A stretch of 45,931 nucleotides of DNA from a virus, in IMG/VR virus record IMGVR_UViG_3300009610_000019. One strand, given 5' to 3'. The notes beneath the pieces were generated by a model that was not told where the DNA came from, made no database searches, and worked only from the letters and a program-made list of their open reading frames with translations. The first letter of the stretch is position 1. The number at the start of each line of letters is the position of its first letter. Shown one piece after another: positions 1 through 45,931 of the stretch. The position numbers and the translations under genes are program-made.

Positions 1-123
1 ACGGGCGGCGGCTGGATGCCGCGGGCGCGCGCGTCCTCGACCGCCACCTCTTTGCGCAACTGCTCGGCGCGGGCCTGGTCCTCGCGGGCGGTGCGGATGA
101 TGGCGTCCTGCCTGCTCTCGTCC
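1..123. repeat. 123-bp terminal direct repeat, identical to 45809..45931 (circular-assembly overlap or terminal redundancy)
   Basis: Bases 1-123 (acgggcggcggctggatgcc...cctgctctcgtcc) recur exactly as the last 123 bases. A minus-strand reading frame runs through the junction in phase. Confidence 0.95.
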
Positions 124-1847
124 GCGAAGCGCGCCACGCGGGCCTGCTCCGCTTCGTTCCCAGCCCGTAGCTGCGACTCCTCCAGCGCACCCGTAGCTTG
201 AGCCCGGAACTGGTCCAAAAACTCCGCCTTGAGGCTTTCTCGCGCTTCCTTCATCAAGGCGCCGGTCTGCTTCTGGTTCGCCTTCTGGTACCCGATTTCG
301 CTGCCCTCGCCGCGGTCGCTCGTCTGGTACCGGCGCGCCTCGAATGGGTCCATCATGCCCAGCCGATACCGCGCCTCCTGCGCCTGCTTCTCGCCGCCGG
401 CCGTGCGCGCCAGCTCGACCACGCGCTCCTTCACCATGTTCGTGGTGATTTCCTTCGTAACGTCATTCTTCACAGCGCGATGGCGCGCTATGATCTGCTG
501 CGCAGTAATGGGGTCGATGCGGGCGGCTGTTGCCACCATCTCGGGCGAGAGCGCGTGGGAAGCGCCCTTCTGGTACGGGTCGAGCCCGGCGAGCCGCGAC
601 TGGGCGATGAAGTTCAGGACGAATTCCTCGGCCCGGCTGTGCGCGGTCTTGAGTTCGAGCGCCGCATCTTCGGCTGGCGTCCGCTTGCCGTTCGTGGTGG
701 CCTCTAGGGCCTCGGCCGCGAACCCCGTCTGCTTCTTGGCGCCGCGCTCGCGGAAGGACCGCGTCATGCCGGGGAAGTTGTGGCGGATGGATGCGTCGAG
801 CCCGAACGTGAAGGCGCCGACCAGCATGTTCTCCAGGCGGCTCTCGCCGGGTGCGGGCTCGGGCAGGCCCTCGAAGGCGGCGCCGGTCGCAGCGGCCGAC
901 ACGGCGGGCGTGATGGCCTTGGCGTACTTCGAGCCCGCGAGCGCGGTCTTGGCGAGCGACCCAACGCCGTGCGCGAACAGCGGGTAAGTGACCAGATTCT
1001 CGATGGTTAGGCTTGCCCACTGGTCGCCGGTCAGCTTCTCGCCGCTGTTCTGGGCCTCCGCCGCCGCGGCGGTGGCTGCGACTGCGCCCATGCCGGCCTG
1101 CTGGGCGATGAACTCCGGCACCCCGCCCTTGATGAGCGCGCCGGACAGTCCACCCATGAACGCCAGTTGCGAGCCCAGGTCGCCGGCCTTTTCAGAGTTG
1201 CGCGCCCAGAATCCGGCCTCGCCGTAGACGCCCGCCGTCTCCAGGTCGCGGATGAACGTCTTGGAGTTGAAGATGGGCTTCTTGCCCCAGCCGGCGCCCA
1301 TCAGTTGCACGACGTTCTGGGCGGTCTGCAAGCCGCCCGCGCCGAACCCCACGACGGGGCGCATGACAGGCTCAAGAATCTTCATGGCGCGCGACTGCTC
1401 GGGCAGCGGATGGCCGGAGATTTTGCCCCACTTCTGCGGCGACATGCGCCCGAGAGACGGGCCGAGCGGCGGGCCGGGGAGCGGCGGCGGCGCGTCCATC
1501 GCATCCCGGAATGGCGGCGGCTTCGGCCCCATGTCCATCGCGCTATTGACCTGCTGGAGCCCGGCTTCGAGGTCGTTCTTGGGTTGGTAGGCGGGCGGCG
1601 GCTTGACCCAACCGCCCTTCTCTGGCGGCACGTCGTACAGGGTGCCCCACTGGAAGTCCGGGCGTACCGGCCGGGCTGGCGGAGCAGCGGCCGCGGCGGG
1701 CTTCTTCTCCAGGTCCGCAAGCAGATCGTCGAGTGGGTCAGCGGCGACTGGTGCTACGTCGCCCTCTTCGTCCTCGGTGGTGGCAACGGAGTCGCCTTCG
1801 GCCGGCGTGATGTCGTCTAGGAGGTCGTCCAGCGGGTCGCGCGCCAC
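1..1847 (-). CDS. giant virion (internal/ejection-type) protein, N-terminal ~615 codons; same gene as 41704..45808 across the circular junction (~1983 aa in total)
   Basis: Manual translation of the minus frame is stop-free from GTG at 1847 to base 1. GGAGG lies 6 nt upstream of that GTG, just after the TGA of 1850..2836. The frame is in phase with ORF 41704..45867 through the 123-bp repeat. The sequence begins VARDPLDDLLDDITPAEGD. The plus-strand track ORFs in this region are antisense shadows. Confidence 0.75.
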   Translation of the reverse strand, partial: MARDPLDDLLDDITPAEGDSVATTEDEEGDVAPVAADPLDDLLADLEKKPAAAAAPPARPVRPDFQWGTLYDVPPEKGGWVKPPPAYQPKNDLEAGLQQVNSAMDMGPKPPPFRDAMDAPPPLPGPPLGPSLGRMSPQKWGKISGHPLPEQSRAMKILEPVMRPVVGFGAGGLQTAQNVVQLMGAGWGKKPIFNSKTFIRDLETAGVYGEAGFWARNSEKAGDLGSQLAFMGGLSGALIKGGVPEFIAQQAGMGAVAATAAAAEAQNSGEKLTGDQWASLTIENLVTYPLFAHGVGSLAKTALAGSKYAKAITPAVSAAATGAAFEGLPEPAPGESRLENMLVGAFTFGLDASIRHNFPGMTRSFRERGAKKQTGFAAEALEATTNGKRTPAEDAALELKTAHSRAEEFVLNFIAQSRLAGLDPYQKGASHALSPEMVATAARIDPITAQQIIARHRAVKNDVTKEITTNMVKERVVELARTAGGEKQAQEARYRLGMMDPFEARRYQTSDRGEGSEIGYQKANQKQTGALMKEARESLKAEFLDQFRAQATGALEESQLRAGNEAEQARVARFADESRQDAIIRTAREDQARAEQLRKEVAVEDARARGIQPPP

Positions 1848-1849
1848 GG

Positions 1850-2836
1850 TCAACCTCCGAGCTTGGACTTGATGTACGCGATGTCCTCGGGCGTGTAGGT
1901 GATCCCGCTCGCGCGGATCAGGTCGCGGATCTTGGCGCGGTCGCCGCCGGCCTTCTCGATGATGGCGTCCAGCGGGTTCGGCGCCGCCGCGGCGGCGACA
2001 GGCGGCGGCTTGGTGCCTCCGTTGAACGTCGGCTTCACGTCTGGCAGCGGCCCCCAGCGGTTCCTGCCCGGCGTCGGCAGCCCGCGGGCGGCGACCTGCT
2101 CGATGGCGTCTACCAGCGGCGTACCCTTGCGCGCGAGCGCCTGGGCTTCCATCGCAAGCCCGAGCAGATGGCGCCGCACTTCCTTGCCGGACATGCCCTT
2201 GGCGGGACCGTCCTCCACCTTCTCCAAGTCGGCAAGCGCGTCGGACGGCATCTGGTAGAGGCGTTGGGACAGCTCGTTCTCGATGGCGCCTGGGACCTCG
2301 GATACCTTGGTGACGTACTTGTCGAAGTACGGCGGCGGCGGCTTGGCGGCGGTGCCCTTTGGCGCGTCCGGCTTGAAGGTCTTGTCACGCTGGTTCCGGT
2401 TCGCTTCCCCGTACACCGACAAGGCCGTCTGCCGCGGCATGCCTGCGGACAGACCCCTCGCGGCTTCCGGATTCGACTCGCTCATCACCCGCAGTTCTTC
2501 CTCGCTCAGTTGGGACGCCTTCTCGGCTGCGAGCTTCTGGCGGGCGGTGGCGCCCATAGCCGCCGCCTTGTTCGCAAGGTCGATGTCGTAACTGGCCGCC
2601 ATGCCGTAGGCGCCCGCGATCTCGTCCGACGTGGCGTCCGGATTCAAGAGCGAAGCAAGTAGCTGCTGCGGAATCTGTCGAGGTCGTTTGGCGTCAGCCT
2701 GTTGCGCGCGCAGCGCCATCGCTTCGACCAGGCGGTTCTGGGTTTCGTGTCCGATCTTGGTGCGCTCTTCGTTGTACGCCTGCTGCTGGCCGTGCTGGAC
2801 GCCGCGGATGAGTGCTTCGGTGAGTTCGTCAGCCAC
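1850..2836 (-). CDS. hypothetical virion protein, 328 aa (candidate internal/ejection protein)
   Basis: Long ORF, Ala/Gln/Pro-rich. It lies in the block between the tail genes and the giant protein, and its stop abuts the RBS of the giant gene. Confidence 0.5.
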   Translation of the reverse strand: MADELTEALIRGVQHGQQQAYNEERTKIGHETQNRLVEAMALRAQQADAKRPRQIPQQLLASLLNPDATSDEIAGAYGMAASYDIDLANKAAAMGATARQKLAAEKASQLSEEELRVMSESNPEAARGLSAGMPRQTALSVYGEANRNQRDKTFKPDAPKGTAAKPPPPYFDKYVTKVSEVPGAIENELSQRLYQMPSDALADLEKVEDGPAKGMSGKEVRRHLLGLAMEAQALARKGTPLVDAIEQVAARGLPTPGRNRWGPLPDVKPTFNGGTKPPPVAAAAAPNPLDAIIEKAGGDRAKIRDLIRASGITYTPEDIAYIKSKLGG

Positions 2837-3446
2837 GAGGAATCACCCCGCTCCGGCGGCGATTCGCGCGACCGATCTGCGCCGACGCCAGCTCGTCCTC
2901 GGGGTTGTAGGCGTCTGGGTCCAAGTCCCGGAGGTTGGCGTCGATGCCTTCCATTGGGGCGGCGCTGAATCCGTTCCCCTTCGTGCCGGCGCCGAGCTTG
3001 CGCCCGCCCAGGTAGGCGAGCGTGTTGCCGGCAGATCCCAGCGACGACGCCCAGGCGTCTGCCATCCCAGGTGCATCGCTGCCGCCGTAGATGGACTGCT
3101 TGACGGCTGCGAGCCGGAACGCCATTTCGTCCAGGTGCTCGGTGCGCTGTTGCTCGACGGGCGCGATGGCACCTGCCACCTCTCCCGCCGCGCCGCTGCC
3201 CTGGAGCACCCCGCGGCCAGCCAGCGACATGAGCGTGCGGGTGGTGATGGCTTGGAGCAACGAGCCCTGCGACTCGGAGGAGCCGAGCATGCCTTGCGCA
3301 AGGCGGTCCTCGGCCGGGCGCAGCGCCTCAATCTGCCGCTGGATGATCGCGTCGCGCCGACGCCGCGCCGAGCGCGCCGTGAGCAGATTGCTGCCGAGCT
3401 TGAGCCCTTCACCGATCCCGATGAGAGCCAGTGCAGGCAGTGGCAT
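2829..3446 (-). CDS. hypothetical virion protein, 205 aa
   Basis: The ORF is chained to its neighbours (TGATG at 3446, 8-nt overlap at 2829-2836). It is Gly/Ala-rich with a basic C-terminus. Confidence 0.55.
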   Translation of the reverse strand: MPLPALALIGIGEGLKLGSNLLTARSARRRRDAIIQRQIEALRPAEDRLAQGMLGSSESQGSLLQAITTRTLMSLAGRGVLQGSGAAGEVAGAIAPVEQQRTEHLDEMAFRLAAVKQSIYGGSDAPGMADAWASSLGSAGNTLAYLGGRKLGAGTKGNGFSAAPMEGIDANLRDLDPDAYNPEDELASAQIGRANRRRSGVIPRG

Positions 3447-5635
3447 CAGAACACCCCCCGTGTCACGACTTCCGGCAGGATGCCGAATAGCTGGAAGCGC
3501 GCTGCGACGCTGCCGCTCAACCGGAGGTCCATGTACCGCCCCTTGAAGTTCGCGGGGAGGTCGATGATGACTTCTTCCCGCCTAGTCGTCGAAAAGTTCA
3601 CCTGGTAAGTGACGGCCGGCATGTCGTCCATCTGTGCGAAGAGGGACACCGTTTCGCCCTGCGTATTCACGTCGAGCTTTACCTTGTAGAATTGCCCCTG
3701 CACCCCGCCAGCCGAGAAGCGCCGCGCCTTGACTGCGAAGGTCGGGTTGGTGAAGTCGTCCCCCGCCGGCTGCTCATCGGTCAATCCTTCTTCGATGAAG
3801 TAGTGATACCCCTGCGCGTCGATGGCAAGCATACGAGATTCGCGCCCGAGCCAGTAAATTGACTCCCAAGACGGCGCGCGGTCCAGGCTCCAGCGCGTCG
3901 GCCCGCGCGAACTGTCCCCGATTGCCATGTACCGCGGCACGCTCGGATCTGCTTCGTGGCCGGGCTTGTATCCGGACGGGTTGTTGGACGCCGGAAAGAG
4001 CATGAAGAATTTCCGGTCGCCATAGGTGCCGACGACTTCCTGCGCGTTGCCGCTGTCGAATTTGCTGTAGTCGCCCTGGTAATCGTCGCGGTCGAAGATT
4101 GGCAGCATCTCATCCGCCACCTCGTCCACGGTGGCGCCGTTGAAGAGCCGCGGGATACCGTCCGTGCCAACGAAGCGGATGCCGTTCTCGGTTGCCACGA
4201 TGGTGTCGCGCGCGATGCAGCCGACGCGGGCGAACCCCGTGTGCATCTCATCCTCGATGGCGCTGTAGGTGTAGACCCCCTGGTTAGTCAGGATCACGCA
4301 CACCTTGCCAAGCGGCACGACTCCGACGATGATCTCGGTGCCATTCCCGACCTGTCGCCAGTGATACATATACTCCGGCTCGCCGGGATTCGAGAAGAAT
4401 AAGTAGGAGCGATTGACGTTGATGGCCGAGATTTTCGTCTTAGACAGGAGCTTCGTTTTTATCAAGAAGGCGCCGGGCGCACGATTCGAGTACCGCTCGA
4501 TGAACGTCCCGACCTGCTGCCCCTCCGGCACTTCGCGGTACACCACGTCCAGGCTGGACGCTCCGTAAGCGATGTCGTCCACGACGCACATGTCTGTCAG
4601 GATGGGCGGTGCAGACGCATCCATCAGCATCAGGTCGCGGTTCTGCATGTCCACTTGGTCGTTCACGTCGAACACAATGCCTGCGGCGCGCGCGGCTGCG
4701 TCGGTATCAACGCTGCTGCGAATGTATCGGTAGGCAGACGGCTCCAGGTCGGTACTGCTGGTGAGCGTGATCTGGCAGTAGAGCCGAACCTTGTACTTGG
4801 TTGGCGACGCCTGCACCTCTGCCGGGAACGTCGAGTAGATAGTGTCCCACTTGACGGTGACAGTGGTCTTGGTGTCACCGGAGGCGTGCGTGTACGCTAC
4901 GAACATGGACGGGCTCGACTGGATGCCGAACTCGTCCTCAATGACGATACGGAACCGGAACGTCGCGAATCCGAGCGTCGGATTCCCAGCCCCAGAGGCG
5001 GTCGCTGTCGGTTTTTGTGTCAGGTCGGCGGCGTCGCTTGTGCCAGCGGTCGGCCACTTGATGCCCGCGTTGCGCACAGCGTATTTGATGCGCGCCAGGT
5101 ACGTCTGGTCGGCCTTGTTCTTCCGCCGGAACACCTTCATCGGCGTTTTGTCGTCCACGGCGTAGGCGCGATCCCCGTATACCACGAACTTGGCGCGGCT
5201 GTTGATAGACTCGAAGCCACCGTTGCCGTCGATGACGCCGCTGCCACTGCCGGCGTAGTCGCCGTTGAACTCCAGGCGGCTGCCGGTTTTCTCCAGGAAA
5301 TTGAGTCGCTGTGGAATCGGGATCGTGTTGTTGCTGGTGTCCGTAGGCCAAATGCGCTGATCGTAGAACGGAGCAAAGCCCCGCACGCGAGACGATGATC
5401 GGAAGTGGTTCACGGTGCTGGTGTACACAAAGAGCCCGGTCGAGCCACCGGAGTAGCCCTCGTATGGGAACTCCAGCCCGGCCTGTACGCGCCCACCGCG
5501 CGAAAAAGCGGCGCCGTCCTCGAAGTAGCGGATGCCATCGGCCAGCGTCAGCGCGCCCTCGCCCAACTGGGCCGGGTCGGCCGAGAGGTTCAAGCCCCGA
5601 ATGCCGATGCGCCGTTCCTGGTCGATAGGTGCCAT
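3446..5635 (-). CDS. large tail structural protein, 729 aa (candidate nozzle / tail-tube-B-like protein)
   Basis: Assigned from its size and its position between the receptor-binding genes and the internal-protein block. There are 1-nt TGATG overlaps at both ends. Function is from synteny only. Confidence 0.4.
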   Translation of the reverse strand: MAPIDQERRIGIRGLNLSADPAQLGEGALTLADGIRYFEDGAAFSRGGRVQAGLEFPYEGYSGGSTGLFVYTSTVNHFRSSSRVRGFAPFYDQRIWPTDTSNNTIPIPQRLNFLEKTGSRLEFNGDYAGSGSGVIDGNGGFESINSRAKFVVYGDRAYAVDDKTPMKVFRRKNKADQTYLARIKYAVRNAGIKWPTAGTSDAADLTQKPTATASGAGNPTLGFATFRFRIVIEDEFGIQSSPSMFVAYTHASGDTKTTVTVKWDTIYSTFPAEVQASPTKYKVRLYCQITLTSSTDLEPSAYRYIRSSVDTDAAARAAGIVFDVNDQVDMQNRDLMLMDASAPPILTDMCVVDDIAYGASSLDVVYREVPEGQQVGTFIERYSNRAPGAFLIKTKLLSKTKISAINVNRSYLFFSNPGEPEYMYHWRQVGNGTEIIVGVVPLGKVCVILTNQGVYTYSAIEDEMHTGFARVGCIARDTIVATENGIRFVGTDGIPRLFNGATVDEVADEMLPIFDRDDYQGDYSKFDSGNAQEVVGTYGDRKFFMLFPASNNPSGYKPGHEADPSVPRYMAIGDSSRGPTRWSLDRAPSWESIYWLGRESRMLAIDAQGYHYFIEEGLTDEQPAGDDFTNPTFAVKARRFSAGGVQGQFYKVKLDVNTQGETVSLFAQMDDMPAVTYQVNFSTTRREEVIIDLPANFKGRYMDLRLSGSVAARFQLFGILPEVVTRGVF

Positions 5636-7278
5636 CAGACAGCCGCCCCCCCGTCGAAGCGCGCGAACAGGGCATCGAGAAGCGTCATGCGCGCCACATA
5701 GTCGAGCGACGCCGCGCCGCTCAACAGCACGTCGGCGGTGACGTAACCCTGGGCGAAGTTCGGCCCGATCATGTTCTTGTTGCTCGACCCGCCGGCCTTC
5801 TCTTCCACTCCGTACAGGTGCTTGTTGCCGTTGACCGAGGTCACGGTCGTGCAGCGGATGATGTTGTTGACGATGATGGACTCAAACACTCCAGCGCCAC
5901 CGCCACCGGGGCAGTCGAGCAGGATGCCGGAGTAATCGGTCGCAGCCGCGTCCTCGCGGGAGCAGTTGAGCACCAACACTTCCGCGATGCGGCCCCACTT
6001 GGCGAGCGCACCAGCACACTGGATGGCGATGCCCTGTTGGGTGGCACTCTCAACCTTGCCGCCGGAAATCTCGAAGCCTTCAATCGCAGTCCCGCTTCCG
6101 GCCAGTAGAATGCCGGGTCCGGTTGCGCCGACGACTTCGTTGCCAGCCAGGCGTACGTTCTTCGCCGTAACCATCGCGGCGTCCATCGTCACGGCGATCT
6201 TGCCGGCCGCCAGTTTGTTGCCGGACACGTCCGGGCTGTCGATGCCGGTGATGGCGATGTTGCCCGCGGTCAGGCGATTCCCGAGCACGTTCACGCCGCG
6301 GTGCGAGGCGGCTGCAAAGACTCCGCCGCGAATTACCGAGAGGTCCATGCCGGTGCCGGTCAACACGTTGCCCACAACGTCGATGTCGCGCAGCAGGTCC
6401 GCCCCGCCTGCGGATGCGATCAAGATGCCGGTGCCGCCGCCCTGGAGTTGATTTGACAGAATGTGCCCATTTGATGCGGCAAACGCCTCCATGTTCAGCG
6501 AGCTTGTGGCGCCAAACGTGCAGCCAGACACCCAGAAGTTGTCCATCTGAAAACCGGCGGACCCAAGCACAAGTCCAAGCTGCCCACCGCTTATGTAGCA
6601 GTTGAGCACCTTGACGCCGCCGATTGGCTGTACGCCAAAGCCTGTGAATGCGAGCGCCCCATTCGTTCCCGCGGTTCCGTTGCGGTCGATGAACAGATCG
6701 GCCACCGTCACGTCCGGACTGTCGATGATCGACAGTAGATTCTGGTTCGTAACGGCAGACGTGTTGCGCTTGAGGCAGGAGGCGAAGCCAGTCCCTACTA
6801 GGCGCAGGTTGGGGTACTGATCCACCTTGGGCATGAAACCGCCGAATTCCATGAACTCGTAGGTGGATGCCGGGAAAAAGATCCCGTTCACTTGCCCATC
6901 CGCAACCATGTCGGTCAGGATCTTATTGAACACTTCGGTGTTCTTCTGTGCGTCTGCGGCCGAGATGCCGGAACCAGCGATGCCGCCGTAGTGGTCGAAG
7001 TTCTTCAGCTCCGCGTAGTTCTTGCGGATGTCGGCCAGGCATGCCTCGACGTGCTTCGCGGCTTGCGTGTCTGCGATCTCGTCGAATGGCGTGTTGGCGC
7101 CAGAAACGACAGCGGCGTCCAGCACGGGAATGCTCGCTGCCGATACCTTGGTAATCGGTACGGTGCCGCCGGCAAGCCGTGAGTCGCGGTTGAGAAACTG
7201 GGTCGTAGGGCCAGCAGCCGGATCGTGCCGGGTGATGTCCTCTACGCCGAGGGAATCTTGTCCTACTGTTCCGGCCAC
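5635..7278 (-). CDS. tailspike/depolymerase-like protein with parallel beta-helix repeats, 547 aa
   Basis: Repeated short rung pattern (VVGNVLTGTGMDLSV, VNVLGNRLTAGNIAITG, VSGNKLAAGKIAV, VRLAGNEVVGATGPGILL) typical of the pectate-lyase fold. Confidence 0.6.
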   Translation of the reverse strand: MAGTVGQDSLGVEDITRHDPAAGPTTQFLNRDSRLAGGTVPITKVSAASIPVLDAAVVSGANTPFDEIADTQAAKHVEACLADIRKNYAELKNFDHYGGIAGSGISAADAQKNTEVFNKILTDMVADGQVNGIFFPASTYEFMEFGGFMPKVDQYPNLRLVGTGFASCLKRNTSAVTNQNLLSIIDSPDVTVADLFIDRNGTAGTNGALAFTGFGVQPIGGVKVLNCYISGGQLGLVLGSAGFQMDNFWVSGCTFGATSSLNMEAFAASNGHILSNQLQGGGTGILIASAGGADLLRDIDVVGNVLTGTGMDLSVIRGGVFAAASHRGVNVLGNRLTAGNIAITGIDSPDVSGNKLAAGKIAVTMDAAMVTAKNVRLAGNEVVGATGPGILLAGSGTAIEGFEISGGKVESATQQGIAIQCAGALAKWGRIAEVLVLNCSREDAAATDYSGILLDCPGGGGAGVFESIIVNNIIRCTTVTSVNGNKHLYGVEEKAGGSSNKNMIGPNFAQGYVTADVLLSGAASLDYVARMTLLDALFARFDGGAAV

Positions 7279-7285
7279 GATGCAC

Positions 7286-8161
7286 CTACCAGGTTACGGT
7301 GTACGATCCGCCCACGGTGTCGGACGGGCGGAACGCTCCGCGCCTGTTATCCCCGCCGTAGGACCCACTGATGACGTTCGGAATGCGCGGCAGCGGAATG
7401 TCCGCCAGTTCCTTCGCGCGATCCACGTCCATGCGCCAGAGCTTGCGATACAGGCCGGCCAGCTCGCGGTTGTGGTGGTCGCCCTCTTCTTCGTAGACGC
7501 GCCAGAGTGCGTACCAAACGGGCGCATTGGCGAAGGCGGCCTTGATCGGCACTTCGTCACCGTCGCCCGACATGGAGCCTGGGGCGCCTGTGGCCCACAC
7601 GTTCACGAGGTCGGACCCTTGGGAGTCCAGGTCTAGGATCACGCCGTACTCAGAGGTGTTGGTGAACCCCGGCACCGTGAGCACGATGCCGTACTCGGAC
7701 GTGAAGGTGTAGGCGCCGGTCGAGTCCGTCAGGTCCACCATGTCGCCGTATTCGCTCTCCCAGACGTAGTTGTCGGCGCTCGTGACGGAAGGCGTCGGGA
7801 GCACCCGGAACTGGTTGTGCGGCAAGGCGTCCGACGACCAGGCCAAGGGCGTCGCGCCGTCGTGCGACTGCCAGCGCTCGTCGCGGCTCGTGATCGTTCC
7901 GACAGCGCCAAGCACTTCGAGCGTCAGGTCAGAGTAGGCGATGCGCTGGGTTCGTAGGTGGTCCGTCCGATGGGTGTACACGTCCGTGCCTGCGGTCAGG
8001 GGCAGATCGTAGGCGATCCACTCGTCCTCGACTTCGGCCCGGAAGTCCAGGCAAGCGCGGTTGAGCAGTTCGACCAGATGCGCGCGCGTGAACCAACGCG
8101 GCGTCGTGATGTCGTCGCCCAGGACGAGATAGGCCCTGGTCAAAAGTCCCTGGAGATTCAC
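7286..8161 (-). CDS. hypothetical virion protein, 291 aa (adaptor-like, precedes the tailspike)
   Basis: ORF in the structural operon. Its N-terminal pattern (W.T...L.ELLN.A...F) resembles that of 10952..11626. Confidence 0.5.
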   Translation of the reverse strand: MNLQGLLTRAYLVLGDDITTPRWFTRAHLVELLNRACLDFRAEVEDEWIAYDLPLTAGTDVYTHRTDHLRTQRIAYSDLTLEVLGAVGTITSRDERWQSHDGATPLAWSSDALPHNQFRVLPTPSVTSADNYVWESEYGDMVDLTDSTGAYTFTSEYGIVLTVPGFTNTSEYGVILDLDSQGSDLVNVWATGAPGSMSGDGDEVPIKAAFANAPVWYALWRVYEEEGDHHNRELAGLYRKLWRMDVDRAKELADIPLPRIPNVISGSYGGDNRRGAFRPSDTVGGSYTVTW

Positions 8162-8177
8162 CGCACCACACCGCCCC

Positions 8178-10955
8178 TCAGTTCAGCTTGTACAGGATAC
8201 CGTAACTGCCGGCCTTGCAAGTAGGGCCAGAGCCGACCGCTTCGCGCTTGGCGCGGGCCGTGAGACTCCCGCCGGTCGTGCCGTTGCGGATCACGCCTCG
8301 CACCAAGTACCAGCGGGCGGCGGTGCCGTTGCTAGCAGTGTTCGCGGTGTCGAAGTCGTAGGTGTTGCCGTGGCGCTCCGTCCGCGCATTCGCCGTCGTC
8401 CAGTAGACGATCTCGAACTGGATGTCGTCAGGCGTGGCCGGGCCGTTTACCGACACGTCAATGCCGGTGCCGACGGCGTCCGATTCCATGAGCATGTGGA
8501 ACTCGAAAGCATAGGCGGTGCTCGCATTGATCGTGAACGTCAGGCTGGTCACATCCGCGAACGCGGTGCCGATGGCGGCCTGGTCGCTGGACTTGTAGCA
8601 TGTCTGGACGTTCGCGGACCCTATCCCGAGAGTCGTGCGCTGGTCAGCCGCCGTCGCGTCGTCCAAGAGTGCGCGCCCTGCGGCCGTACAGGCGATTTCT
8701 TCCACGTCCCCGGCGCCGGCTGTCGAGCGGCCGAGCACCATGTCGGTCGCGCTTACGTTCTGCATCTTGGCGTAGGTCACAACGTCGTTGTCGATGGTCA
8801 TAACTGTGGCGCCGCCACTGACGGTGATGTCACCATAGTCGGCGTCGGCTAGGCCGGCGCCAGTGGTGTCGAGGTTGCTTGTGACTCCACCCTCGCGCTT
8901 CCTGAATTTGCCGGTTCCGCTGTTGTACCAGAGGTCCCCGTCAGTCAGGCCGCCCGGATCTCCTGCGCCTGGAGTCAGCCTAAGCGCCACGCTGTTGGTA
9001 GCCCCAAGATTCAGGATCAACCCGTTTGTCATGCGGAACCAGTAGGGGCTGCCGCTGGTCATGTCGAGTCTGGAGCGTTCGAGTTCCGCACCCAACGCAC
9101 CAGTGTAAAACGGGATAGCCCCAACAACTCCACCGCCGACTTCTGCGATGAAACTGATGCGCATGGCTTTGCCAGCGGTCGTAATTAGGGCTGCCAGGTG
9201 CGAGCTTGTTTGCGAATTGCGGACGCGAAGGGCCGGAATCAGCTCGTCGCCAGCACCCACGAACGCCTTACCGCCAATGATTTCTACGACACCCTTGTCG
9301 GTGACTCCAGCGGTCGATGTGGTAGCGCGCCGATTCTGGAGAACAAAGTCAAAGCCACTCAGGAACATCGCCCCAACGTCCATGTCCGTGGAGTCTGTGA
9401 CTACGATGATGTTCGGAGAGCCGAGGAGCGCGCGGAGCTTGTAAATCACGGCACCAGTTGTCGGGTCGCGGAACACCAGCGCGCCGTTGTGCGTCGTGCC
9501 ATTCTCCGCCATGAGCCCGATGCTCTTGCGGATCGAGTCCCCGATGGCCTGGATGGCGTCGTCCGTGTCGGTGCTGTTGGAAACCTGTACGGCGCCGTCC
9601 GTTGTCCCAGCAGCCCCGCCGCGAATTAGCCAGGCGTCGGACCGCAGGATCTTGTTCAGATTCACGGAGCGCCCGGAGCCGTCGAAGTTTGTGCCGTTCC
9701 CAAAGTCCGGCTTCACGATGGCGTTCTCAAGTTGGTAACCAGCTAGAATCGTGTTGCGGCTGCCGAACTGGCCGGCGCTCGCCGGGTCGTAGAACTCGAT
9801 GTCGCAGATGCCGTTCTGGTTCTCATACCGGCACCCGATGAACAGGTTGTCCAGTCCTTCGCAGTAAATCTTGCGGCCCCACGCACGCTCCAGACTCACG
9901 CCGTAGAAGCGGTTGTTGTTTGGAGCGTGGGCACCCAGATAGCGAATCCGGATTGCGTGGCAGTTGCCGGGGGCGGCCTGGGCCATGTTGAAGGTTGCGA
10001 GACTGCCGATGCCGCTTGTGGAGAACTGCGCAACAGGATTGGACGGAAGGACAGTATAGACGCCTGGAATGGTGACGATGGCCGAAGTCACGGCACCAGC
10101 CAAAACCCCCGTGACTTGGATCTGCGCCCGAGTGCTGAATGTCCCGCCGGCAAGGTCGATGGTGTCGCCTACGACATACCCGCCACCGCCGGCCGCGATG
10201 CTCGTTACGCCCGTGAAGTTGTAGCCACTCAAAGCGTCCGTGATGGTGGTCGAGAGGTGCATCCGGCCACCGAGGTAGTTGTTTTCGTTCGAGTGCCCGA
10301 CCGGGTCTACGGCGCCGCCGTCCACGATGTCGATGCCATAGCGGCAGTCGAATACCTTGAGGTTGTTGTAGTTGTTGTGGACGTTGCCGCCCGTAATGCC
10401 GACCGCACCATGAATAAAGTGCCCCTGCTCGAACCCAACGGCTTCTACGCTATCGACGTTGCACTCCAGCAGTGCGCACCAGTCGATCCCGGCGTACAGT
10501 AGGCTCGCAATCGTGGTGCCGTACGTCCTGGTCACGGTGAATCCGGAGAACGACAGTTGCGATGTCCGGTCGGCCTCAACCGACGTGTTGGCGCCGATGC
10601 GAAGCGCGTAGCCTGCTGCGCTCAGGTTCGTGGTGCCGAAAGAAAAGATCGCGCCGTAGGCGTAGATGTTCAGTTGGCGCGCCCACAATAGGCTGCCGGA
10701 GAAGATGTACGTTCCCGGCTGGAAGATGACCGTCGAGCCGGCCGGAATGGATGGGTCCGTCGCAAGGCGCATGAATCTCGCCGTCATGTCACCAAGGCCG
10801 GGGACCACACCCCACCGCGGGTCTGCGGCCGATACGAACGGACCCATGAGAAGAGCCGAGAGCGCCTTGCTCGTGTACTGCGGGTGATCGTCACCCTTGG
10901 AGTTTCCACCCAGGGCAGAGTGCGGGGAGCCTTCGTAGAGCGGCCGTTGCGTCAC
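8178..10955 (-). CDS. tail fiber / receptor-binding protein, ~925 aa
   Basis: The N-terminal HSALGGNSKGDDHPQY motif is common in phage fibers. There is a central beta-helix-like region and a C-terminal fiber-type motif VVTYAKMQNVSATDMVLGRSTAGAGDVEEI. I place the start at GTG 10955 (GTGA overlap with the upstream stop) rather than the track start at 11039. Confidence 0.65.
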   Translation of the reverse strand: MTQRPLYEGSPHSALGGNSKGDDHPQYTSKALSALLMGPFVSAADPRWGVVPGLGDMTARFMRLATDPSIPAGSTVIFQPGTYIFSGSLLWARQLNIYAYGAIFSFGTTNLSAAGYALRIGANTSVEADRTSQLSFSGFTVTRTYGTTIASLLYAGIDWCALLECNVDSVEAVGFEQGHFIHGAVGITGGNVHNNYNNLKVFDCRYGIDIVDGGAVDPVGHSNENNYLGGRMHLSTTITDALSGYNFTGVTSIAAGGGGYVVGDTIDLAGGTFSTRAQIQVTGVLAGAVTSAIVTIPGVYTVLPSNPVAQFSTSGIGSLATFNMAQAAPGNCHAIRIRYLGAHAPNNNRFYGVSLERAWGRKIYCEGLDNLFIGCRYENQNGICDIEFYDPASAGQFGSRNTILAGYQLENAIVKPDFGNGTNFDGSGRSVNLNKILRSDAWLIRGGAAGTTDGAVQVSNSTDTDDAIQAIGDSIRKSIGLMAENGTTHNGALVFRDPTTGAVIYKLRALLGSPNIIVVTDSTDMDVGAMFLSGFDFVLQNRRATTSTAGVTDKGVVEIIGGKAFVGAGDELIPALRVRNSQTSSHLAALITTAGKAMRISFIAEVGGGVVGAIPFYTGALGAELERSRLDMTSGSPYWFRMTNGLILNLGATNSVALRLTPGAGDPGGLTDGDLWYNSGTGKFRKREGGVTSNLDTTGAGLADADYGDITVSGGATVMTIDNDVVTYAKMQNVSATDMVLGRSTAGAGDVEEIACTAAGRALLDDATAADQRTTLGIGSANVQTCYKSSDQAAIGTAFADVTSLTFTINASTAYAFEFHMLMESDAVGTGIDVSVNGPATPDDIQFEIVYWTTANARTERHGNTYDFDTANTASNGTAARWYLVRGVIRNGTTGGSLTARAKREAVGSGPTCKAGSYGILYKLN

Positions 10956-11626
10956 AACCACCCCCGCCCGACGCGCTCCGTCCGCAGCCAGTTGCCGTAC
11001 ATGGCCTGCGCGATGCCCTCGTGGCGCTCGTCGGCCCATTCAGTGAGCTGCGCCACCTTCTCCTCGTAGTAGCCATATTGGCGCAACGCCCGGCCGAGCC
11101 GCGGCCCATCCGCGTCCTTCACGAGCGAGCGATAGTGGGCGTAGTGAACCAGCGCCTCGTGGTGCTGCTGCGGGAAGTCCGGAGAAGTGCCGTCTGTTTG
11201 CAGTCCGTCGATGGGGCAGATGGCCGCCATCATTTCGAGAAGCGACTGTGCGCTGTAGGCTTGGGACAGGAGGAGTTTCTTCAATCCCCAGGCTGCAACG
11301 CGCTCCGGGCGATTCCTGGTCTTGCGCAAGAAGTAGTTGTCGTCCTGGTCCATGAGCGTCCAGTGGCACATGCCGACCGGGAGCCCGGTCGTGATGTCGC
11401 GGAACGCAATCGGGAAGAGCGTTTCAGCCGGCAGCGACACGAATCGCTCTTCGGCCTCGCAGGTGATATTCACCGTCGAGACGACACATCCGGTGCGGTT
11501 GGCGATCTCGCGGTATCCGTCGTCAATGTAGGTGTCGAGTTCGGCGCTTGTCCAGCGCGTGAACGACACGTTCCGCAGAGCGTCGGCCGTGGCTTGACGA
11601 ATCTGGCCGCGATTCATTCGCACCAC
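10952..11626 (-). CDS. hypothetical virion protein, 224 aa (adaptor-like, precedes the tail fiber)
   Basis: ORF in the structural operon, coupled by GTGA to the fiber gene. Confidence 0.5.
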   Translation of the reverse strand: MVRMNRGQIRQATADALRNVSFTRWTSAELDTYIDDGYREIANRTGCVVSTVNITCEAEERFVSLPAETLFPIAFRDITTGLPVGMCHWTLMDQDDNYFLRKTRNRPERVAAWGLKKLLLSQAYSAQSLLEMMAAICPIDGLQTDGTSPDFPQQHHEALVHYAHYRSLVKDADGPRLGRALRQYGYYEEKVAQLTEWADERHEGIAQAMYGNWLRTERVGRGWL

Positions 11627-12379
11627 CTACCAGCTACCGACTCCGCCAAGGCAGTTGACGAATCCCTTGACCACCCGCATGTTCCCGTAATTCACATTCG
11701 TCGTGTTGCCGTTCAGGTATTCCGGGAGTTGCACCGGGACATCGCCTTCGTAGTGGAAGCCGACAAACCTCTGCTCTGGCGCTGGAGCGTTAACTGGCAC
11801 CGACGCCACCCTCGGGGGGGTCAGCCACGTTGACGTATTCCCGCCAACAACAGTCGTTGTTCCGTCCATGTTGATGACGGCCGTGCTTGCGGCTCCGTCG
11901 AGGGTAAGCTGGACGGCGCCGGATAGCGTCCGGTATCCATTTGCCAATTCGCTGTAGGTCATCCCGCCGACCTTGCCAGAAACGGCTCCGTAGTTGTAGA
12001 GAAGGTGGTCGTTTGTATCGACAGCCGCCGCGTTGTAGGCGATAATTCTGTCGCAGTGCCCGTACTGAAGAACGCGAACCCATTCGCCGGTCAACTTTCG
12101 ACTCCCGATTATCATGTCGTCCAGGAGGACTCCGAGCGGTGCGCAATACGACGCGGTGTTACCGCTGGTAGAGGGAACGCAACACGCCATCCCCGGACTA
12201 ACACCGGGCACCGACGAGTAGTTCGCCAGCTTTAGGTCCAGGTAAATGAGGAACCCCTTGAGGTTCAAGCCCCAGTTGGCGGGGCTTGCATTTTCGTCCA
12301 CGACCCATTCGTTAGACGACATGTAGAACGTGCCGACGACCTGTTCAAAGCTGCCTCGCTGTGCGCTGGTAAGCTGCAT
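11627..12379 (-). CDS. hypothetical virion protein, 250 aa (beta-rich)
   Basis: ORF directly abutting 10952..11626, with Gly/Thr/Val/Asn-rich composition. Confidence 0.55.
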   Translation of the reverse strand: MQLTSAQRGSFEQVVGTFYMSSNEWVVDENASPANWGLNLKGFLIYLDLKLANYSSVPGVSPGMACCVPSTSGNTASYCAPLGVLLDDMIIGSRKLTGEWVRVLQYGHCDRIIAYNAAAVDTNDHLLYNYGAVSGKVGGMTYSELANGYRTLSGAVQLTLDGAASTAVINMDGTTTVVGGNTSTWLTPPRVASVPVNAPAPEQRFVGFHYEGDVPVQLPEYLNGNTTNVNYGNMRVVKGFVNCLGGVGSW

Positions 12380-12388
12380 GGCTTCCTC

Positions 12389-12826
12389 CTATCGCTCCAT
12401 GACGAGAGCTTTCATCGCCATGCGCGTGTTCAGGTCAGTTGGGATGGCCGACGATAGGCTCATGCCGCCGCACTTGCAGATGCGATTCTCGAAAGACCGA
12501 TGGGTGCGAAGCCTGTGACAGTCTCGGCACCGCAAGAGAATGTGGCGCGCCGGAGTCGCAGAGCCCATACACTCGTTCGCAAGCCACAGGTTGAAGTTGT
12601 ATTCCTCGATGGGCACGTCATCTGGCCTGGGTCCGACGTGCTTGAGGATGAGTTCGCGTCGCGCTGGATCTGCGATCAGGTCCATGCCCTGCGCCTTGAA
12701 GGCTTCGATCTCCCAGACGTTGTCGAGCGCCCAGACCATAGCGCGCTTGGCATAGGGCCGGTCCCACGGAGGGACCAGCCCCATGTAGTCTCGAAGCACT
12801 CGTTCTGCGCGCTCCGCGACGTTCAT
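12389..12826 (-). CDS. hypothetical protein with C-terminal zinc ribbon, 145 aa
   Basis: CRDC...CKCG motif. It lies inside the structural operon. Confidence 0.55.
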   Translation of the reverse strand: MNVAERAERVLRDYMGLVPPWDRPYAKRAMVWALDNVWEIEAFKAQGMDLIADPARRELILKHVGPRPDDVPIEEYNFNLWLANECMGSATPARHILLRCRDCHRLRTHRSFENRICKCGGMSLSSAIPTDLNTRMAMKALVMER

Positions 12827-12827
12827 T

Positions 12828-13325
12828 TCACAGACACTTCAAGTGGCCCTGGACCGCCAGACTCGACTGGTTGATCGCCACCGTGGTGTAGGTGAATCCG
12901 ATGACCTTGGCCGCTTCGGCTGCGGTGATACCACCCGTGGTGTGTCCCATCGCGCGGCCGGCGGTGCCGGTCGAGGCCAGGAACGGACCACCGGCAGCAA
13001 CCACAGAGTCGCCGGCCCCGGTCGTGAACAGGATCGCGTCGTGGAATCCCCACGCTTGCAGCAAGAACACGGGCGTCTTGACCGTGGTGCTGCCGATCTG
13101 GGAGGGGAGTCCTTCAACGCAGCCTGCGGCGTTGGCGCCGGTTGCTGCGGCCACCGCCTTGATGACGCGCTTGCCACGGCTATTGCCGATGGCAGACGTT
13201 CCAGAGTTGTCGGTCGTGTCGTAGAGTAGGACATCGCCGCGCGCGGGCAGAGTCGTGTCCGACAGTTCGACGTGGACGAAAACCTGGTCCTTGGTGTTGC
13301 CGTCGTTCGCAAAAGTCCACTGCAT
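12828..13325 (-). CDS. candidate head decoration protein, 165 aa
   Basis: Immediately downstream of the capsid gene. Small Gly/Ala/Thr-rich beta-type protein. Function is from synteny only. Confidence 0.35.
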   Translation of the reverse strand: MQWTFANDGNTKDQVFVHVELSDTTLPARGDVLLYDTTDNSGTSAIGNSRGKRVIKAVAAATGANAAGCVEGLPSQIGSTTVKTPVFLLQAWGFHDAILFTTGAGDSVVAAGGPFLASTGTAGRAMGHTTGGITAAEAAKVIGFTYTTVAINQSSLAVQGHLKCL

Positions 13326-13343
13326 TTTGGGTCGCCTCCTTTC

Positions 13344-14435
13344 TCAGTCGATGGTGACGATGTTGGCGATGATCGCCGCGAAGAGAACGCCGTGCTTACG
13401 GCGCTGGGTGACGGTCAGGTTGCCGCGCCAGAGCATCGCTGCCCAGACGGCCCACTGGTCGATGGGCTTCTCGAACGGCGTCATCTGCCAGTCCCAGTCC
13501 TCGTCCACGACGAGTTCCAGCCACTTGCTGTTCAGGAAGTACAGGTGGCCGTTGGCGGTCGAGGCGGTCGCGGACGCGGCGGCCGCGGCCGAAGCGCCCA
13601 GGTTCGCCATGATCTCCGACCACATGAGCGTCGCGCCCTTCCACGACAACCCGCCGAACCCCATCGAGTTCGAGTCCTGGTCGCGGTAGAAGTCCGCACG
13701 CTGGAACTTCATCATGCTGTTTTCCAGCAACTCGTAGAGTTCCTGGGTACACAGCCCGAAGTCCGGCGCATCGTTCGTCGAGCCGCGGCTGCACAGGTTG
13801 TACAGGCGGTTGATGCCGCTCCGCAGGTTGGCGGTGGTCGTGATGGCCGAGGCGTCGAAAATCTTGTTTCTCCACCACGCCTCGGTGCTCTGCGCGATGT
13901 TGTGGACGGACGCCGAGACGGTCGGGTCCTTCTGCACCAGGAAGGCGAGCGGCACCGGGTCCTTGCCGGCGTTGCCCGCCGACAGGAAGGTGTTCGCACC
14001 CGTCTGCGTGCCGACGACCAGGAACCGCTCCCAATCTTCGCGGGCGGACGTTTCCATCACGTCCACCTTCATGCGGAGCAGGTTCGCCCGGCGGCTGGCG
14101 CCCTTGTTGGCCTGGATCTCGTCCAGCGAAATACCGCAGGACGTGTTGACGTTCGACCAACGCTCGAAGGCGCTCGTCGCTTCGTCGGTCGGCGCCAGGT
14201 TGTAGCGGTCGTAGCCGCTGATGGTCTGCGTGTTGGCGTTCTTGTTGTACACGACGGGAATCTGGATGAACTGTCCACCCACGTCGTAACGAACGCCCTG
14301 CCCGCGGCCTCGGCGCGTGAGCCAGTAGGTCAGCGCCGTGCCCTTGATGATGTTGTCCACCAGCGTCGGGCGGTAATTGTCAATCGTGGTCGTGAGAACG
14401 GAATCCCACGCCCGATTGAAGGTCGTTGCGGCCAT
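13344..14435 (-). CDS. major capsid protein (HK97-fold type), 363 aa
   Basis: Canonical position after the scaffold-like gene, with typical size and an RBS GGGAGAG upstream of the ATG. Confidence 0.7.
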   Translation of the reverse strand: MAATTFNRAWDSVLTTTIDNYRPTLVDNIIKGTALTYWLTRRGRGQGVRYDVGGQFIQIPVVYNKNANTQTISGYDRYNLAPTDEATSAFERWSNVNTSCGISLDEIQANKGASRRANLLRMKVDVMETSAREDWERFLVVGTQTGANTFLSAGNAGKDPVPLAFLVQKDPTVSASVHNIAQSTEAWWRNKIFDASAITTTANLRSGINRLYNLCSRGSTNDAPDFGLCTQELYELLENSMMKFQRADFYRDQDSNSMGFGGLSWKGATLMWSEIMANLGASAAAAASATASTANGHLYFLNSKWLELVVDEDWDWQMTPFEKPIDQWAVWAAMLWRGNLTVTQRRKHGVLFAAIIANIVTID

Positions 14436-14460
14436 GTCGTTTCACTCTCCCAGACGTTTG

Positions 14461-15225
14461 TTAACGCCCGCGCTTGCCTTGCTTCGCAATCGTGCTACGG
14501 ACTGCCGCGTTGTACGCTTCGCCAAACGACGGGAGCTTCGACACCTTGGCCGGCTCCGCGCCTGGACGAACGGGCTTTTCGCGCCCGAGGGCACCAGCCT
14601 GCGACCGCGCCACTTGAGTCGAGCGGGAGCGTGCAAGCTCCTTCTTCGCCTCTTGGCCGGTCACATGCTCGTAGATCGTCGCCAGGTCCTCGTAGTAGTT
14701 CCCGGTGTTGAACTTCTCCGATTTGAGAAGTTGCGTGATCTGCCCCTCATACTTCTTGTAGTCCGGAAAGTCTTGCTTGAATGCGATGAGCGACACAGTG
14801 GCATCGAGCCGTTCCTGCTTGACAGCAAGTTTGGCTTCCATCCGCTGCATCTTGGCGTGTTGCGCTTTGGCGTACGGATTCAAACCCTCCCAGCCTTCGG
14901 GCAGCTCGTCCGCGTCCTCGTCGGACACGTCGGGCTCCTCTTGGCTGGTGCGACTTTTTCTCAGGTCGGCAATTTCGCCCTTGAGTTCCGCGATGATTTC
15001 GCGGAGTTCCTGGGTGTCGTTGCTTTCGCCGTGAGTGTCTGCGGGTTCGTCGCCCTCGTCTGGGCCGGGCGAAACATCGTCCGTCCCGAGGTCGTCGTTG
15101 TCCTCGTCCTCCGGCCACTGTCCCTGTGCTTCTTTGATCGCGTCGTTCAACGCATCGCGGGAAGCGCGAGCTTGCGCAACAGCGCCAGCTTCGGAACCGT
15201 CCGGAGTTGCAGTCGTCTCAGGCAT
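14461..15225 (-). CDS. scaffolding protein, 254 aa
   Basis: Acidic, helix/coiled-coil-type sequence (DEDNDD, EELREIIAELKGEIADLRK) lying between the portal and capsid genes. Confidence 0.6.
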   Translation of the reverse strand: MPETTATPDGSEAGAVAQARASRDALNDAIKEAQGQWPEDEDNDDLGTDDVSPGPDEGDEPADTHGESNDTQELREIIAELKGEIADLRKSRTSQEEPDVSDEDADELPEGWEGLNPYAKAQHAKMQRMEAKLAVKQERLDATVSLIAFKQDFPDYKKYEGQITQLLKSEKFNTGNYYEDLATIYEHVTGQEAKKELARSRSTQVARSQAGALGREKPVRPGAEPAKVSKLPSFGEAYNAAVRSTIAKQGKRGR

Positions 15226-15251
15226 CGTCGTCCCTTACCCATCCACCACAC

Positions 15252-15270
15252 GGGGCCGTGAGGCGGCCCC
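15252..15270 (-). promoter_or_regulatory. GC stem-loop (7 bp, 5-nt loop) in the leader of the scaffold/capsid genes
   Basis: ggggccg tgagg cggcccc, about 25 nt upstream of the scaffold ATG. Confidence 0.4.
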
Positions 15271-15289
15271 TGCCTTGCCCAGCCCGATG

Positions 15290-15370
15290 CTAGGCGGTGA
15301 TGCCCGGCGGCATCTTGATCGGCTTCTTCGTCGGCTGGTTCGGTCCCGACGTACCGCATCCCTTGGGCAT
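15290..15370 (-). CDS. possible 26-aa peptide ORF (MPKGCGTSGPNQPTKKPIKMPPGITA)
   Basis: Strong RBS AAGAGGAGGG 6 nt upstream of the ATG at 15370. Too short for the ORF track. Confidence 0.3.
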   Translation of the reverse strand: MPKGCGTSGPNQPTKKPIKMPPGITA

Positions 15371-15382
15371 GACGCCCTCCTC

Positions 15383-15550
15383 TTAGGTGTAAGACCCTGC
15401 CGGCGCGGCGGAATCCACCGATCCGGCCTTCTTCGCGTGCTTCGCACGCTTCTTCGCCTTTGATCTTGCGCCCTTCTTCTTCTTCTTGGCAACCCCAGAC
15501 AGCGCGTTCGTACTGGCGCGCGCCATCATCGCCATGTCCATGCCCTTCAT
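15383..15550 (-). CDS. small Lys-rich basic protein, 55 aa
   Basis: ATGA overlap with the stop of 15547..15888, preceded by RBS GGGAGG. Contains VAKKKKKGARSKAKKRAKHAKKAG. Confidence 0.55.
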   Translation of the reverse strand: MKGMDMAMMARASTNALSGVAKKKKKGARSKAKKRAKHAKKAGSVDSAAPAGSYT

Positions 15551-15888
15551 TTTGCCTCCCGCACCCGGTCCATGCGGTGCTTGTGTCGGTACTGCGACTC
15601 CTGGGAAACCGAGTGCCGCTCCTTGCCGTTGGCTTTGAGCAGCTTGGCCTCCGTCTGGGCCGAGTCTACCTGCACCGGCACGCCGCCCGGCAGGATGTTC
15701 TCCGAGACGAAGCCGTAGCGGCCCTTGCTCGGGTTCGAGAACGAGCCCGGCCCTTGGGCCATCCAGTCGCGGATCATCAGTCGGCCGCACTCCGGGCACT
15801 TCGGAATGCGGCCGGCGAGCTGCGAGTACAGGCAATCGACCGTCTCGCGCTCTTGATGCTCTTCACAGAAGAACGGGAACGTCGCCAC
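15547..15888 (-). CDS. zinc-ribbon protein, 113 aa
   Basis: FCEEH...CPECG motif. It starts on the last base of the portal stop codon. Confidence 0.6.
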   Translation of the reverse strand: MATFPFFCEEHQERETVDCLYSQLAGRIPKCPECGRLMIRDWMAQGPGSFSNPSKGRYGFVSENILPGGVPVQVDSAQTEAKLLKANGKERHSVSQESQYRHKHRMDRVREAK

Positions 15889-17954
15889 TACGCGCCTCCG
15901 GTATCGCCGCCGTGCGGGCGCAGCGCGCGACCTTGCGAGCGGCCCTCGAACGTCCGGCCCTGTTCGTCCGCACCTGGATCGGGGGGCTTGGGGCCGCCAG
16001 CGTCGCCGCCGGCATCCGCTCCACCTGCCCCGCCCTCAGCCTCACCGCCACCAAGCCCCCCTGCCACCAGGTTGAACGCCACCATCTGCAACTGCTTCTG
16101 CATCTCCGGGTCATCCACCCGGCGCACCTTCCAGAACCATTCGTTGAACTTGTCGGACAGGAAGGCCGCTGGTCCCAGGATCTTGAGCACGCCCTGGGAG
16201 TCGGCCAGCTCCTTCGCCTCGTCGTGCGGGCGCATGTCCATCACGTCGCAGGCGGCCTCGGCGTCCATGACGATCTGCTCTGGCGTGACGGTGCCCTGCC
16301 ACAGCTTGCCCTCGGGGCCGACGATGGCGACGGCCAGGTTCACGTCGAGAGTCGCCTGGAGCACGTTGTACGTCTTGGTGCCGATGCCGCCCAGGAAGCG
16401 CGCCACCATGCGGCGCTTGTCCTCTTCGGTGAGCGTGCCGCGGTTCTCGACGATGGCGGCCTGGGTCGCGGTGCCGGACTGCGCCGTGCCGCGGGCTTCC
16501 GGGCTCGATCCCATGATTTCGCTCATGTCCGCGATGTTGCGGTCGTCGTCGTAGACGGCAGGCTCAAGCGGCGCCATGTCGATGGGCTTCAAGGCGTTTC
16601 CAGACTTCGTCTCGACGACGGTCATGTCCTCGCCGTTTTTGAGCAGTTCCTTGTTCGCCTGGTCGATGTCGCCCCTGCGGGACTCGATCTTGCGGACGGC
16701 CCGCGCCTGGTGCGTCAACCGCTGACTGCGGCTGCGGTTGTACGCACGCACCAAGGGGCGGGCAGCGGTGATGTCCGGGTACGGCATCCACTCGGACAGA
16801 ACCTCGTTGAACTTGACCCACTCGAACGGGCTGTGCCCGACGTAGCCGGGAATGGGCTCGGCGCCCACCAGCTTGTGATAGTCGTCCACCATGTAGACGA
16901 CGCAGCGGCGCTCGAAGTCCCAGACTTCCCAGCCCCAGATGCGCGCCATGTCGGATTTGCTGGCTTCCGTGCGGTCGTAGCGAAACATGGACACGCGCTT
17001 GGTGCCGCGGCCCAGGCGCTTGTTCTGCGAGCCGCCGAAGAACTCGTTGCCGCTGTTGTTCTCGTCCAGGTATCGAACCGACTCCAGCACGTCCTCCTTG
17101 TTCGAGAACATGCGATTGGCCTTGAACTGCTCGAAGGTCCAGCAGCGGCGCCTGGCGAACCGGCGGTGGTCCATGAAGTCGTTCGTGCCCTCGGGGTCGA
17201 ACACGCAGTCGCGGAAGTCCACGAAGTCCACGCGGTACAGGTCGGCCGGCCGGCGGTTGTCCAAGAGCACGCGATTGCCGGCGCGGACCTGGAGGTTGCC
17301 ATTCTTGTCCAGGAGCGGGATGCCGCCTTTGACTTCCAGGCGCTCCGAGCCATCCTCCTCCACGTCGTGCTGGATCTCGCCGTAGGACGGCTCCTTGTTA
17401 GACTCGTCCTCGAAGCCTTCGTCTACGGGGGTATAGGTGACTTTGGCGCCACCTATCCCCAGTTCTGCCGCGAGCACAGCGAGGCGCGATACCCGCAGAA
17501 AGGCGTCGCGCGGCGTCTGAAGTACATAGTTCAGAGCGCGCTCGCCTATCCGCAGGTTCGCGCTGTCGGTTTCGTCCAGTTGGCGGCGGCTGGTGAGCGA
17601 GAACCACGGGAGCTTGAACATGATGGAAGCGTTCGTGGTGCGCAGTGCCGGCATGATGCGGTTGACGGACAGGACTTCCTCGGAAGCGATGTATGGCATG
17701 CCGAGCATGTCCTTGGTCGTTTCCTGTTCGAGGCTGCCGACGTAGCCGTCCATGTTGCGCTGGAACTCTTGGATGTACGGGTCTTGTTCGTTCTGGGCGT
17801 GGCGAATCCAGGCGTCGTAGACCTGCACGTCGCGGGCGCGGCGCTTGGCTTTGGACTTGTCGCCAATGATCTGCGCCAGCTTCTCGTCGCGCGCTTCCCG
17901 CATGACGCCCGAGCCGCCACGCGGGATGCCCTTTTCACGGGGTCGTTGCGCCAC
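15888..17954 (-). CDS. portal protein, 688 aa
   Basis: Largest ORF between the terminase and scaffold genes, in the canonical gene order. It has a Gly/Ala/Asp-rich C-terminal tail, and a GTG start with GGGAGG upstream. Confidence 0.7.
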   Translation of the reverse strand: MAQRPREKGIPRGGSGVMREARDEKLAQIIGDKSKAKRRARDVQVYDAWIRHAQNEQDPYIQEFQRNMDGYVGSLEQETTKDMLGMPYIASEEVLSVNRIMPALRTTNASIMFKLPWFSLTSRRQLDETDSANLRIGERALNYVLQTPRDAFLRVSRLAVLAAELGIGGAKVTYTPVDEGFEDESNKEPSYGEIQHDVEEDGSERLEVKGGIPLLDKNGNLQVRAGNRVLLDNRRPADLYRVDFVDFRDCVFDPEGTNDFMDHRRFARRRCWTFEQFKANRMFSNKEDVLESVRYLDENNSGNEFFGGSQNKRLGRGTKRVSMFRYDRTEASKSDMARIWGWEVWDFERRCVVYMVDDYHKLVGAEPIPGYVGHSPFEWVKFNEVLSEWMPYPDITAARPLVRAYNRSRSQRLTHQARAVRKIESRRGDIDQANKELLKNGEDMTVVETKSGNALKPIDMAPLEPAVYDDDRNIADMSEIMGSSPEARGTAQSGTATQAAIVENRGTLTEEDKRRMVARFLGGIGTKTYNVLQATLDVNLAVAIVGPEGKLWQGTVTPEQIVMDAEAACDVMDMRPHDEAKELADSQGVLKILGPAAFLSDKFNEWFWKVRRVDDPEMQKQLQMVAFNLVAGGLGGGEAEGGAGGADAGGDAGGPKPPDPGADEQGRTFEGRSQGRALRPHGGDTGGA

Positions 17955-18192
17955 GCTTTACCGCCTCCCAGAACTCGGCCATGTACTGTTTCTCGCGTTC
18001 GTCCAGGGCTTGCAGGCCCTTGGCTCCGAGTACCTTGCGCTTCTCCTGGAGGGCGCCGAAGTGCGGGTAGCACTTGTCGCACAGGTCCAGGCGCTCTTGC
18101 GGGGTGAGAGACACGGTGTCGTACCGCTCAAAGTGTAAGGTCTTGCGGTTCGACAGCTCGCGCTCGCACCCGTCACAGACGACTACCTTCAT
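17935..18192 (-). CDS. zinc-ribbon protein, 85 aa
   Basis: CDGC...CDKC motif. It overlaps the portal start by 20 nt. Confidence 0.6.
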   Translation of the reverse strand: MKVVVCDGCERELSNRKTLHFERYDTVSLTPQERLDLCDKCYPHFGALQEKRKVLGAKGLQALDEREKQYMAEFWEAVKRGATTP

Positions 18193-18319
18193 CGTCGTAG
18201 ATCCGGGCCTGTACCAGCGACCGGCACTTCGTACAGATGAGTTGTGCCGGGACCAGATAGGCTTTGACCTGCTTGGTGATTTCGCACCGCTGGCAGGTGA
18301 AGATGGCGATTGGCGGCAC
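18173..18319 (-). CDS. small zinc-ribbon protein (~48 aa, start uncertain)
   Basis: CQRC...CTKC motif. The track start at 18505 would overlap the terminase 3' end by 139 nt, so I favour GTG 18319. Confidence 0.4.
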   Translation of the reverse strand: MPPIAIFTCQRCEITKQVKAYLVPAQLICTKCRSLVQARIYDDEGSRL

Positions 18320-18366
18320 GCCCTTGTCCCAGAACTCGACCGGCGCGTTGATGTTCGGATCGACCT

Positions 18367-19329
18367 CTACGCGAGGCGCGCGTTTTGGGCCAGCTTCATC
18401 ATGTGCAGCCGGTTCCGCAGCCAATCGAAGCTCCCCACTGGTGCCGGCAGTGCTTCCGGGCTCTCCCCCTGCTTCCACAGTAGGAGGTACTTGAGAGCGT
18501 CCCATGCGTGGTTATCCTTCTGTACGAGTGTTTCTTTCCGGTTGTTGTCGGCGGCCGTCTTGTCGGTGGCCCAGGACTTGTACCGGAGCTTCCGGAGTTC
18601 CCGGAAGAGGTTCTTGCACGTCTCGAAGATGTACAGTTGCGGCTCATCCAGGTTGCGCCAAAGCGTCGAGTTCAGCATCTCGCGGAAGGCGATGTCCACG
18701 CCTTCCAGGTTGTTGCCACGCTCGACCATGATGCCGTAGTCGTCGCGCAGCATTTCGCCCACGCTGCGAAGTTTCGGCCGGCCGTCCACGGTAGACTCTT
18801 GGTTCTGCCGCCAGATGGACGGATCACCGATGATGCCCTGGATGCGATGGAAGTACGGCCGCGCCTTGATCATCTCGACCTGTTCGTGGAGCGGCGTGTC
18901 TGCCTTGTACACCTCGTCAAAGACGTACATGGTTTTCTCGTCCTCCCAGGCGACGGCCATCCAGGCGAACGGGTTGTTGGTGCCGTAGTCATAGCCGCAG
19001 TAGATGGGCCAGTGGTCGTTGATCTCGAAAGGGGCGCAGGTGATTTTTGGTTGGATTACGTCCGGGAAGTTGGGCCACACCTTGGTGGACCCCGAGCCCG
19101 AGAACGACATTTCCATTTCCTGCTGCCAGTCGGGACCTTCCATGCCACCTGGGTAGCCTTTAGCGAGCACCTTGCGCAGCCATGTACGGCCTTGGAGCGT
19201 ATCGAGGTTCTTGTCGGGGTCCGCAGAATAGTGGCACATGCACACGCGGACACCGTCGCGTGTCGTATAGAACGACATGCCTTCGGTTTCTGCGAGTTCT
19301 TCGGCCTTCTTGCTGCGGACGAGTTCCAT
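18367..19329 (-). CDS. terL: terminase large subunit, C-terminal half (lid plus RNaseH-like nuclease domain), 320 aa
   Basis: Motifs VCMCHYSADPDK, IYCGYDYGTNNPFAW, IIGDPS and KDNHAWDALKYLL. ATG at 19329 in a TAATG overlap with the upstream stop. The Arg-rich N-terminal extension in the track is off-frame noise. Confidence 0.85.
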   Translation of the reverse strand: MELVRSKKAEELAETEGMSFYTTRDGVRVCMCHYSADPDKNLDTLQGRTWLRKVLAKGYPGGMEGPDWQQEMEMSFSGSGSTKVWPNFPDVIQPKITCAPFEINDHWPIYCGYDYGTNNPFAWMAVAWEDEKTMYVFDEVYKADTPLHEQVEMIKARPYFHRIQGIIGDPSIWRQNQESTVDGRPKLRSVGEMLRDDYGIMVERGNNLEGVDIAFREMLNSTLWRNLDEPQLYIFETCKNLFRELRKLRYKSWATDKTAADNNRKETLVQKDNHAWDALKYLLLWKQGESPEALPAPVGSFDWLRNRLHMMKLAQNARLA

Positions 19330-19730
19330 TACTTGCGCTTCGCCTTCGGGGTGGTGATGGGCACGAGCGTGCGGAGCCCGCCCTTTTCGTACGTCAGATG
19401 CGCGCCGACGAAGGTCGCGCCGCCCGCCATGAGCGAATCGACGATCATCTTGAGCACGGGCCAGAGCTTCGCCCACGACCAGCCGGCGAGGGCGATGGTG
19501 TTCTCGCCCGCGTAGTTGTAGTCGTAGAAGTTGAGCGAGAGGCCGGCCGCTTCCCCGAACTTCTGTAGCCCGAGGATGAGCGCGGCTGCGAAGCCGAGCC
19601 CGAACGTCCATCGCGGGATCAGTACGTTCTTGAACCAGCCGGTGTCGGGCCGCGACTTGACCCAGAAGCCGAGGAGGTTTCCGGCGGCGACCAGGTACGG
19701 GTAGATCGAGGTCCAGTCGAACGTCTGCAC
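19329..19730 (-). CDS. membrane protein, 133 aa, ~3 TM segments (inserted between the terminase halves)
   Basis: Hydrophobic segments IYPYLVAAGNLLGFWV, WTFGLGFAAALILGL and LWPVLKMIVDSLMAGGATFVGA. GTG start with RBS AAGGAG. Confidence 0.65.
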   Translation of the reverse strand: MQTFDWTSIYPYLVAAGNLLGFWVKSRPDTGWFKNVLIPRWTFGLGFAAALILGLQKFGEAAGLSLNFYDYNYAGENTIALAGWSWAKLWPVLKMIVDSLMAGGATFVGAHLTYEKGGLRTLVPITTPKAKRK

Positions 19731-19739
19731 GTTGTCTCC

Positions 19740-20531
19740 TTACGCGGTTTGGATGCCTTCGAGATGCGGGTAGCCGTTCGTGTTGAAGATGCGGACGGCG
19801 TAGATTTCGCCGCAGTACTGCACGCCGGTTGGCGCCGTGGCGCCGCAATCCGTCGTGATGCCGAGCGCGAACTGCACCTGGCGGATGCCCTTGATTGACG
19901 GCTCCGGGATGTTGTTGTACGTCGTGGCGGCGGCAACACCAGGCGGGTTCCAGAATCGCTTGCCGATCCAGATGTACGACCGGAAATATTGTCCAGAGGC
20001 GAGAGCGGTTGCCGGATACCCGAGGATTGCGCTCATGATCGTGTCGTCGCTAAGCGCCAAGGCGTTTCCGTCGCTGATTCCGACCAGATACGACGACGCG
20101 CCGTAAATGATGAGCTGGTCGCTACCCCAAAACGTCGGGGTTGCGCCGGGGTTTCCGCCCAAGCGCGAGATTGGGTGCTTGGCCCAGATTTCGTAGTTGT
20201 TGTCGTTGCGCATCGGGGTGCCGACTGCAAATCCGAACCCACTGCTTCCGGTTGCTCCGAACGCCGATGGGCCGCCACCTGCCGCAGTGCACTTGAACGC
20301 CGAGCAGATGGCGAGCATGTCGCAGCCCTTGGTGTCGATAGTCGCCCAGGAGAGCGGCGAGAGCGTACCGCCAACCACCATGCGGCCAGCCGTCGTTGGA
20401 TTCGTGTTGAAGTCAAACGTGTGCTGGGTGTTGGCGCCGTTTGCGAACGTCAGGTTCGTGACTGCCGCGCCTGTTTCCGTTGCCGGGTCGCCAATCTTCC
20501 AGAGAAGTTGGCTTTGGTACGTCTGACTCAT
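19740..20531 (-). CDS. hypothetical beta-rich protein, 263 aa (inserted between the terminase halves)
   Basis: ATG at 20531 forms an ATGA overlap with the stop of 20528..21289. The upstream part of the track ORF is off-frame over the terminase gene. Confidence 0.6.
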   Translation of the reverse strand: MSQTYQSQLLWKIGDPATETGAAVTNLTFANGANTQHTFDFNTNPTTAGRMVVGGTLSPLSWATIDTKGCDMLAICSAFKCTAAGGGPSAFGATGSSGFGFAVGTPMRNDNNYEIWAKHPISRLGGNPGATPTFWGSDQLIIYGASSYLVGISDGNALALSDDTIMSAILGYPATALASGQYFRSYIWIGKRFWNPPGVAAATTYNNIPEPSIKGIRQVQFALGITTDCGATAPTGVQYCGEIYAVRIFNTNGYPHLEGIQTA

Positions 20532-21289
20532 GCGACTTGCTCCTCGGTTTCGTTCTGCTCTACAAGGTCCCCGAAGAAAGAGCCTCCGAGAGCCGTCGAA
20601 ATGACCAGGATGCGACGCGCCATCGGCAGCGCAGCCTTGAATGCTTCGCGGAACTCCGGCTGAAAGGCCGCTTCGTCGCAGATGACGAGCGTCGCCGTAT
20701 ACGACCGGAACATATGCGGGCCTTGCGGCACGCCCCAGAACTCGCTGCCGCCGGGGTACAGAAGCTCGCCGCGCTTGCCGATGAGTCCATGCACGCGGAC
20801 GGCGATGGGGCAGGCGTATTCGATGAACCCCACGCGCGCATGCGTCCAGTCGCCGTCGTAGACGAACTTCCAGGCGTCCTCGGCCTTCTTGGACTGGAAG
20901 ATGACGCGGCTGTGCGGGTGCCGGCACTCCCACGATCCGTAGGCGCCTGCGAGCCAGGACCACGTCAACTGGCGCGACTTAACCGCAGCGCCAACGTAGT
21001 CGGCGGGGTATCCGTCGTGCATCCACTGGAGGGCTTTGCGCAGGTACTTCTTGTCGGGGAAGGCTCGAACGCGGTCTTTTGGGGCGGCTGTTTCATCGAA
21101 GGTGCGGACGAAGCCGCCGAAGATGTAGAACTCTGGGTCGGCGCTTATCTGTTCGAGCGTCTTGGCGAGTTGGGTATCGTTCGGACCTCGGGAGGAGAAT
21201 CCGTGCGCTTTCCATAGCGCGGCGTCCATGTCCATGTGAAACGGCGCCTGTTGATCCGTAAGGCGCGAGTTTCGGATTGCTACCGGCAA
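20528..21289 (-). CDS. terL: terminase large subunit, N-terminal ATPase half, 253 aa
   Basis: Ordered motifs VGAAVKSRQLTWSW (Walker-A-like), ATLVICDEAAF (Walker B) and RILVISTALGGSFF (coupling motif), followed by a stop. Confidence 0.75.
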   Translation of the reverse strand: MPVAIRNSRLTDQQAPFHMDMDAALWKAHGFSSRGPNDTQLAKTLEQISADPEFYIFGGFVRTFDETAAPKDRVRAFPDKKYLRKALQWMHDGYPADYVGAAVKSRQLTWSWLAGAYGSWECRHPHSRVIFQSKKAEDAWKFVYDGDWTHARVGFIEYACPIAVRVHGLIGKRGELLYPGGSEFWGVPQGPHMFRSYTATLVICDEAAFQPEFREAFKAALPMARRILVISTALGGSFFGDLVEQNETEEQVA

Positions 21290-21298
21290 CTACCCTGT

Positions 21299-21316
21299 CC
21301 CCACCCAACCCAACCC
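21299..21316 (-). other. G-quadruplex-type motif GGGTTGGGTTGGGTGGGG in the leader of the terminase gene
   Basis: The plus strand reads ccccacccaacccaaccc. There are four G-runs of at least 3 with 1-2 nt loops, 10-27 nt upstream of the TTG start at 21289. Confidence 0.5.
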
Positions 21317-21353
21317 AAAATATCGTGCGCGCCCCCCGGCGCGACTGTCAAGC

Positions 21354-22802
21354 CTATGTGCCGATAGGACGCCATCCCTGTTGCCAGAAGGCCCAGCCGC
21401 CGGCCGTCGTTTGGCGCACGGCTTGGGCGTAGACGTTCTCGAAGTAGTCGAGGCCGTCGAGGGTCGAGTAAATCTGTGCCCAGGTGCCGTTCGTGCCTGG
21501 AGTTTGGCCGCCGTCCGTGGACGCCCAGTAGTATTGCTGGGCGAAGGTGCCGCTTTGCTTGTCTGTGAGCCCGAGCACGATACGCAGGCCCTCGGCCTTG
21601 GCGCGCTGGAGTCCTTCGAGGATGCCGTTGGCGCCGGCCCAGGGGCGCGGGCCACTGCCGGACGTGTTGACGAAGAACAGTTCGACCCAGCGGTTGCGCA
21701 GTGCGTTCTGGTCGTAGGCGCCTGTCAGGTCGGTGCAGTTCGCCCAGCGGAACCTTCCGCCGTCTTTGGCGCGGCCGCTGGATGCAAGCGCCGCGGCCCA
21801 GGCGGCTTGCATGTCGCGCCAGCCTTGGCGGTAGGCGACCTGTGCGAGTTGCGTCGGGAGCGGCGAGGCGTTGGTGGCGTCGCCCGTGTACACGTCCTGC
21901 CGCATGTTGTCGATGAGCATGCCGTCTATTTCCCAGTTGTAGGTGCCGTTGTACTGGGAGTTGCAGTAGTTGACCCACTCGGCGGCGAGCGCGGTGCGAT
22001 GGGCGCTGCTCGTGACATCGCATTCCCAGACGTGCTTGGTGAAGTTCGGCGCGTTGGCCGGGAGCCCTGCGTGGCGGCCGGCGTCGTGCGGGCAGCCGAC
22101 GATGTTGGTCCAGCTCGCGGCATCCGGGCCGCACGTCGGCCATGAGAGGACGCCCGTGGCGTTGCCTTCGTACTCGTCGATGGCGGTACAGCCGTAGCGG
22201 TTGAGCGTGTTGCTGCTGCAACCGGACGTTGCGGCGCCAGCGAGCGGGAATCCGCGCGAGACGAGGCGCGCCGGTTCGAGGGCCGTGTAGGTCGAGTACG
22301 CCTGCTGGTTGACGGACTGGAAGTTGTGGAGCCCGGTGTGGACTTCAGTGTTGACCTTGGACGCGGCCTTGATGGCGCGGATGTGCTGGCGCGGTGGGCT
22401 GTTGCCGAGCACGCAGATGTTGAGCGCCGAGCCCATGTCGATGTTGGCGAGTCCCTTGAGCATGATCCAGTTGCCGGCGCCGGGGACGAAGGTGCCGCTG
22501 TTGGCGTCGCCGTTCACGACTTCGTTGGCGTAGATGCCTCCGCGGGCTGCGATGCGCGCGCGCAGGAAGTCATCCCACTTGCCCCAGTTGAGGCCCTTCT
22601 GGAAGGGGTTCCCCTGTAGCGTTGTGGTCGAGAAGTCGTTCGGGTCGGCCGAGTTCCATTCGTAGAACAGGAATCCCCAGAGGGGCAGTGTGCTACCGGC
22701 TTCGGCGGGCGGATTCGACGGGCGCATGGTTGCGACGCGCCGGCCGCGGCGCATTTGGGCTGCCATCTTGCCGGACAGGCTTGCGATCCCGTGTCGGTTC
22801 AT
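21354..22802 (-). CDS. putative glycoside-hydrolase-like (TIM-barrel type) protein, 482 aa
   Basis: The IDGMLIDNM-type motif and alternating pattern resemble the GH114 / GH-like families. Cys-rich. ATGA-coupled to the upstream gene. Weak, motif-level call. Confidence 0.35.
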   Translation of the reverse strand: MNRHGIASLSGKMAAQMRRGRRVATMRPSNPPAEAGSTLPLWGFLFYEWNSADPNDFSTTTLQGNPFQKGLNWGKWDDFLRARIAARGGIYANEVVNGDANSGTFVPGAGNWIMLKGLANIDMGSALNICVLGNSPPRQHIRAIKAASKVNTEVHTGLHNFQSVNQQAYSTYTALEPARLVSRGFPLAGAATSGCSSNTLNRYGCTAIDEYEGNATGVLSWPTCGPDAASWTNIVGCPHDAGRHAGLPANAPNFTKHVWECDVTSSAHRTALAAEWVNYCNSQYNGTYNWEIDGMLIDNMRQDVYTGDATNASPLPTQLAQVAYRQGWRDMQAAWAAALASSGRAKDGGRFRWANCTDLTGAYDQNALRNRWVELFFVNTSGSGPRPWAGANGILEGLQRAKAEGLRIVLGLTDKQSGTFAQQYYWASTDGGQTPGTNGTWAQIYSTLDGLDYFENVYAQAVRQTTAGGWAFWQQGWRPIGT

Positions 22803-23302
22803 AGACCCATCTCCGCTTCTTCGTCAGTCACCATGTCGATGGTGCATGAGCCATCCAGGTGCAGCTTCTGCATCAGGCTCGCATTCAATCCAGTGTACTC
22901 CGGGAAGATGCGGCTCGCCCAGACCTGTGGGTTTCGCCCGACGCCGTTCAGGAACGCCGGGTGTGTGCGGATGGTGGGGATGCCCTGGATGGTGATGCGG
23001 TCGCCTTCTTTGGCGATCTGGTAGCAGGTGCGAGCGGTGTGTCCGTAGCAGAAGAATTTCCACCATTCGGACCACTTGTTCTTCATGGGGCCTTTGGTCT
23101 TGAGCGACGCCAGGAACATATCGGCCCGCTGTGGCGGTTTGCGTCGGCGGCGCTTGATGTCCGGGTCGGCCAGTTGGCGGGCTTCGTACTCGGCGTCCAT
23201 CTGGATCTTCATGGCGGCCAGTTCTTCCGGCGTTTTTCTGGGCCAGTAGCGGATCTGGTAGACGTAGCCCGTGAGCTGGATGAAGTTTCCGGAGAGCAGC
23301 AC
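22799..23302 (-). CDS. divergent OB-fold ssDNA-binding-like protein, 167 aa
   Basis: N-terminal NFIQLTGYV, then KEGDRITIQGIP, and an acidic C-terminal tail DMVTDEEAEMGL, as in SSB proteins. Confidence 0.35.
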   Translation of the reverse strand: MLLSGNFIQLTGYVYQIRYWPRKTPEELAAMKIQMDAEYEARQLADPDIKRRRRKPPQRADMFLASLKTKGPMKNKWSEWWKFFCYGHTARTCYQIAKEGDRITIQGIPTIRTHPAFLNGVGRNPQVWASRIFPEYTGLNASLMQKLHLDGSCTIDMVTDEEAEMGL

Positions 23303-23521
23303 CTACTGGATCTCCCCTTGTGGTTCGGCGGGCGGCGGCTGGGCGTCACCCGAGGCTTCGAGGCTTTCGATGACGCCTTGGAGTGCGGACAGGAACAGGT
23401 TGCGCGCGAACACGACGTGCGGCATACCGACGTTTTTGGCGATGTTACAGACCGCTTCGTAGGCGATCTTTGGAATCACGAGGGTGAGTTCCTTGTGCAT
23501 TTCGATGTCGGTCACTTCCAC
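23303..23521 (-). CDS. hypothetical protein, 72 aa (possible ribbon-helix-helix)
   Basis: ORF directly abutting 22799..23302. Confidence 0.5.
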   Translation of the reverse strand: MEVTDIEMHKELTLVIPKIAYEAVCNIAKNVGMPHVVFARNLFLSALQGVIESLEASGDAQPPPAEPQGEIQ

Positions 23522-23718
23522 AACCTTCCGTACAGGAGTCGTTTCCAGAGCGGTTGTCGCGGCGGCGTGGTGGTGAGTTGGCGTTCGACTTCAACTCGCA
23601 GCGCCTCGATCCCCGCCTCGCGTCTCGCGTGCAGGTACTCCGCGGACCGCCGTTGCAGGATGGTGAGGTTTCCACGGTAGATCAGGCCCGAGTATTCGTC
23701 GGGGTCGATGTCTTGCAT
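23512..23718 (-). CDS. hypothetical protein, 68 aa
   Basis: ORF in the operon, overlapping its neighbours by 10 and 37 nt. Confidence 0.5.
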   Translation of the reverse strand: MQDIDPDEYSGLIYRGNLTILQRRSAEYLHARREAGIEALRVEVERQLTTTPPRQPLWKRLLYGRLWK

Positions 23719-23873
23719 GGCTCACCGTCCCTCTTGTGCCGCGTCGCGTCGTAGCGAATCCAGTGTTCTTCGCAGTAGTAGAGCGTGCGCTTGGTGTCTT
23801 GGTCGAGCACGATGCGCTCGGCTCTCGCCCTGCACTTTCTCACCCGGCAGAGCCGGTGCGTGTCCCCGAACAT
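23682..23873 (-). CDS. small Cys/His protein, 63 aa
   Basis: ATG start. Contains C..C...CEEH. Confidence 0.5.
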   Translation of the reverse strand: MFGDTHRLCRVRKCRARAERIVLDQDTKRTLYYCEEHWIRYDATRHKRDGEPCKTSTPTNTRA

Positions 23874-23894
23874 GCTGCCCCTCTGGTGAGTGTG

Positions 23895-23920
23895 GTGCGG
23901 GGCGCCACTACACCCCGCAC
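23895..23920. promoter_or_regulatory. perfect 8-bp GC stem-loop between genes
   Basis: gtgcgggg (10-nt loop) ccccgcac. No U-tract on either strand. Confidence 0.35.
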
Positions 23921-23929
23921 CGCTCTGTC

Positions 23930-24271
23930 TTACAGGCCCGAGTAGGACGGGCGTTTGCGGCCGCCCTTCTTCGTGGGCTTCTTGGCCGCGGCCTTCGATG
24001 CCTTCTTGGCCTTGCGGACCGGCTTCTTCTTGGCTGCCATGCTATCACCTCCGAACGGAACAACGAACAGTCCACATTTCCGTTCGTTGATGGACTTCAC
24101 GACCGTCTTGGCTTCTTCTTCGTTCCAGCAGACGACCGTGTGGAGACTGCTGCATCCGAGCCCGAGCGCCGGGTCGAGCGCGATTTCAACGCCGCCGAAG
24201 ATGTGCGTGTGCAGCTTGGCCTTGGCGGTTCCAGACCAGATGAATGGGTATAGCTCATCGAAGGACTTCAT
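23930..24271 (-). CDS. protein with a histone-H1-like Lys/Ala/Pro tail, 113 aa
   Basis: ATG 24271 in an ATGA overlap with the SSB stop. The C-terminus reads AAKKKPVRKAKKASKAAAKKPTKKGGRKRP. The track start at 24589 is off-frame over ssb. Confidence 0.6.
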   Translation of the reverse strand: MKSFDELYPFIWSGTAKAKLHTHIFGGVEIALDPALGLGCSSLHTVVCWNEEEAKTVVKSINERKCGLFVVPFGGDSMAAKKKPVRKAKKASKAAAKKPTKKGGRKRPSYSGL

Positions 24272-24786
24272 GCGGTGCCGCCCTGCAAGAGCATCGCCAT
24301 GATGCCGGCCAGGTGTCTCTTGGCTTCGTCTCGGGGCGTCACGGCGAGGTCGTCCGGAGTTGGGTCTGGGATGGGGAGCCCCCGGAGCCAGCGCGGAGGA
24401 TACGCTCGGACGTGCTCGTAACGTTCGAGCGCCAGCATGTGTTCCGGTTTGGCTTCGACGGGGGTTTCCTCGGCGTCCAGTTGGACGGTTTCTTGTCCGA
24501 ACGAGATGCGGTCGGCGCGCATGGTGCGTTGGATGCGTGCTTGGCCGTCGCGGCCCGACCAGGGGCGTTCTTCGACTGGTCCGGAGCACATGGCGATGCG
24601 GCCTTTTTCGAGGTGTCGCAGCGCGAATTCTGCGACGTTGGCGCGGGCGAGGATGTCGTACCAGACGTTGCCGCCTTCGTAGTCGCGGACGCAGAGCGAG
24701 AACTTGGTGAATATCTTACCGTTGCGGTCATAGATTTCTTCTGGATCGCGTCCCAGGTTCCCCGAAACCGTTTCGCGTCTTTGCAA
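24268..24786 (-). CDS. ssb: single-stranded DNA-binding protein, 172 aa
   Basis: VSGNLGRDPE...GK.FTKFSL...W.D......AE....L.KG pattern of the bacterial SSB OB-fold. TTG start after GGGAGGGA. Confidence 0.75.
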   Translation of the reverse strand: MQRRETVSGNLGRDPEEIYDRNGKIFTKFSLCVRDYEGGNVWYDILARANVAEFALRHLEKGRIAMCSGPVEERPWSGRDGQARIQRTMRADRISFGQETVQLDAEETPVEAKPEHMLALERYEHVRAYPPRWLRGLPIPDPTPDDLAVTPRDEAKRHLAGIMAMLLQGGTA

Positions 24787-24970
24787 CCCATCCCTCCCGG
24801 TAAATGGTTGCCACGGCCGGCCGTGTGGTTTCCGCAGTCACAGTGACACCCACCCGCCGCGGCCGTGGCGCGACAGGTATCGCATGATACGAATCGTCAC
24901 GTCAAGAGTATTGTGACATTTCCTTCATGACGTGGTAGGGTGCCGATGTCACACTTGCTGGAGGTCAGAA
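24787..24970. promoter_or_regulatory. divergent control region with GTCAC/GTGAC(A) repeats
   Basis: Palindrome GTCACAGTGAC at 24837-24847. Further pentamers at 24896, 24913 and 24948. GTGACA (24913) and TGTCAC (24947) flank a TAGGGT -10-like hexamer at 24935-24940. Confidence 0.5.
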
Positions 24971-25243
24971 ATGGCAGCGAAGATTGTGGTGAGCACCCTG
25001 GTCATGGTGGTGTGCGGCACGTCGGTGATCGAGGGCGAGTTCCGCGGTGAGGGCGTGCCGGTGAACGCAGACGTGTCGTTGGTAGAAGCGTACCGGGCGT
25101 GCAAGGAGACTACGTTCCAGAAGATTGCGGCCGGCATGCTCGACACGTTGCGGCGTGCGGCGATGGACGTGGTGCGTGTGCAGATACTCTATACGCCGAC
25201 CGAGGTTGCGGTGGCGGTGCTGGAGGAGGAGTCTACGAAGTGA
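24971..25243 (+). CDS. hypothetical protein, 90 aa
   Basis: ATG after GGAGG. First gene of the rightward small-protein operon. Confidence 0.6.
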   Translation: MAAKIVVSTLVMVVCGTSVIEGEFRGEGVPVNADVSLVEAYRACKETTFQKIAAGMLDTLRRAAMDVVRVQILYTPTEVAVAVLEEESTK

Positions 25244-25386
25244 CGAAACGGACGAACAACCCGCGGTGGCGCCAGATGCGCAACGCGAAGATCCGGCGGG
25301 AGTACCGCCGGCAGACGGCCCGGAGCCTGGGGCACGAGTACGGTCTTTCGATTCGGCAGATTTACCGCATCGTGGGAGGGCACTGA
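25240..25386 (+). CDS. small helix-turn-helix protein, 48 aa
   Basis: GTGA overlap at the start. LGHEYGLSIRQIYRIV resembles sigma-70 region 4 / Mor-type HTH domains and the protein at 33762..33947. Confidence 0.5.
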   Translation: MTKRTNNPRWRQMRNAKIRREYRRQTARSLGHEYGLSIRQIYRIVGGH

Positions 25387-25691
25387 TGCCGCAGACCACG
25401 GAATCGGTTGACGCCGGCCGGTTTGGCCGCGGCGGCAAGGGTGTGCGCAAGGGGCCGACCTCTGCCCAGGCGCGCGTGGCGCGAGACACGAAGGCCGACG
25501 CCCAGTCGGTTGTGGACCGCGAGTTCGCGCGGACGCTCTCGCAGCACCCGCTTCTGGCGGCGGCCCTGGCGACGGCTGCGAAGTCGAAGAAGCCGGTGAC
25601 GAAAGAGCAGGCCGCGGCGCACGGGCTCACGCGGCGCGTGTTCAAGGACCTGCTCGATGGCTACAAGCGCATGCAGCGGAGGAAGCGATGA
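25386..25691 (+). CDS. hypothetical basic protein, 101 aa
   Basis: ATG overlapping the upstream TGA by 1 nt. Confidence 0.55.
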   Translation: MPQTTESVDAGRFGRGGKGVRKGPTSAQARVARDTKADAQSVVDREFARTLSQHPLLAAALATAAKSKKPVTKEQAAAHGLTRRVFKDLLDGYKRMQRRKR

Positions 25692-25966
25692 GCAGTGACA
25701 CCGAGACGATGATCGAGACTTTGACCGACATCCGGTCGCTTCTGGGGGACGCTGTCCGGCTTCTCGATCTGATTGCTTCGAGGCCGGCGGCTCCCGTTCC
25801 GTCCCAGCCCGTGGTGATCTATCCCTATCCGTACCAGCCCGCACCGCCGCCTCCCTACTGGCCTCCGTACATTTCCTGGTCCGTCACCTACCAGCCGCCG
25901 AACGTCTCGGGCTCTGGGGTCGATGGCATGGGTGGGTTTCCGCCGGCCGAGGGCGGTGCGAAATGA
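25688..25966 (+). CDS. hypothetical Pro/Tyr-rich protein, 92 aa
   Basis: ATGA-coupled. Contains YPYPYQPAPPPPYWPPY. Confidence 0.55.
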   Translation: MSSDTETMIETLTDIRSLLGDAVRLLDLIASRPAAPVPSQPVVIYPYPYQPAPPPPYWPPYISWSVTYQPPNVSGSGVDGMGGFPPAEGGAK

Positions 25967-26361
25967 CCTGGACCGACACCATCGGCATGATCGACCGGGT
26001 GATCCTGGATGCCGTGGCCCTGGAGATGGCGACCTTGGGCAAGGCGCCCTGGGGCGAGTGGGGCGAGGTGAGCGTCCGCTGTCACTGCCCGCCAGACCGC
26101 GCGGCCGTGGAGATCGTCTTGGCGTTCATGGACTCCAAGCACCCGGACTGCGCGTGTCGGTCGGCGTCTGTGGTGGCGTTCACATACCAGGAGATCCAGC
26201 GGAACGAGGACGTGCTCGACGAACTCATCCGGGCCAAGGCGCTTTTCGCCGTCATGGCGGCCTGCGACGAGTGGAACAACCACAGCATCCCGGAAGAAGC
26301 GGCGCGCCGGCACAATGAACAGGCCGACGGCCTGGCGCGGATGCTCGCGGAGGACTCCTAG
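25963..26361 (+). CDS. hypothetical protein, 132 aa
   Basis: ATGA-coupled ORF. Confidence 0.6.
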   Translation: MTWTDTIGMIDRVILDAVALEMATLGKAPWGEWGEVSVRCHCPPDRAAVEIVLAFMDSKHPDCACRSASVVAFTYQEIQRNEDVLDELIRAKALFAVMAACDEWNNHSIPEEAARRHNEQADGLARMLAEDS

Positions 26362-26368
26362 AACCAGC

Positions 26369-26402
26369 GCGGCCCGCCCTGGGTTGGAACAGGACGGGCC
26401 GC
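26369..26402 (+). promoter_or_regulatory. strong stem-loop (8 + 4 bp)
   Basis: gcggcccg c cctg ggttggaa cagg a cgggccgc, directly after the stop of 25963..26361. No U-tract. Confidence 0.4.
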
Positions 26403-26479
26403 TACCGGGAGATCGGAGGGCAACTTCGGGGGCGCCCTGCGACTGCCTGCACCCTATCAACCACCGGCCGGGAGTGTCA

Positions 26480-26761
26480 ATGACCGACTCCACATGCCAC
26501 GTCTGCCAGCACCACAAAGCCGCCCACGACCGCAGAGGCTGTACCTTCACCGTCGTCGGTCCCAAAGACGCCACCGAATGCCCCTGCACCCAGCCCTACG
26601 ACTTCGCCATGCCGGCACCGCTCCTGCCACCCGAGAAACCAAAGCCGGTCAAGAAGCGCCGCGGACAACCCATCCCACCGCCGCCACCCCCCAGAGGCTC
26701 CAAGCAGCGCCAGTACATGACCGGCAAGTTCGACCGCCAGCACCGAAAGGACTGGGAATGA
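26480..26761 (+). CDS. Cys/His mini-protein with a basic Pro-rich tail, 93 aa
   Basis: ATG after GGGAG. The CHVCQHHKAAH...C...CPC motif resembles that of 37128..37304. Confidence 0.55.
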   Translation: MTDSTCHVCQHHKAAHDRRGCTFTVVGPKDATECPCTQPYDFAMPAPLLPPEKPKPVKKRRGQPIPPPPPPRGSKQRQYMTGKFDRQHRKDWE

Positions 26762-27482
26762 CCAGGAACAGCCGAACACCTCGAACACCGCCACACCGCC
26801 AGGTTTACATAACACAGCACCGCAAGTGTTCAGTACTCCACCACCACCCGATGTCACTCACAGGTTTACATAATCCGTCACAAAAGTAGACGCACGTCTA
26901 CCAACGCAAATTATGCAGCCGTAACTCCCCATCGAATATACTGGGTTGACATGCTGTAAGGCGACCCTGTAGAGTTCCAAGCCACCTCCTCCAGAGCCAC
27001 ATGCACCTCCCCATCCGTATGCCCTCAAAAGCTCTCACCGTAGACAGCGACTCCTACTCAATATCCGGTTCAAATCTTCTCCCAAGACAGCCGAAGGGGA
27101 ACCGAGTCTCCCTCCGGTCGCTCTGGCCCGCTACTTGTACACCGCACCAAAATCTGCGGAGACGGGCTGTCCCACTTGCCGGCGCACCCAACTCAGGGTC
27201 AGCGCGGAGGTAAGCCGCTCACGGTCGCCCTGGTGCTGGTGTGTGCAGCGACCGAAGGGGAGCCCTGACAGCGGCCTCTCGATTCATGCTGGAATGGCAG
27301 GACGAGGCGCTCAGGCCCTTCTGCCGCGGGATTGGTGGTTGCGTAGTGGCAGGAAGGCCGGGCGGGTCGGGAGGTCTATGGGGGATAGGCGGCTCCCTGG
27401 CGGTCGTTGGACCGGGTCAAGCGAACGGCCCCCGGAGGCGATCCGGAGGCCGTGGAGGGGCGGGCAGTTATGGGGGAGGCGT
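26762..27482. other. 720-bp noncoding island between convergent operons (candidate ori, ncRNA or regulatory region)
   Basis: No ORF here matches the codon bias of the genome. Direct repeats CAGGTTTACATAA at 26800 and 26861. GAACACC x2 plus ACACC at 26774-26797. 16-bp palindrome GTAGACGCACGTCTAC at 26886-26901. The plus strand is C-rich in the left half and G-rich in the right half. Confidence 0.6.
26946..26975 (+). promoter_or_regulatory. sigma-70-like promoter TTGACA-N18-TAGAGT pointing into the noncoding island
   Basis: Hexamers at 26946-26951 and 26970-26975, preceded by the locally AT-richer tract aaattatgcagccgtaactccccatcgaatatactggg. Confidence 0.45.
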
Positions 27483-27644
27483 CTACCGCCAGTCCTGCCC
27501 GAAGGCGGGCCAGGGGCGGCCTTCGTGCGGCTGGCCGTTTGCCGGGTGCTCGACGCGGTGAACGTCGAGCACCTTGCGGTAGGCGTCAACGGCCACGTCG
27601 GCGGACACGTCGGGGCCGTCTCGAAACACGCCGCGCGGGATCAT
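27483..27644 (-). CDS. hypothetical protein, 53 aa
   Basis: ATGA overlap with the stop of 27641..27922. High GC3. Below the size limit of the ORF track in this phase. Confidence 0.5.
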   Translation of the reverse strand: MIPRGVFRDGPDVSADVAVDAYRKVLDVHRVEHPANGQPHEGRPWPAFGQDWR

Positions 27645-27922
27645 GCTGCACCGCCGGGGAAGTCGAACGCCGCGACGTGCGGCAACGCCCGGCATGGGGC
27701 GCTGTCGTTGTGGTTCTGCTCGCGGTACTCCGGCTTGCCGTGCGCCGCCGTCCAGGCCGCGACGAATGCCGGCGCGTCGCAATCTTCCTCAAGGTAGACC
27801 GTCCGGCCGTCCCGGCTCCGGAACGAGTACCGCGTCACCGCGACGCCCACCGCGCGCACGTCCGCCGCCGGCACTTCGAGCCACCCGTGTCCGGGGTCCG
27901 TGTGGAAGGTGTACGTTGTCAT
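27641..27922 (-). CDS. hypothetical protein, 93 aa
   Basis: Begins MTTYTFHTDPGHGWLEVP. ATGA-coupled. Confidence 0.65.
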   Translation of the reverse strand: MTTYTFHTDPGHGWLEVPAADVRAVGVAVTRYSFRSRDGRTVYLEEDCDAPAFVAAWTAAHGKPEYREQNHNDSAPCRALPHVAAFDFPGGAA

Positions 27923-28335
27923 GCCGTCACCCCCGCCGCGTCCGTCTGCGCCACGTCAAAAACCGTCACCGGAACGAAGCGCGGCCGGCCGTCCGGTCCG
28001 TCCGTGATGCTTTGCAGCTCGCCGTCAGCATCCCGCTTGCCGGCCGGCGCCCACACCATCAACCCGCGCTCCCCCTTGCGCACCGCGCGCCCGGCCTTGC
28101 GCCACTGGTGAAACCCGCCCAGGATGGTAGCGTCCGGGCGCTGCATGTACACGAGACACGAATTGTGGACCGACAACCCGCGCCCCGTCACCATCACCGC
28201 GCCGGCCATCTTGCCAGCCAGCGCCGCGCGTTCCTCGTCAGGCATCGCGCCGATTTTCTTGGCGATCTCGTAGAACCGTTGCCGGCGCTCGGCCGCGGCG
28301 GCCTGCTGCTCCGGTGTCGCCTGCTTGCGTCCCAT
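27919..28335 (-). CDS. ArdC-N-terminal-like ssDNA-binding protein, 138 aa
   Basis: SVHNSCLVYMQ...GGFHQWRKAGRAVRKGERGLMVWAP matches the S..N..L....F.QW...G..V.KGE pattern of the ArdC/DUF1738 N-domain. Confidence 0.5.
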   Translation of the reverse strand: MGRKQATPEQQAAAAERRQRFYEIAKKIGAMPDEERAALAGKMAGAVMVTGRGLSVHNSCLVYMQRPDATILGGFHQWRKAGRAVRKGERGLMVWAPAGKRDADGELQSITDGPDGRPRFVPVTVFDVAQTDAAGVTA

Positions 28336-28356
28336 GTTCCAGTCCTCCCGGTTGCG

Positions 28357-28389
28357 AAAAAGGCGCCGGAGCCACCTGACCCCGACGCC
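28357..28389 (-). terminator. intrinsic-terminator-like hairpin plus T5, overlapping the start site of the promoter at 28393..28422
   Basis: 8-bp stem including one G-U pair (28382-28389 / 28362-28369) and a 12-nt loop, then TTTTT on the minus strand, then RBS GGGAGG. Confidence 0.5.
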
Positions 28390-28392
28390 CTT

Positions 28393-28422
28393 ACCTTACA
28401 GCACGTTGGGTGCCGCTGTCAA
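28393..28422 (-). promoter_or_regulatory. promoter TTGACA-N18-TAAGGT
   Basis: The minus strand reads TTGACAGCGGCACCCAACGTGCTGTAAGGT, which is 23/30 identical to the element at 29702..29731. Confidence 0.55.
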
Positions 28423-28895
28423 TCCGTGTCGAATGTTTTGTCGAATGCCGGCTCGCGGAACGGCACACCCTGGAACGAGCACGCCGCCTGCCCCGCGGCG
28501 ATCTCGGCCGCGTCGCGCGCCTCTTGCGCCTCGCGCAACTTGCGTTCCGCCTCTTGCAGCTCGCTCGCGTGATACGACACCCACGCCGCGCGCCAATCCG
28601 CTTCCGTGAGCGCCGCTAACGCCACGTCGAACGCCGCCCGCACCGCGGCCAGCGCCTTGGACGTTGCAGCCCCGCCGCCCTCGCGCCGGCAGTAGAGCCC
28701 CGTCGAATAGCACCCGCCGCGCGCCATGTTCCCCGGCTTCCAACCGGCGCTTGCCGATTCGTACCGCACGCCGTTGACCGTGAACGCTTCCAGGTACGTC
28801 CCGCATGACGCCGCAATCGGCGCCCCGTTCCATTCCGCGGACTTGTGGTATTGCGGCTCAACCCGCACCGGCCCGAGCACGGTTGCCGCCATCAT
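28419..28895 (-). CDS. hypothetical protein, 158 aa
   Basis: ATG 28895 in an ATGA overlap. C-terminal coiled-coil-like ELQEAERKLREAQEARDAAE. Confidence 0.6.
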   Translation of the reverse strand: MMAATVLGPVRVEPQYHKSAEWNGAPIAASCGTYLEAFTVNGVRYESASAGWKPGNMARGGCYSTGLYCRREGGGAATSKALAAVRAAFDVALAALTEADWRAAWVSYHASELQEAERKLREAQEARDAAEIAAGQAACSFQGVPFREPAFDKTFDTD

Positions 28896-29179
28896 GGCTT
28901 GCCCCCTTCCGCCTTCTCGATTGCGGCGCAACAATCCTCCACAACTTCTAATACTTCCTCAATCGTTAAATCGCCGGGAGTTTCCAGTGCCGCAAGTGCC
29001 AACTTGAGAGCCGCCAGCATCTCCGGCGCCGCTGCGATGAGGCGGGCGTTTGCGTCCAGCTCGCAAATGTGCTCCGGGTTCCAGTCGTGTGCCTTGACGA
29101 TCATGAAACGCCCGTCTGAAGTCATGACACAGCGCCCCGCTTCGAGTGTCCACGGCCCCGGCGTGTGCTGCGATTTCAT
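28892..29179 (-). CDS. hypothetical protein, 95 aa (TPGPW...ANARLIAAAPEML type)
   Basis: ATGA-coupled. This motif combination recurs in many uncharacterised phage proteins. Confidence 0.6.
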   Translation of the reverse strand: MKSQHTPGPWTLEAGRCVMTSDGRFMIVKAHDWNPEHICELDANARLIAAAPEMLAALKLALAALETPGDLTIEEVLEVVEDCCAAIEKAEGGKP

Positions 29180-29652
29180 GGCTGCACCCCCGCGCCGGCC
29201 GCCCACTTCGAGAATCCGCCCGCGTCCTGGAGCTTGCGCACCAACCCGCGGCGCCGCTCGTCGAATTGCTCGCGCGTCGTGTACGTCGCCCACCACTCCC
29301 CGCCGGCCTTGGTGTAGAAGGCGTAGACCGTGCGCCCCTGGGCATCGTCGCTGTTCGGCTCACCGATGGCAAAGCCATGCGGCACATACAGCGGCGGCAG
29401 CACGTTTAGCGCATAGTCCGATTGCTCCTCGGTGACGTGCAGCCACACGAACCGGCCGGCCTTGAGATGTTCGGCCATCCGGTCGAACGGCCAACCATCG
29501 CACAGCGCCAGCGTTTCGCGTTCCGCATACCGCCGCGCGTGGATAGCGGCGAAGTCGATCACTTGCCCCGTGCCCTCGCACGTCGGGCAGTTGTCCCGTT
29601 GCACGCCGCGCTTGCACGAGCACGCCGCGCCTGTTTTCGGTGTGTACGTCAT
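29176..29652 (-). CDS. hypothetical protein with a DnaJ-type CxxCxGxG zinc knuckle, 158 aa
   Basis: ATG 29652 after GGGAGA. Contains CSCKRG...CPTCEGTGQ. Confidence 0.6.
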   Translation of the reverse strand: MTYTPKTGAACSCKRGVQRDNCPTCEGTGQVIDFAAIHARRYAERETLALCDGWPFDRMAEHLKAGRFVWLHVTEEQSDYALNVLPPLYVPHGFAIGEPNSDDAQGRTVYAFYTKAGGEWWATYTTREQFDERRRGLVRKLQDAGGFSKWAAGAGVQP

Positions 29653-29701
29653 GTGCCGATCTCCCGGTATCGCGTGGCGTCCATTCGCCCCGCCTGTTGC
29701 C

Positions 29702-29731
29702 ATCTTACAGCACGGACGGTGCCAGCGTCAA
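29702..29731 (-). promoter_or_regulatory. promoter TTGACG-N18-TAAGAT
   Basis: The minus strand reads TTGACGCTGGCACCGTCCGTGCTGTAAGAT, about 45 nt upstream of the ATG at 29652. Confidence 0.55.
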
Positions 29732-29736
29732 CCACC

Positions 29737-29768
29737 AAAAGCAAACGGCCCCCGGTGGTCCAGGGGCC
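29737..29768 (-). terminator. rho-independent terminator
   Basis: 9-bp GC stem with one mismatch (29747-29755 / 29760-29768) and a 4-nt loop, followed on the minus strand by GTTTGCTTTTGG. Confidence 0.6.
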
Positions 29769-29796
29769 GCTGCTCAGGTAGAGCGCCGGGAGACGC

Positions 29797-29961
29797 CTAC
29801 CAAGGAACCCCGCCGGCCGGCGCCGTGAGCGCGAACGCCAGCGAGAGCACCAAGTACCCGAACGCCACGCACCCAAGGAACGCCAACACCCCGAGCACCG
29901 GGAACGGGCGCCGAGGGCGCAACGGGCGCAGCTCTTGGTAGAACATCGGCCGGCGGTTCAT
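29797..29961 (-). CDS. small membrane protein, 54 aa
   Basis: ATGA overlap with the upstream stop. Sequence MNRRPMFYQELRPLRPRRPFPVLGVLAFLGCVAFGYLVLSLAFALTAPAGGVPW. Not in the track (under 60 aa). Confidence 0.55.
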   Translation of the reverse strand: MNRRPMFYQELRPLRPRRPFPVLGVLAFLGCVAFGYLVLSLAFALTAPAGGVPW

Positions 29962-30197
29962 GGCTGCACCGGCTTCCGCAGAATCCAGGCCCCGCGCTTC
30001 TGCATGCGAGTGCAGCAGTCAACCGCGTCCTGGAACGAGTCCCAACCACAATAGCCCTCGCGGTTCTTGAAGGTTTCCGCCCACGTCTCCAGCTTGGTCC
30101 AAGTAGGACCGGACAGAACAAAGGCGTCAAGCTCGTCGCCACGCCGCACACATACCGCCAGATGTTTCAATTCCAACCTCCCGGTTGATTCGATCAC
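29958..30197 (-). CDS. hypothetical protein (79 aa as in the track; more likely 70 aa from TTG 30170 after GGGAGG)
   Basis: The ORF has RBS GGGAGG 6 nt upstream of TTG 30170. The promoter-like element lies at 30204..30233. Confidence 0.55.
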   Translation of the reverse strand: MIESTGRLELKHLAVCVRRGDELDAFVLSGPTWTKLETWAETFKNREGYCGWDSFQDAVDCCTRMQKRGAWILRKPVQP

Positions 30198-30203
30198 GCA
30201 GCC

Positions 30204-30233
30204 ACCTTACCACACACTATTCGCTCTTGTCAA
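30204..30233 (-). promoter_or_regulatory. promoter TTGACA-N18-TAAGGT
   Basis: The minus strand reads TTGACAAGAGCGAATAGTGTGTGGTAAGGT. Confidence 0.45.
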
Positions 30234-30360
30234 GCATCTCGCGCATCCATCCTAGCGCCCAGTTCACTTGACCAACCCAACACGCCAAGCACCACCACGC
30301 CCCGTGCTCCCATCGGGCGACGTGTTCCCGGCTCTTGCACTTCTCGCACACAGGCGCCAA
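30217..30360 (-). CDS. zinc-ribbon mini-protein, 47 aa
   Basis: TTG 1 nt after the upstream TGA. CEKC...WWCLACW, paralogous in pattern to 30362..30619. Not in the track. Confidence 0.4.
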   Translation of the reverse strand: MAPVCEKCKSREHVARWEHGAWWCLACWVGQVNWALGWMREMLDKSE

Positions 30361-30361
30361 C

Positions 30362-30619
30362 TCAGCCCCGCCACGCTTCCCCATCGTCCTGCGCCTCCCG
30401 GCTCGTGTCCGCGGCCGGCAGCATCCGCGCCGCCTCAGCCGCCAATAGACACAGCATCCAGCATGCCACGCACCACGGCGCCGCCTCCACGCCGGCCACC
30501 TTCCACAGGTGCAACGAGTTCACGGTATCACCGCAGCCGCGGCACGTCCCCCAGACCTTCCAGCCGGTTTTGCGATGCGTTTTCGGTGAGAAGATCCTGA
30601 CCAGTGTTGCGCGTCTCAC
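30362..30619 (-). CDS. zinc-ribbon mini-protein, ~85 aa
   Basis: CRGC...PWCVACW motif. GTG 30619 lies 5 nt after GGAAGGGG. The track start at 30736 overlaps the HNH gene. Confidence 0.45.
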   Translation of the reverse strand: MRRATLVRIFSPKTHRKTGWKVWGTCRGCGDTVNSLHLWKVAGVEAAPWCVACWMLCLLAAEAARMLPAADTSREAQDDGEAWRG

Positions 30620-30687
30620 GGCCACCCCTTCCGTCCCCGCCCAGAAGAATGCTCGCAGAAACCACCACCACCGCACAGCCCCACCCC

Positions 30688-31044
30688 CTACAAGTACAGC
30701 CGCCGCACATCCGCCTTCGTCAGCGTCACGCGACACAGCCCCGGATTCGCAGTCCCGCGCCGCCGCCGGTCCCGCTGGTTGTCGGCCGGCGTGCCGACGT
30801 ACAGGTGCGCAGGCTCAATACACGCCGGCACGTCGCACCGATGACACGCGAGTTCCGTGCGCCGCAGCGCGCGCCCTATCCGCGATTCGAGCGCCAGCCG
30901 ATGCACCCCGACGTACCGCTCGCCTATGTGCGCCTTTGGGTATCCGCCCTTGCTGGTTGCCCCCGTCCAGATCCGACACGGCTTGCCCATGCACTCCACG
31001 AGCATGCTCGCCTCGGCCCGCTCAAACATCTCCTCGACCGTCAC
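30688..31044 (-). CDS. HNH endonuclease, 118 aa
   Basis: CRIWTGATSKGGYPKA...VGVHRLA...CHRCDVPACIEPAHLYVGTPADN matches the HNH_3-type pattern. Confidence 0.75.
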   Translation of the reverse strand: MTVEEMFERAEASMLVECMGKPCRIWTGATSKGGYPKAHIGERYVGVHRLALESRIGRALRRTELACHRCDVPACIEPAHLYVGTPADNQRDRRRRGTANPGLCRVTLTKADVRRLYL

Positions 31045-31277
31045 GCCCCGTCCTCCTCTGCTTGCGAGCAGTAGCCGGCATGGCCGGCGTGCTCTGGTTC
31101 AATGGCCTCGCACTCTGGACACTTCGCGGGGAACACCGTCGCCCCGTGCCAATCGCACGTCATGTGGCCGGCACAGCAGCCGCGCCCGCAGTCGATAGAC
31201 CCGCCGAACCCCTGGCCGTAGCACTCATGCGTCGGCGGTGAGCCGCAGAAGCACGCCGGGATTGGTCCGAAGGTCAC
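31041..31277 (-). CDS. Cys-rich protein, ~78 aa
   Basis: GTGA overlaps at both ends. About 12 Cys and several His residues. Confidence 0.5.
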   Translation of the reverse strand: MTFGPIPACFCGSPPTHECYGQGFGGSIDCGRGCCAGHMTCDWHGATVFPAKCPECEAIEPEHAGHAGYCSQAEEDGA

Positions 31278-31465
31278 GGCTTCCCCTCCGATCCCCGCCC
31301 CTTGCGGGTTGAATGAATCGCACACTCCCGGTGGCCGCTGGCAGCCTTACGCCAACAGCCGCCCCATGTACAGAACTTCGCCTTGCGCTTGCGCTCGCGG
31401 TACGCCGACTGCATCCGCGCATTCATCGCGCGCACCTCCTCATCCGTCTTTATTGCTCGAACCAT
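31274..31465 (-). CDS. small basic Cys/His protein, 63 aa
   Basis: ATG start. Contains FCTWGGCWRKAASGHRECAIH. Confidence 0.5.
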   Translation of the reverse strand: MVRAIKTDEEVRAMNARMQSAYRERKRKAKFCTWGGCWRKAASGHRECAIHSTRKGRGSEGKP

Positions 31466-31826
31466 CCTTCACCCCCGAAACCCCAACGATGAACCGCTTG
31501 CCGCGCCCGACCCAGGTGATGTCCAAGTGCCGGAGCACGACCACCGAATCTCCCTTGAACGCCGCACCAGTGAGCCCGTCTAGAACCGACTTCGCGTAGT
31601 TGTCCAAGTCGCCACGCATCGGCGCCCAGAGCCGAATCGTCACGGTGTAGGTGTCGAACGCCTCTAAGCACTCGAAGCCGTGCGTCCGATACCAGTCATC
31701 CGCCACTCGCTGTTTCCAGCCCTGGTACGCCTCGTCGCGTACAGCGTGGCCCTGCATGATCCGCGGCCTGGGCGCCGGCACACAGGCGTACTCGAACTGC
31801 TTGGTGTACGTCTTGGGCACGATCAT
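31440..31826 (-). CDS. rusA: RusA-family Holliday junction resolvase, 128 aa
   Basis: RGDLDNYAKSVLDGLTGAAFKGDSVVV matches the DxDN..K...D.L......DD motif of RusA. Confidence 0.75.
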   Translation of the reverse strand: MIVPKTYTKQFEYACVPAPRPRIMQGHAVRDEAYQGWKQRVADDWYRTHGFECLEAFDTYTVTIRLWAPMRGDLDNYAKSVLDGLTGAAFKGDSVVVLRHLDITWVGRGKRFIVGVSGVKDGSSNKDG

Positions 31827-32389
31827 GCCAGCAGCCCCTTGATCTGGTACTCCACCAGCTTGTCCGGATTCACCATGATTTTCGTGAACGGCTCATCCTT
31901 GAGACGCGCAATCGGCCGGCCGTCCTCCGTCTTGGGTTCCAGCCCAGCCTCCAGCGCCATCCGGATCATGTCCGTGTCCTGGTGAATCTCCCTCACCTCG
32001 CGCGTGTACTGCGCCGGCAGGTCGCTCACCGGCACCAGCAACTCCACGCCACCACGCGCCGCCTGCCAGTACGCCGTGAACAGACCATCATCGGCCTCGA
32101 CCTTGCGCACGCCCTTCTTCGTCGGCGTCACCTTCTCCAGCATCTTCGTCACCTGCGGGCGCAAGGCGTCCACGCGGTCTTGCTTGAACGCGAGCACGAT
32201 CTTGGCCTCCTTCAAGAGCGCATCGAGTTCTTTGATGCGCTGCTCCTGGAGCACGATAGCCAGCACCGCGTCCTGCACCTCGGCAACGGTGAGTTCCTGA
32301 ATCTCGGCCTCTTGCTCTGGCGACATGACGCGGCCGGCCTCGGCCTCGCGCATGATCTCCAGAATGCGGTTATCAGAACGGAAGGTCAT
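31823..32389 (-). CDS. Gp157-like protein associated with annealing proteins, 188 aa
   Basis: Coiled-coil N-terminal half and a position directly after the annealing protein. Weak similarity call. Confidence 0.4.
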   Translation of the reverse strand: MTFRSDNRILEIMREAEAGRVMSPEQEAEIQELTVAEVQDAVLAIVLQEQRIKELDALLKEAKIVLAFKQDRVDALRPQVTKMLEKVTPTKKGVRKVEADDGLFTAYWQAARGGVELLVPVSDLPAQYTREVREIHQDTDMIRMALEAGLEPKTEDGRPIARLKDEPFTKIMVNPDKLVEYQIKGLLA

Positions 32390-33338
32390 GGAGACAGCCC
32401 TTCTTTGTGAGCAGCGCCTTGATGTGCTGCGTGATCTTGTGCAGCGCGTCCAGCTCGGCGCCCTTCGCCGCGTTGCGCGCTACATACTCGATTGCCGACG
32501 CCTTTTCTTCGGCTGTCGTGCATTCGCACTGGAGCGCGTAGTCAAGCTCCGCCCGCGCCACTTCGGTCGGCGTGAACTCGCGGTCTAGGATCTTCTTCGT
32601 GGCCGGCACGGGCGCGGGCGGCACCGGGGTCGCCTTGGCGGCCTCGTCTCTGGCCGCCCGGTCCCTGTCGCCGCGCGTCATCGCAGGTGCGGGCCGAGCC
32701 GGGGCGGGCGCACTCGGCGCTTCGCGCTTCGCCTCCGGCTGCGACCCACTCTGCTGCTGGCGCATGGCGTGTTCGTACCAGCCCTTGCGCCACAGGTCCG
32801 CGAACATGCCTAGGTCCTTACAGGCCCGCGTGATGCTGTCCGACTTGGCCTTCTCCATCGCCGTGGCCGGGTTCTCGTGCTCGAAGTAGCGCGACTCGCC
32901 CCACGACTCAGCCAAGAGCCGCGCCGCACCATCCTGGAACGCATACAGGGCGCCGTACAGGCAAACGTCCGTGGTCCGCTTGCCGTTGCGCTCCTTGCTG
33001 TAGATTTGTGGCTGGCCGATCATGTGCCACAGCCACCCGCCCACGCCAAACGCATCGTTCAACCGCTGGCGGAACTCCACCTGCTCGACGTAGTGCATGC
33101 CGTCCTCGCGGGTCAGAACCCAGTCCACGGGTGTCGGTGCCCGCAGGATCGCGTCCTGCTCCTTTGTGATCGGCGTCCCGCGCACCGCCAGCATGTGCGG
33201 CGCCTGTACCAGCGCCGGCACCGCGACGGCTTCCGCCGGCACTGCCGCCAACGACCGCTCGGACTGCACTTCGCCCGTCTCCGGGTCCACTTCTTCGCCG
33301 TCCACGATGATCGGGTCGGCCTTCTTGCGCGTTGCCAT
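32373..33338 (-). CDS. Rad52/Sak-type single-strand annealing protein, 321 aa
   Basis: RLNDAFGVGGW and AMEKAKSDSITRACKDLGMFADLW motifs. ATG 33338 after AGGAGGA. The track N-terminal extension is rejected. Confidence 0.7.
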   Translation of the reverse strand: MATRKKADPIIVDGEEVDPETGEVQSERSLAAVPAEAVAVPALVQAPHMLAVRGTPITKEQDAILRAPTPVDWVLTREDGMHYVEQVEFRQRLNDAFGVGGWLWHMIGQPQIYSKERNGKRTTDVCLYGALYAFQDGAARLLAESWGESRYFEHENPATAMEKAKSDSITRACKDLGMFADLWRKGWYEHAMRQQQSGSQPEAKREAPSAPAPARPAPAMTRGDRDRAARDEAAKATPVPPAPVPATKKILDREFTPTEVARAELDYALQCECTTAEEKASAIEYVARNAAKGAELDALHKITQHIKALLTKKGCLHDLPF

Positions 33339-33346
33339 CGGTCCTC

Positions 33347-33583
33347 CTACTTGAGCCGCAACCACGCGGCGCGGTCTTGGGTGTTGTCGAACGCGCCACC
33401 GTGGCGCGGGTGCTCTTGCGCTGCATCGTACGCATCCTGGTTGTCGCGCAACCATTCATCCGCGCACGAGTGCGAGCAGAACTGCTCACGCTCCGTCTCG
33501 ATGTACACGTCCTGGACTTTGATCTTCTCGGCGCACTGGTAGCAGCGCCGCTCTGGGTCCAGGTTGATCGTCGCCAGTCGCAT
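33347..33583 (-). CDS. zinc-finger protein (FCS/MYM-like), 78 aa; first gene of the leftward early operon
   Basis: ATG 33583 after GGGAGG. Contains CYQC...FCSHSC. Confidence 0.6.
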   Translation of the reverse strand: MRLATINLDPERRCYQCAEKIKVQDVYIETEREQFCSHSCADEWLRDNQDAYDAAQEHPRHGGAFDNTQDRAAWLRLK

Positions 33584-33615
33584 CGCAAAACCTCCCGGTT
33601 TGTGCTTCTGGTGCG

Positions 33616-33643
33616 ATAATACAGCATCGCCGCCATAGGTCAA
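33616..33643 (-). promoter_or_regulatory. leftward early promoter TTGACC-N16-TATTAT
   Basis: The minus strand reads TTGACCTATGGCGGCGATGCTGTATTAT, about 30 nt upstream of the ATG at 33583. Confidence 0.6.
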
Positions 33644-33719
33644 GGTTATTCGGTTGACGCCGGGCCGGCAGTCGTGCAGACTGAGGGCCTTCCGCAGTCC
33701 CGCCAGAATCCCCAGTCTC

Positions 33720-33750
33720 GGCCCCCGCCTGGGGGCCTTGCCTTTTCCTT
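33720..33750 (+). terminator. rho-independent-terminator-like hairpin upstream of the rightward operon
   Basis: ggccccc gcct gggggcc followed by ttgccttttcctt. Confidence 0.5.
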
Positions 33751-33761
33751 GAGTCAAGGAT

Positions 33762-33947
33762 ATGCTGCCGACAGGTTGGAAGGAGGCCACGTCATTAGTG
33801 CCAGCAGGTCGTCCGGAGAAAACACAACGTAACGTGAGGGTCCGGGATCTGTACCGACAGGGCCTCTCGATGCCGGCGTTGGCGAAACGGTTCCGCGTTT
33901 CGGTCCAGCGCATCTATCAGATCGTTCATGCCAAGGAGAAGTTGTGA
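33762..33947 (+). CDS. small helix-turn-helix protein, 61 aa (start uncertain; alternative GTG at 33798)
   Basis: RDLYRQGLSMPALAKRFRVSVQRIYQIV HTH pattern. The palindrome CCTTGAGTCAAGG (33747-33759) lies just upstream. Confidence 0.55.
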   Translation: MLPTGWKEATSLVPAGRPEKTQRNVRVRDLYRQGLSMPALAKRFRVSVQRIYQIVHAKEKL

Positions 33948-34648
33948 CCATCTTCAAGCGTATCGCCGCTGTTCTGATGCTCGCTCTTGTGTCCGTGCTG
34001 TTGGTGACGGGCGCCAACGCCGCCGCCATGCCCACGGCGGCACAAGTGCAGAACGATGCGGAGCACCTGCCGAACCTGGCCTGGGGTGCCGTGGACTTCT
34101 CGATCATCCTGGGTGACGAGGAATGCGCCCCGGACGGGTACGTCCAGGTGCCGATCTATGCATTCGCCACGACGGGCGACCTGCGATTCGTCAAGGTGAC
34201 GGTCGAGTACGACCACCAGGCGTACACGTTCGAGGGCTTCTCGAACGCCGCGTCAGGCGGATACTTCGACACGAACGACGATCTCCCGTTCGGCGTGTCG
34301 CACGAGGACATGACGGAGAACGCCATCGTCATGTGGTCGGGCGGCAACTGGGGCACTGGCGGGCTCATGGGCTACGCCAACTTCACGGCGCTCGACGAGT
34401 GGAGCGCCTACACCGCGGCGCTGCGGTTCGATGATTACTGCGGCGCTGGCGTGTCCCACGTCGAATTGCTGGCGTACGACACGGAGTCGCCGTACGGGCT
34501 CATCGGTGCCGCGGTCAACATGTGTAACGAGTACGACGAACTGACGGCGCTCGACGGCTCGATCACTATCGTGCCGGCCAAGGTGCGCACCGGCCCTGTT
34601 GCCGTGCAGTCGCGGACCTGGGAGCAGGTCAAGAAGCTGTATCGGTAG
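33944..34648 (+). CDS. secreted protein, 234 aa
   Basis: Signal peptide MTIFKRIAAVLMLALVSVLLVTGANA|AA. GTGA-coupled. Confidence 0.65.
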   Translation: MTIFKRIAAVLMLALVSVLLVTGANAAAMPTAAQVQNDAEHLPNLAWGAVDFSIILGDEECAPDGYVQVPIYAFATTGDLRFVKVTVEYDHQAYTFEGFSNAASGGYFDTNDDLPFGVSHEDMTENAIVMWSGGNWGTGGLMGYANFTALDEWSAYTAALRFDDYCGAGVSHVELLAYDTESPYGLIGAAVNMCNEYDELTALDGSITIVPAKVRTGPVAVQSRTWEQVKKLYR

Positions 34649-34803
34649 ATGTGCGCGGGGGTTGGTGGAAGGCCCGGCGATGGGTACCCGATACCGGGGT
34701 GATCCGTTAAATGACCATCGAAGCCCTGTGTTAGTGGTCAGCCGTCGAGGTGCGGAAACGGCAAGCCACCACCCCCGCGTTTTAAAACGAAGCAGGAGTA
34801 CAA

Positions 34804-35340
34804 ATGAAGACACTGGCGATTGTGGCGATGACAGGGGATCAGCCGGCGTGGCCGGAGGCATCTCTCAAGCTCGGGCCGTTCAATCTCGGGCGCGGATGGG
34901 TGAACACGCAGATTCCGCATGCGACGGTGGCGGGGATGGCGGTGTTCGAGGGGCGCGATGCCATGGCCGTGCTCAAGGGGTTTAACTACGTCGTGTTGCA
35001 GCACTGGCCTTCGCAGGCCATCGTGCGCCAGTTGCACGATGCGGGTGTGACGGTTGGATTTTGGCTCAACATGCTGAGCGTGCAAGAGACGCCGATGTGG
35101 AACACGGTGCAGGAGCCAGTGCGGCAAGCGCTCATGGTGTACCCGCTCAAGGGGACGGATGGGCAAAACGTAATCACCTGGCCTGGGGCGATTGCGACAG
35201 ATGTGATGCACCCGATGTTCAAGACGGCGCTGTGCGGGGCGATGGGGTACGTACTCGACACGAGCTACAGACACACGCGGCCGGACTTCTCATTGGCTTC
35301 ATCATCGGCTACGCGATGGCACCGCTCGTACTCGAACTAG
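34804..35340 (+). CDS. hypothetical protein, 178 aa (possible TIM-barrel/GH-like fragment)
   Basis: ATG after AGGAG. The C-terminal ~25 aa look low-quality, and an alternative-frame TM segment follows. Confidence 0.5.
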   Translation: MKTLAIVAMTGDQPAWPEASLKLGPFNLGRGWVNTQIPHATVAGMAVFEGRDAMAVLKGFNYVVLQHWPSQAIVRQLHDAGVTVGFWLNMLSVQETPMWNTVQEPVRQALMVYPLKGTDGQNVITWPGAIATDVMHPMFKTALCGAMGYVLDTSYRHTRPDFSLASSSATRWHRSYSN

Positions 35341-35424
35341 TCATCTGGATGGTCGAACGCAGGGAACGGCGCTCCGAGTCAAAGCGCGACACGGACGACA
35401 AGACGGGATGGAAGGGGTACTGAC

Positions 35425-36354
35425 GTGAACGGAGAGACGCTGTACAAGGTGCTTGTGGATGGAAAGTCCTGTCACGGCGGCACGATGGAGTGGAGCCTGC
35501 CGCAGGGCGACGCGCCCGGCGAGTGGCACCGATACGACGGCGCGCTCAAAATTTGCGAGCGCGGCATTCACCTTACCCGGAACCCGATGGCCTGGTACAA
35601 GCACCGGGCTCGGATCTTCGAGGCCGAGGCGGATGGCATCGCGGAGTGGCAAGGCGACAAGTGCGTCGCCCAGGCAGCGCGGTTGATTCGAGAGGTCGAG
35701 GCCCCAGCCCTGTGGGCGCGCATCGAGAAGTTCGTGGACGGCATCGCGAGCGTGCAGTGGTTCAAGCCGGACGGGAAGCCGGACCCAGAGTGGAAACTGT
35801 TCACCGGCGATACGTGGGACACAGCGGGGGCCGCAGCGTGGGACGCAGCGAGGGCCACAGCGAGGGCCGCAGCGTGGGACGCAGCGAGGGCCGCAGCGTG
35901 GGACGCAGCGAGGGCCGCAGCGAGGGACGCAGCGTGGGACGCAGCGTGGGCCGCAGCGAGGGCCGCAGCGAGGGACGCAGCGTGGGACGCAGCGTGGGCC
36001 GCAGCGAGGGCCGCAGCGTGGGCCGCAGCGAGGGACGCAGCGTGGGACGCAGCGTGGGCCGCAGCGAGGGACGCAGCGTGGGACGCAGCGTGGGCCGCAG
36101 CGAGGGCCGCAGCGAGGGACGCAGCGTGGGCCGCAGCGTGGGACGCAGCGAGGGCCGCAGCGTGGGACGCAGCGGGGGCCGCAGCGGTGGCCGCAGATCT
36201 CCTTGCACGCATCGAATTCGTCCGCGATCTCTCCATCGACCCCAAGCACATCGAGCACGCGGAGGCGCGCTGGCGGGTGTGGCAGAAGGGCTACGCGCTG
36301 CTTTGCGATGTAGATGGCGTGCTGTATGTGTATGCGAAGGGAGGACTGACGTGA
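35425..36354 (+). CDS. protein with a globular N-domain and a 128-aa A-A-[W/R]-[D/A] repeat helix, 309 aa
   Basis: GTG after GGAAGGGG. The N-domain reads [17 protein letters not shown]...ICERGIHLT. The repeat region is in frame, and the C-terminus after it is non-repetitive. Confidence 0.7.
35809..36192 (+). repeat. 32 tandem copies of a 12-bp unit, GCAGCG[T/A]GGG[A/C]C
   Basis: Counted unit by unit. 27 units fit the consensus exactly. The variants are at the edges (gatacgtgggac, acagcgggggcc, acagcgagggcc, gcagcgggggcc, gcagcggtggcc). Confidence 0.95.
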
Positions 36355-36548
36355 AGGATGAGAGGATTCGCAGCCTCGCGCGCATCTGGCTCGATCTTGG
36401 ATTGCACGACGAGATGGAGGCGTCGCTGGTAGCTACGATCAAGCGTGCCCTCGCGGAGAGGGACGCGGAGATCGTGGCGTGGGCAGAGGCACAGGGCAGG
36501 CACGGTGCACTGATCGCCTTCCTGAAGGGGGCTGACGATGCCGGGTGA
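36351..36548 (+). CDS. hypothetical protein, 65 aa
   Basis: GTGA overlap at the start, and the sequence ends DDAG-stop in the conserved junction. The motif KDERIRSLA...[11 protein letters not shown] is shared with 38899..39135. Confidence 0.55.
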
Positions 36549-36744
36549 GATCCCCAAACACGTCGCGGATGAAGTGAAGCGGCGGGCCAAGATCGGGACC
36601 GGGATCATGGGCTACATCGAAGCACACGCTGATGCGAAGCGCCGCCATGCGGCTGGCGAACGTCAGCGCAGGTGTCCCGTGTGCATGAAGTGGTTCTGGG
36701 AAGTTGAGGCGCACAAGTGTCCGGAGGTCCGCGATGCCGGGTGA
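36538..36744 (+). CDS. MPGE-cassette protein A, Cys/His zinc-binding, 68 aa
   Basis: Begins [18 protein letters not shown] and contains CPVC...HKC. 64/68 aa identical to 37294..37500. Confidence 0.7.
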
Positions 36745-37138
36745 GATCACACAGCGGGACACCGCAATTCGGCTCGACCTTATGACGGAGGACGTGCCAG
36801 TCGTGGGTTGGACGCTCAAGTATGCGGTACCAGCCAAGCGGTATCCGTCAATCAACGATTTCGCGGAGCCCTTCGACATCCGCTTCGAGACACCGAAGGA
36901 AGTCGTGTACGAGCTTCGGAATCTGATCCTCGGGGATCGGTTTGTTCCCGTGTATGTCCCGCGCGGGTTCTTGCAAGGGCTTGGGACGCTGACGGATGTC
37001 ATCAACGTCTACGGGAACGAGCGCGAGAAGTACGGGACGGACAAGGTGCTCGCCGTGGTGAACGATACGCTCGGGATTGACATTGCGATGGCGATTCGAT
37101 TCGCCGTGAGACGCATGGAGGCCCCCGATGCCGGGTGA
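36734..37138 (+). CDS. MPGE-cassette protein, 134 aa
   Basis: ATG 36734 inside the junction GATGCCGGGTGAGA. Begins MPGEITQRD. Confidence 0.6.
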   Translation: MPGEITQRDTAIRLDLMTEDVPVVGWTLKYAVPAKRYPSINDFAEPFDIRFETPKEVVYELRNLILGDRFVPVYVPRGFLQGLGTLTDVINVYGNEREKYGTDKVLAVVNDTLGIDIAMAIRFAVRRMEAPDAG

Positions 37139-37304
37139 GAAGAACCAGTTCTGGGACCAATGTACCTGCGGGCACTTGCGCGACGAGCACAAGCGGTTTG
37201 GTGGCGAGTGCCAGGACGACGATTGCAAGTGCATCTGTTTCGACTGGGACCCCGACGCGAGCGACATCCACGATATTGCTCGGGAGGAAAACGGTGCCGG
37301 GTGA
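37128..37304 (+). CDS. MPGE-cassette Cys/His mini-protein, 58 aa
   Basis: Sequence MPGEKNQFWDQCTCGHLRDEHKRFGGECQDDDCKCICF, ending NGAG-stop in the junction. Not in the track (under 60 aa). Confidence 0.55.
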   Translation: MPGEKNQFWDQCTCGHLRDEHKRFGGECQDDDCKCICFDWDPDASDIHDIAREENGAG

Positions 37305-37500
37305 GAAACCAAAGCACGTTGCTGACGAGGTGAAGCGGCGCGCCAAGGTCGGCACTGGCATCATGGGCTACATAGAAGCACATGCTGATGCGAAGCGCCG
37401 CCTTGCGAATGGCGAGCGCCAGCGCAGGTGTCCAGTGTGCATGAAGTGGTTCTGGGAAGTAGAAGCGCACAAGTGTCCGGAGGTCCGCGATGCCGGGTGA
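37294..37500 (+). CDS. MPGE-cassette protein B (paralog of 36538..36744), 68 aa
   Basis: GTG start in the junction GGTGCCGGGTGAGA. About 30 nucleotide differences from copy A give only 4 amino-acid changes. Confidence 0.7.
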   Translation: MPGEKPKHVADEVKRRAKVGTGIMGYIEAHADAKRRLANGERQRRCPVCMKWFWEVEAHKCPEVRDAG

Positions 37501-37723
37501 GAAGAAGGGGCAGGCGCTTCTGTTGCTTACGTTGTTGGCAGGATGCGACAACCGGGACGACGGCTACCGATACATTGTGCAGACGCCGTACAAAACCTAC
37601 ATCGCTAGCGCCTGGTGTCCGGCGTACACCAACAACTGCATCGAGATCCGGCTTGTCTCCGGTGAGCGGGTGCGGATTTGTGGCTCTTACTCTATCCGGG
37701 ATTCGGTGATGAGCCATGACTGA
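37490..37723 (+). CDS. MPGE-cassette small lipoprotein, 77 aa
   Basis: MPGEKKGQALLLLTLLAGC has a canonical lipobox LAGC. Confidence 0.65.
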   Translation: MPGEKKGQALLLLTLLAGCDNRDDGYRYIVQTPYKTYIASAWCPAYTNNCIEIRLVSGERVRICGSYSIRDSVMSHD

Positions 37724-37994
37724 CAAGAAGCTCGTCCGGAGGGAGGCGCAAACACTCCACGATTGCAGCGTCTACGGGTCGTTCGTGCGCAAGGTTGCCT
37801 GGTACGAGCAGGGCCTCGCGGACCTGGCAGCGGGGAGGCATGCGACGGGGTGTGAGTGCGTCCGTGAACGCCTTGGATGGCCTGGCGTAGATGATCCCGG
37901 TAGGCCGTGGAATGGGTGTTCCGAAATCGCCCGCCGGATGCTCGCGTTCGAGGGGTACGAGGTCACGCTGGCCTCGATGGAGGGGGAGAAATGA
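37716..37994 (+). CDS. hypothetical protein, 92 aa
   Basis: The ORF ends GEK-stop in GGGGGAGAAATGA. Confidence 0.55.
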   Translation: MTDKKLVRREAQTLHDCSVYGSFVRKVAWYEQGLADLAAGRHATGCECVRERLGWPGVDDPGRPWNGCSEIARRMLAFEGYEVTLASMEGEK

Positions 37995-38353
37995 AGGCTG
38001 AAGATCAGGTGCCCAGCAGGGAGACGTGCGAGCGGCTGAAGGCGGCGGGGTTTCCGCAGGATGACACCTACTTCTACTGGGACAAGACGGACCTCAACGA
38101 GTATGGGGTGTATGCGTTCTGGAGTACCTACAACCGGGTTGGCGCCGCCCCGACCGTAGGGGAGTTGATGGAGGTATTGGTCAAGGCCGGGTATAGCCCA
38201 AGCGTCGGTGCCGTCGGAGAGCTTGGATATGGCGCATCTTCCACGGCATCGAAGGCAGGAACGGTTCCGGTGTTTGTGACGAGCATGCAGGTTTATCCAA
38301 CTGCCGCCGAAGCCGCCGCGCTGCTCTGGTTGAAGGTGAAGGGGGAGAAATGA
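37991..38353 (+). CDS. hypothetical protein, 120 aa
   Basis: ATG 37991 in an ATGA overlap. Contains APTVGELMEVL. It also ends GEK-stop in GGGGGAGAAATGA. Confidence 0.6.
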   Translation: MKAEDQVPSRETCERLKAAGFPQDDTYFYWDKTDLNEYGVYAFWSTYNRVGAAPTVGELMEVLVKAGYSPSVGAVGELGYGASSTASKAGTVPVFVTSMQVYPTAAEAAALLWLKVKGEK

Positions 38354-38682
38354 CCAACTGGCTCGACCCGGATGAGGTGAAGGCAGCCTACGACAAGGCA
38401 GAGAGTACGCGCGGGAAGTGGTCGGCTGCTGCAACAAACGACTACCACGCTTACAATGCCGTTGCGGTCCTCTCGGCCCTCGCGGAGTTGGACCCACGAC
38501 AGTTGCAAGCCTATGGCTGCGACGAGCTTTGCAACCGCAACAACCCAATTTCCAACGCTGCTGGGAAGCCGTGCGACTGTTCCCCGGGGCACTTCTTCCG
38601 CATCTGGCGCGTGGCGCTGGTCGTGACGGGGAAGGAGGACGGACGTGACGCAGGAAGAGAATCCTTGGGGGGTCAAGATTGA
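38350..38682 (+). CDS. hypothetical protein, 110 aa
   Basis: ATGA-coupled ORF. Confidence 0.55.
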   Translation: MTNWLDPDEVKAAYDKAESTRGKWSAAATNDYHAYNAVAVLSALAELDPRQLQAYGCDELCNRNNPISNAAGKPCDCSPGHFFRIWRVALVVTGKEDGRDAGRESLGGQD

Positions 38683-38902
38683 GGACAACGTTCTCATGCT
38701 TCCCCACCAGTGTCAGGACTGGATAGTGGCGCCGGGTGGGGATGAGTTTGTAGACGAGGATGCGAAGGATGACATCCAGGACTTGATGAAGTACCACGGT
38801 TTCGTGCCGAGCAAGGAGCAAGGGGCGGAGTGGGCGAGGAGTCTGGCGATGGAGCTGCTCAAGTGGGCAGACTTGCTTGAGAAGGAGGACGCGGGGGCAT
38901 GA
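38645..38902 (+). CDS. hypothetical acidic protein, 85 aa
   Basis: GTG after GGAGGA. Confidence 0.55.
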   Translation: MTQEENPWGVKIEDNVLMLPHQCQDWIVAPGGDEFVDEDAKDDIQDLMKYHGFVPSKEQGAEWARSLAMELLKWADLLEKEDAGA

Positions 38903-39135
38903 AGGAGGAGAGGATACAAGAACTCGCACAGGGATTCCGCTGCCAATGTCAGAGCAGCAGCTTGAACGACGAGGACGCGGTAGAGGACTACAACGTCCAG
39001 AGATTAGTTGAGATCCTTGCCGAGCGCGACCGCGAGGTGGAGGAGTGGGTAAGGAAGAAGCAGCACCTTGACGCCGACTACCAGTATCTCGGGGTTCTGG
39101 AGGACCTCCTCGACTTCCTGGAGGCGCGGGGATGA
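38899..39135 (+). CDS. hypothetical protein, 78 aa (paralogous motif to 36351..36548)
   Basis: ATGA-coupled. Contains KEERIQELA...LAERDREVEEW. Confidence 0.55.
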   Translation: MKEERIQELAQGFRCQCQSSSLNDEDAVEDYNVQRLVEILAERDREVEEWVRKKQHLDADYQYLGVLEDLLDFLEARG

Positions 39136-39620
39136 GCGCGGAGGACTGGGTCGGGGCGATCTCCGCAACCACGGTGTTCCTGTTCGTCGCGTGGTGCATG
39201 TTGGACTTGTGGCGTACAAGGGAAAAACAAAGGGAGCCCTCAATGGCAGAAGCAGGAGTGAAGGTCGAGGTTGTGGAGCCGAAGGTGAGGTTCAGCATCG
39301 TGCGAGATTACGGCGCGGGCGTCAACACCTACGACTTCACCGAATCCGAAGCCCGCGCGATCTACGGTGGGCTGGCGGTGCACTTCGGAGATCCCTGGAG
39401 CACGACGTTTGAGAAGAAGGACGCCGAGATCGGCAGACTAAAAGCCGAGGGTGCTCTGCTTCGCAAGCGGGCCGAAGGCTTGGTGGCCGAGGACGCGCGC
39501 CTGCGCGACTGGATGCTGTACTGGAAACGCAACCTTGCGGTGTTCGGCGGAGGGCGAAACGAGATTGACAGCGCGCTGGAAGGCTTCTCGGCGCCGGAGT
39601 CGCAGATCAAGATTCGGTAG
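39132..39620 (+). CDS. N-terminal TM plus coiled-coil protein, 162 aa (i-spanin-like topology)
   Basis: TM segment VGAISATTVFLFVAWCMLDLW, followed by EKKDAEIGRLKAEGALLRKRAEGLVAEDARLRDW. Confidence 0.4.
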   Translation: MSAEDWVGAISATTVFLFVAWCMLDLWRTREKQREPSMAEAGVKVEVVEPKVRFSIVRDYGAGVNTYDFTESEARAIYGGLAVHFGDPWSTTFEKKDAEIGRLKAEGALLRKRAEGLVAEDARLRDWMLYWKRNLAVFGGGRNEIDSALEGFSAPESQIKIR

Positions 39621-39681
39621 TCTGGTAGAATCGGGAATCGGAGGATCGAAGTGGACCGTGAAACCTGGAGGAAGCTCACAG

Positions 39682-40956
39682 ATGACGAGAAATGGACGCT
39701 ATTTTCTGATGTTCGCGGGATTGCTCGCGCTGCTTGCCACGGCCTGCAAGGAATCCATGACCTCGAACGGACCTGGCAAGACTTCGCCGCCGACCGTGGC
39801 GACCGCCGTGACGATGAGCCCGAGAGTGTGGGCAATCCGCAAGAGCACGTGCCAGGACTGCCACACCCGGACCTATAACGGCAACTACACGGCCGGCATC
39901 AACATGCTCACCAAGACGAGCCTCGACGACTCGCAGATGCAGACGTTCTACGACGCCATCAGCTACGAGAAGGCGCCGGCCGGGTATCACATCACGAGCG
40001 AGGCGGACCGCGAATCGCTGTTGACGTGGGCCTACGAGAGAGGGGCGACGGCCTACGACCTCTACATTCCGAGCACGCTCACCTGGAGCCAGGCGACGCA
40101 GCAGAGCGGGGCGTCGAACGGGAGCGACGGGAATGCGGCTGGCAGGTACTACAGCCTGACCATCGAGGACCTGTTTCGCCCGGACATTTGGATCGAGAAC
40201 TACACGTCCGGCAGCCCGCAGAGCTTGACGAAGCAGTGCGTCACGTTGCAGGACTATCACACCGTCGATGCGGATTCGTTCGCGCATTCCGACAGCCCGG
40301 TGGACTACATCGTGCCGGATGGGTTGGCGTTCAACGGCCGTATCAAAGAATTCACGGCCGGTGGCTACGTCGTCCACAACAAGCACATGGGGTTCTTCTT
40401 CCATTCGCGGCTGTTGAAGAAGGGCGCGAGCCCAAACAACGCCCGCGACGGGCGGACCTATGTGCGGCTCCAGGTGGATCGTGACTACTTCGCGTTCCGT
40501 GGCAAGAGCGAGGCCGTCCACGATGAGGTCGAGACGTACCCGTGGAACACGGCTCCCGCCGACCCATTCCTGGTGAATCAGCCCGGCTATCACAAGGGCA
40601 CGCGGGCGGATTACTCGCAGACGCCGGTCGATTCCATGTTCCTGCTCGACAACAGGTACTACTGGGTGCAGATGAGCGCCGGTATCGTGAGCGGGAAGAT
40701 GCGGTACCACGCGACGCTCTGGACGGAGAAGCCGGCCAACGGCGGCACCATGATTTCGGAGATTGGCGCCGAGCGCGACGACGACGACGAAGCCTACGGC
40801 GGCTTCGGCTTCTTCACCTACGACACCAACAGCACGAGCAAGAAAGATCGTTGGGCAGAGTGGTACGTCGCCGCCAGCAGCATGCACGGCCAGGGCGGGC
40901 TCGGCGCTCCGAACGGCACCGGCTGCCGGCCGCCGTGTGAACTGGACCGCCCCTAA
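39682..40956 (+). CDS. secreted protein or lipoprotein with a CXXCH motif, 424 aa
   Basis: ATG 39682 after GGAGGA. Signal peptide MTRNGRYFLMFAGLLALLATAC, then CQDCH about 35 aa later. The track start at 39451 is rejected. Confidence 0.6.
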   Translation: MTRNGRYFLMFAGLLALLATACKESMTSNGPGKTSPPTVATAVTMSPRVWAIRKSTCQDCHTRTYNGNYTAGINMLTKTSLDDSQMQTFYDAISYEKAPAGYHITSEADRESLLTWAYERGATAYDLYIPSTLTWSQATQQSGASNGSDGNAAGRYYSLTIEDLFRPDIWIENYTSGSPQSLTKQCVTLQDYHTVDADSFAHSDSPVDYIVPDGLAFNGRIKEFTAGGYVVHNKHMGFFFHSRLLKKGASPNNARDGRTYVRLQVDRDYFAFRGKSEAVHDEVETYPWNTAPADPFLVNQPGYHKGTRADYSQTPVDSMFLLDNRYYWVQMSAGIVSGKMRYHATLWTEKPANGGTMISEIGAERDDDDEAYGGFGFFTYDTNSTSKKDRWAEWYVAASSMHGQGGLGAPNGTGCRPPCELDRP

Positions 40957-41288
40957 TGCCGACGCTCAACCAGCAGCAGTGGGAGTTTGCCGACATGGTC
41001 GGGGAACTGATCGAGCACGCGCGCTGGATGGGCTACCGGGTGGCGCTGGGGGAAGCCTGGCGCCATCCGGTGATGATCCTCTGGTACTTCGTCCGCGGGC
41101 TCGGCTCGAAGAACTCGTTCCACGGCAAGAAGCTCGCCATCGACATACTGCTGTTCAAGGACGGCGTGTACTTGACGCGGACCGAGGACTACCACGGGCT
41201 TGGGATCTGGTGGGAAAACCGCGGCGGGACGTGGGGCGGGCGGTTCAAGCGAGCGGACGGTAATCACTTTTCGCTTGGCGAGAAATGA
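40956..41288 (+). CDS. endolysin, peptidase M15 (VanY/L-Ala-D-Glu peptidase type), 110 aa
   Basis: NSFHGKKLAID (S.H....A.D) and GGRFKRADGNHF motifs. TAATG coupling to the upstream gene. Confidence 0.8.
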   Translation: MPTLNQQQWEFADMVGELIEHARWMGYRVALGEAWRHPVMILWYFVRGLGSKNSFHGKKLAIDILLFKDGVYLTRTEDYHGLGIWWENRGGTWGGRFKRADGNHFSLGEK

Positions 41289-41521
41289 GTGCGCGGTCGT
41301 ACCCAGAATGCCCGCAGTGCAAGTCGGAGATGACTTGGCTGCGGGCATTTTGTGTTCCGTGTGGTGCGGGTCCCATGTGTCCTACCTGTTATCGGCAGCA
41401 CCAATGCTCACTGGTGCGGGTTGAGGCGCTGCGCCCATCCCACGAGAGCGGTGCCGAACATGGACGCCAAGAAGGCGACGACGGCGATGGCGCCGAGCCA
41501 CTTGGCTTGCGCGATTCGTAG
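41285..41521 (+). CDS. Cys-rich zinc-ribbon protein, 78 aa
   Basis: CPQC...CVPC...CPTC motif. ATGA-coupled to the endolysin. The 3' 114 nt overlap the convergent gene 41408..41650. Confidence 0.5.
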   Translation: MSARSYPECPQCKSEMTWLRAFCVPCGAGPMCPTCYRQHQCSLVRVEALRPSHESGAEHGRQEGDDGDGAEPLGLRDS

Positions 41522-41650
41522 GCCGTCGATCTTCTGCTCGTGTTCCTTCTGTTTGAGGCTCACGGATGTCCTCCATTCATGTGCGCCGGCCCTCCACTGT
41601 TCGAGTTCCCGCAACCTTTGATCGAACGCTTCCCAGTCCCCTAGCGTCAT
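41408..41650 (-). CDS. coiled-coil protein with a C-terminal TM anchor, 80 aa
   Basis: ATG after GGGAGGG. TM segment WLGAIAVVAFLASMFGTALVGW. Last gene of the virion operon. Confidence 0.55.
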   Translation of the reverse strand: MTLGDWEAFDQRLRELEQWRAGAHEWRTSVSLKQKEHEQKIDGLRIAQAKWLGAIAVVAFLASMFGTALVGWAQRLNPHQ

Positions 41651-41703
41651 GTCTGTGGCCCTCCCACGTCCATCGAGGGGCGATTAGGCGAAAGATGGAC
41701 CAC

Positions 41704-44700
41704 TCAGTATCCGGATGACTCGCGCCTCTTTTCGACCTTGCGTCGCTCCTTCTCATCCTGTCGCAAGTCCGATCTGGCGGGGATGCCAAACCACGGACCC
41801 CAGAACGGCTCCGGCATGTTCTGAATCATAAACGACCGCGCCGCATCTGACTTGCCAGTCGCTCCGGTGCGGTAGGCGGCCTGCCCAGCGTCGGCTGCGG
41901 TGCCGAGCGTTGCGCCCAGGATCTTCTCACCCGCGTCGCGCCCGTAGGAGCCCGAGAAGATGTCGAAGGCTGCGATGAGCGACGAGTACATGCCGGCCCC
42001 TGCCATCGTCTCGATGATCTGGTGCGACAGCGGATCGTCCTTGGCGTTTTCGTCCTTGCGCAGGGCTGCGAGCGCCCGATAGATACCGTACCCAAGCCCG
42101 AGGCTTGCAGCCGTGCCGGCGAAGAGTTTCATCTGCGCGGCCTTGTTGCGGACGGTGCTCTTGGGGTCGGTGAAATTCCACTCGCGGTGGAACTCGGCCG
42201 TCGCCCGCAGGTTGAACTGCTGGAACTTGAACATCTCTTTGCCGATGGGGTGCTGCATGACGGCCGGCATGTCGCGCGGCTCGCTGCGCCCGTTGGTGCG
42301 CGCCACCAGCCACTCGGCGGCGTTGATCTTCAAGGCTTCGATCTCGGCCGCCGTGTGCGTCGGCTTGAGCGCAATCTTCTGTACAGCCGGGTCCTGCCAC
42401 AGCTCGCGCGCTACGTCCTGGTAGTAGTTCTTGTTGCCGAATCGGGTGGTCTGCCCAGACCTGATGGCGTGCTCGATCTCCGGGATGAGCGCGTGAATCG
42501 AGCGGCGCGCCCACATGCTCGCCTTGAGACGCGGCAGGCGGTCCAGCGGCGTCACCAGGTACGGGTACTTCAAGAGCATGTGCGTGCCCTTGCCGATGAT
42601 CCCGGAGAGCGACGAGAGGACGTGCGAATACTCGTTCCGCATCGCCGTGCCCATCTCATGCACAAACAGGTCGTGCTCCTCGTTGTAGAACTTCTTCCGG
42701 AACTCCTTCGGCAGGTGCGACTCGGAGACGGCGTACCGGAACGAATCGTTCATCGCCCGGAGCCCGTCGCGGTAGCGAACCGGGTACTTCATCTCGTTCG
42801 CCCACGTCGAGAGCTGCCGGATGCCGGCGCGCCCGAGCGACTTGACCGACACCAGGGCCGAGAGGTTGTTGAGCGCCTGGCTCGTGGTCTTGGGCGCCTG
42901 GTTGCTGGCGATGTCGAAGAGCGTCGCCATCGCGTCCGTGTTCTGCCGGTCGCCCTTCGCAACGTCCATGATGTCGCGGGCGAGTTCCATGTCGCCGCCC
43001 CACATGCGCGCCATCTCAACGCGGCGGATGATATTCGGGAAGTACATATCGAATAGCTTCACCGGGTCGAGCACCCGGCCGGACTTCACGTCGAGCAGCC
43101 GGTGGCGGTCCAGGAAGTTGGCGTGGCTGGCTTCCGGTTCCCCGATGCTGATGTTGAACAGCGGATCTTCGGCCATGCCGCTCATCTTGCTCAGGTGGTC
43201 GCGGACCTGTGCGCGCGTCATGTCGGGGCGGGCCTCGATGGCCTCGTCGATGATCTTCTCCTGGAGCGCCTGGGCGCGCTCGTACTTCTCCTGCCACGCG
43301 CGGACTCCCAGCCGGCCGATCTTCCGCGGCTCGGGCGTCAGGGCCTCGGGTGCAATGACCACCGGCAGGCCGTACATGGGCATCTCGACCCAATGCTTGA
43401 TCGTGTCGGTGGCCTCGACGGCGGTCGATGCGAGCTGGTCCGACCAGAACTTCGTCAAGGCGTCCGAGACGATGGATTCTTCCTTCGTGAGCCCCGCCAC
43501 ACGCCGGCCGTCGATCATGCGCGACGCCCAGTCTGCGATGACACGGACCTTGGTGTTGGCGTTCTCCTGTACGTCCTTCGGCATCGGCTTGCCGGAGACG
43601 ACGTGCTCCCAGAACGCCTCGAAGTGCTTCGTCTCCTTGGCGTTCATGGTGCGCGTGAAGTCGTCCTTGAGCCCGGCCTTCTCCTGCGCTTCGACCAGTA
43701 TGCGCTTGTACTCGAACAGGAGTCGGCCGGCGCGTGTGTTGACGGCCTGCTCCACGAAGTTGACGCCACGGTTCAACGCCTCGCCCGGTGCGCCGAACCC
43801 AGTGAGCGCGTGGCTTGCCGACTGGAGCTTGCGCGTAATGAGGTTCGGCTGGTGCGGCGCCGTGACGCCGGGTGCGTCGGAGCCCTGGAACAGATGCTCG
43901 CGCCCCAGGTCTGGCTCCAGGTCGCTCTTCTGGTACTGGACCTTGCGCTCGCTGGGCTGCTCGACCGGGCGGAAGATGCGATCCTCGCCCACGCCGATCT
44001 CCGGGAAGATTTGGTCGATGATGCTCTCGATGCGCCGCGGACCGGGCTGGCCGTTCATGGCGAGGCGTGCGCCTTCGGGCGTGTCCATCGGTCCAGGGCG
44101 CAGCGGGCCGCGGTCGAGTGGCGTGCGAGCCCACGCCTCGGCGCTCGCACGCTCGGCGCCCTTGAGGCGGCCGACCTGTGGCTTGCGCCCCCTCGGGAAG
44201 ATGACGAACGGCAGCCCCGCGAGCGCGACCTTCTTGGCTTCTTCGTCGTCCGATGCTAGGATGGTGCCCGCAACCGCCCCGGCCAGACCGTAAGCGATAT
44301 ACTTGCCGGAATCTCCCTTACGACCACCCTTCCGCTGACGGTTGCGGGTTTTCTCTTCGACCTCTTCGCGCTGGTTGTGACGCTCGACGGCGTCGGCCAG
44401 CTTGTCGGCAACGCGCCTGTCCTTCGCAGTGGATGGTCCCGCCTCGGGGGACTTGTCGGCCTTGTCTCCGAGAATGACCTTGGCGCGTGTGACGGCGCGC
44501 TTCTCGCGCGGCATGCTGTTCTTCTCGATGTCGGCGCTGACTTCGTGGACGGGGCGCGTGGCAGCATCGACGGCCTTCTCGACCATCGGTCCGAACTCGC
44601 GGCCGTACTTCTTGGCGAGGTAGTCGATGGCTTCCGGCGCGCTGGCGAAGATCGAGTCCCAGTTTTGGTTGACGAACTTCTCGACCACCTTGCGGTTGCG

Positions 44701-45931
44701 CTGCTCGGTGGTCATGCCCTCGTATTCCTTCTCGTTTCCACCGAGCATCCCGCGAATCCGCTCGTCCATGTACAACTCGTCGTTTGCAACCTCGTTCTGC
44801 GCGCGCGCGGCTGCGACGACCTCGCTGCGATTGAGGCGTCCCATGTTCGGCGCAAGGCCAGCCTGTTCCAGCGCGTGCTGCTCAAGCTGCATGCCACGCA
44901 ATTCCGCGGTGCTGGACTTGGCCTTGCGAAGCGACACTTCGAGGAACTGGTCGAAGTCTGGGCGCAGGTTCGGGTCCATTTCGTCCCAGGCGTCGAAGGC
45001 TTTGCGCGCGACCTCTCCCAGCTTATCGACGCGCTTCGGGTCGATCTTGCGAGCACCGTAGGCTACGGAGCCCTTCGCTGGCTTCGGCGGTTTGCCGGGC
45101 TTCTTCTCGACGGGCGGCGCCTCCGGCTTCGGCTGCTCGGCAACGGGCGCGACCTTCGGCGGCTCCGGCGGGGCGGCGGCCTTGACCGGCGGCGGGGACT
45201 CGCCGCGGCCCTTGAACGCGGCGCGCACCTTCCCGAACTCCGTGCGCTCCGTCTGCTTCGGTGCAGCGCGCAGCGGCTCGCGCGGGGTGGCGGCGACCGG
45301 CGGCGGCGCCGGAATCTCGCGGAGCGGACCTGCGACTTCGGTAGGCGCCAGCCGGCGGACCGTCTTGTTGAGCGCCCGCTGGGCCTTCTTCTTTGGCAAC
45401 CGCTTGGGACGGGTTGGTACCAGGCGTGACTCGGCGGCACGCTCGCCGGTCGGCAGGTTGGTCGGCGCCCCGGTCTTGCGGTACTTGGTCGCGGCGCGCG
45501 CGCCCGGCGGGGGCGGCTCTTGGCGGCCGGCCACGGGTGGCGGCTTCGTCCCACCGAACTTCGGCCCGAACTCGCGCGCCTGGATCTGGGTGCGCAACTG
45601 CTCGGCGGGCGACGGCGGCGGGGCGGGCGGCGGCGCCAACTCGCCTTCCATCGCGGCCACGTCCGCGTCTGTAGCCTCATCCAGCCGGAACCGCTTCATG
45701 CCGGGCTCGGCCTCGCCGCGGGCGGTGGCGCGTTCGAGCATGCGCGCCCTTGTCGTGACCGGCGGCTCGGCCCCGACCGGACTCGGCGGCGGTGCGACCG
45801 TAGGCCCCACGGGCGGCGGCTGGATGCCGCGGGCGCGCGCGTCCTCGACCGCCACCTCTTTGCGCAACTGCTCGGCGCGGGCCTGGTCCTCGCGGGCGGT
45901 GCGGATGATGGCGTCCTGCCTGCTCTCGTCC
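41704..45931 (-). CDS. giant virion protein, C-terminal part (continues upstream into 1..1847; 45809..45931 duplicates 1..123)
   Basis: The frame is open to the window edge. The track M at 45867 is an internal TTG (Leu). There is a Pro/Ala/Lys-rich low-complexity centre (about 45060-45700) and a long helical C-terminal region. Confidence 0.75.
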   Translation of the reverse strand, partial: DESRQDAIIRTAREDQARAEQLRKEVAVEDARARGIQPPPVGPTVAPPPSPVGAEPPVTTRARMLERATARGEAEPGMKRFRLDEATDADVAAMEGELAPPPAPPPSPAEQLRTQIQAREFGPKFGGTKPPPVAGRQEPPPPGARAATKYRKTGAPTNLPTGERAAESRLVPTRPKRLPKKKAQRALNKTVRRLAPTEVAGPLREIPAPPPVAATPREPLRAAPKQTERTEFGKVRAAFKGRGESPPPVKAAAPPEPPKVAPVAEQPKPEAPPVEKKPGKPPKPAKGSVAYGARKIDPKRVDKLGEVARKAFDAWDEMDPNLRPDFDQFLEVSLRKAKSSTAELRGMQLEQHALEQAGLAPNMGRLNRSEVVAAARAQNEVANDELYMDERIRGMLGGNEKEYEGMTTEQRNRKVVEKFVNQNWDSIFASAPEAIDYLAKKYGREFGPMVEKAVDAATRPVHEVSADIEKNSMPREKRAVTRAKVILGDKADKSPEAGPSTAKDRRVADKLADAVERHNQREEVEEKTRNRQRKGGRKGDSGKYIAYGLAGAVAGTILASDDEEAKKVALAGLPFVIFPRGRKPQVGRLKGAERASAEAWARTPLDRGPLRPGPMDTPEGARLAMNGQPGPRRIESIIDQIFPEIGVGEDRIFRPVEQPSERKVQYQKSDLEPDLGREHLFQGSDAPGVTAPHQPNLITRKLQSASHALTGFGAPGEALNRGVNFVEQAVNTRAGRLLFEYKRILVEAQEKAGLKDDFTRTMNAKETKHFEAFWEHVVSGKPMPKDVQENANTKVRVIADWASRMIDGRRVAGLTKEESIVSDALTKFWSDQLASTAVEATDTIKHWVEMPMYGLPVVIAPEALTPEPRKIGRLGVRAWQEKYERAQALQEKIIDEAIEARPDMTRAQVRDHLSKMSGMAEDPLFNISIGEPEASHANFLDRHRLLDVKSGRVLDPVKLFDMYFPNIIRRVEMARMWGGDMELARDIMDVAKGDRQNTDAMATLFDIASNQAPKTTSQALNNLSALVSVKSLGRAGIRQLSTWANEMKYPVRYRDGLRAMNDSFRYAVSESHLPKEFRKKFYNEEHDLFVHEMGTAMRNEYSHVLSSLSGIIGKGTHMLLKYPYLVTPLDRLPRLKASMWARRSIHALIPEIEHAIRSGQTTRFGNKNYYQDVARELWQDPAVQKIALKPTHTAAEIEALKINAAEWLVARTNGRSEPRDMPAVMQHPIGKEMFKFQQFNLRATAEFHREWNFTDPKSTVRNKAAQMKLFAGTAASLGLGYGIYRALAALRKDENAKDDPLSHQIIETMAGAGMYSSLIAAFDIFSGSYGRDAGEKILGATLGTAADAGQAAYRTGATGKSDAARSFMIQNMPEPFWGPWFGIPARSDLRQDEKERRKVEKRRESSGY
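45809..45931. repeat. second copy of the 123-bp terminal repeat
   Basis: Identical to 1..123. Confidence 0.95.

Follow-up and report, generated by a model that had tools for sequence, protein, structure and literature searches.

A phage large terminase probably made as two polypeptides, with a variable accessory-gene slot between its two genes

Large terminases (TerL) are single-chain ATPase-nuclease motors, and to our knowledge all structural and single-molecule models assume a covalent tether between the ATPase core and both the lid and the nuclease. Single-chain TerL of the T4 gp17 type (D6E, Sf6, P22, HK97) share one order of elements: a motif at the P-loop position, the Walker B DE, motif III, the lid and an RNase H-like nuclease, of which three acidic residues are catalytic. 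In herpesviruses, UL15 consists of two terminase exons that flank UL16 and UL17, two genes of the opposite strand, and that are spliced into one polypeptide. In the Jug phages and in AR9-like and MarsHill-like jumbo phages, terL likewise appears as two or more annotated ORFs (PMC12880540; bioRxiv 10.1101/2020.12.14.422802), the inserts being ribozymes, often with homing endonucleases, and the gene being repaired by RNA splicing. The “fractured genes”, which combine a split intein with a free-standing homing endonuclease, include one gp17-like terminase locus (Dassa et al. 2009, PMC2677866); split-intein halves are reported there at 88–105 and 33–54 aa, and at 122 aa in the terminase case. Two-part proteins that do without inteins are also documented: in the passage of PMC2677866 that cites it, NrdA of Aeh1 is split by mobE and its products reassemble, while phiKZ-like phages encode the beta and beta' subunits of their RNA polymerase in multiple genes (bioRxiv 10.1101/2020.12.14.422802). 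For the Arthrobacter cluster AT, there is a remark on “two genes related to terminase large subunit” (PMC5513430). Our literature search found intron-split and intein-fractured terminases; a two-gene TerL with neither intron nor intein was not among the systems described.

In the viral DNA analysed here (the window, i.e., the whole stretch of 45,931 nt), 1.2 kb and two genes (B and C) separate the two genes of the terminase (A and D; Table 1). In our view, with a probability of roughly 0.8, this large terminase is made as two polypeptides that assemble non-covalently, the split being old and serving as a slot for accessory genes.

Table 1. Features of the terminase block and its surroundings in the window.
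Feature	Position	Strand	Product	Remarks
A (terL-N)	20528..21289	(-)	253 aa, TTG start	Predicted stand-alone chain with a RecA-like ATPase core
B	19740..20531	(-)	263 aa	Recurrent fast-evolving family; start overlaps the stop of A (ATGA)
C	19329..19730	(-)	133 aa, GTG start	Putative membrane protein of a holin-like family; stop overlaps the start of D (TAATG)
D (terL-C)	18367..19329	(-)	320 aa	Predicted stand-alone chain: remainder of the ATPase domain and RNase H-like nuclease
Portal gene	15888..17954	(-)		Downstream of terL-C; conserved synteny anchor (terL-C, small ORFs, portal)
Exchanged part of the cassette	19348..20385	(-)		Most of B and all of C; no DNA similarity to L094

The coordinates and motifs that a preliminary description of this DNA had assigned to the four genes all check out on the minus strand, and the overlaps and the 9-nt gap by which it had them chained were re-read in the sequence. 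The A/B junction is GCATGAGT, with its ATGA overlap; the stop codon of B (TAA) is followed by GGAGACAAC (9 nt) and by the GTG of C, in such a way that the final two bases of this stop codon are part of the AAGGAG; and C and D overlap by one base. The gap between the terminase halves, said to be fully occupied by the 263-aa and 133-aa ORFs, is indeed coding throughout, with overlapping starts and stops. No promoter-like or terminator-like sites were found on the coding (minus) strand inside the four-gene block, nor any direct or inverted repeats of the kind expected for an excisable element at the boundaries of the cassette.

The motifs of A come in the order KSRQLTWSW, LVICDEAAF and LVISTALGGSFF, after which the gene stops, while those of D are VCMCHYSADPDK, GYDYGTNNPFAW, IIGDPS and DNHAWDALKYLL. 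In PHROGs, A corresponds to positions 267–415 of the 807 of phrog_2 (terminase large subunit; E 7.5e-9), and D matches positions 440–590 of the same family (E 3e-10) as well as phrog_5653 (1e-14). Both ORFs had been identified as terminase domains from their motifs, an assignment borne out by this placement of A and then D along one profile, which makes the two consecutive parts of one TerL. Pfam returned no match for A and, for D, a sub-threshold match to Terminase_3C alone. The motif at the P-loop position of A (KSRQLTWS) differs from the canonical GK[ST], and we take it to recall the deviant type of lambda gpA (KSARVGYS) and the SRQLGKT of T4. The Walker B motif (LVICDE, with D205 and E206) and the IST at motif III are those of a TerL, and K104, S105, R106, Q107, W112, D205 and E206 are all invariant among 21 homologues. 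The homologues of A measure 221–295 aa (37/37), and the family has a conserved acidic C-terminal tail, which, together with the conserved position of the stop, suggests a genuine protein end.

As for D, its homologues are 300–346 aa long in 14 of 16 cases. Residues ~1–90 correspond to the remainder of the ATPase domain, i.e., a beta-hairpin with the block HYSADPDK followed by the lid helices, and residues ~95–290 to an RNase H-like nuclease, whose three acidic residues (D114, D169 and D277) do not vary among 17 sequences, as is typical of a TerL nuclease. The profile of D matches the nuclease structures of SPP1 and P22 from about position 90 onwards, and its AlphaFold model, of which the nuclease has a pLDDT of 84–96 (55–79 in residues 1–88), matches the terminase nucleases of D6E, P22, G20c and Sf6 in Foldseek (D6E TerL at 2e-10). 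A DNA-packaging and DNA-cutting role is predicted for A and D from their position upstream of the portal gene, from purifying selection and from their being the sole TerL in the window, since no second one was found within its 45,931 nt.

Fused relatives align end to end with A and D, without extra sequence, an alignment that was verified column by column. In the model of one of them (P0016, pLDDT 88), the break falls in the loop 225–233, after the motif III strand (202–207) and the helix 214–224, and is followed by the strands 234–238 and 244–248. This model matches T4 gp17 (E 8e-16), and the crystal structure of the gp17 ATPase domain aligns with it over 296 columns at 3.4 Å, past the break, D178 and T208 of the fused relative corresponding to D255 and T285 of gp17. 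Relative to the beta-sheet, the break was placed from the secondary structure and from what we take to be the subdomain boundaries of gp17. According to the models, it lies inside a T4 gp17-type ATPase domain, in a surface loop that follows motif III and the helix next to it. The break had been located at the “ATPase/lid boundary”, which is essentially right, although the precise site is within the ATPase domain, beyond motif III and the following helix. Because the break comes after these elements, the lid region travels with the nuclease half, and because it is within the ATPase domain, A or D alone amounts to an incomplete ATPase domain.

The same split recurs widely. Among 80 IMG/VR loci, 13 have the order A–cargo–D, 19 have adjacent halves, 34 have D upstream of A and three are fused, while the remaining 11 are cut by contig ends and were left out. 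Thus, where the context suffices (69 related viral contigs), 66 are split at the same loop and three carry an unsplit terL, which answers the call of the preliminary description for relatives of either kind. Adjacent halves overlap by ATGA, TGAAATG or ATGTTAG; elsewhere, the distance between the halves reaches 2.5 kb, and their order is reversed in many loci. In six independent metagenome contigs, A is followed by variable genes, D and then the portal gene, and the portals following D in the loci L001–L008, some of which have Pfam matches to P22_portal or SU10_portal, are 38–48% identical to that of the window. Among the best 150 cluster representatives from a library of 1.84 billion proteins, 79 are stand-alone-like ATPase halves and 59 are long, 47 of the latter having both halves. 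The split persists to about 31% identity, and a Fitch count on a rough NJ tree gave 29 split/fused changes, a figure taken solely as “more than one event”. Compared with the closest relative (L094), dN/dS is 0.12 for A; the values for D (0.17) and A are lower than that for the portal gene (0.24), and both terminase halves are under strong purifying selection. Judged by these comparisons, the split is common to a large family of hundreds of uncultured phages, in which it would be both old and stable.

Outside of this family, matches are scarce. Positions 17000–23000 had no DNA match among deposited phages (50,697 records), nor did A in a tblastn search of the same records, and two other A halves matched T4-like TerLs only, at ≤31% identity. 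A scan of genome contigs for a host or prophage copy yielded two weak MAG matches only, one of them from Planctomycetaceae. The homologues are all unnamed or annotated as “hypothetical”.

The genes lodged between the halves belong to two families, both of them recurrent and fast-evolving. An HMM of the B family built without B finds B at full length (E 1.6e-13); members recur between TerL halves, some as tandem duplicates, and once upstream of A. B is only 39% identical to its counterpart in L094, vs. 88% for A. Neither B nor the B-family alignment matched anything in PHROGs, Pfam, PDB sequences or the phage collection, and the family profile retrieved three proteins only from a set of 5.8 billion. 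C has one strong and two moderate hydrophobic segments and a net charge of +5 over its last 25 aa. This hydropathy fits a membrane protein with 2–3 transmembrane (TM) segments; the earlier “3-TM” label thus holds for the type of protein, whereas the number is better given as two to three. By phmmer, C is linked to L003 5678–6001 at 3e-7, and in relatives, members of the C family, which was built by single linkage, directly precede the nuclease half. Three of its nine members match the Pfam family Phage_holin_5_2 (PF16079; best 0.0019), the best score, 18.9 bits against a gathering cut-off of 29.2, coming from members of the family and not from C. Four of nine match the holin family phrog_1129 (best 7e-4), with L096 at 4e-4, and the matches to phrog_1129 and phrog_1299 (“holin”) span 4e-4 to 7e-4. 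C itself had no match to holin families, Pfam or PHROGs. Nevertheless, its small size (133 aa), its TM segments and its +5 tail are the traits by which holins are recognised in a late or lysis context, and in L003, L005 and L007, A is directly preceded by endolysin genes, so that C is probably a holin-like membrane protein.

How the content of the slot changes is best seen against L094, whose A and D are 88% and 87% identical to those of the window and whose cassette is a different one, of five genes. By blastn, positions 21695–20386 of the window align with L094 1629–2904 (76%) and positions 19347–15909 with L094 5046–8475 (82%), and nothing aligns in between, where the five genes of L094 are located. 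DNA homology thus extends unbroken from A to the beginning of B (its 5' end), and it sets in again 18 nt ahead of the start of D. Across the clade, cassettes range from one to five genes. B and C are members of two recurrent slot families and not random morons, and it is the turnover of the cassette content, not the split, that is recent.

The preliminary description had hesitated between a two-polypeptide TerL and an intact terL lately broken by a moron-like two-gene cassette, with fragments that still work or are decaying. The cassette differing even from that of L094, and varying in gene number within the clade, speaks for such an insertion. However, the split is found at the same loop in relatives without insert and in relatives with reversed order, it holds down to about 31% identity, and both halves are strongly constrained; moreover, B and C have the composition and the codon usage of the phage itself, and their families recur at the slot. 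A recent insertion as the cause of the split is therefore contradicted and appears very improbable, whereas the recurrence of the same split in relatives makes a motor of two chains the most likely reading, which insert-free relatives, reversed orders and purifying selection strongly support. An equally improbable explanation is that a contiguous TerL is restored by a novel intron, by trans-splicing, by a split intein or by ribosomes bypassing the 1.2-kb cassette, for which the intron-split terL of jumbo phages (group I; PMC12880540; bioRxiv 10.1101/2020.12.14.422802) and the split-intein gp17-like terminase with its homing endonuclease (PMC2677866) are precedents. The earlier statement that the locus has no intron, intein or homing endonuclease withstood every search: an Rfam scan of positions 17500–22000, including group I and II introns, returned no family at E=0.3 (and two chance snoRNA-like matches at E<=1), Pfam and PHROGs revealed no homing endonuclease in B or C, and no intein-sized extra sequence was found at the junction in the alignment with fused homologues. 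Relative to the latter, A has ~10 extra C-terminal residues and D ~20 extra N-terminal ones, far below the size of intein halves. Since there are neither intein halves nor an endonuclease, no protein ligation is expected. The fully coding interval, with its overlapping starts and stops, and the conserved acidic tail that ends the members of the A family also stand against a restored chain, and the permuted order of the 34 relatives with the C-terminal half upstream, which neither cis-splicing nor bypass could repair, excludes splicing.

Two separate chains need not form one motor. Packaging ATPases without an active nuclease exist, such as gp16 of phi29, and A might be a packaging ATPase of this kind acting alone, with D as an independently recruited headful or cos nuclease; reversed and separated gene orders, which indicate that stoichiometric co-translation is not required, are compatible with this. 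Yet, by the domain limits of the T4 gp17 structure, the break falls within the ATPase domain and not at the ATPase-nuclease linker, A is always accompanied by D wherever the contig context allows a check, and the HYSADPDK block, which belongs to the ATPase domain in fused relatives, ranks with the most strongly conserved stretches of D while being poorly modelled when D is folded alone. We thus regard products that do not assemble as unlikely. As to an assembly chimera, raised as a formal possibility in the preliminary description, or a sequencing artefact at the two junctions, nothing was found in its favour and its probability is close to nil, given that the same architecture occurs in independent assemblies from ENA, JGI, Logan, NCBI and IMG/VR, and that the DNA homology to L094 runs unbroken across the A/B junction and again from just before D through the portal gene.

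If the terminase is indeed made of two chains, each ATPase-nuclease protomer of the packaging motor would form by non-covalent assembly of A, which brings the RecA-like ATPase core as far as motif III and the helix behind it, with D, which adds the beta-hairpin that comes next, the helices of the lid (transmission) and the complete nuclease domain. In relatives of the simplest kind, overlapping stop and start codons would couple the translation of the two cistrons. In the clade of the window, the junction between them would have become a slot for late-expressed accessory genes, almost always including a small holin-like membrane protein just upstream of D, a role that C may play here, and often B in one or two copies. 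On either side of it, the conserved halves of the terminase could then supply the homology that allows cassette swaps between close relatives. A bolder version, which we put forward only tentatively, is that of a modular motor split exactly at its mechanical hinge, with repeated fission, re-fusion and permutation at one loop, the junction being an exchange site for lysis and host-interaction genes and the halves their recombination anchors; separate chains might even time the joining of the nuclease.

A widespread natural TerL cut inside its ATPase domain, under strong selection and with its halves adjacent, distant or reversed, would offer a natural complementation system in which to test through which contacts force is transmitted between ATPase core, lid and nuclease. 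Annotation, terL-based phylogeny and completeness tools will miss or mis-size such split genes. Here, an essential split gene would also be an example of a conserved frame whose slot takes up hypervariable cassettes, with a probable holin among their genes.

Altogether, A and D have the motif order, the fold and the portal-adjacent position of single-chain TerL, but are encoded by two cistrons, with a break inside the ATPase domain, where the known proteins are one polypeptide. As in UL15 of herpesviruses, two unrelated genes stand between the coding parts for the terminase ATPase and nuclease, which are joined by splicing there. In contrast to the intron-split terL, the insert is protein-coding cargo and no ribozyme. 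With the fractured genes, the locus shares an essential phage gene in two co-oriented parts, a gene in between and a start of the downstream half that overlaps the insert; unlike them, it has no intein halves and no endonuclease. Similar in kind are NrdA of Aeh1 and the RNA polymerase of phiKZ-like phages, which likewise consist of separately translated fragments that associate non-covalently, as A and D presumably do, and that are stably inherited. Compared to these, the protein concerned is a packaging motor, the break has no homing endonuclease, and adjacent, cargo-separated, permuted and re-fused states coexist in one family.

The preliminary description had proposed that the large terminase gene (terL) of this virus is split, and this proves correct: the ATPase half (terL-N, here A) and a second gene with the rest of the ATPase domain and the nuclease (terL-C, here D) are separated by two cassette genes, B and C, the four being arranged in tandem on the minus strand. 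Their junctions also read as described, with an ATGA overlap between A and B, a TAA stop, nine bases (GGAGACAAC) and GTG between B and C (AAGGAG spanning the stop codon), and a TAATG overlap between C and D. The motifs of A are KSRQLTWSW, LVICDEAAF and LVISTALGGSFF, and those of D are VCMCHYSADPDK, GYDYGTNNPFAW, IIGDPS and DNHAWDALKYLL. Pfam is nearly blind to A and to D; both are terminase parts by PHROGs, where they match consecutive stretches (positions 267–415 and 440–590) of the same 807-position terminase-large-subunit profile. D was also modelled with AlphaFold (mean pLDDT 79.8), and the terminase nucleases of D6E, P22, G20c and Sf6 match this model. Residues K104, S105, R106, Q107, W112, D205 and E206 of A and D114, D169 and D277 of D are invariant, and dN/dS values relative to the closest relative, L094, are lower for both halves (A, 0.12; D, 0.17) than for the portal gene (0.24). 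Judged from their sequences, A and D are both functional genes. The P-loop of A (residues 104–112, KSRQLTWS) is deviant: its invariant Trp occupies what we take to be the position of the GK[ST] lysine in T4 TerL (gp17), while an invariant Lys stands at the motif start, presumably as in the lambda gpA type.

Features of the window
Feature	Coordinates	Strand	Remarks
Major head protein	13344-14435		
Portal	15888-17954		
Small CxxC...CxxC ORFs	17935-18192, 18173-18505	minus	zinc-ribbon-like; between D and portal gene
D (terL-C)	18367-19329	minus	320 aa
C	19329-19730	minus	133 aa, GTG start
B	19740-20531	minus	263 aa
A (terL-N)	20528-21289	minus	253 aa, TTG start
Gene just upstream of A	21354-22802	minus	482 aa; no Pfam or PHROG match
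Replication/recombination module	32373-33455, 31440-31826, 27919-28335, 24268-24786	minus	as listed: Mgm101/Rad52-type annealase, RusA, ArdC-N-like anti-restriction domain, SSB

As a phage genome, the window is podovirus-like; it also encodes tail-spike-like and internal-virion-like proteins and an ORF matching HNH endonuclease PHROGs; no tRNA genes were found in it. The 85-aa CxxC ORF is kept at the same place in relatives. The listed coordinates of the 110-aa one give it a 139-nt overlap with the 3′ end of D, so that its start is doubtful. The gene just upstream of A is about 42–45% identical to its L094 counterpart (dN/dS about 0.7), against 88% for the neighbouring A, and diverges as fast as B. 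Its product is possibly a host-interaction or lysis enzyme; in relatives, genes for endolysins (Amidase_2, Peptidase_M15_3) lie close to this position.

The break was located against intact TerL proteins, fused relatives aligning end to end with A and D. In the single-chain relative P0016, residues 3–219 align with A 42–243 and 218–538 with D 2–308; in the checked alignment, the A family ends at FGEEIAT and the D family begins at RGVARFKT. P0016 D178 aligns with the Walker B residue D255 of gp17, and T208 with T285 of motif III. Its AlphaFold model (pLDDT 88.2) has the motif III strand (202–207), a helix (214–224) and then the loop where the break falls (225–233), followed by strands 234–238 and 244–248, helices 261–273, 281–286 and 303–310, and the nuclease from 324. 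Since Foldseek matches this model to the crystal structure of the gp17 ATPase domain over 296 columns at 3.4 Å, the ATPase domain extends about 60 residues beyond the break. D presumably carries the last core strand(s) and the C-terminal part of a gp17-type subdomain II (lid/transmission element). When D is modelled alone, its nuclease reaches pLDDT 84–96 and residues 1–88 only 55–79, which fits a segment whose folding depends on A. A conserved acidic tail (LVEExxxxEAA-stop; 20528–20560, minus strand, in the window) closes the stand-alone ATPase halves and is absent from fused relatives; it might dock the half to the other chain or to the portal.

Relatives with the same split turned out to be widespread, alongside some fused ones. 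Homologues of D in a set of 5.8 billion proteins, with identities down to 31%, measure 300–346 aa in 14 of 16 cases (the other two, 550 and 557 aa), and all 37 A homologues fall between 221 and 295 aa. On six independent metagenome contigs, A is followed by one to three seemingly unrelated genes and then by D, small ORFs and the portal gene. A pattern and tblastn scan of IMG/VR yielded 310 contigs with an A relative; among the best 80, which were classified, A-cargo-D order occurs in 13, A and D are adjacent in 19 (stop/start overlaps ATGA, TGAAATG or ATGTTAG), D precedes A by about 1.4 kb on the same strand (a single ~200-aa gene intervening) in 34, the halves are fused in three, and 11 are cut by the contig end on the side expected for D. 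In these loci, every A with sufficient contig context has a D with it. Within a large group of low-GC (39–43%) viral contigs, mostly from metagenomes (L022–L064; e.g., L029 4632–7693), the halves are permuted: a 1000–1480-aa gene comes first, then the nuclease half and a conserved gene of ~200 aa that weakly matches phrog_30784, and the ATPase half ends the operon.

An exhaustive HMMER search of 1.84 billion cluster representatives with the A-family profile gave 4451 matches at E ≤ 1e-3. The best 150 include 79 stand-alone-like proteins (200–300 aa, match reaching the C-terminus) and 59 of at least 440 aa, 47 of which have A-like and D-like parts. In a rough NJ tree, split and fused states are interleaved (the window's clade holds 11 split representatives and one fused; the sister clade is fused), which argues for fission or fusion at this loop more than once; we take the tree as evidence of nothing further. 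The fused member, P0060 (551 aa), nests inside the otherwise split clade, and its linker (ELIEKTGKFNYHEDDRTKIAKGTWEYTTTNG) looks like the kind of C-terminal tail found in the split relatives P0045 and P0048, running into a D-type N-terminus, which suggests a secondary re-fusion. These sequence comparisons show a conserved split that is both old and widespread.

Blastp of B and C against the inter-half genes of relatives gave no match. By phmmer, C is linked to small 2-3-TM proteins encoded directly upstream of D in eight loci (L003, L007, L008, L012, L014, L015, L017, L021), and a family HMM added a member in L096; in L017, L021 and L096, this gene is the only one between the halves. Several members weakly match holin families (Pfam Phage_holin_5_2, phrog_1129, phrog_1299), the C-terminal tail of C has a charge of +5, and endolysin genes lie directly upstream of A in three relatives, so that C is reasonably regarded as a putative, unproven holin. 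B matches no annotated sequence, but a B-like profile from other loci, B left out, matches it full-length (E = 1.6e-13). Its family is tandemly duplicated in L014 and L015 and lies upstream of A, not between the halves, in L009 and L013. The B-like gene of L094 is only 39% identical to B (A, 88%; D, 87%; portal, 80%), and four other genes separate it from D; DNA homology is lost about 140 nt after the start of B and picks up again 18 nt ahead of the start of D. With conserved flanks and a replaced middle, the slot is a site of cassette replacement. The three extra inter-half genes at L094 3948–5047 encode a 187-aa membrane protein matching PF28077 (THIVI_2564) and ORFs of 72 and 94 aa.

The preliminary description had left two readings, a two-polypeptide TerL or a recent moron-like insertion. 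The former is the best-supported model: the A and D chains would assemble non-covalently into one large terminase, and in the window's clade their junction would host two genes, one holin-like and the other diversifying. A recent insertion splitting terL conflicts with several independent results, even if the cassette contents do turn over; B and C share the GC, GC3 and codon preference of the rest of the phage, and no direct or inverted repeats bracketing the cassette were found. An artefact at the junctions is likewise at odds with several independent results, among which we count the recurrence of the arrangement on independent contigs.

Restoration of TerL by RNA splicing, protein splicing or ribosomal bypass conflicts with several lines of evidence too. 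The absence of an intron, already claimed from the sequence, holds: an Rfam scan of 17500–22000 (E ≤ 1) returned only two chance snoRNA-like matches. So does that of an intein, the extras on the split proteins (the short acidic tail of A and at most ~20 variable N-terminal residues on D) being too short for intein halves. Independent action of A and D also conflicts with several independent results. Neither the A and D family profiles nor PHROGs scans found an additional terminase among the other predicted proteins of the window, and no promoter-like or terminator-like sites were seen on the coding strand at 17800–23400.

Split terL genes are known from group I introns, where splicing restores the mRNA (PMC12880540; bioRxiv 10.1101/2020.12.14.422802), and one gp17-like terminase is “fractured” by a split intein and a homing endonuclease (PMC2677866). 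Intein-less split enzymes that reassemble include phiKZ-type RNA polymerases (bioRxiv 10.1101/2020.12.14.422802) and Aeh1 NrdA (as cited in PMC2677866). In a full-text literature search of incomplete coverage, no account of a two-gene TerL lacking both intron and intein came up, and no close relative was found among deposited phage records. The cultured phages matching D have ordinary TerLs of about 500–540 aa encoded by a single gene.

What the first reader, a model, noticed from the sequence alone, without database searches (positions are those of the whole stretch)
35809..36192. 32 in-frame copies of a 12-bp unit that varies at only two nucleotide positions, giving a two-bit A-A-[W/R]-[D/A] repeat
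Seen in the sequence:
- 35809-36192 is 32 consecutive 12-mers, and 27 of them fit GCAGCG[T/A]GGG[A/C]C exactly.
- Variation is therefore confined to unit positions 7 and 11. These toggle Trp/Arg and Asp/Ala, giving the tetrapeptides [12 protein letters not shown] and AAWA.
- All four tetrapeptides are used, partly in a 48-bp super-repeat (RA-RD-WD-WA at 35905-35952 and again at 35953-36000).
- The array sits inside CDS 35425..36354, after a ~125-aa globular domain (CHGG...ICERGIH) and before a normal C-terminus.
- The unit has no stop codon in any of the six frames, which explains the pile of overlapping track ORFs here.

Inference:
- A 4-residue period would place W/R in one slowly winding stripe of an alpha-helix, with D/A in the adjacent stripe.
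- That could form a ~128-aa (roughly 19 nm) Ala-rich rod stabilised by Trp-Arg stacking and Asp-Arg i/i+3 salt bridges.
- Perfect 12-bp units are ideal for slipped-strand gain or loss without a frameshift, so rod length and the W/R-D/A code could vary within a population.

I recall Ala/Trp/Arg-rich tails on uncharacterised phage and bacterial proteins with a similar C..G.H N-domain. I cannot verify this, and I know of no assigned function.
Basis: partly seen in the sequence, partly recalled or inferred. Interest (0 to 1): 0.7.

Follow-up and report, generated by a model that had tools for sequence, protein, structure and literature searches.

The report
Hypervariable four-residue repeat in phage protein
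A phage gene carries 32 nearly identical 12-base repeats that differ at only two bases each. They encode an alanine-rich helical stretch whose length and two exposed residues per unit change quickly between near-identical phages, as in the fast-evolving recognition repeats of TAL effectors and fungal immune receptors, but its function is unknown.

Summary

- **Array:** window 35809-36192 is 32 in-frame 12-nt units. 27 fit GCAGCG[T/A]GGG[A/C]C.
- **Gene:** it lies in a 309-aa gene (35425-36354) of a complete ~46-kb tailed-phage genome.
- **Family:** the protein belongs to a large uncharacterised family (>3000 homologs). The layout is an N-terminal DUF7666 domain, an AA[W/R/G][D/A] array of 3 to about 32 units, and a conserved [16 protein letters not shown] tail.
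- **Length polymorphism:** near-identical phages from other samples carry 28, 17 and 8 units. All are nested in-register deletions.
- **Family-wide signature:** in 30 independent arrays the synonymous Ala sites are fixed within an array but differ between arrays. Unit nt 7 and 11 stay highly polymorphic.
- **Interpretation of that signature:** concerted evolution with two hypervariable residues per unit, as in TALE repeats and the high-internal-conservation repeats of fungal NLRs.
- **Structure:** AlphaFold predicts helix, but folded back as a hairpin at the array midpoint, not one 19-nm rod.
- **Known families:** no known fold, family or paper explains the function.
- **Best guess (inferred):** a fast-evolving binding surface attached to a constant DUF7666 domain.

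The parts
35410..35417 (+). Shine-Dalgarno-like GGAAGGGG, 7 nt upstream of the GTG start
   Evidence: Read directly from the sequence. The same start is used in the called homolog P0001.
35425..36354 (+). CDS of the 309-aa repeat protein (GTG start, TGA stop)
   Evidence: ORF list. More than 3007 homologs share the same N and C termini. GC3 is 0.79 against GC2 0.61.
35443..35712 (+). DUF7666 (PF24703) domain, residues 7-96; beta-rich, with invariant W34, C44, G47, H49, W57 and K79
   Evidence: Pfam E 2.8e-5, 25 bits against a cut-off of 27. 54 of 57 family members match. pLDDT is above 90. BFVD Foldseek hits are DUF7666 proteins of phages and giant viruses.
35713..35808 (+). First part of the second domain, residues 97-128: a helix, then the conserved FKPDGKP..W(K/R)LF strand that anchors the array
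   Evidence: Conservation (W123 invariant). AF2 elements H95-107 and E124-128. The same motif occurs in array-less Micrarchaeota homologs.
35809..36192 (+). Array of 32 twelve-nt units (residues 129-256) encoding AA[W/R][D/A]; unit string 12ab5ababcadbcadbdcadcadbcdabayz
35833..36168 (+). Homogenised core, units 3-30: 27 of 28 fit GCAGCG[T/A]GGG[A/C]C. All Arg are AGG and all first Ala are GCA
   Evidence: Codon usage: AGG is 5.4% of Arg codons genome-wide and 13/13 in the array.
35905..36000 (+). Two copies of a 48-nt super-repeat (units 9-12 and 13-16: RA-RD-WD-WA). One copy is missing in allele L062/P0001
36025..36096 (+). Two copies of a 36-nt super-repeat (units 19-21 and 22-24: RD-WD-WA)
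35998..36030 (+). Predicted hairpin turn (residues 192-202) at the array midpoint; low confidence and no turn-specific sequence
   Evidence: AF2 model, 10-residue-block mean pLDDT about 44 at the turn, with helices 131-191 and 203-246 either side. The short allele turns at its own midpoint, 144-152.
36193..36354 (+). Conserved C-terminal module, residues 257-309: helices plus the beta-hairpin [23 protein letters not shown] (invariant G289 and Y303)
   Evidence: 10-residue-block mean pLDDT 83-95 over residues 261-300. The module occurs on its own in archaeal MAG proteins.

Best explanation
**What it is.** The array is a translated in-frame minisatellite inside an accessory (early-region) gene of a tailed phage. 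The protein has a constant DUF7666 N-domain and a second domain whose N-terminal strand and C-terminal beta-hairpin flank the array.

**Structure (inferred).** The array forms an Ala-rich alpha-helical hairpin that projects from the globular body. Its length is set by the unit number.

**How it evolves.**
- Shown: the array evolves by unequal recombination or replication slippage between units. This adds, deletes and reshuffles whole units. It keeps all units of one array identical at synonymous sites (concerted evolution).
- Partly inferred: selection keeps two solvent-exposed residues per unit polymorphic. These are codon 3, NGG (W/R/G), and codon 4, GNY (D/A/G/V).

**Evolutionary type.** It is therefore a high-internal-conservation repeat with hypervariable sites.

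**What it does (inferred, not shown).** The hairpin is most likely a rapidly re-tunable interaction surface. It would direct or regulate the conserved DUF7666 domain against a variable host or competitor target.
For: **Real and coding**
- establish the array and its ORF.
- Homologs conserve the reading frame, and the Ala-Ala dipeptide is encoded by 10 different codon pairs across arrays. This shows purifying selection at the protein level.

**Length polymorphism**
- Alleles of 32, 28, 17 and 8 units are nested in-register deletions. They occur in contigs 98.8-100% identical outside the array, from at least four other assemblies, both ENA and JGI.
- Eleven further groups with at least 95% identical N-domains differ in unit number.
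- P0006 and P0015 have 139/139 identical N-flanks and 18 units each, yet differ in 13 of 18 units.

**Concerted evolution plus maintained diversity**
- In 30 arrays the mean minor-base fraction is 0.45 at nt 7 and 0.32 at nt 11, against 0.04 and 0.05 at the fourfold Ala sites.
- nt 7 exceeds both Ala sites in 29/30 arrays (p 6e-8) and nt 11 in 26/30 (p 6e-5).
- Array codons are unadapted: AGG 13/13 and GCA 29/29.
- Sister DUF7666 proteins with 24-nt units show the same pattern.

**Structure**
- AF2 gives mean pLDDT 83.5 (pTM 0.64) for the 32-unit allele and 86.3 (pTM 0.74) for the 8-unit allele. The array is helical and the turn sits at the array midpoint in both.
- W/R alternation at i, i+4 is enriched, z about 5.

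**Binding-surface inference**
- The evolutionary signature is the one described for the WD40 sensor repeats of Podospora NLRs (PMC12222747) and for TALE-like hypervariable repeats (PMC10392669).
- From general knowledge (Bogan and Thorn 1998): the alphabets used (W, R, G, D, N, Y) are typical interface hot-spot residues.

**Stand-alone gene**
- No conserved neighbouring gene appears across 53 viral loci.
Against: - There is no functional evidence of any kind. Pfam, PHROGs, NCBIfam, PADLOC, PDB sequence and Foldseek searches give no annotated relative, and no paper mentions DUF7666 or the motif.
- AF2 confidence within the array is only moderate and the turn is low-confidence. Alanine-rich repeats are easily over-predicted as helix. 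I could not inspect coordinates, so contact between the two arms is inferred from topology only.
- A 4-residue period does not fit canonical coiled-coil packing.
- The variable alphabets are exactly the one-step codon neighbours (NGG, GNY). This is also what mutation plus tolerance would sample.
- The enrichment of W/R alternation could partly reflect duplication of multi-unit blocks.
- Short alleles come from short-read assemblies. PCR or template-switch deletions cannot be excluded without reads.
Confidence: 0.5

Rival explanations
1. Passive length-variable spacer or rod. The array would be a single stable alpha-helix, or a stalk, whose only role is to set a distance. W, R and D would serve helix stability, and the variation would have no recognition role.
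For: - The array is predicted helical.
- Unit number ranges widely, from 3 to 32, with intact flanks.
- W-R i, i+4 enrichment fits intrahelical stacking.
Against: - The helix breaks at the midpoint in both alleles modelled.
- Asp-Arg i/i+3 pairing is not enriched.
- Gly makes up 17% of position 3, which is odd for a stability-optimised helix.
- A pure spacer would be homogenised at nt 7 and 11 like the synonymous sites, yet diversity there is about 10 times higher.
- Arrays of equal length and identical flanks differ in content.
Confidence: 0.2
2. Neutral runaway minisatellite. The array would be a tolerated low-complexity expansion inside a loop of the second domain, with no function of its own. 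Its pattern would reflect only slippage plus one-step mutations that avoid stop codons.
For: - The variable residues are one-step codon neighbours (NGG, GNY).
- Array codons are unadapted.
- Archaeal homologs of the second domain lack any array.
- Family members with only 3-5 units exist.
Against: - The array is present in essentially all of more than 100 inspected family members, with a stable composition: W fraction 0.33 +/- 0.11, never zero, and net charge about -0.12 per unit.
- Diversity is concentrated at two nonsynonymous sites, while neutral fourfold sites are nearly monomorphic.
- The changes are mostly transversions, not the usual transition bias.
- The same design recurs with a different unit (24 nt) behind the same N-domain.
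Confidence: 0.17
3. Nucleic-acid-level element. The selected feature would be the periodic GGG tract or 12-nt iteron in DNA or mRNA (G-quadruplex, origin iterons, recombination hotspot), and the peptide would be incidental.
For: - GGG at unit nt 8-10 is the consensus in 26 of 30 arrays.
- The array has strong G over C skew, 0.26.
- The gene lies near recombination and replication genes here and in one prophage.
Against: - The frame is always the AAxx frame, and Ala codons vary synonymously between arrays.
- Array RNA is less structured than shuffles (-180.8 against -193.6 +/- 5.2 kcal/mol), and no G-quadruplex enters the minimum-free-energy structure.
- Sister 24-nt arrays behind the same domain lack the 12-nt GGG periodicity of this array's unit, yet show the same evolutionary pattern.
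- There are no Rfam hits and no other copies of the unit in the genome.
Confidence: 0.04
4. Assembly artefact. The 32-unit length or order would be a mis-assembly of a shorter or different array.
For: - Many metagenomic contigs of this family end inside the array.
- Short-read assemblies give different unit numbers.
Against: - All k-mers of 76 nt or more in the array are unique, so it can be resolved.
- An independent 28-unit contig is identical apart from one 48-nt block.
- A JGI contig reproduces units 1-12 and the start of unit 13 in order.
- De Bruijn contigs at k=141 cannot contain junctions absent from reads, so the short alleles also derive from sequenced molecules.
Confidence: 0.04

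Closest known systems
High-internal-conservation (HIC) repeats of fungal NOD-like receptors (WD40/ANK/TPR sensor domains of Podospora HET-E/HET-D; PMC12222747)
   Same: - Units within one gene are nearly identical at the DNA level through concerted evolution.
- A few codon positions per unit are hypervariable.
- Unit number is polymorphic between alleles, and short-read assemblies fail at the locus.
- A constant N-terminal domain is joined to the variable repeat module.
   Different: - The unit here is 4 residues (12 nt) instead of about 42.
- The predicted fold is a helical hairpin, not a beta-propeller or solenoid.
- There is no NACHT or NB-ARC domain.
- The host is a bacteriophage, and the ligand and function are unknown.
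TAL effector repeats (34-aa units with two repeat-variable residues)
   Same: - A tandem array of near-identical units.
- Exactly two adjacent variable residues per unit.
- Arrays evolve by unit recombination, and the variable residues form a combinatorial string.
   Different: - The unit is about 8 times shorter.
- There is no sequence or fold similarity.
- There is no evidence of nucleic-acid binding.
- The array is near neutral in charge.
DUF7666 (Pfam PF24703) proteins of phages and giant viruses
   Same: - The N-terminal domain matches the model and the predicted fold of BFVD DUF7666 proteins.
- The CxxGxH motif is conserved.
   Different: - Pfam covers only the N-domain. The repeat array and the C-terminal [16 protein letters not shown] module are not in any Pfam family.
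- Other DUF7666 proteins carry 8-residue arrays or a non-repeat domain instead.
Diversity-generating retroelements (the known phage mechanism for targeted protein hypervariation)
   Same: A phage-encoded protein with variation confined to a few codon positions.
   Different: - There is no template-repeat copy in the genome.
- The variation is not adenine-specific: the A at unit nt 3 is invariant.
- No DGR template repeat accompanies the array, and no gene of any kind is conserved next to the family's genes.
- Diversity arises by unit shuffling.
Ala-rich antiparallel helical pairs (Alacoil) and single-alpha-helix (ER/K) domains
   Same: An alanine-rich, predicted all-helical, elongated segment of variable length.
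   Different: - The period is 4, not 7.
- The composition is not E/K/R-rich.
- Trp is exposed in every third unit on average.
- Packing geometry is untested.

Membership tests
DUF7666 (PF24703) | HMM score at or above the Pfam gathering threshold (27 bits) | tested here: not met
   The window protein scores 25 bits, E 2.8e-5, over residues 7-96 of a 95-position model. This is just under the cut-off.
DUF7666 (PF24703) | Homologs and predicted fold fall in the family | tested here: met
   - 54 of 57 aligned homologs match PF24703, best E 1.8e-10.
- Precomputed PF24703 annotation is present on many hits.
- The Foldseek BFVD top hits are DUF7666 proteins, probability 1.00.
HIC (high-internal-conservation) hypervariable repeats | Units of one gene are 80-100% identical at the DNA level, while arrays of different genes differ | tested here: met
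   - Core units differ at 2 or fewer of 12 nt.
- Fourfold Ala sites are about 95% monomorphic within arrays, yet 10 different codon pairs are used between arrays.
HIC (high-internal-conservation) hypervariable repeats | A few codon positions per unit are hypervariable beyond the neutral sites | tested here: met
   nt 7 and 11 have minor fractions of 0.45 and 0.32, against 0.04 and 0.05 at synonymous sites. This holds in 29/30 and 26/30 arrays. A formal dN/dS codon model was not run.
HIC (high-internal-conservation) hypervariable repeats | Repeat-number polymorphism between alleles | tested here: met
   32, 28, 17 and 8 units in this phage, and 11 other lineages.
Fungal/bacterial NLR | NACHT or NB-ARC NTPase domain with WD40, ANK or TPR repeats | tested here: not met
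   No such Pfam domains were found.
TAL effector | 33-35-aa repeats with RVDs at positions 12 and 13, and DNA binding | tested here: not met
   The unit is 4 aa and there is no Pfam or PDB similarity. DNA binding is not testable here.
Diversity-generating retroelement target | Template repeat plus reverse transcriptase, with adenine-specific substitutions | tested here: not met
   There is no second copy of the array in the complete genome. The A at unit nt 3 is invariant in 31/32 units.
Pentapeptide repeat (PF00805) | Five-residue A(D/N)LXX period forming a beta-helix | tested here: not met
   The period is 4, there is no Pfam hit, and the array is predicted helical.
Single alpha-helix (ER/K) domain | E/K/R-rich sequence with i, i+4 salt bridges and one uninterrupted helix | tested here: not met
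   The array is at least half Ala (both fixed positions of every unit, plus Ala at a third of position 4). Asp to Arg i+3 pairing is not enriched. The helix is broken at the midpoint in two models.
G-quadruplex / iteron DNA element | Structure or sequence conserved at the nucleic-acid level independently of coding | tested here: not met
   - No G-quadruplex in the minimum-free-energy structure, which is weaker than the shuffles.
- Unit DNA is not conserved between arrays at synonymous sites.
- Rfam finds nothing.

The most novel reading that the evidence does not exclude
The AA-X-Z units could form a modular, reprogrammable recognition code with the shortest unit known: 4 residues, about 6 Å of helix rise. 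Each unit would contact one monomer of a linear or periodic target, for example one nucleotide of single-stranded nucleic acid or one repeat of a host polymer or filament. Phage populations would re-programme specificity by shuffling units rather than by point mutation. That would be a DGR-independent diversity-generating system, and DUF7666 would act as the constant effector domain.
Probability: 0.07. Interest if true: 0.9.

Novelty: new variant of a known kind. Interest (0 to 1): 0.65.

Why it matters
- **A different route to hypervariation.** Phages are known to hypervary proteins with diversity-generating retroelements. This would be a retroelement-independent route: a coding minisatellite whose units are kept identical by recombination while two exposed residues per unit, and the unit number, change between otherwise identical genomes.
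- **Scale of the family.** The N-domain search found 1166 clusters at 50% identity, and more than 3000 close homologs were recovered. The family is absent from cultured phage collections and has no known fold or function.
- **Breadth of the design.** The same design recurs with a second unit type behind the same DUF7666 domain. This points to a general constant-domain-plus-tunable-array architecture in viruses.
- **If it is a binding surface.** It would be a candidate arms-race interface with host defences. It would also be a very compact natural scaffold for engineered binders.
- **Practical consequence.** The locus is a systematic assembly breakpoint and a ready-made strain marker in viromes.

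Tried and rejected
**Searches for a known relative**
- tblastn of the whole protein and of the N-domain against 50,697 cultured phage records gave no match, apart from one weak hit at E 0.09.
- PADLOC and NCBIfam gave nothing for the protein or its neighbours.
- PHROGs gave only weak hits to unknown-function families.
- PDB profile search gave only an artefactual poly-Ala hit to a ribosomal protein model.
- Foldseek against PDB, for both models, gave nothing below E 0.6.
- Literature searches for DUF7666 and for the peptide motifs found nothing relevant.

**Genomic context**
- Conserved-neighbourhood analysis of 53 viral loci found no shared neighbour gene.
- The genome-collection scan with the 57-sequence alignment failed. 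With 9 sequences it found only archaeal MAG homologs that lack the array.
- The promoter/terminator scan around the gene was no better than shuffles.
- There are no tRNAs and no Rfam families in the window.

**Rival mechanisms considered and rejected**
- DGR: no template copy, and the variation is not A-specific.
- G-quadruplex or RNA structure.
- Alternative-frame ORFs as genes: they exist only because the unit is stop-free.

**Not possible with these tools**
Full report
**1. Observation**

Window 35809-36192 is exactly 32 consecutive 12-nt units. 27 of them fit GCAGCG[T/A]GGG[A/C]C. The other five are edge or near-edge units (1, 2, 5, 31, 32).

Position 7 is T16/A13/G3 and position 11 is C17/A15. 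All other positions are at least 30/32 invariant. The units translate to AAWD (9), AARA (7), AAWA (6) and AARD (5).

Tandem Repeats Finder gives period 12, 32.0 copies, no indels and score 530. The next best array in the window scores 55.

Written as letters (a = AAWD, b = AARA, c = AARD, d = AAWA), the unit string is 12ab5ababcadbcadbdcadcadbcdabayz. It contains a doubled 48-nt block (cadb, 35905-36000) and a doubled 36-nt block (cad, 36025-36096).

The unit has no stop codon in any frame. This explains the four long overlapping ORFs listed.

**2. The array is real and coding**

The 309-aa ORF 35425-36354 has more than 3007 homologs at E of 1e-3 or better. They share the N-terminal about 128 residues, an AAxx array in the same frame, and the tail ...[23 protein letters not shown].

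The longest exact repeat inside the array is 75 nt, so a de Bruijn graph with k of 77 or more resolves it. An independent JGI contig (Ga0180082_1003188) ends inside the array after reproducing units 1-12 and the start of unit 13 in the same order. A mis-assembly is therefore unlikely.

**3. Genomic setting**

- The first and last 123 nt of the window are identical, so it is a circularly assembled complete genome of about 45.8 kb.
- It encodes a large terminase, a major head protein and an SSB.
- On near-identical contigs it also shows an Mgm101-like annealase, RusA and an M15 peptidase.
- It is a tailed phage with 64% GC, no tRNA and no Rfam element.
- The repeat gene sits at the head of a rightward block of small ORFs of unknown function, next to the divergent recombination module. 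In a prophage-like region of a 3.9-Mb contig, a homolog also lies among early, recombination and replication genes.
- Across 53 IMG/VR loci no neighbouring gene is conserved. The gene behaves as a stand-alone accessory gene.

**4. Architecture**

Residues 7-96 match Pfam DUF7666 at 25 bits against a cut-off of 27. 54 of 57 relatives match the model.

AlphaFold2 with a 57-sequence alignment gives mean pLDDT 83.5 and pTM 0.64. The model has these elements:
- a beta-rich N-domain with pLDDT above 90;
- helix 95-107 and strand 124-128;
- helix 131-191;
- a low-confidence turn at 192-202;
- helices 203-246, 249-266 and 273-287;
- a beta-hairpin at 291-305.

The 8-unit allele (P0003) gives mean pLDDT 86.3 and pTM 0.74, with helix 131-143, turn 144-152 and helix 153-170.

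In both alleles the turn lies at the midpoint of the array. I infer that the array is a folded-back helical hairpin anchored at both ends in the globular body, so it is not a single 19-nm rod.

Foldseek finds no PDB relative. In BFVD it finds only DUF7666 proteins of phages and giant viruses.

Scanning one genome per species with the C-terminal motifs found five loci, all in Micrarchaeota or other uncultured archaeal MAGs. The two read in full (L058, L059) encode 194-214-aa proteins. They have the FxPDGxP..WKxF strand, a non-repetitive helical stretch with relic SAWDAA and EVWDAV motifs, and the [17 protein letters not shown] tail. They have no DUF7666 domain and no array. Residues about 99-309 are therefore a separable domain, and the array is an expansion within it.

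**5. Length polymorphism**

| Source | Assembly | Units | Unit string | Flank identity to the window |
|---|---|---|---|---|
| Window | not known | 32 | 12ab5ababcadbcadbdcadcadbcdabayz | reference |
| L062 | ENA ERZ27267731 | 28 | lacks one cadb block | 100% |
| L063 | JGI 3300011429 | 17 | 12ab5ababbcdabayz | 98.8-99.0% |
| L001, L002 | ENA ERZ27267692, ERZ27267981 | 8 | 12ab5ayz | 99.5-99.9% |

All the short alleles are nested in-register deletions with the remaining units unchanged.

Contigs built at k = 141 contain only k-mers present in reads. The short junctions therefore come from sequenced molecules, although library-PCR deletions cannot be excluded.

The phenomenon is general. Eleven groups of proteins with at least 95% identical N-domains differ in unit number.

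P0006 and P0015 have 139/139 identical N-flanks and 18 units each, but differ in 13 of 18 units while using the same unit vocabulary. Arrays are reshuffled far faster than the flanks accumulate substitutions.

**6. Family-wide evolutionary signature**

In 30 independent arrays from IMG/VR loci plus the window, the mean minor-base fraction per unit position is:

| Unit nt | Site type | Mean minor-base fraction |
|---|---|---|
| 7 | first base of codon 3 | 0.45 |
| 11 | second base of codon 4 | 0.32 |
| 8-10 | rest of codon 3, first base of codon 4 | 0.10-0.13 |
| 3 | fourfold-degenerate Ala | 0.04 |
| 6 | fourfold-degenerate Ala | 0.05 |

- nt 7 exceeds both Ala sites in 29/30 arrays (p 6e-8) and nt 11 in 26/30 (p 6e-5).
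- Between arrays the Ala-Ala codons differ, with 10 different pairs.
- Units are thus homogenised within each array (concerted evolution), Ala-Ala is under purifying selection, and two sites remain near-maximally polymorphic.
- If those two sites were merely tolerant, homogenisation should erase their diversity as it does at the synonymous sites. Either selection for heterogeneity or site-specific mutation is therefore required.
- In this array the changes are transversions (T/A, A/C, T/G), which are not the usual mutational bias.
- All 13 array Arg codons are AGG. That codon is 5.4% of Arg codons genome-wide and 0 of 12 elsewhere in the same gene. All 29 first-Ala codons are GCA, against 11.6% genome-wide. 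R is therefore one step from W (TGG), and the array is evolutionarily young.
- Family-wide, position 3 is R 38%, W 34% and G 17% (that is, NGG). Position 4 is D 49%, A 34%, with some N, Y and G.
- W-R and R-W neighbours are enriched (z 5.2 and 5.3) and WW and RR are depleted. D followed by R (i, i+3) is not enriched (z -0.5). Net charge is about -0.12 per unit.

**7. The same design recurs with another unit**

A phmmer search with the N-domain alone finds 1166 representatives at 50% identity clustering. Besides the AAxx class, DUF7666 is joined to two other modules:
- 8-residue arrays of the form [GD]S[AS]xV[TRE]A[YSTCRWH];
- a non-repeat domain of about 250 aa.

The 24-nt arrays again have fixed third codon positions and toggling first and second positions in 2-4 codons. 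This argues against an explanation specific to the GGG tract of the 12-nt unit.

**8. Rival explanations tested**

- **RNA or G-quadruplex structure.** The array folds less stably than shuffles (-180.8 against -193.6 +/- 5.2 kcal/mol), and no G-quadruplex enters the minimum-free-energy structure.
- **DGR.** There is no second copy of the array in the complete genome, and the adenine at unit nt 3 is invariant.
- **Known repeat families.** Pentapeptide, Imm-type and others give no Pfam hit in any of 57 members.
- **Defence or anti-defence catalogues.** Nothing was found.

**9. Interpretation**

*Shown.* The array is a translated minisatellite in a DUF7666-family phage accessory protein. Its unit number is polymorphic and it undergoes concerted evolution. 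Diversity is concentrated at two residues per unit.

*Inferred.*
- The array forms a helical hairpin.
- The diversity is maintained by selection.
- By analogy with TALEs and fungal NLR high-internal-conservation repeats (PMC12222747; PMC10392669), and because the alphabets are rich in interface hot-spot residues (general knowledge), the hairpin is a fast-evolving interaction surface coupled to the constant DUF7666 domain. Its invariant Cys, His and Lys might be catalytic or metal-binding.
- The target and the biological role are unknown.

I put about 0.9 on the structural-genetic description. I put about 0.7 on selection-maintained hypervariability. I put about 0.4 on the binding-surface function. 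The composite statement gets 0.5.

**10. Novelty**

The domain is catalogued as a DUF, and in-frame VNTRs are common. I found no description of this repeat class, its 4-residue unit, its family-wide two-site hypervariability, or its occurrence in phages. It is best filed as a new variant of the known kind [quoted passage not shown].

Noticed in passing
window 36527-37506 (+): There are five copies of a 28-nt gene-junction cassette, GGAGG-N5-(A/G)TGCCGGGTGAGA, at 36527, 36723, 37117, 37283 and 37479. Each has an SD-like GGAGG, the start codon of the next small ORF, and the TGA stop of the previous ORF 8 nt later. The ORFs therefore all begin MPGE and end DAG. It looks like a reiterated translational-coupling module.
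   Followed up: partly
window 36535-36746 and 37291-37502 (+): A 212-nt direct repeat (89% identity) encodes two paralogous 68-aa Cys-rich ORFs (…[27 protein letters not shown], zinc-ribbon-like). Neither has a PHROG hit.
   Followed up: no
window 1-123 and 45809-45931: The first and last 123 nt are identical, so the window is a circularly assembled complete phage genome. Near-identical contigs (L001, L002) run across this junction.
   Followed up: yes
L057-L061 (Candidatus Micrarchaeota / uncultured archaeon MAGs): The only hits in one-genome-per-species prokaryote contigs are five loci in DPANN-archaeal MAGs. The two read in full (L058, L059) encode 194-214-aa proteins with the C-terminal module but no DUF7666 and no tandem array. 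One sits in an 89-kb contig beside cellular-looking ORFs, judged by eye and not searched. This is an unexpected taxonomic link for a phage gene family.
   Followed up: partly
L012, L017, L022, L025, L027; proteins P0141, P0174, P0182, P0211, P0214, P0226: A sister class of DUF7666 proteins carries 24-nt (8-residue) arrays, [GD]S[AS]xV[TRE]A[YSTCRWH]. Third codon positions are fixed and a few first and second positions toggle. Similar arrays occur in Mycobacterium phages Squirty gp51, ThetaBob gp59 and Frankie, and in Gordonia phages, all annotated as hypothetical.
   Followed up: partly
L006, L011, L015, L016, L018, L024, L025, L028/L030, L064: Many metagenomic viral contigs end at or just inside this gene's array. 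One circular contig (IMGVR_UViG_3300009610_000010) is broken exactly there, with the gene split across its two ends. The array is a systematic assembly breakpoint.
   Followed up: partly
window 41704-45867 (-), continuing across the circular junction: A giant ORF has no PHROG or Pfam hit. It is at least 1387 aa in the window, and the precomputed gene table for contig L002 gives a 1983-residue product. It lies next to a putative M15 endolysin.
   Followed up: no
protein P0005 (179 aa, 796-nt ENA contig): This variant has the identical N-domain and 5 units, but then an unrelated C-terminus (…AAVQPTVELLQVSAADLLTRMIAVTEATDAAF). It could be a chimeric contig, a frameshifted array or a recombinant. 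This was not resolved.
   Followed up: no
window 33944-34648 (+): Two genes upstream of the repeat gene is a 234-aa ORF with an N-terminal hydrophobic, signal-peptide-like segment (MTIFKRIAAVLMLALVSVLLVTGANAAA). It has no family hit and may be a secreted or membrane moron.
   Followed up: no
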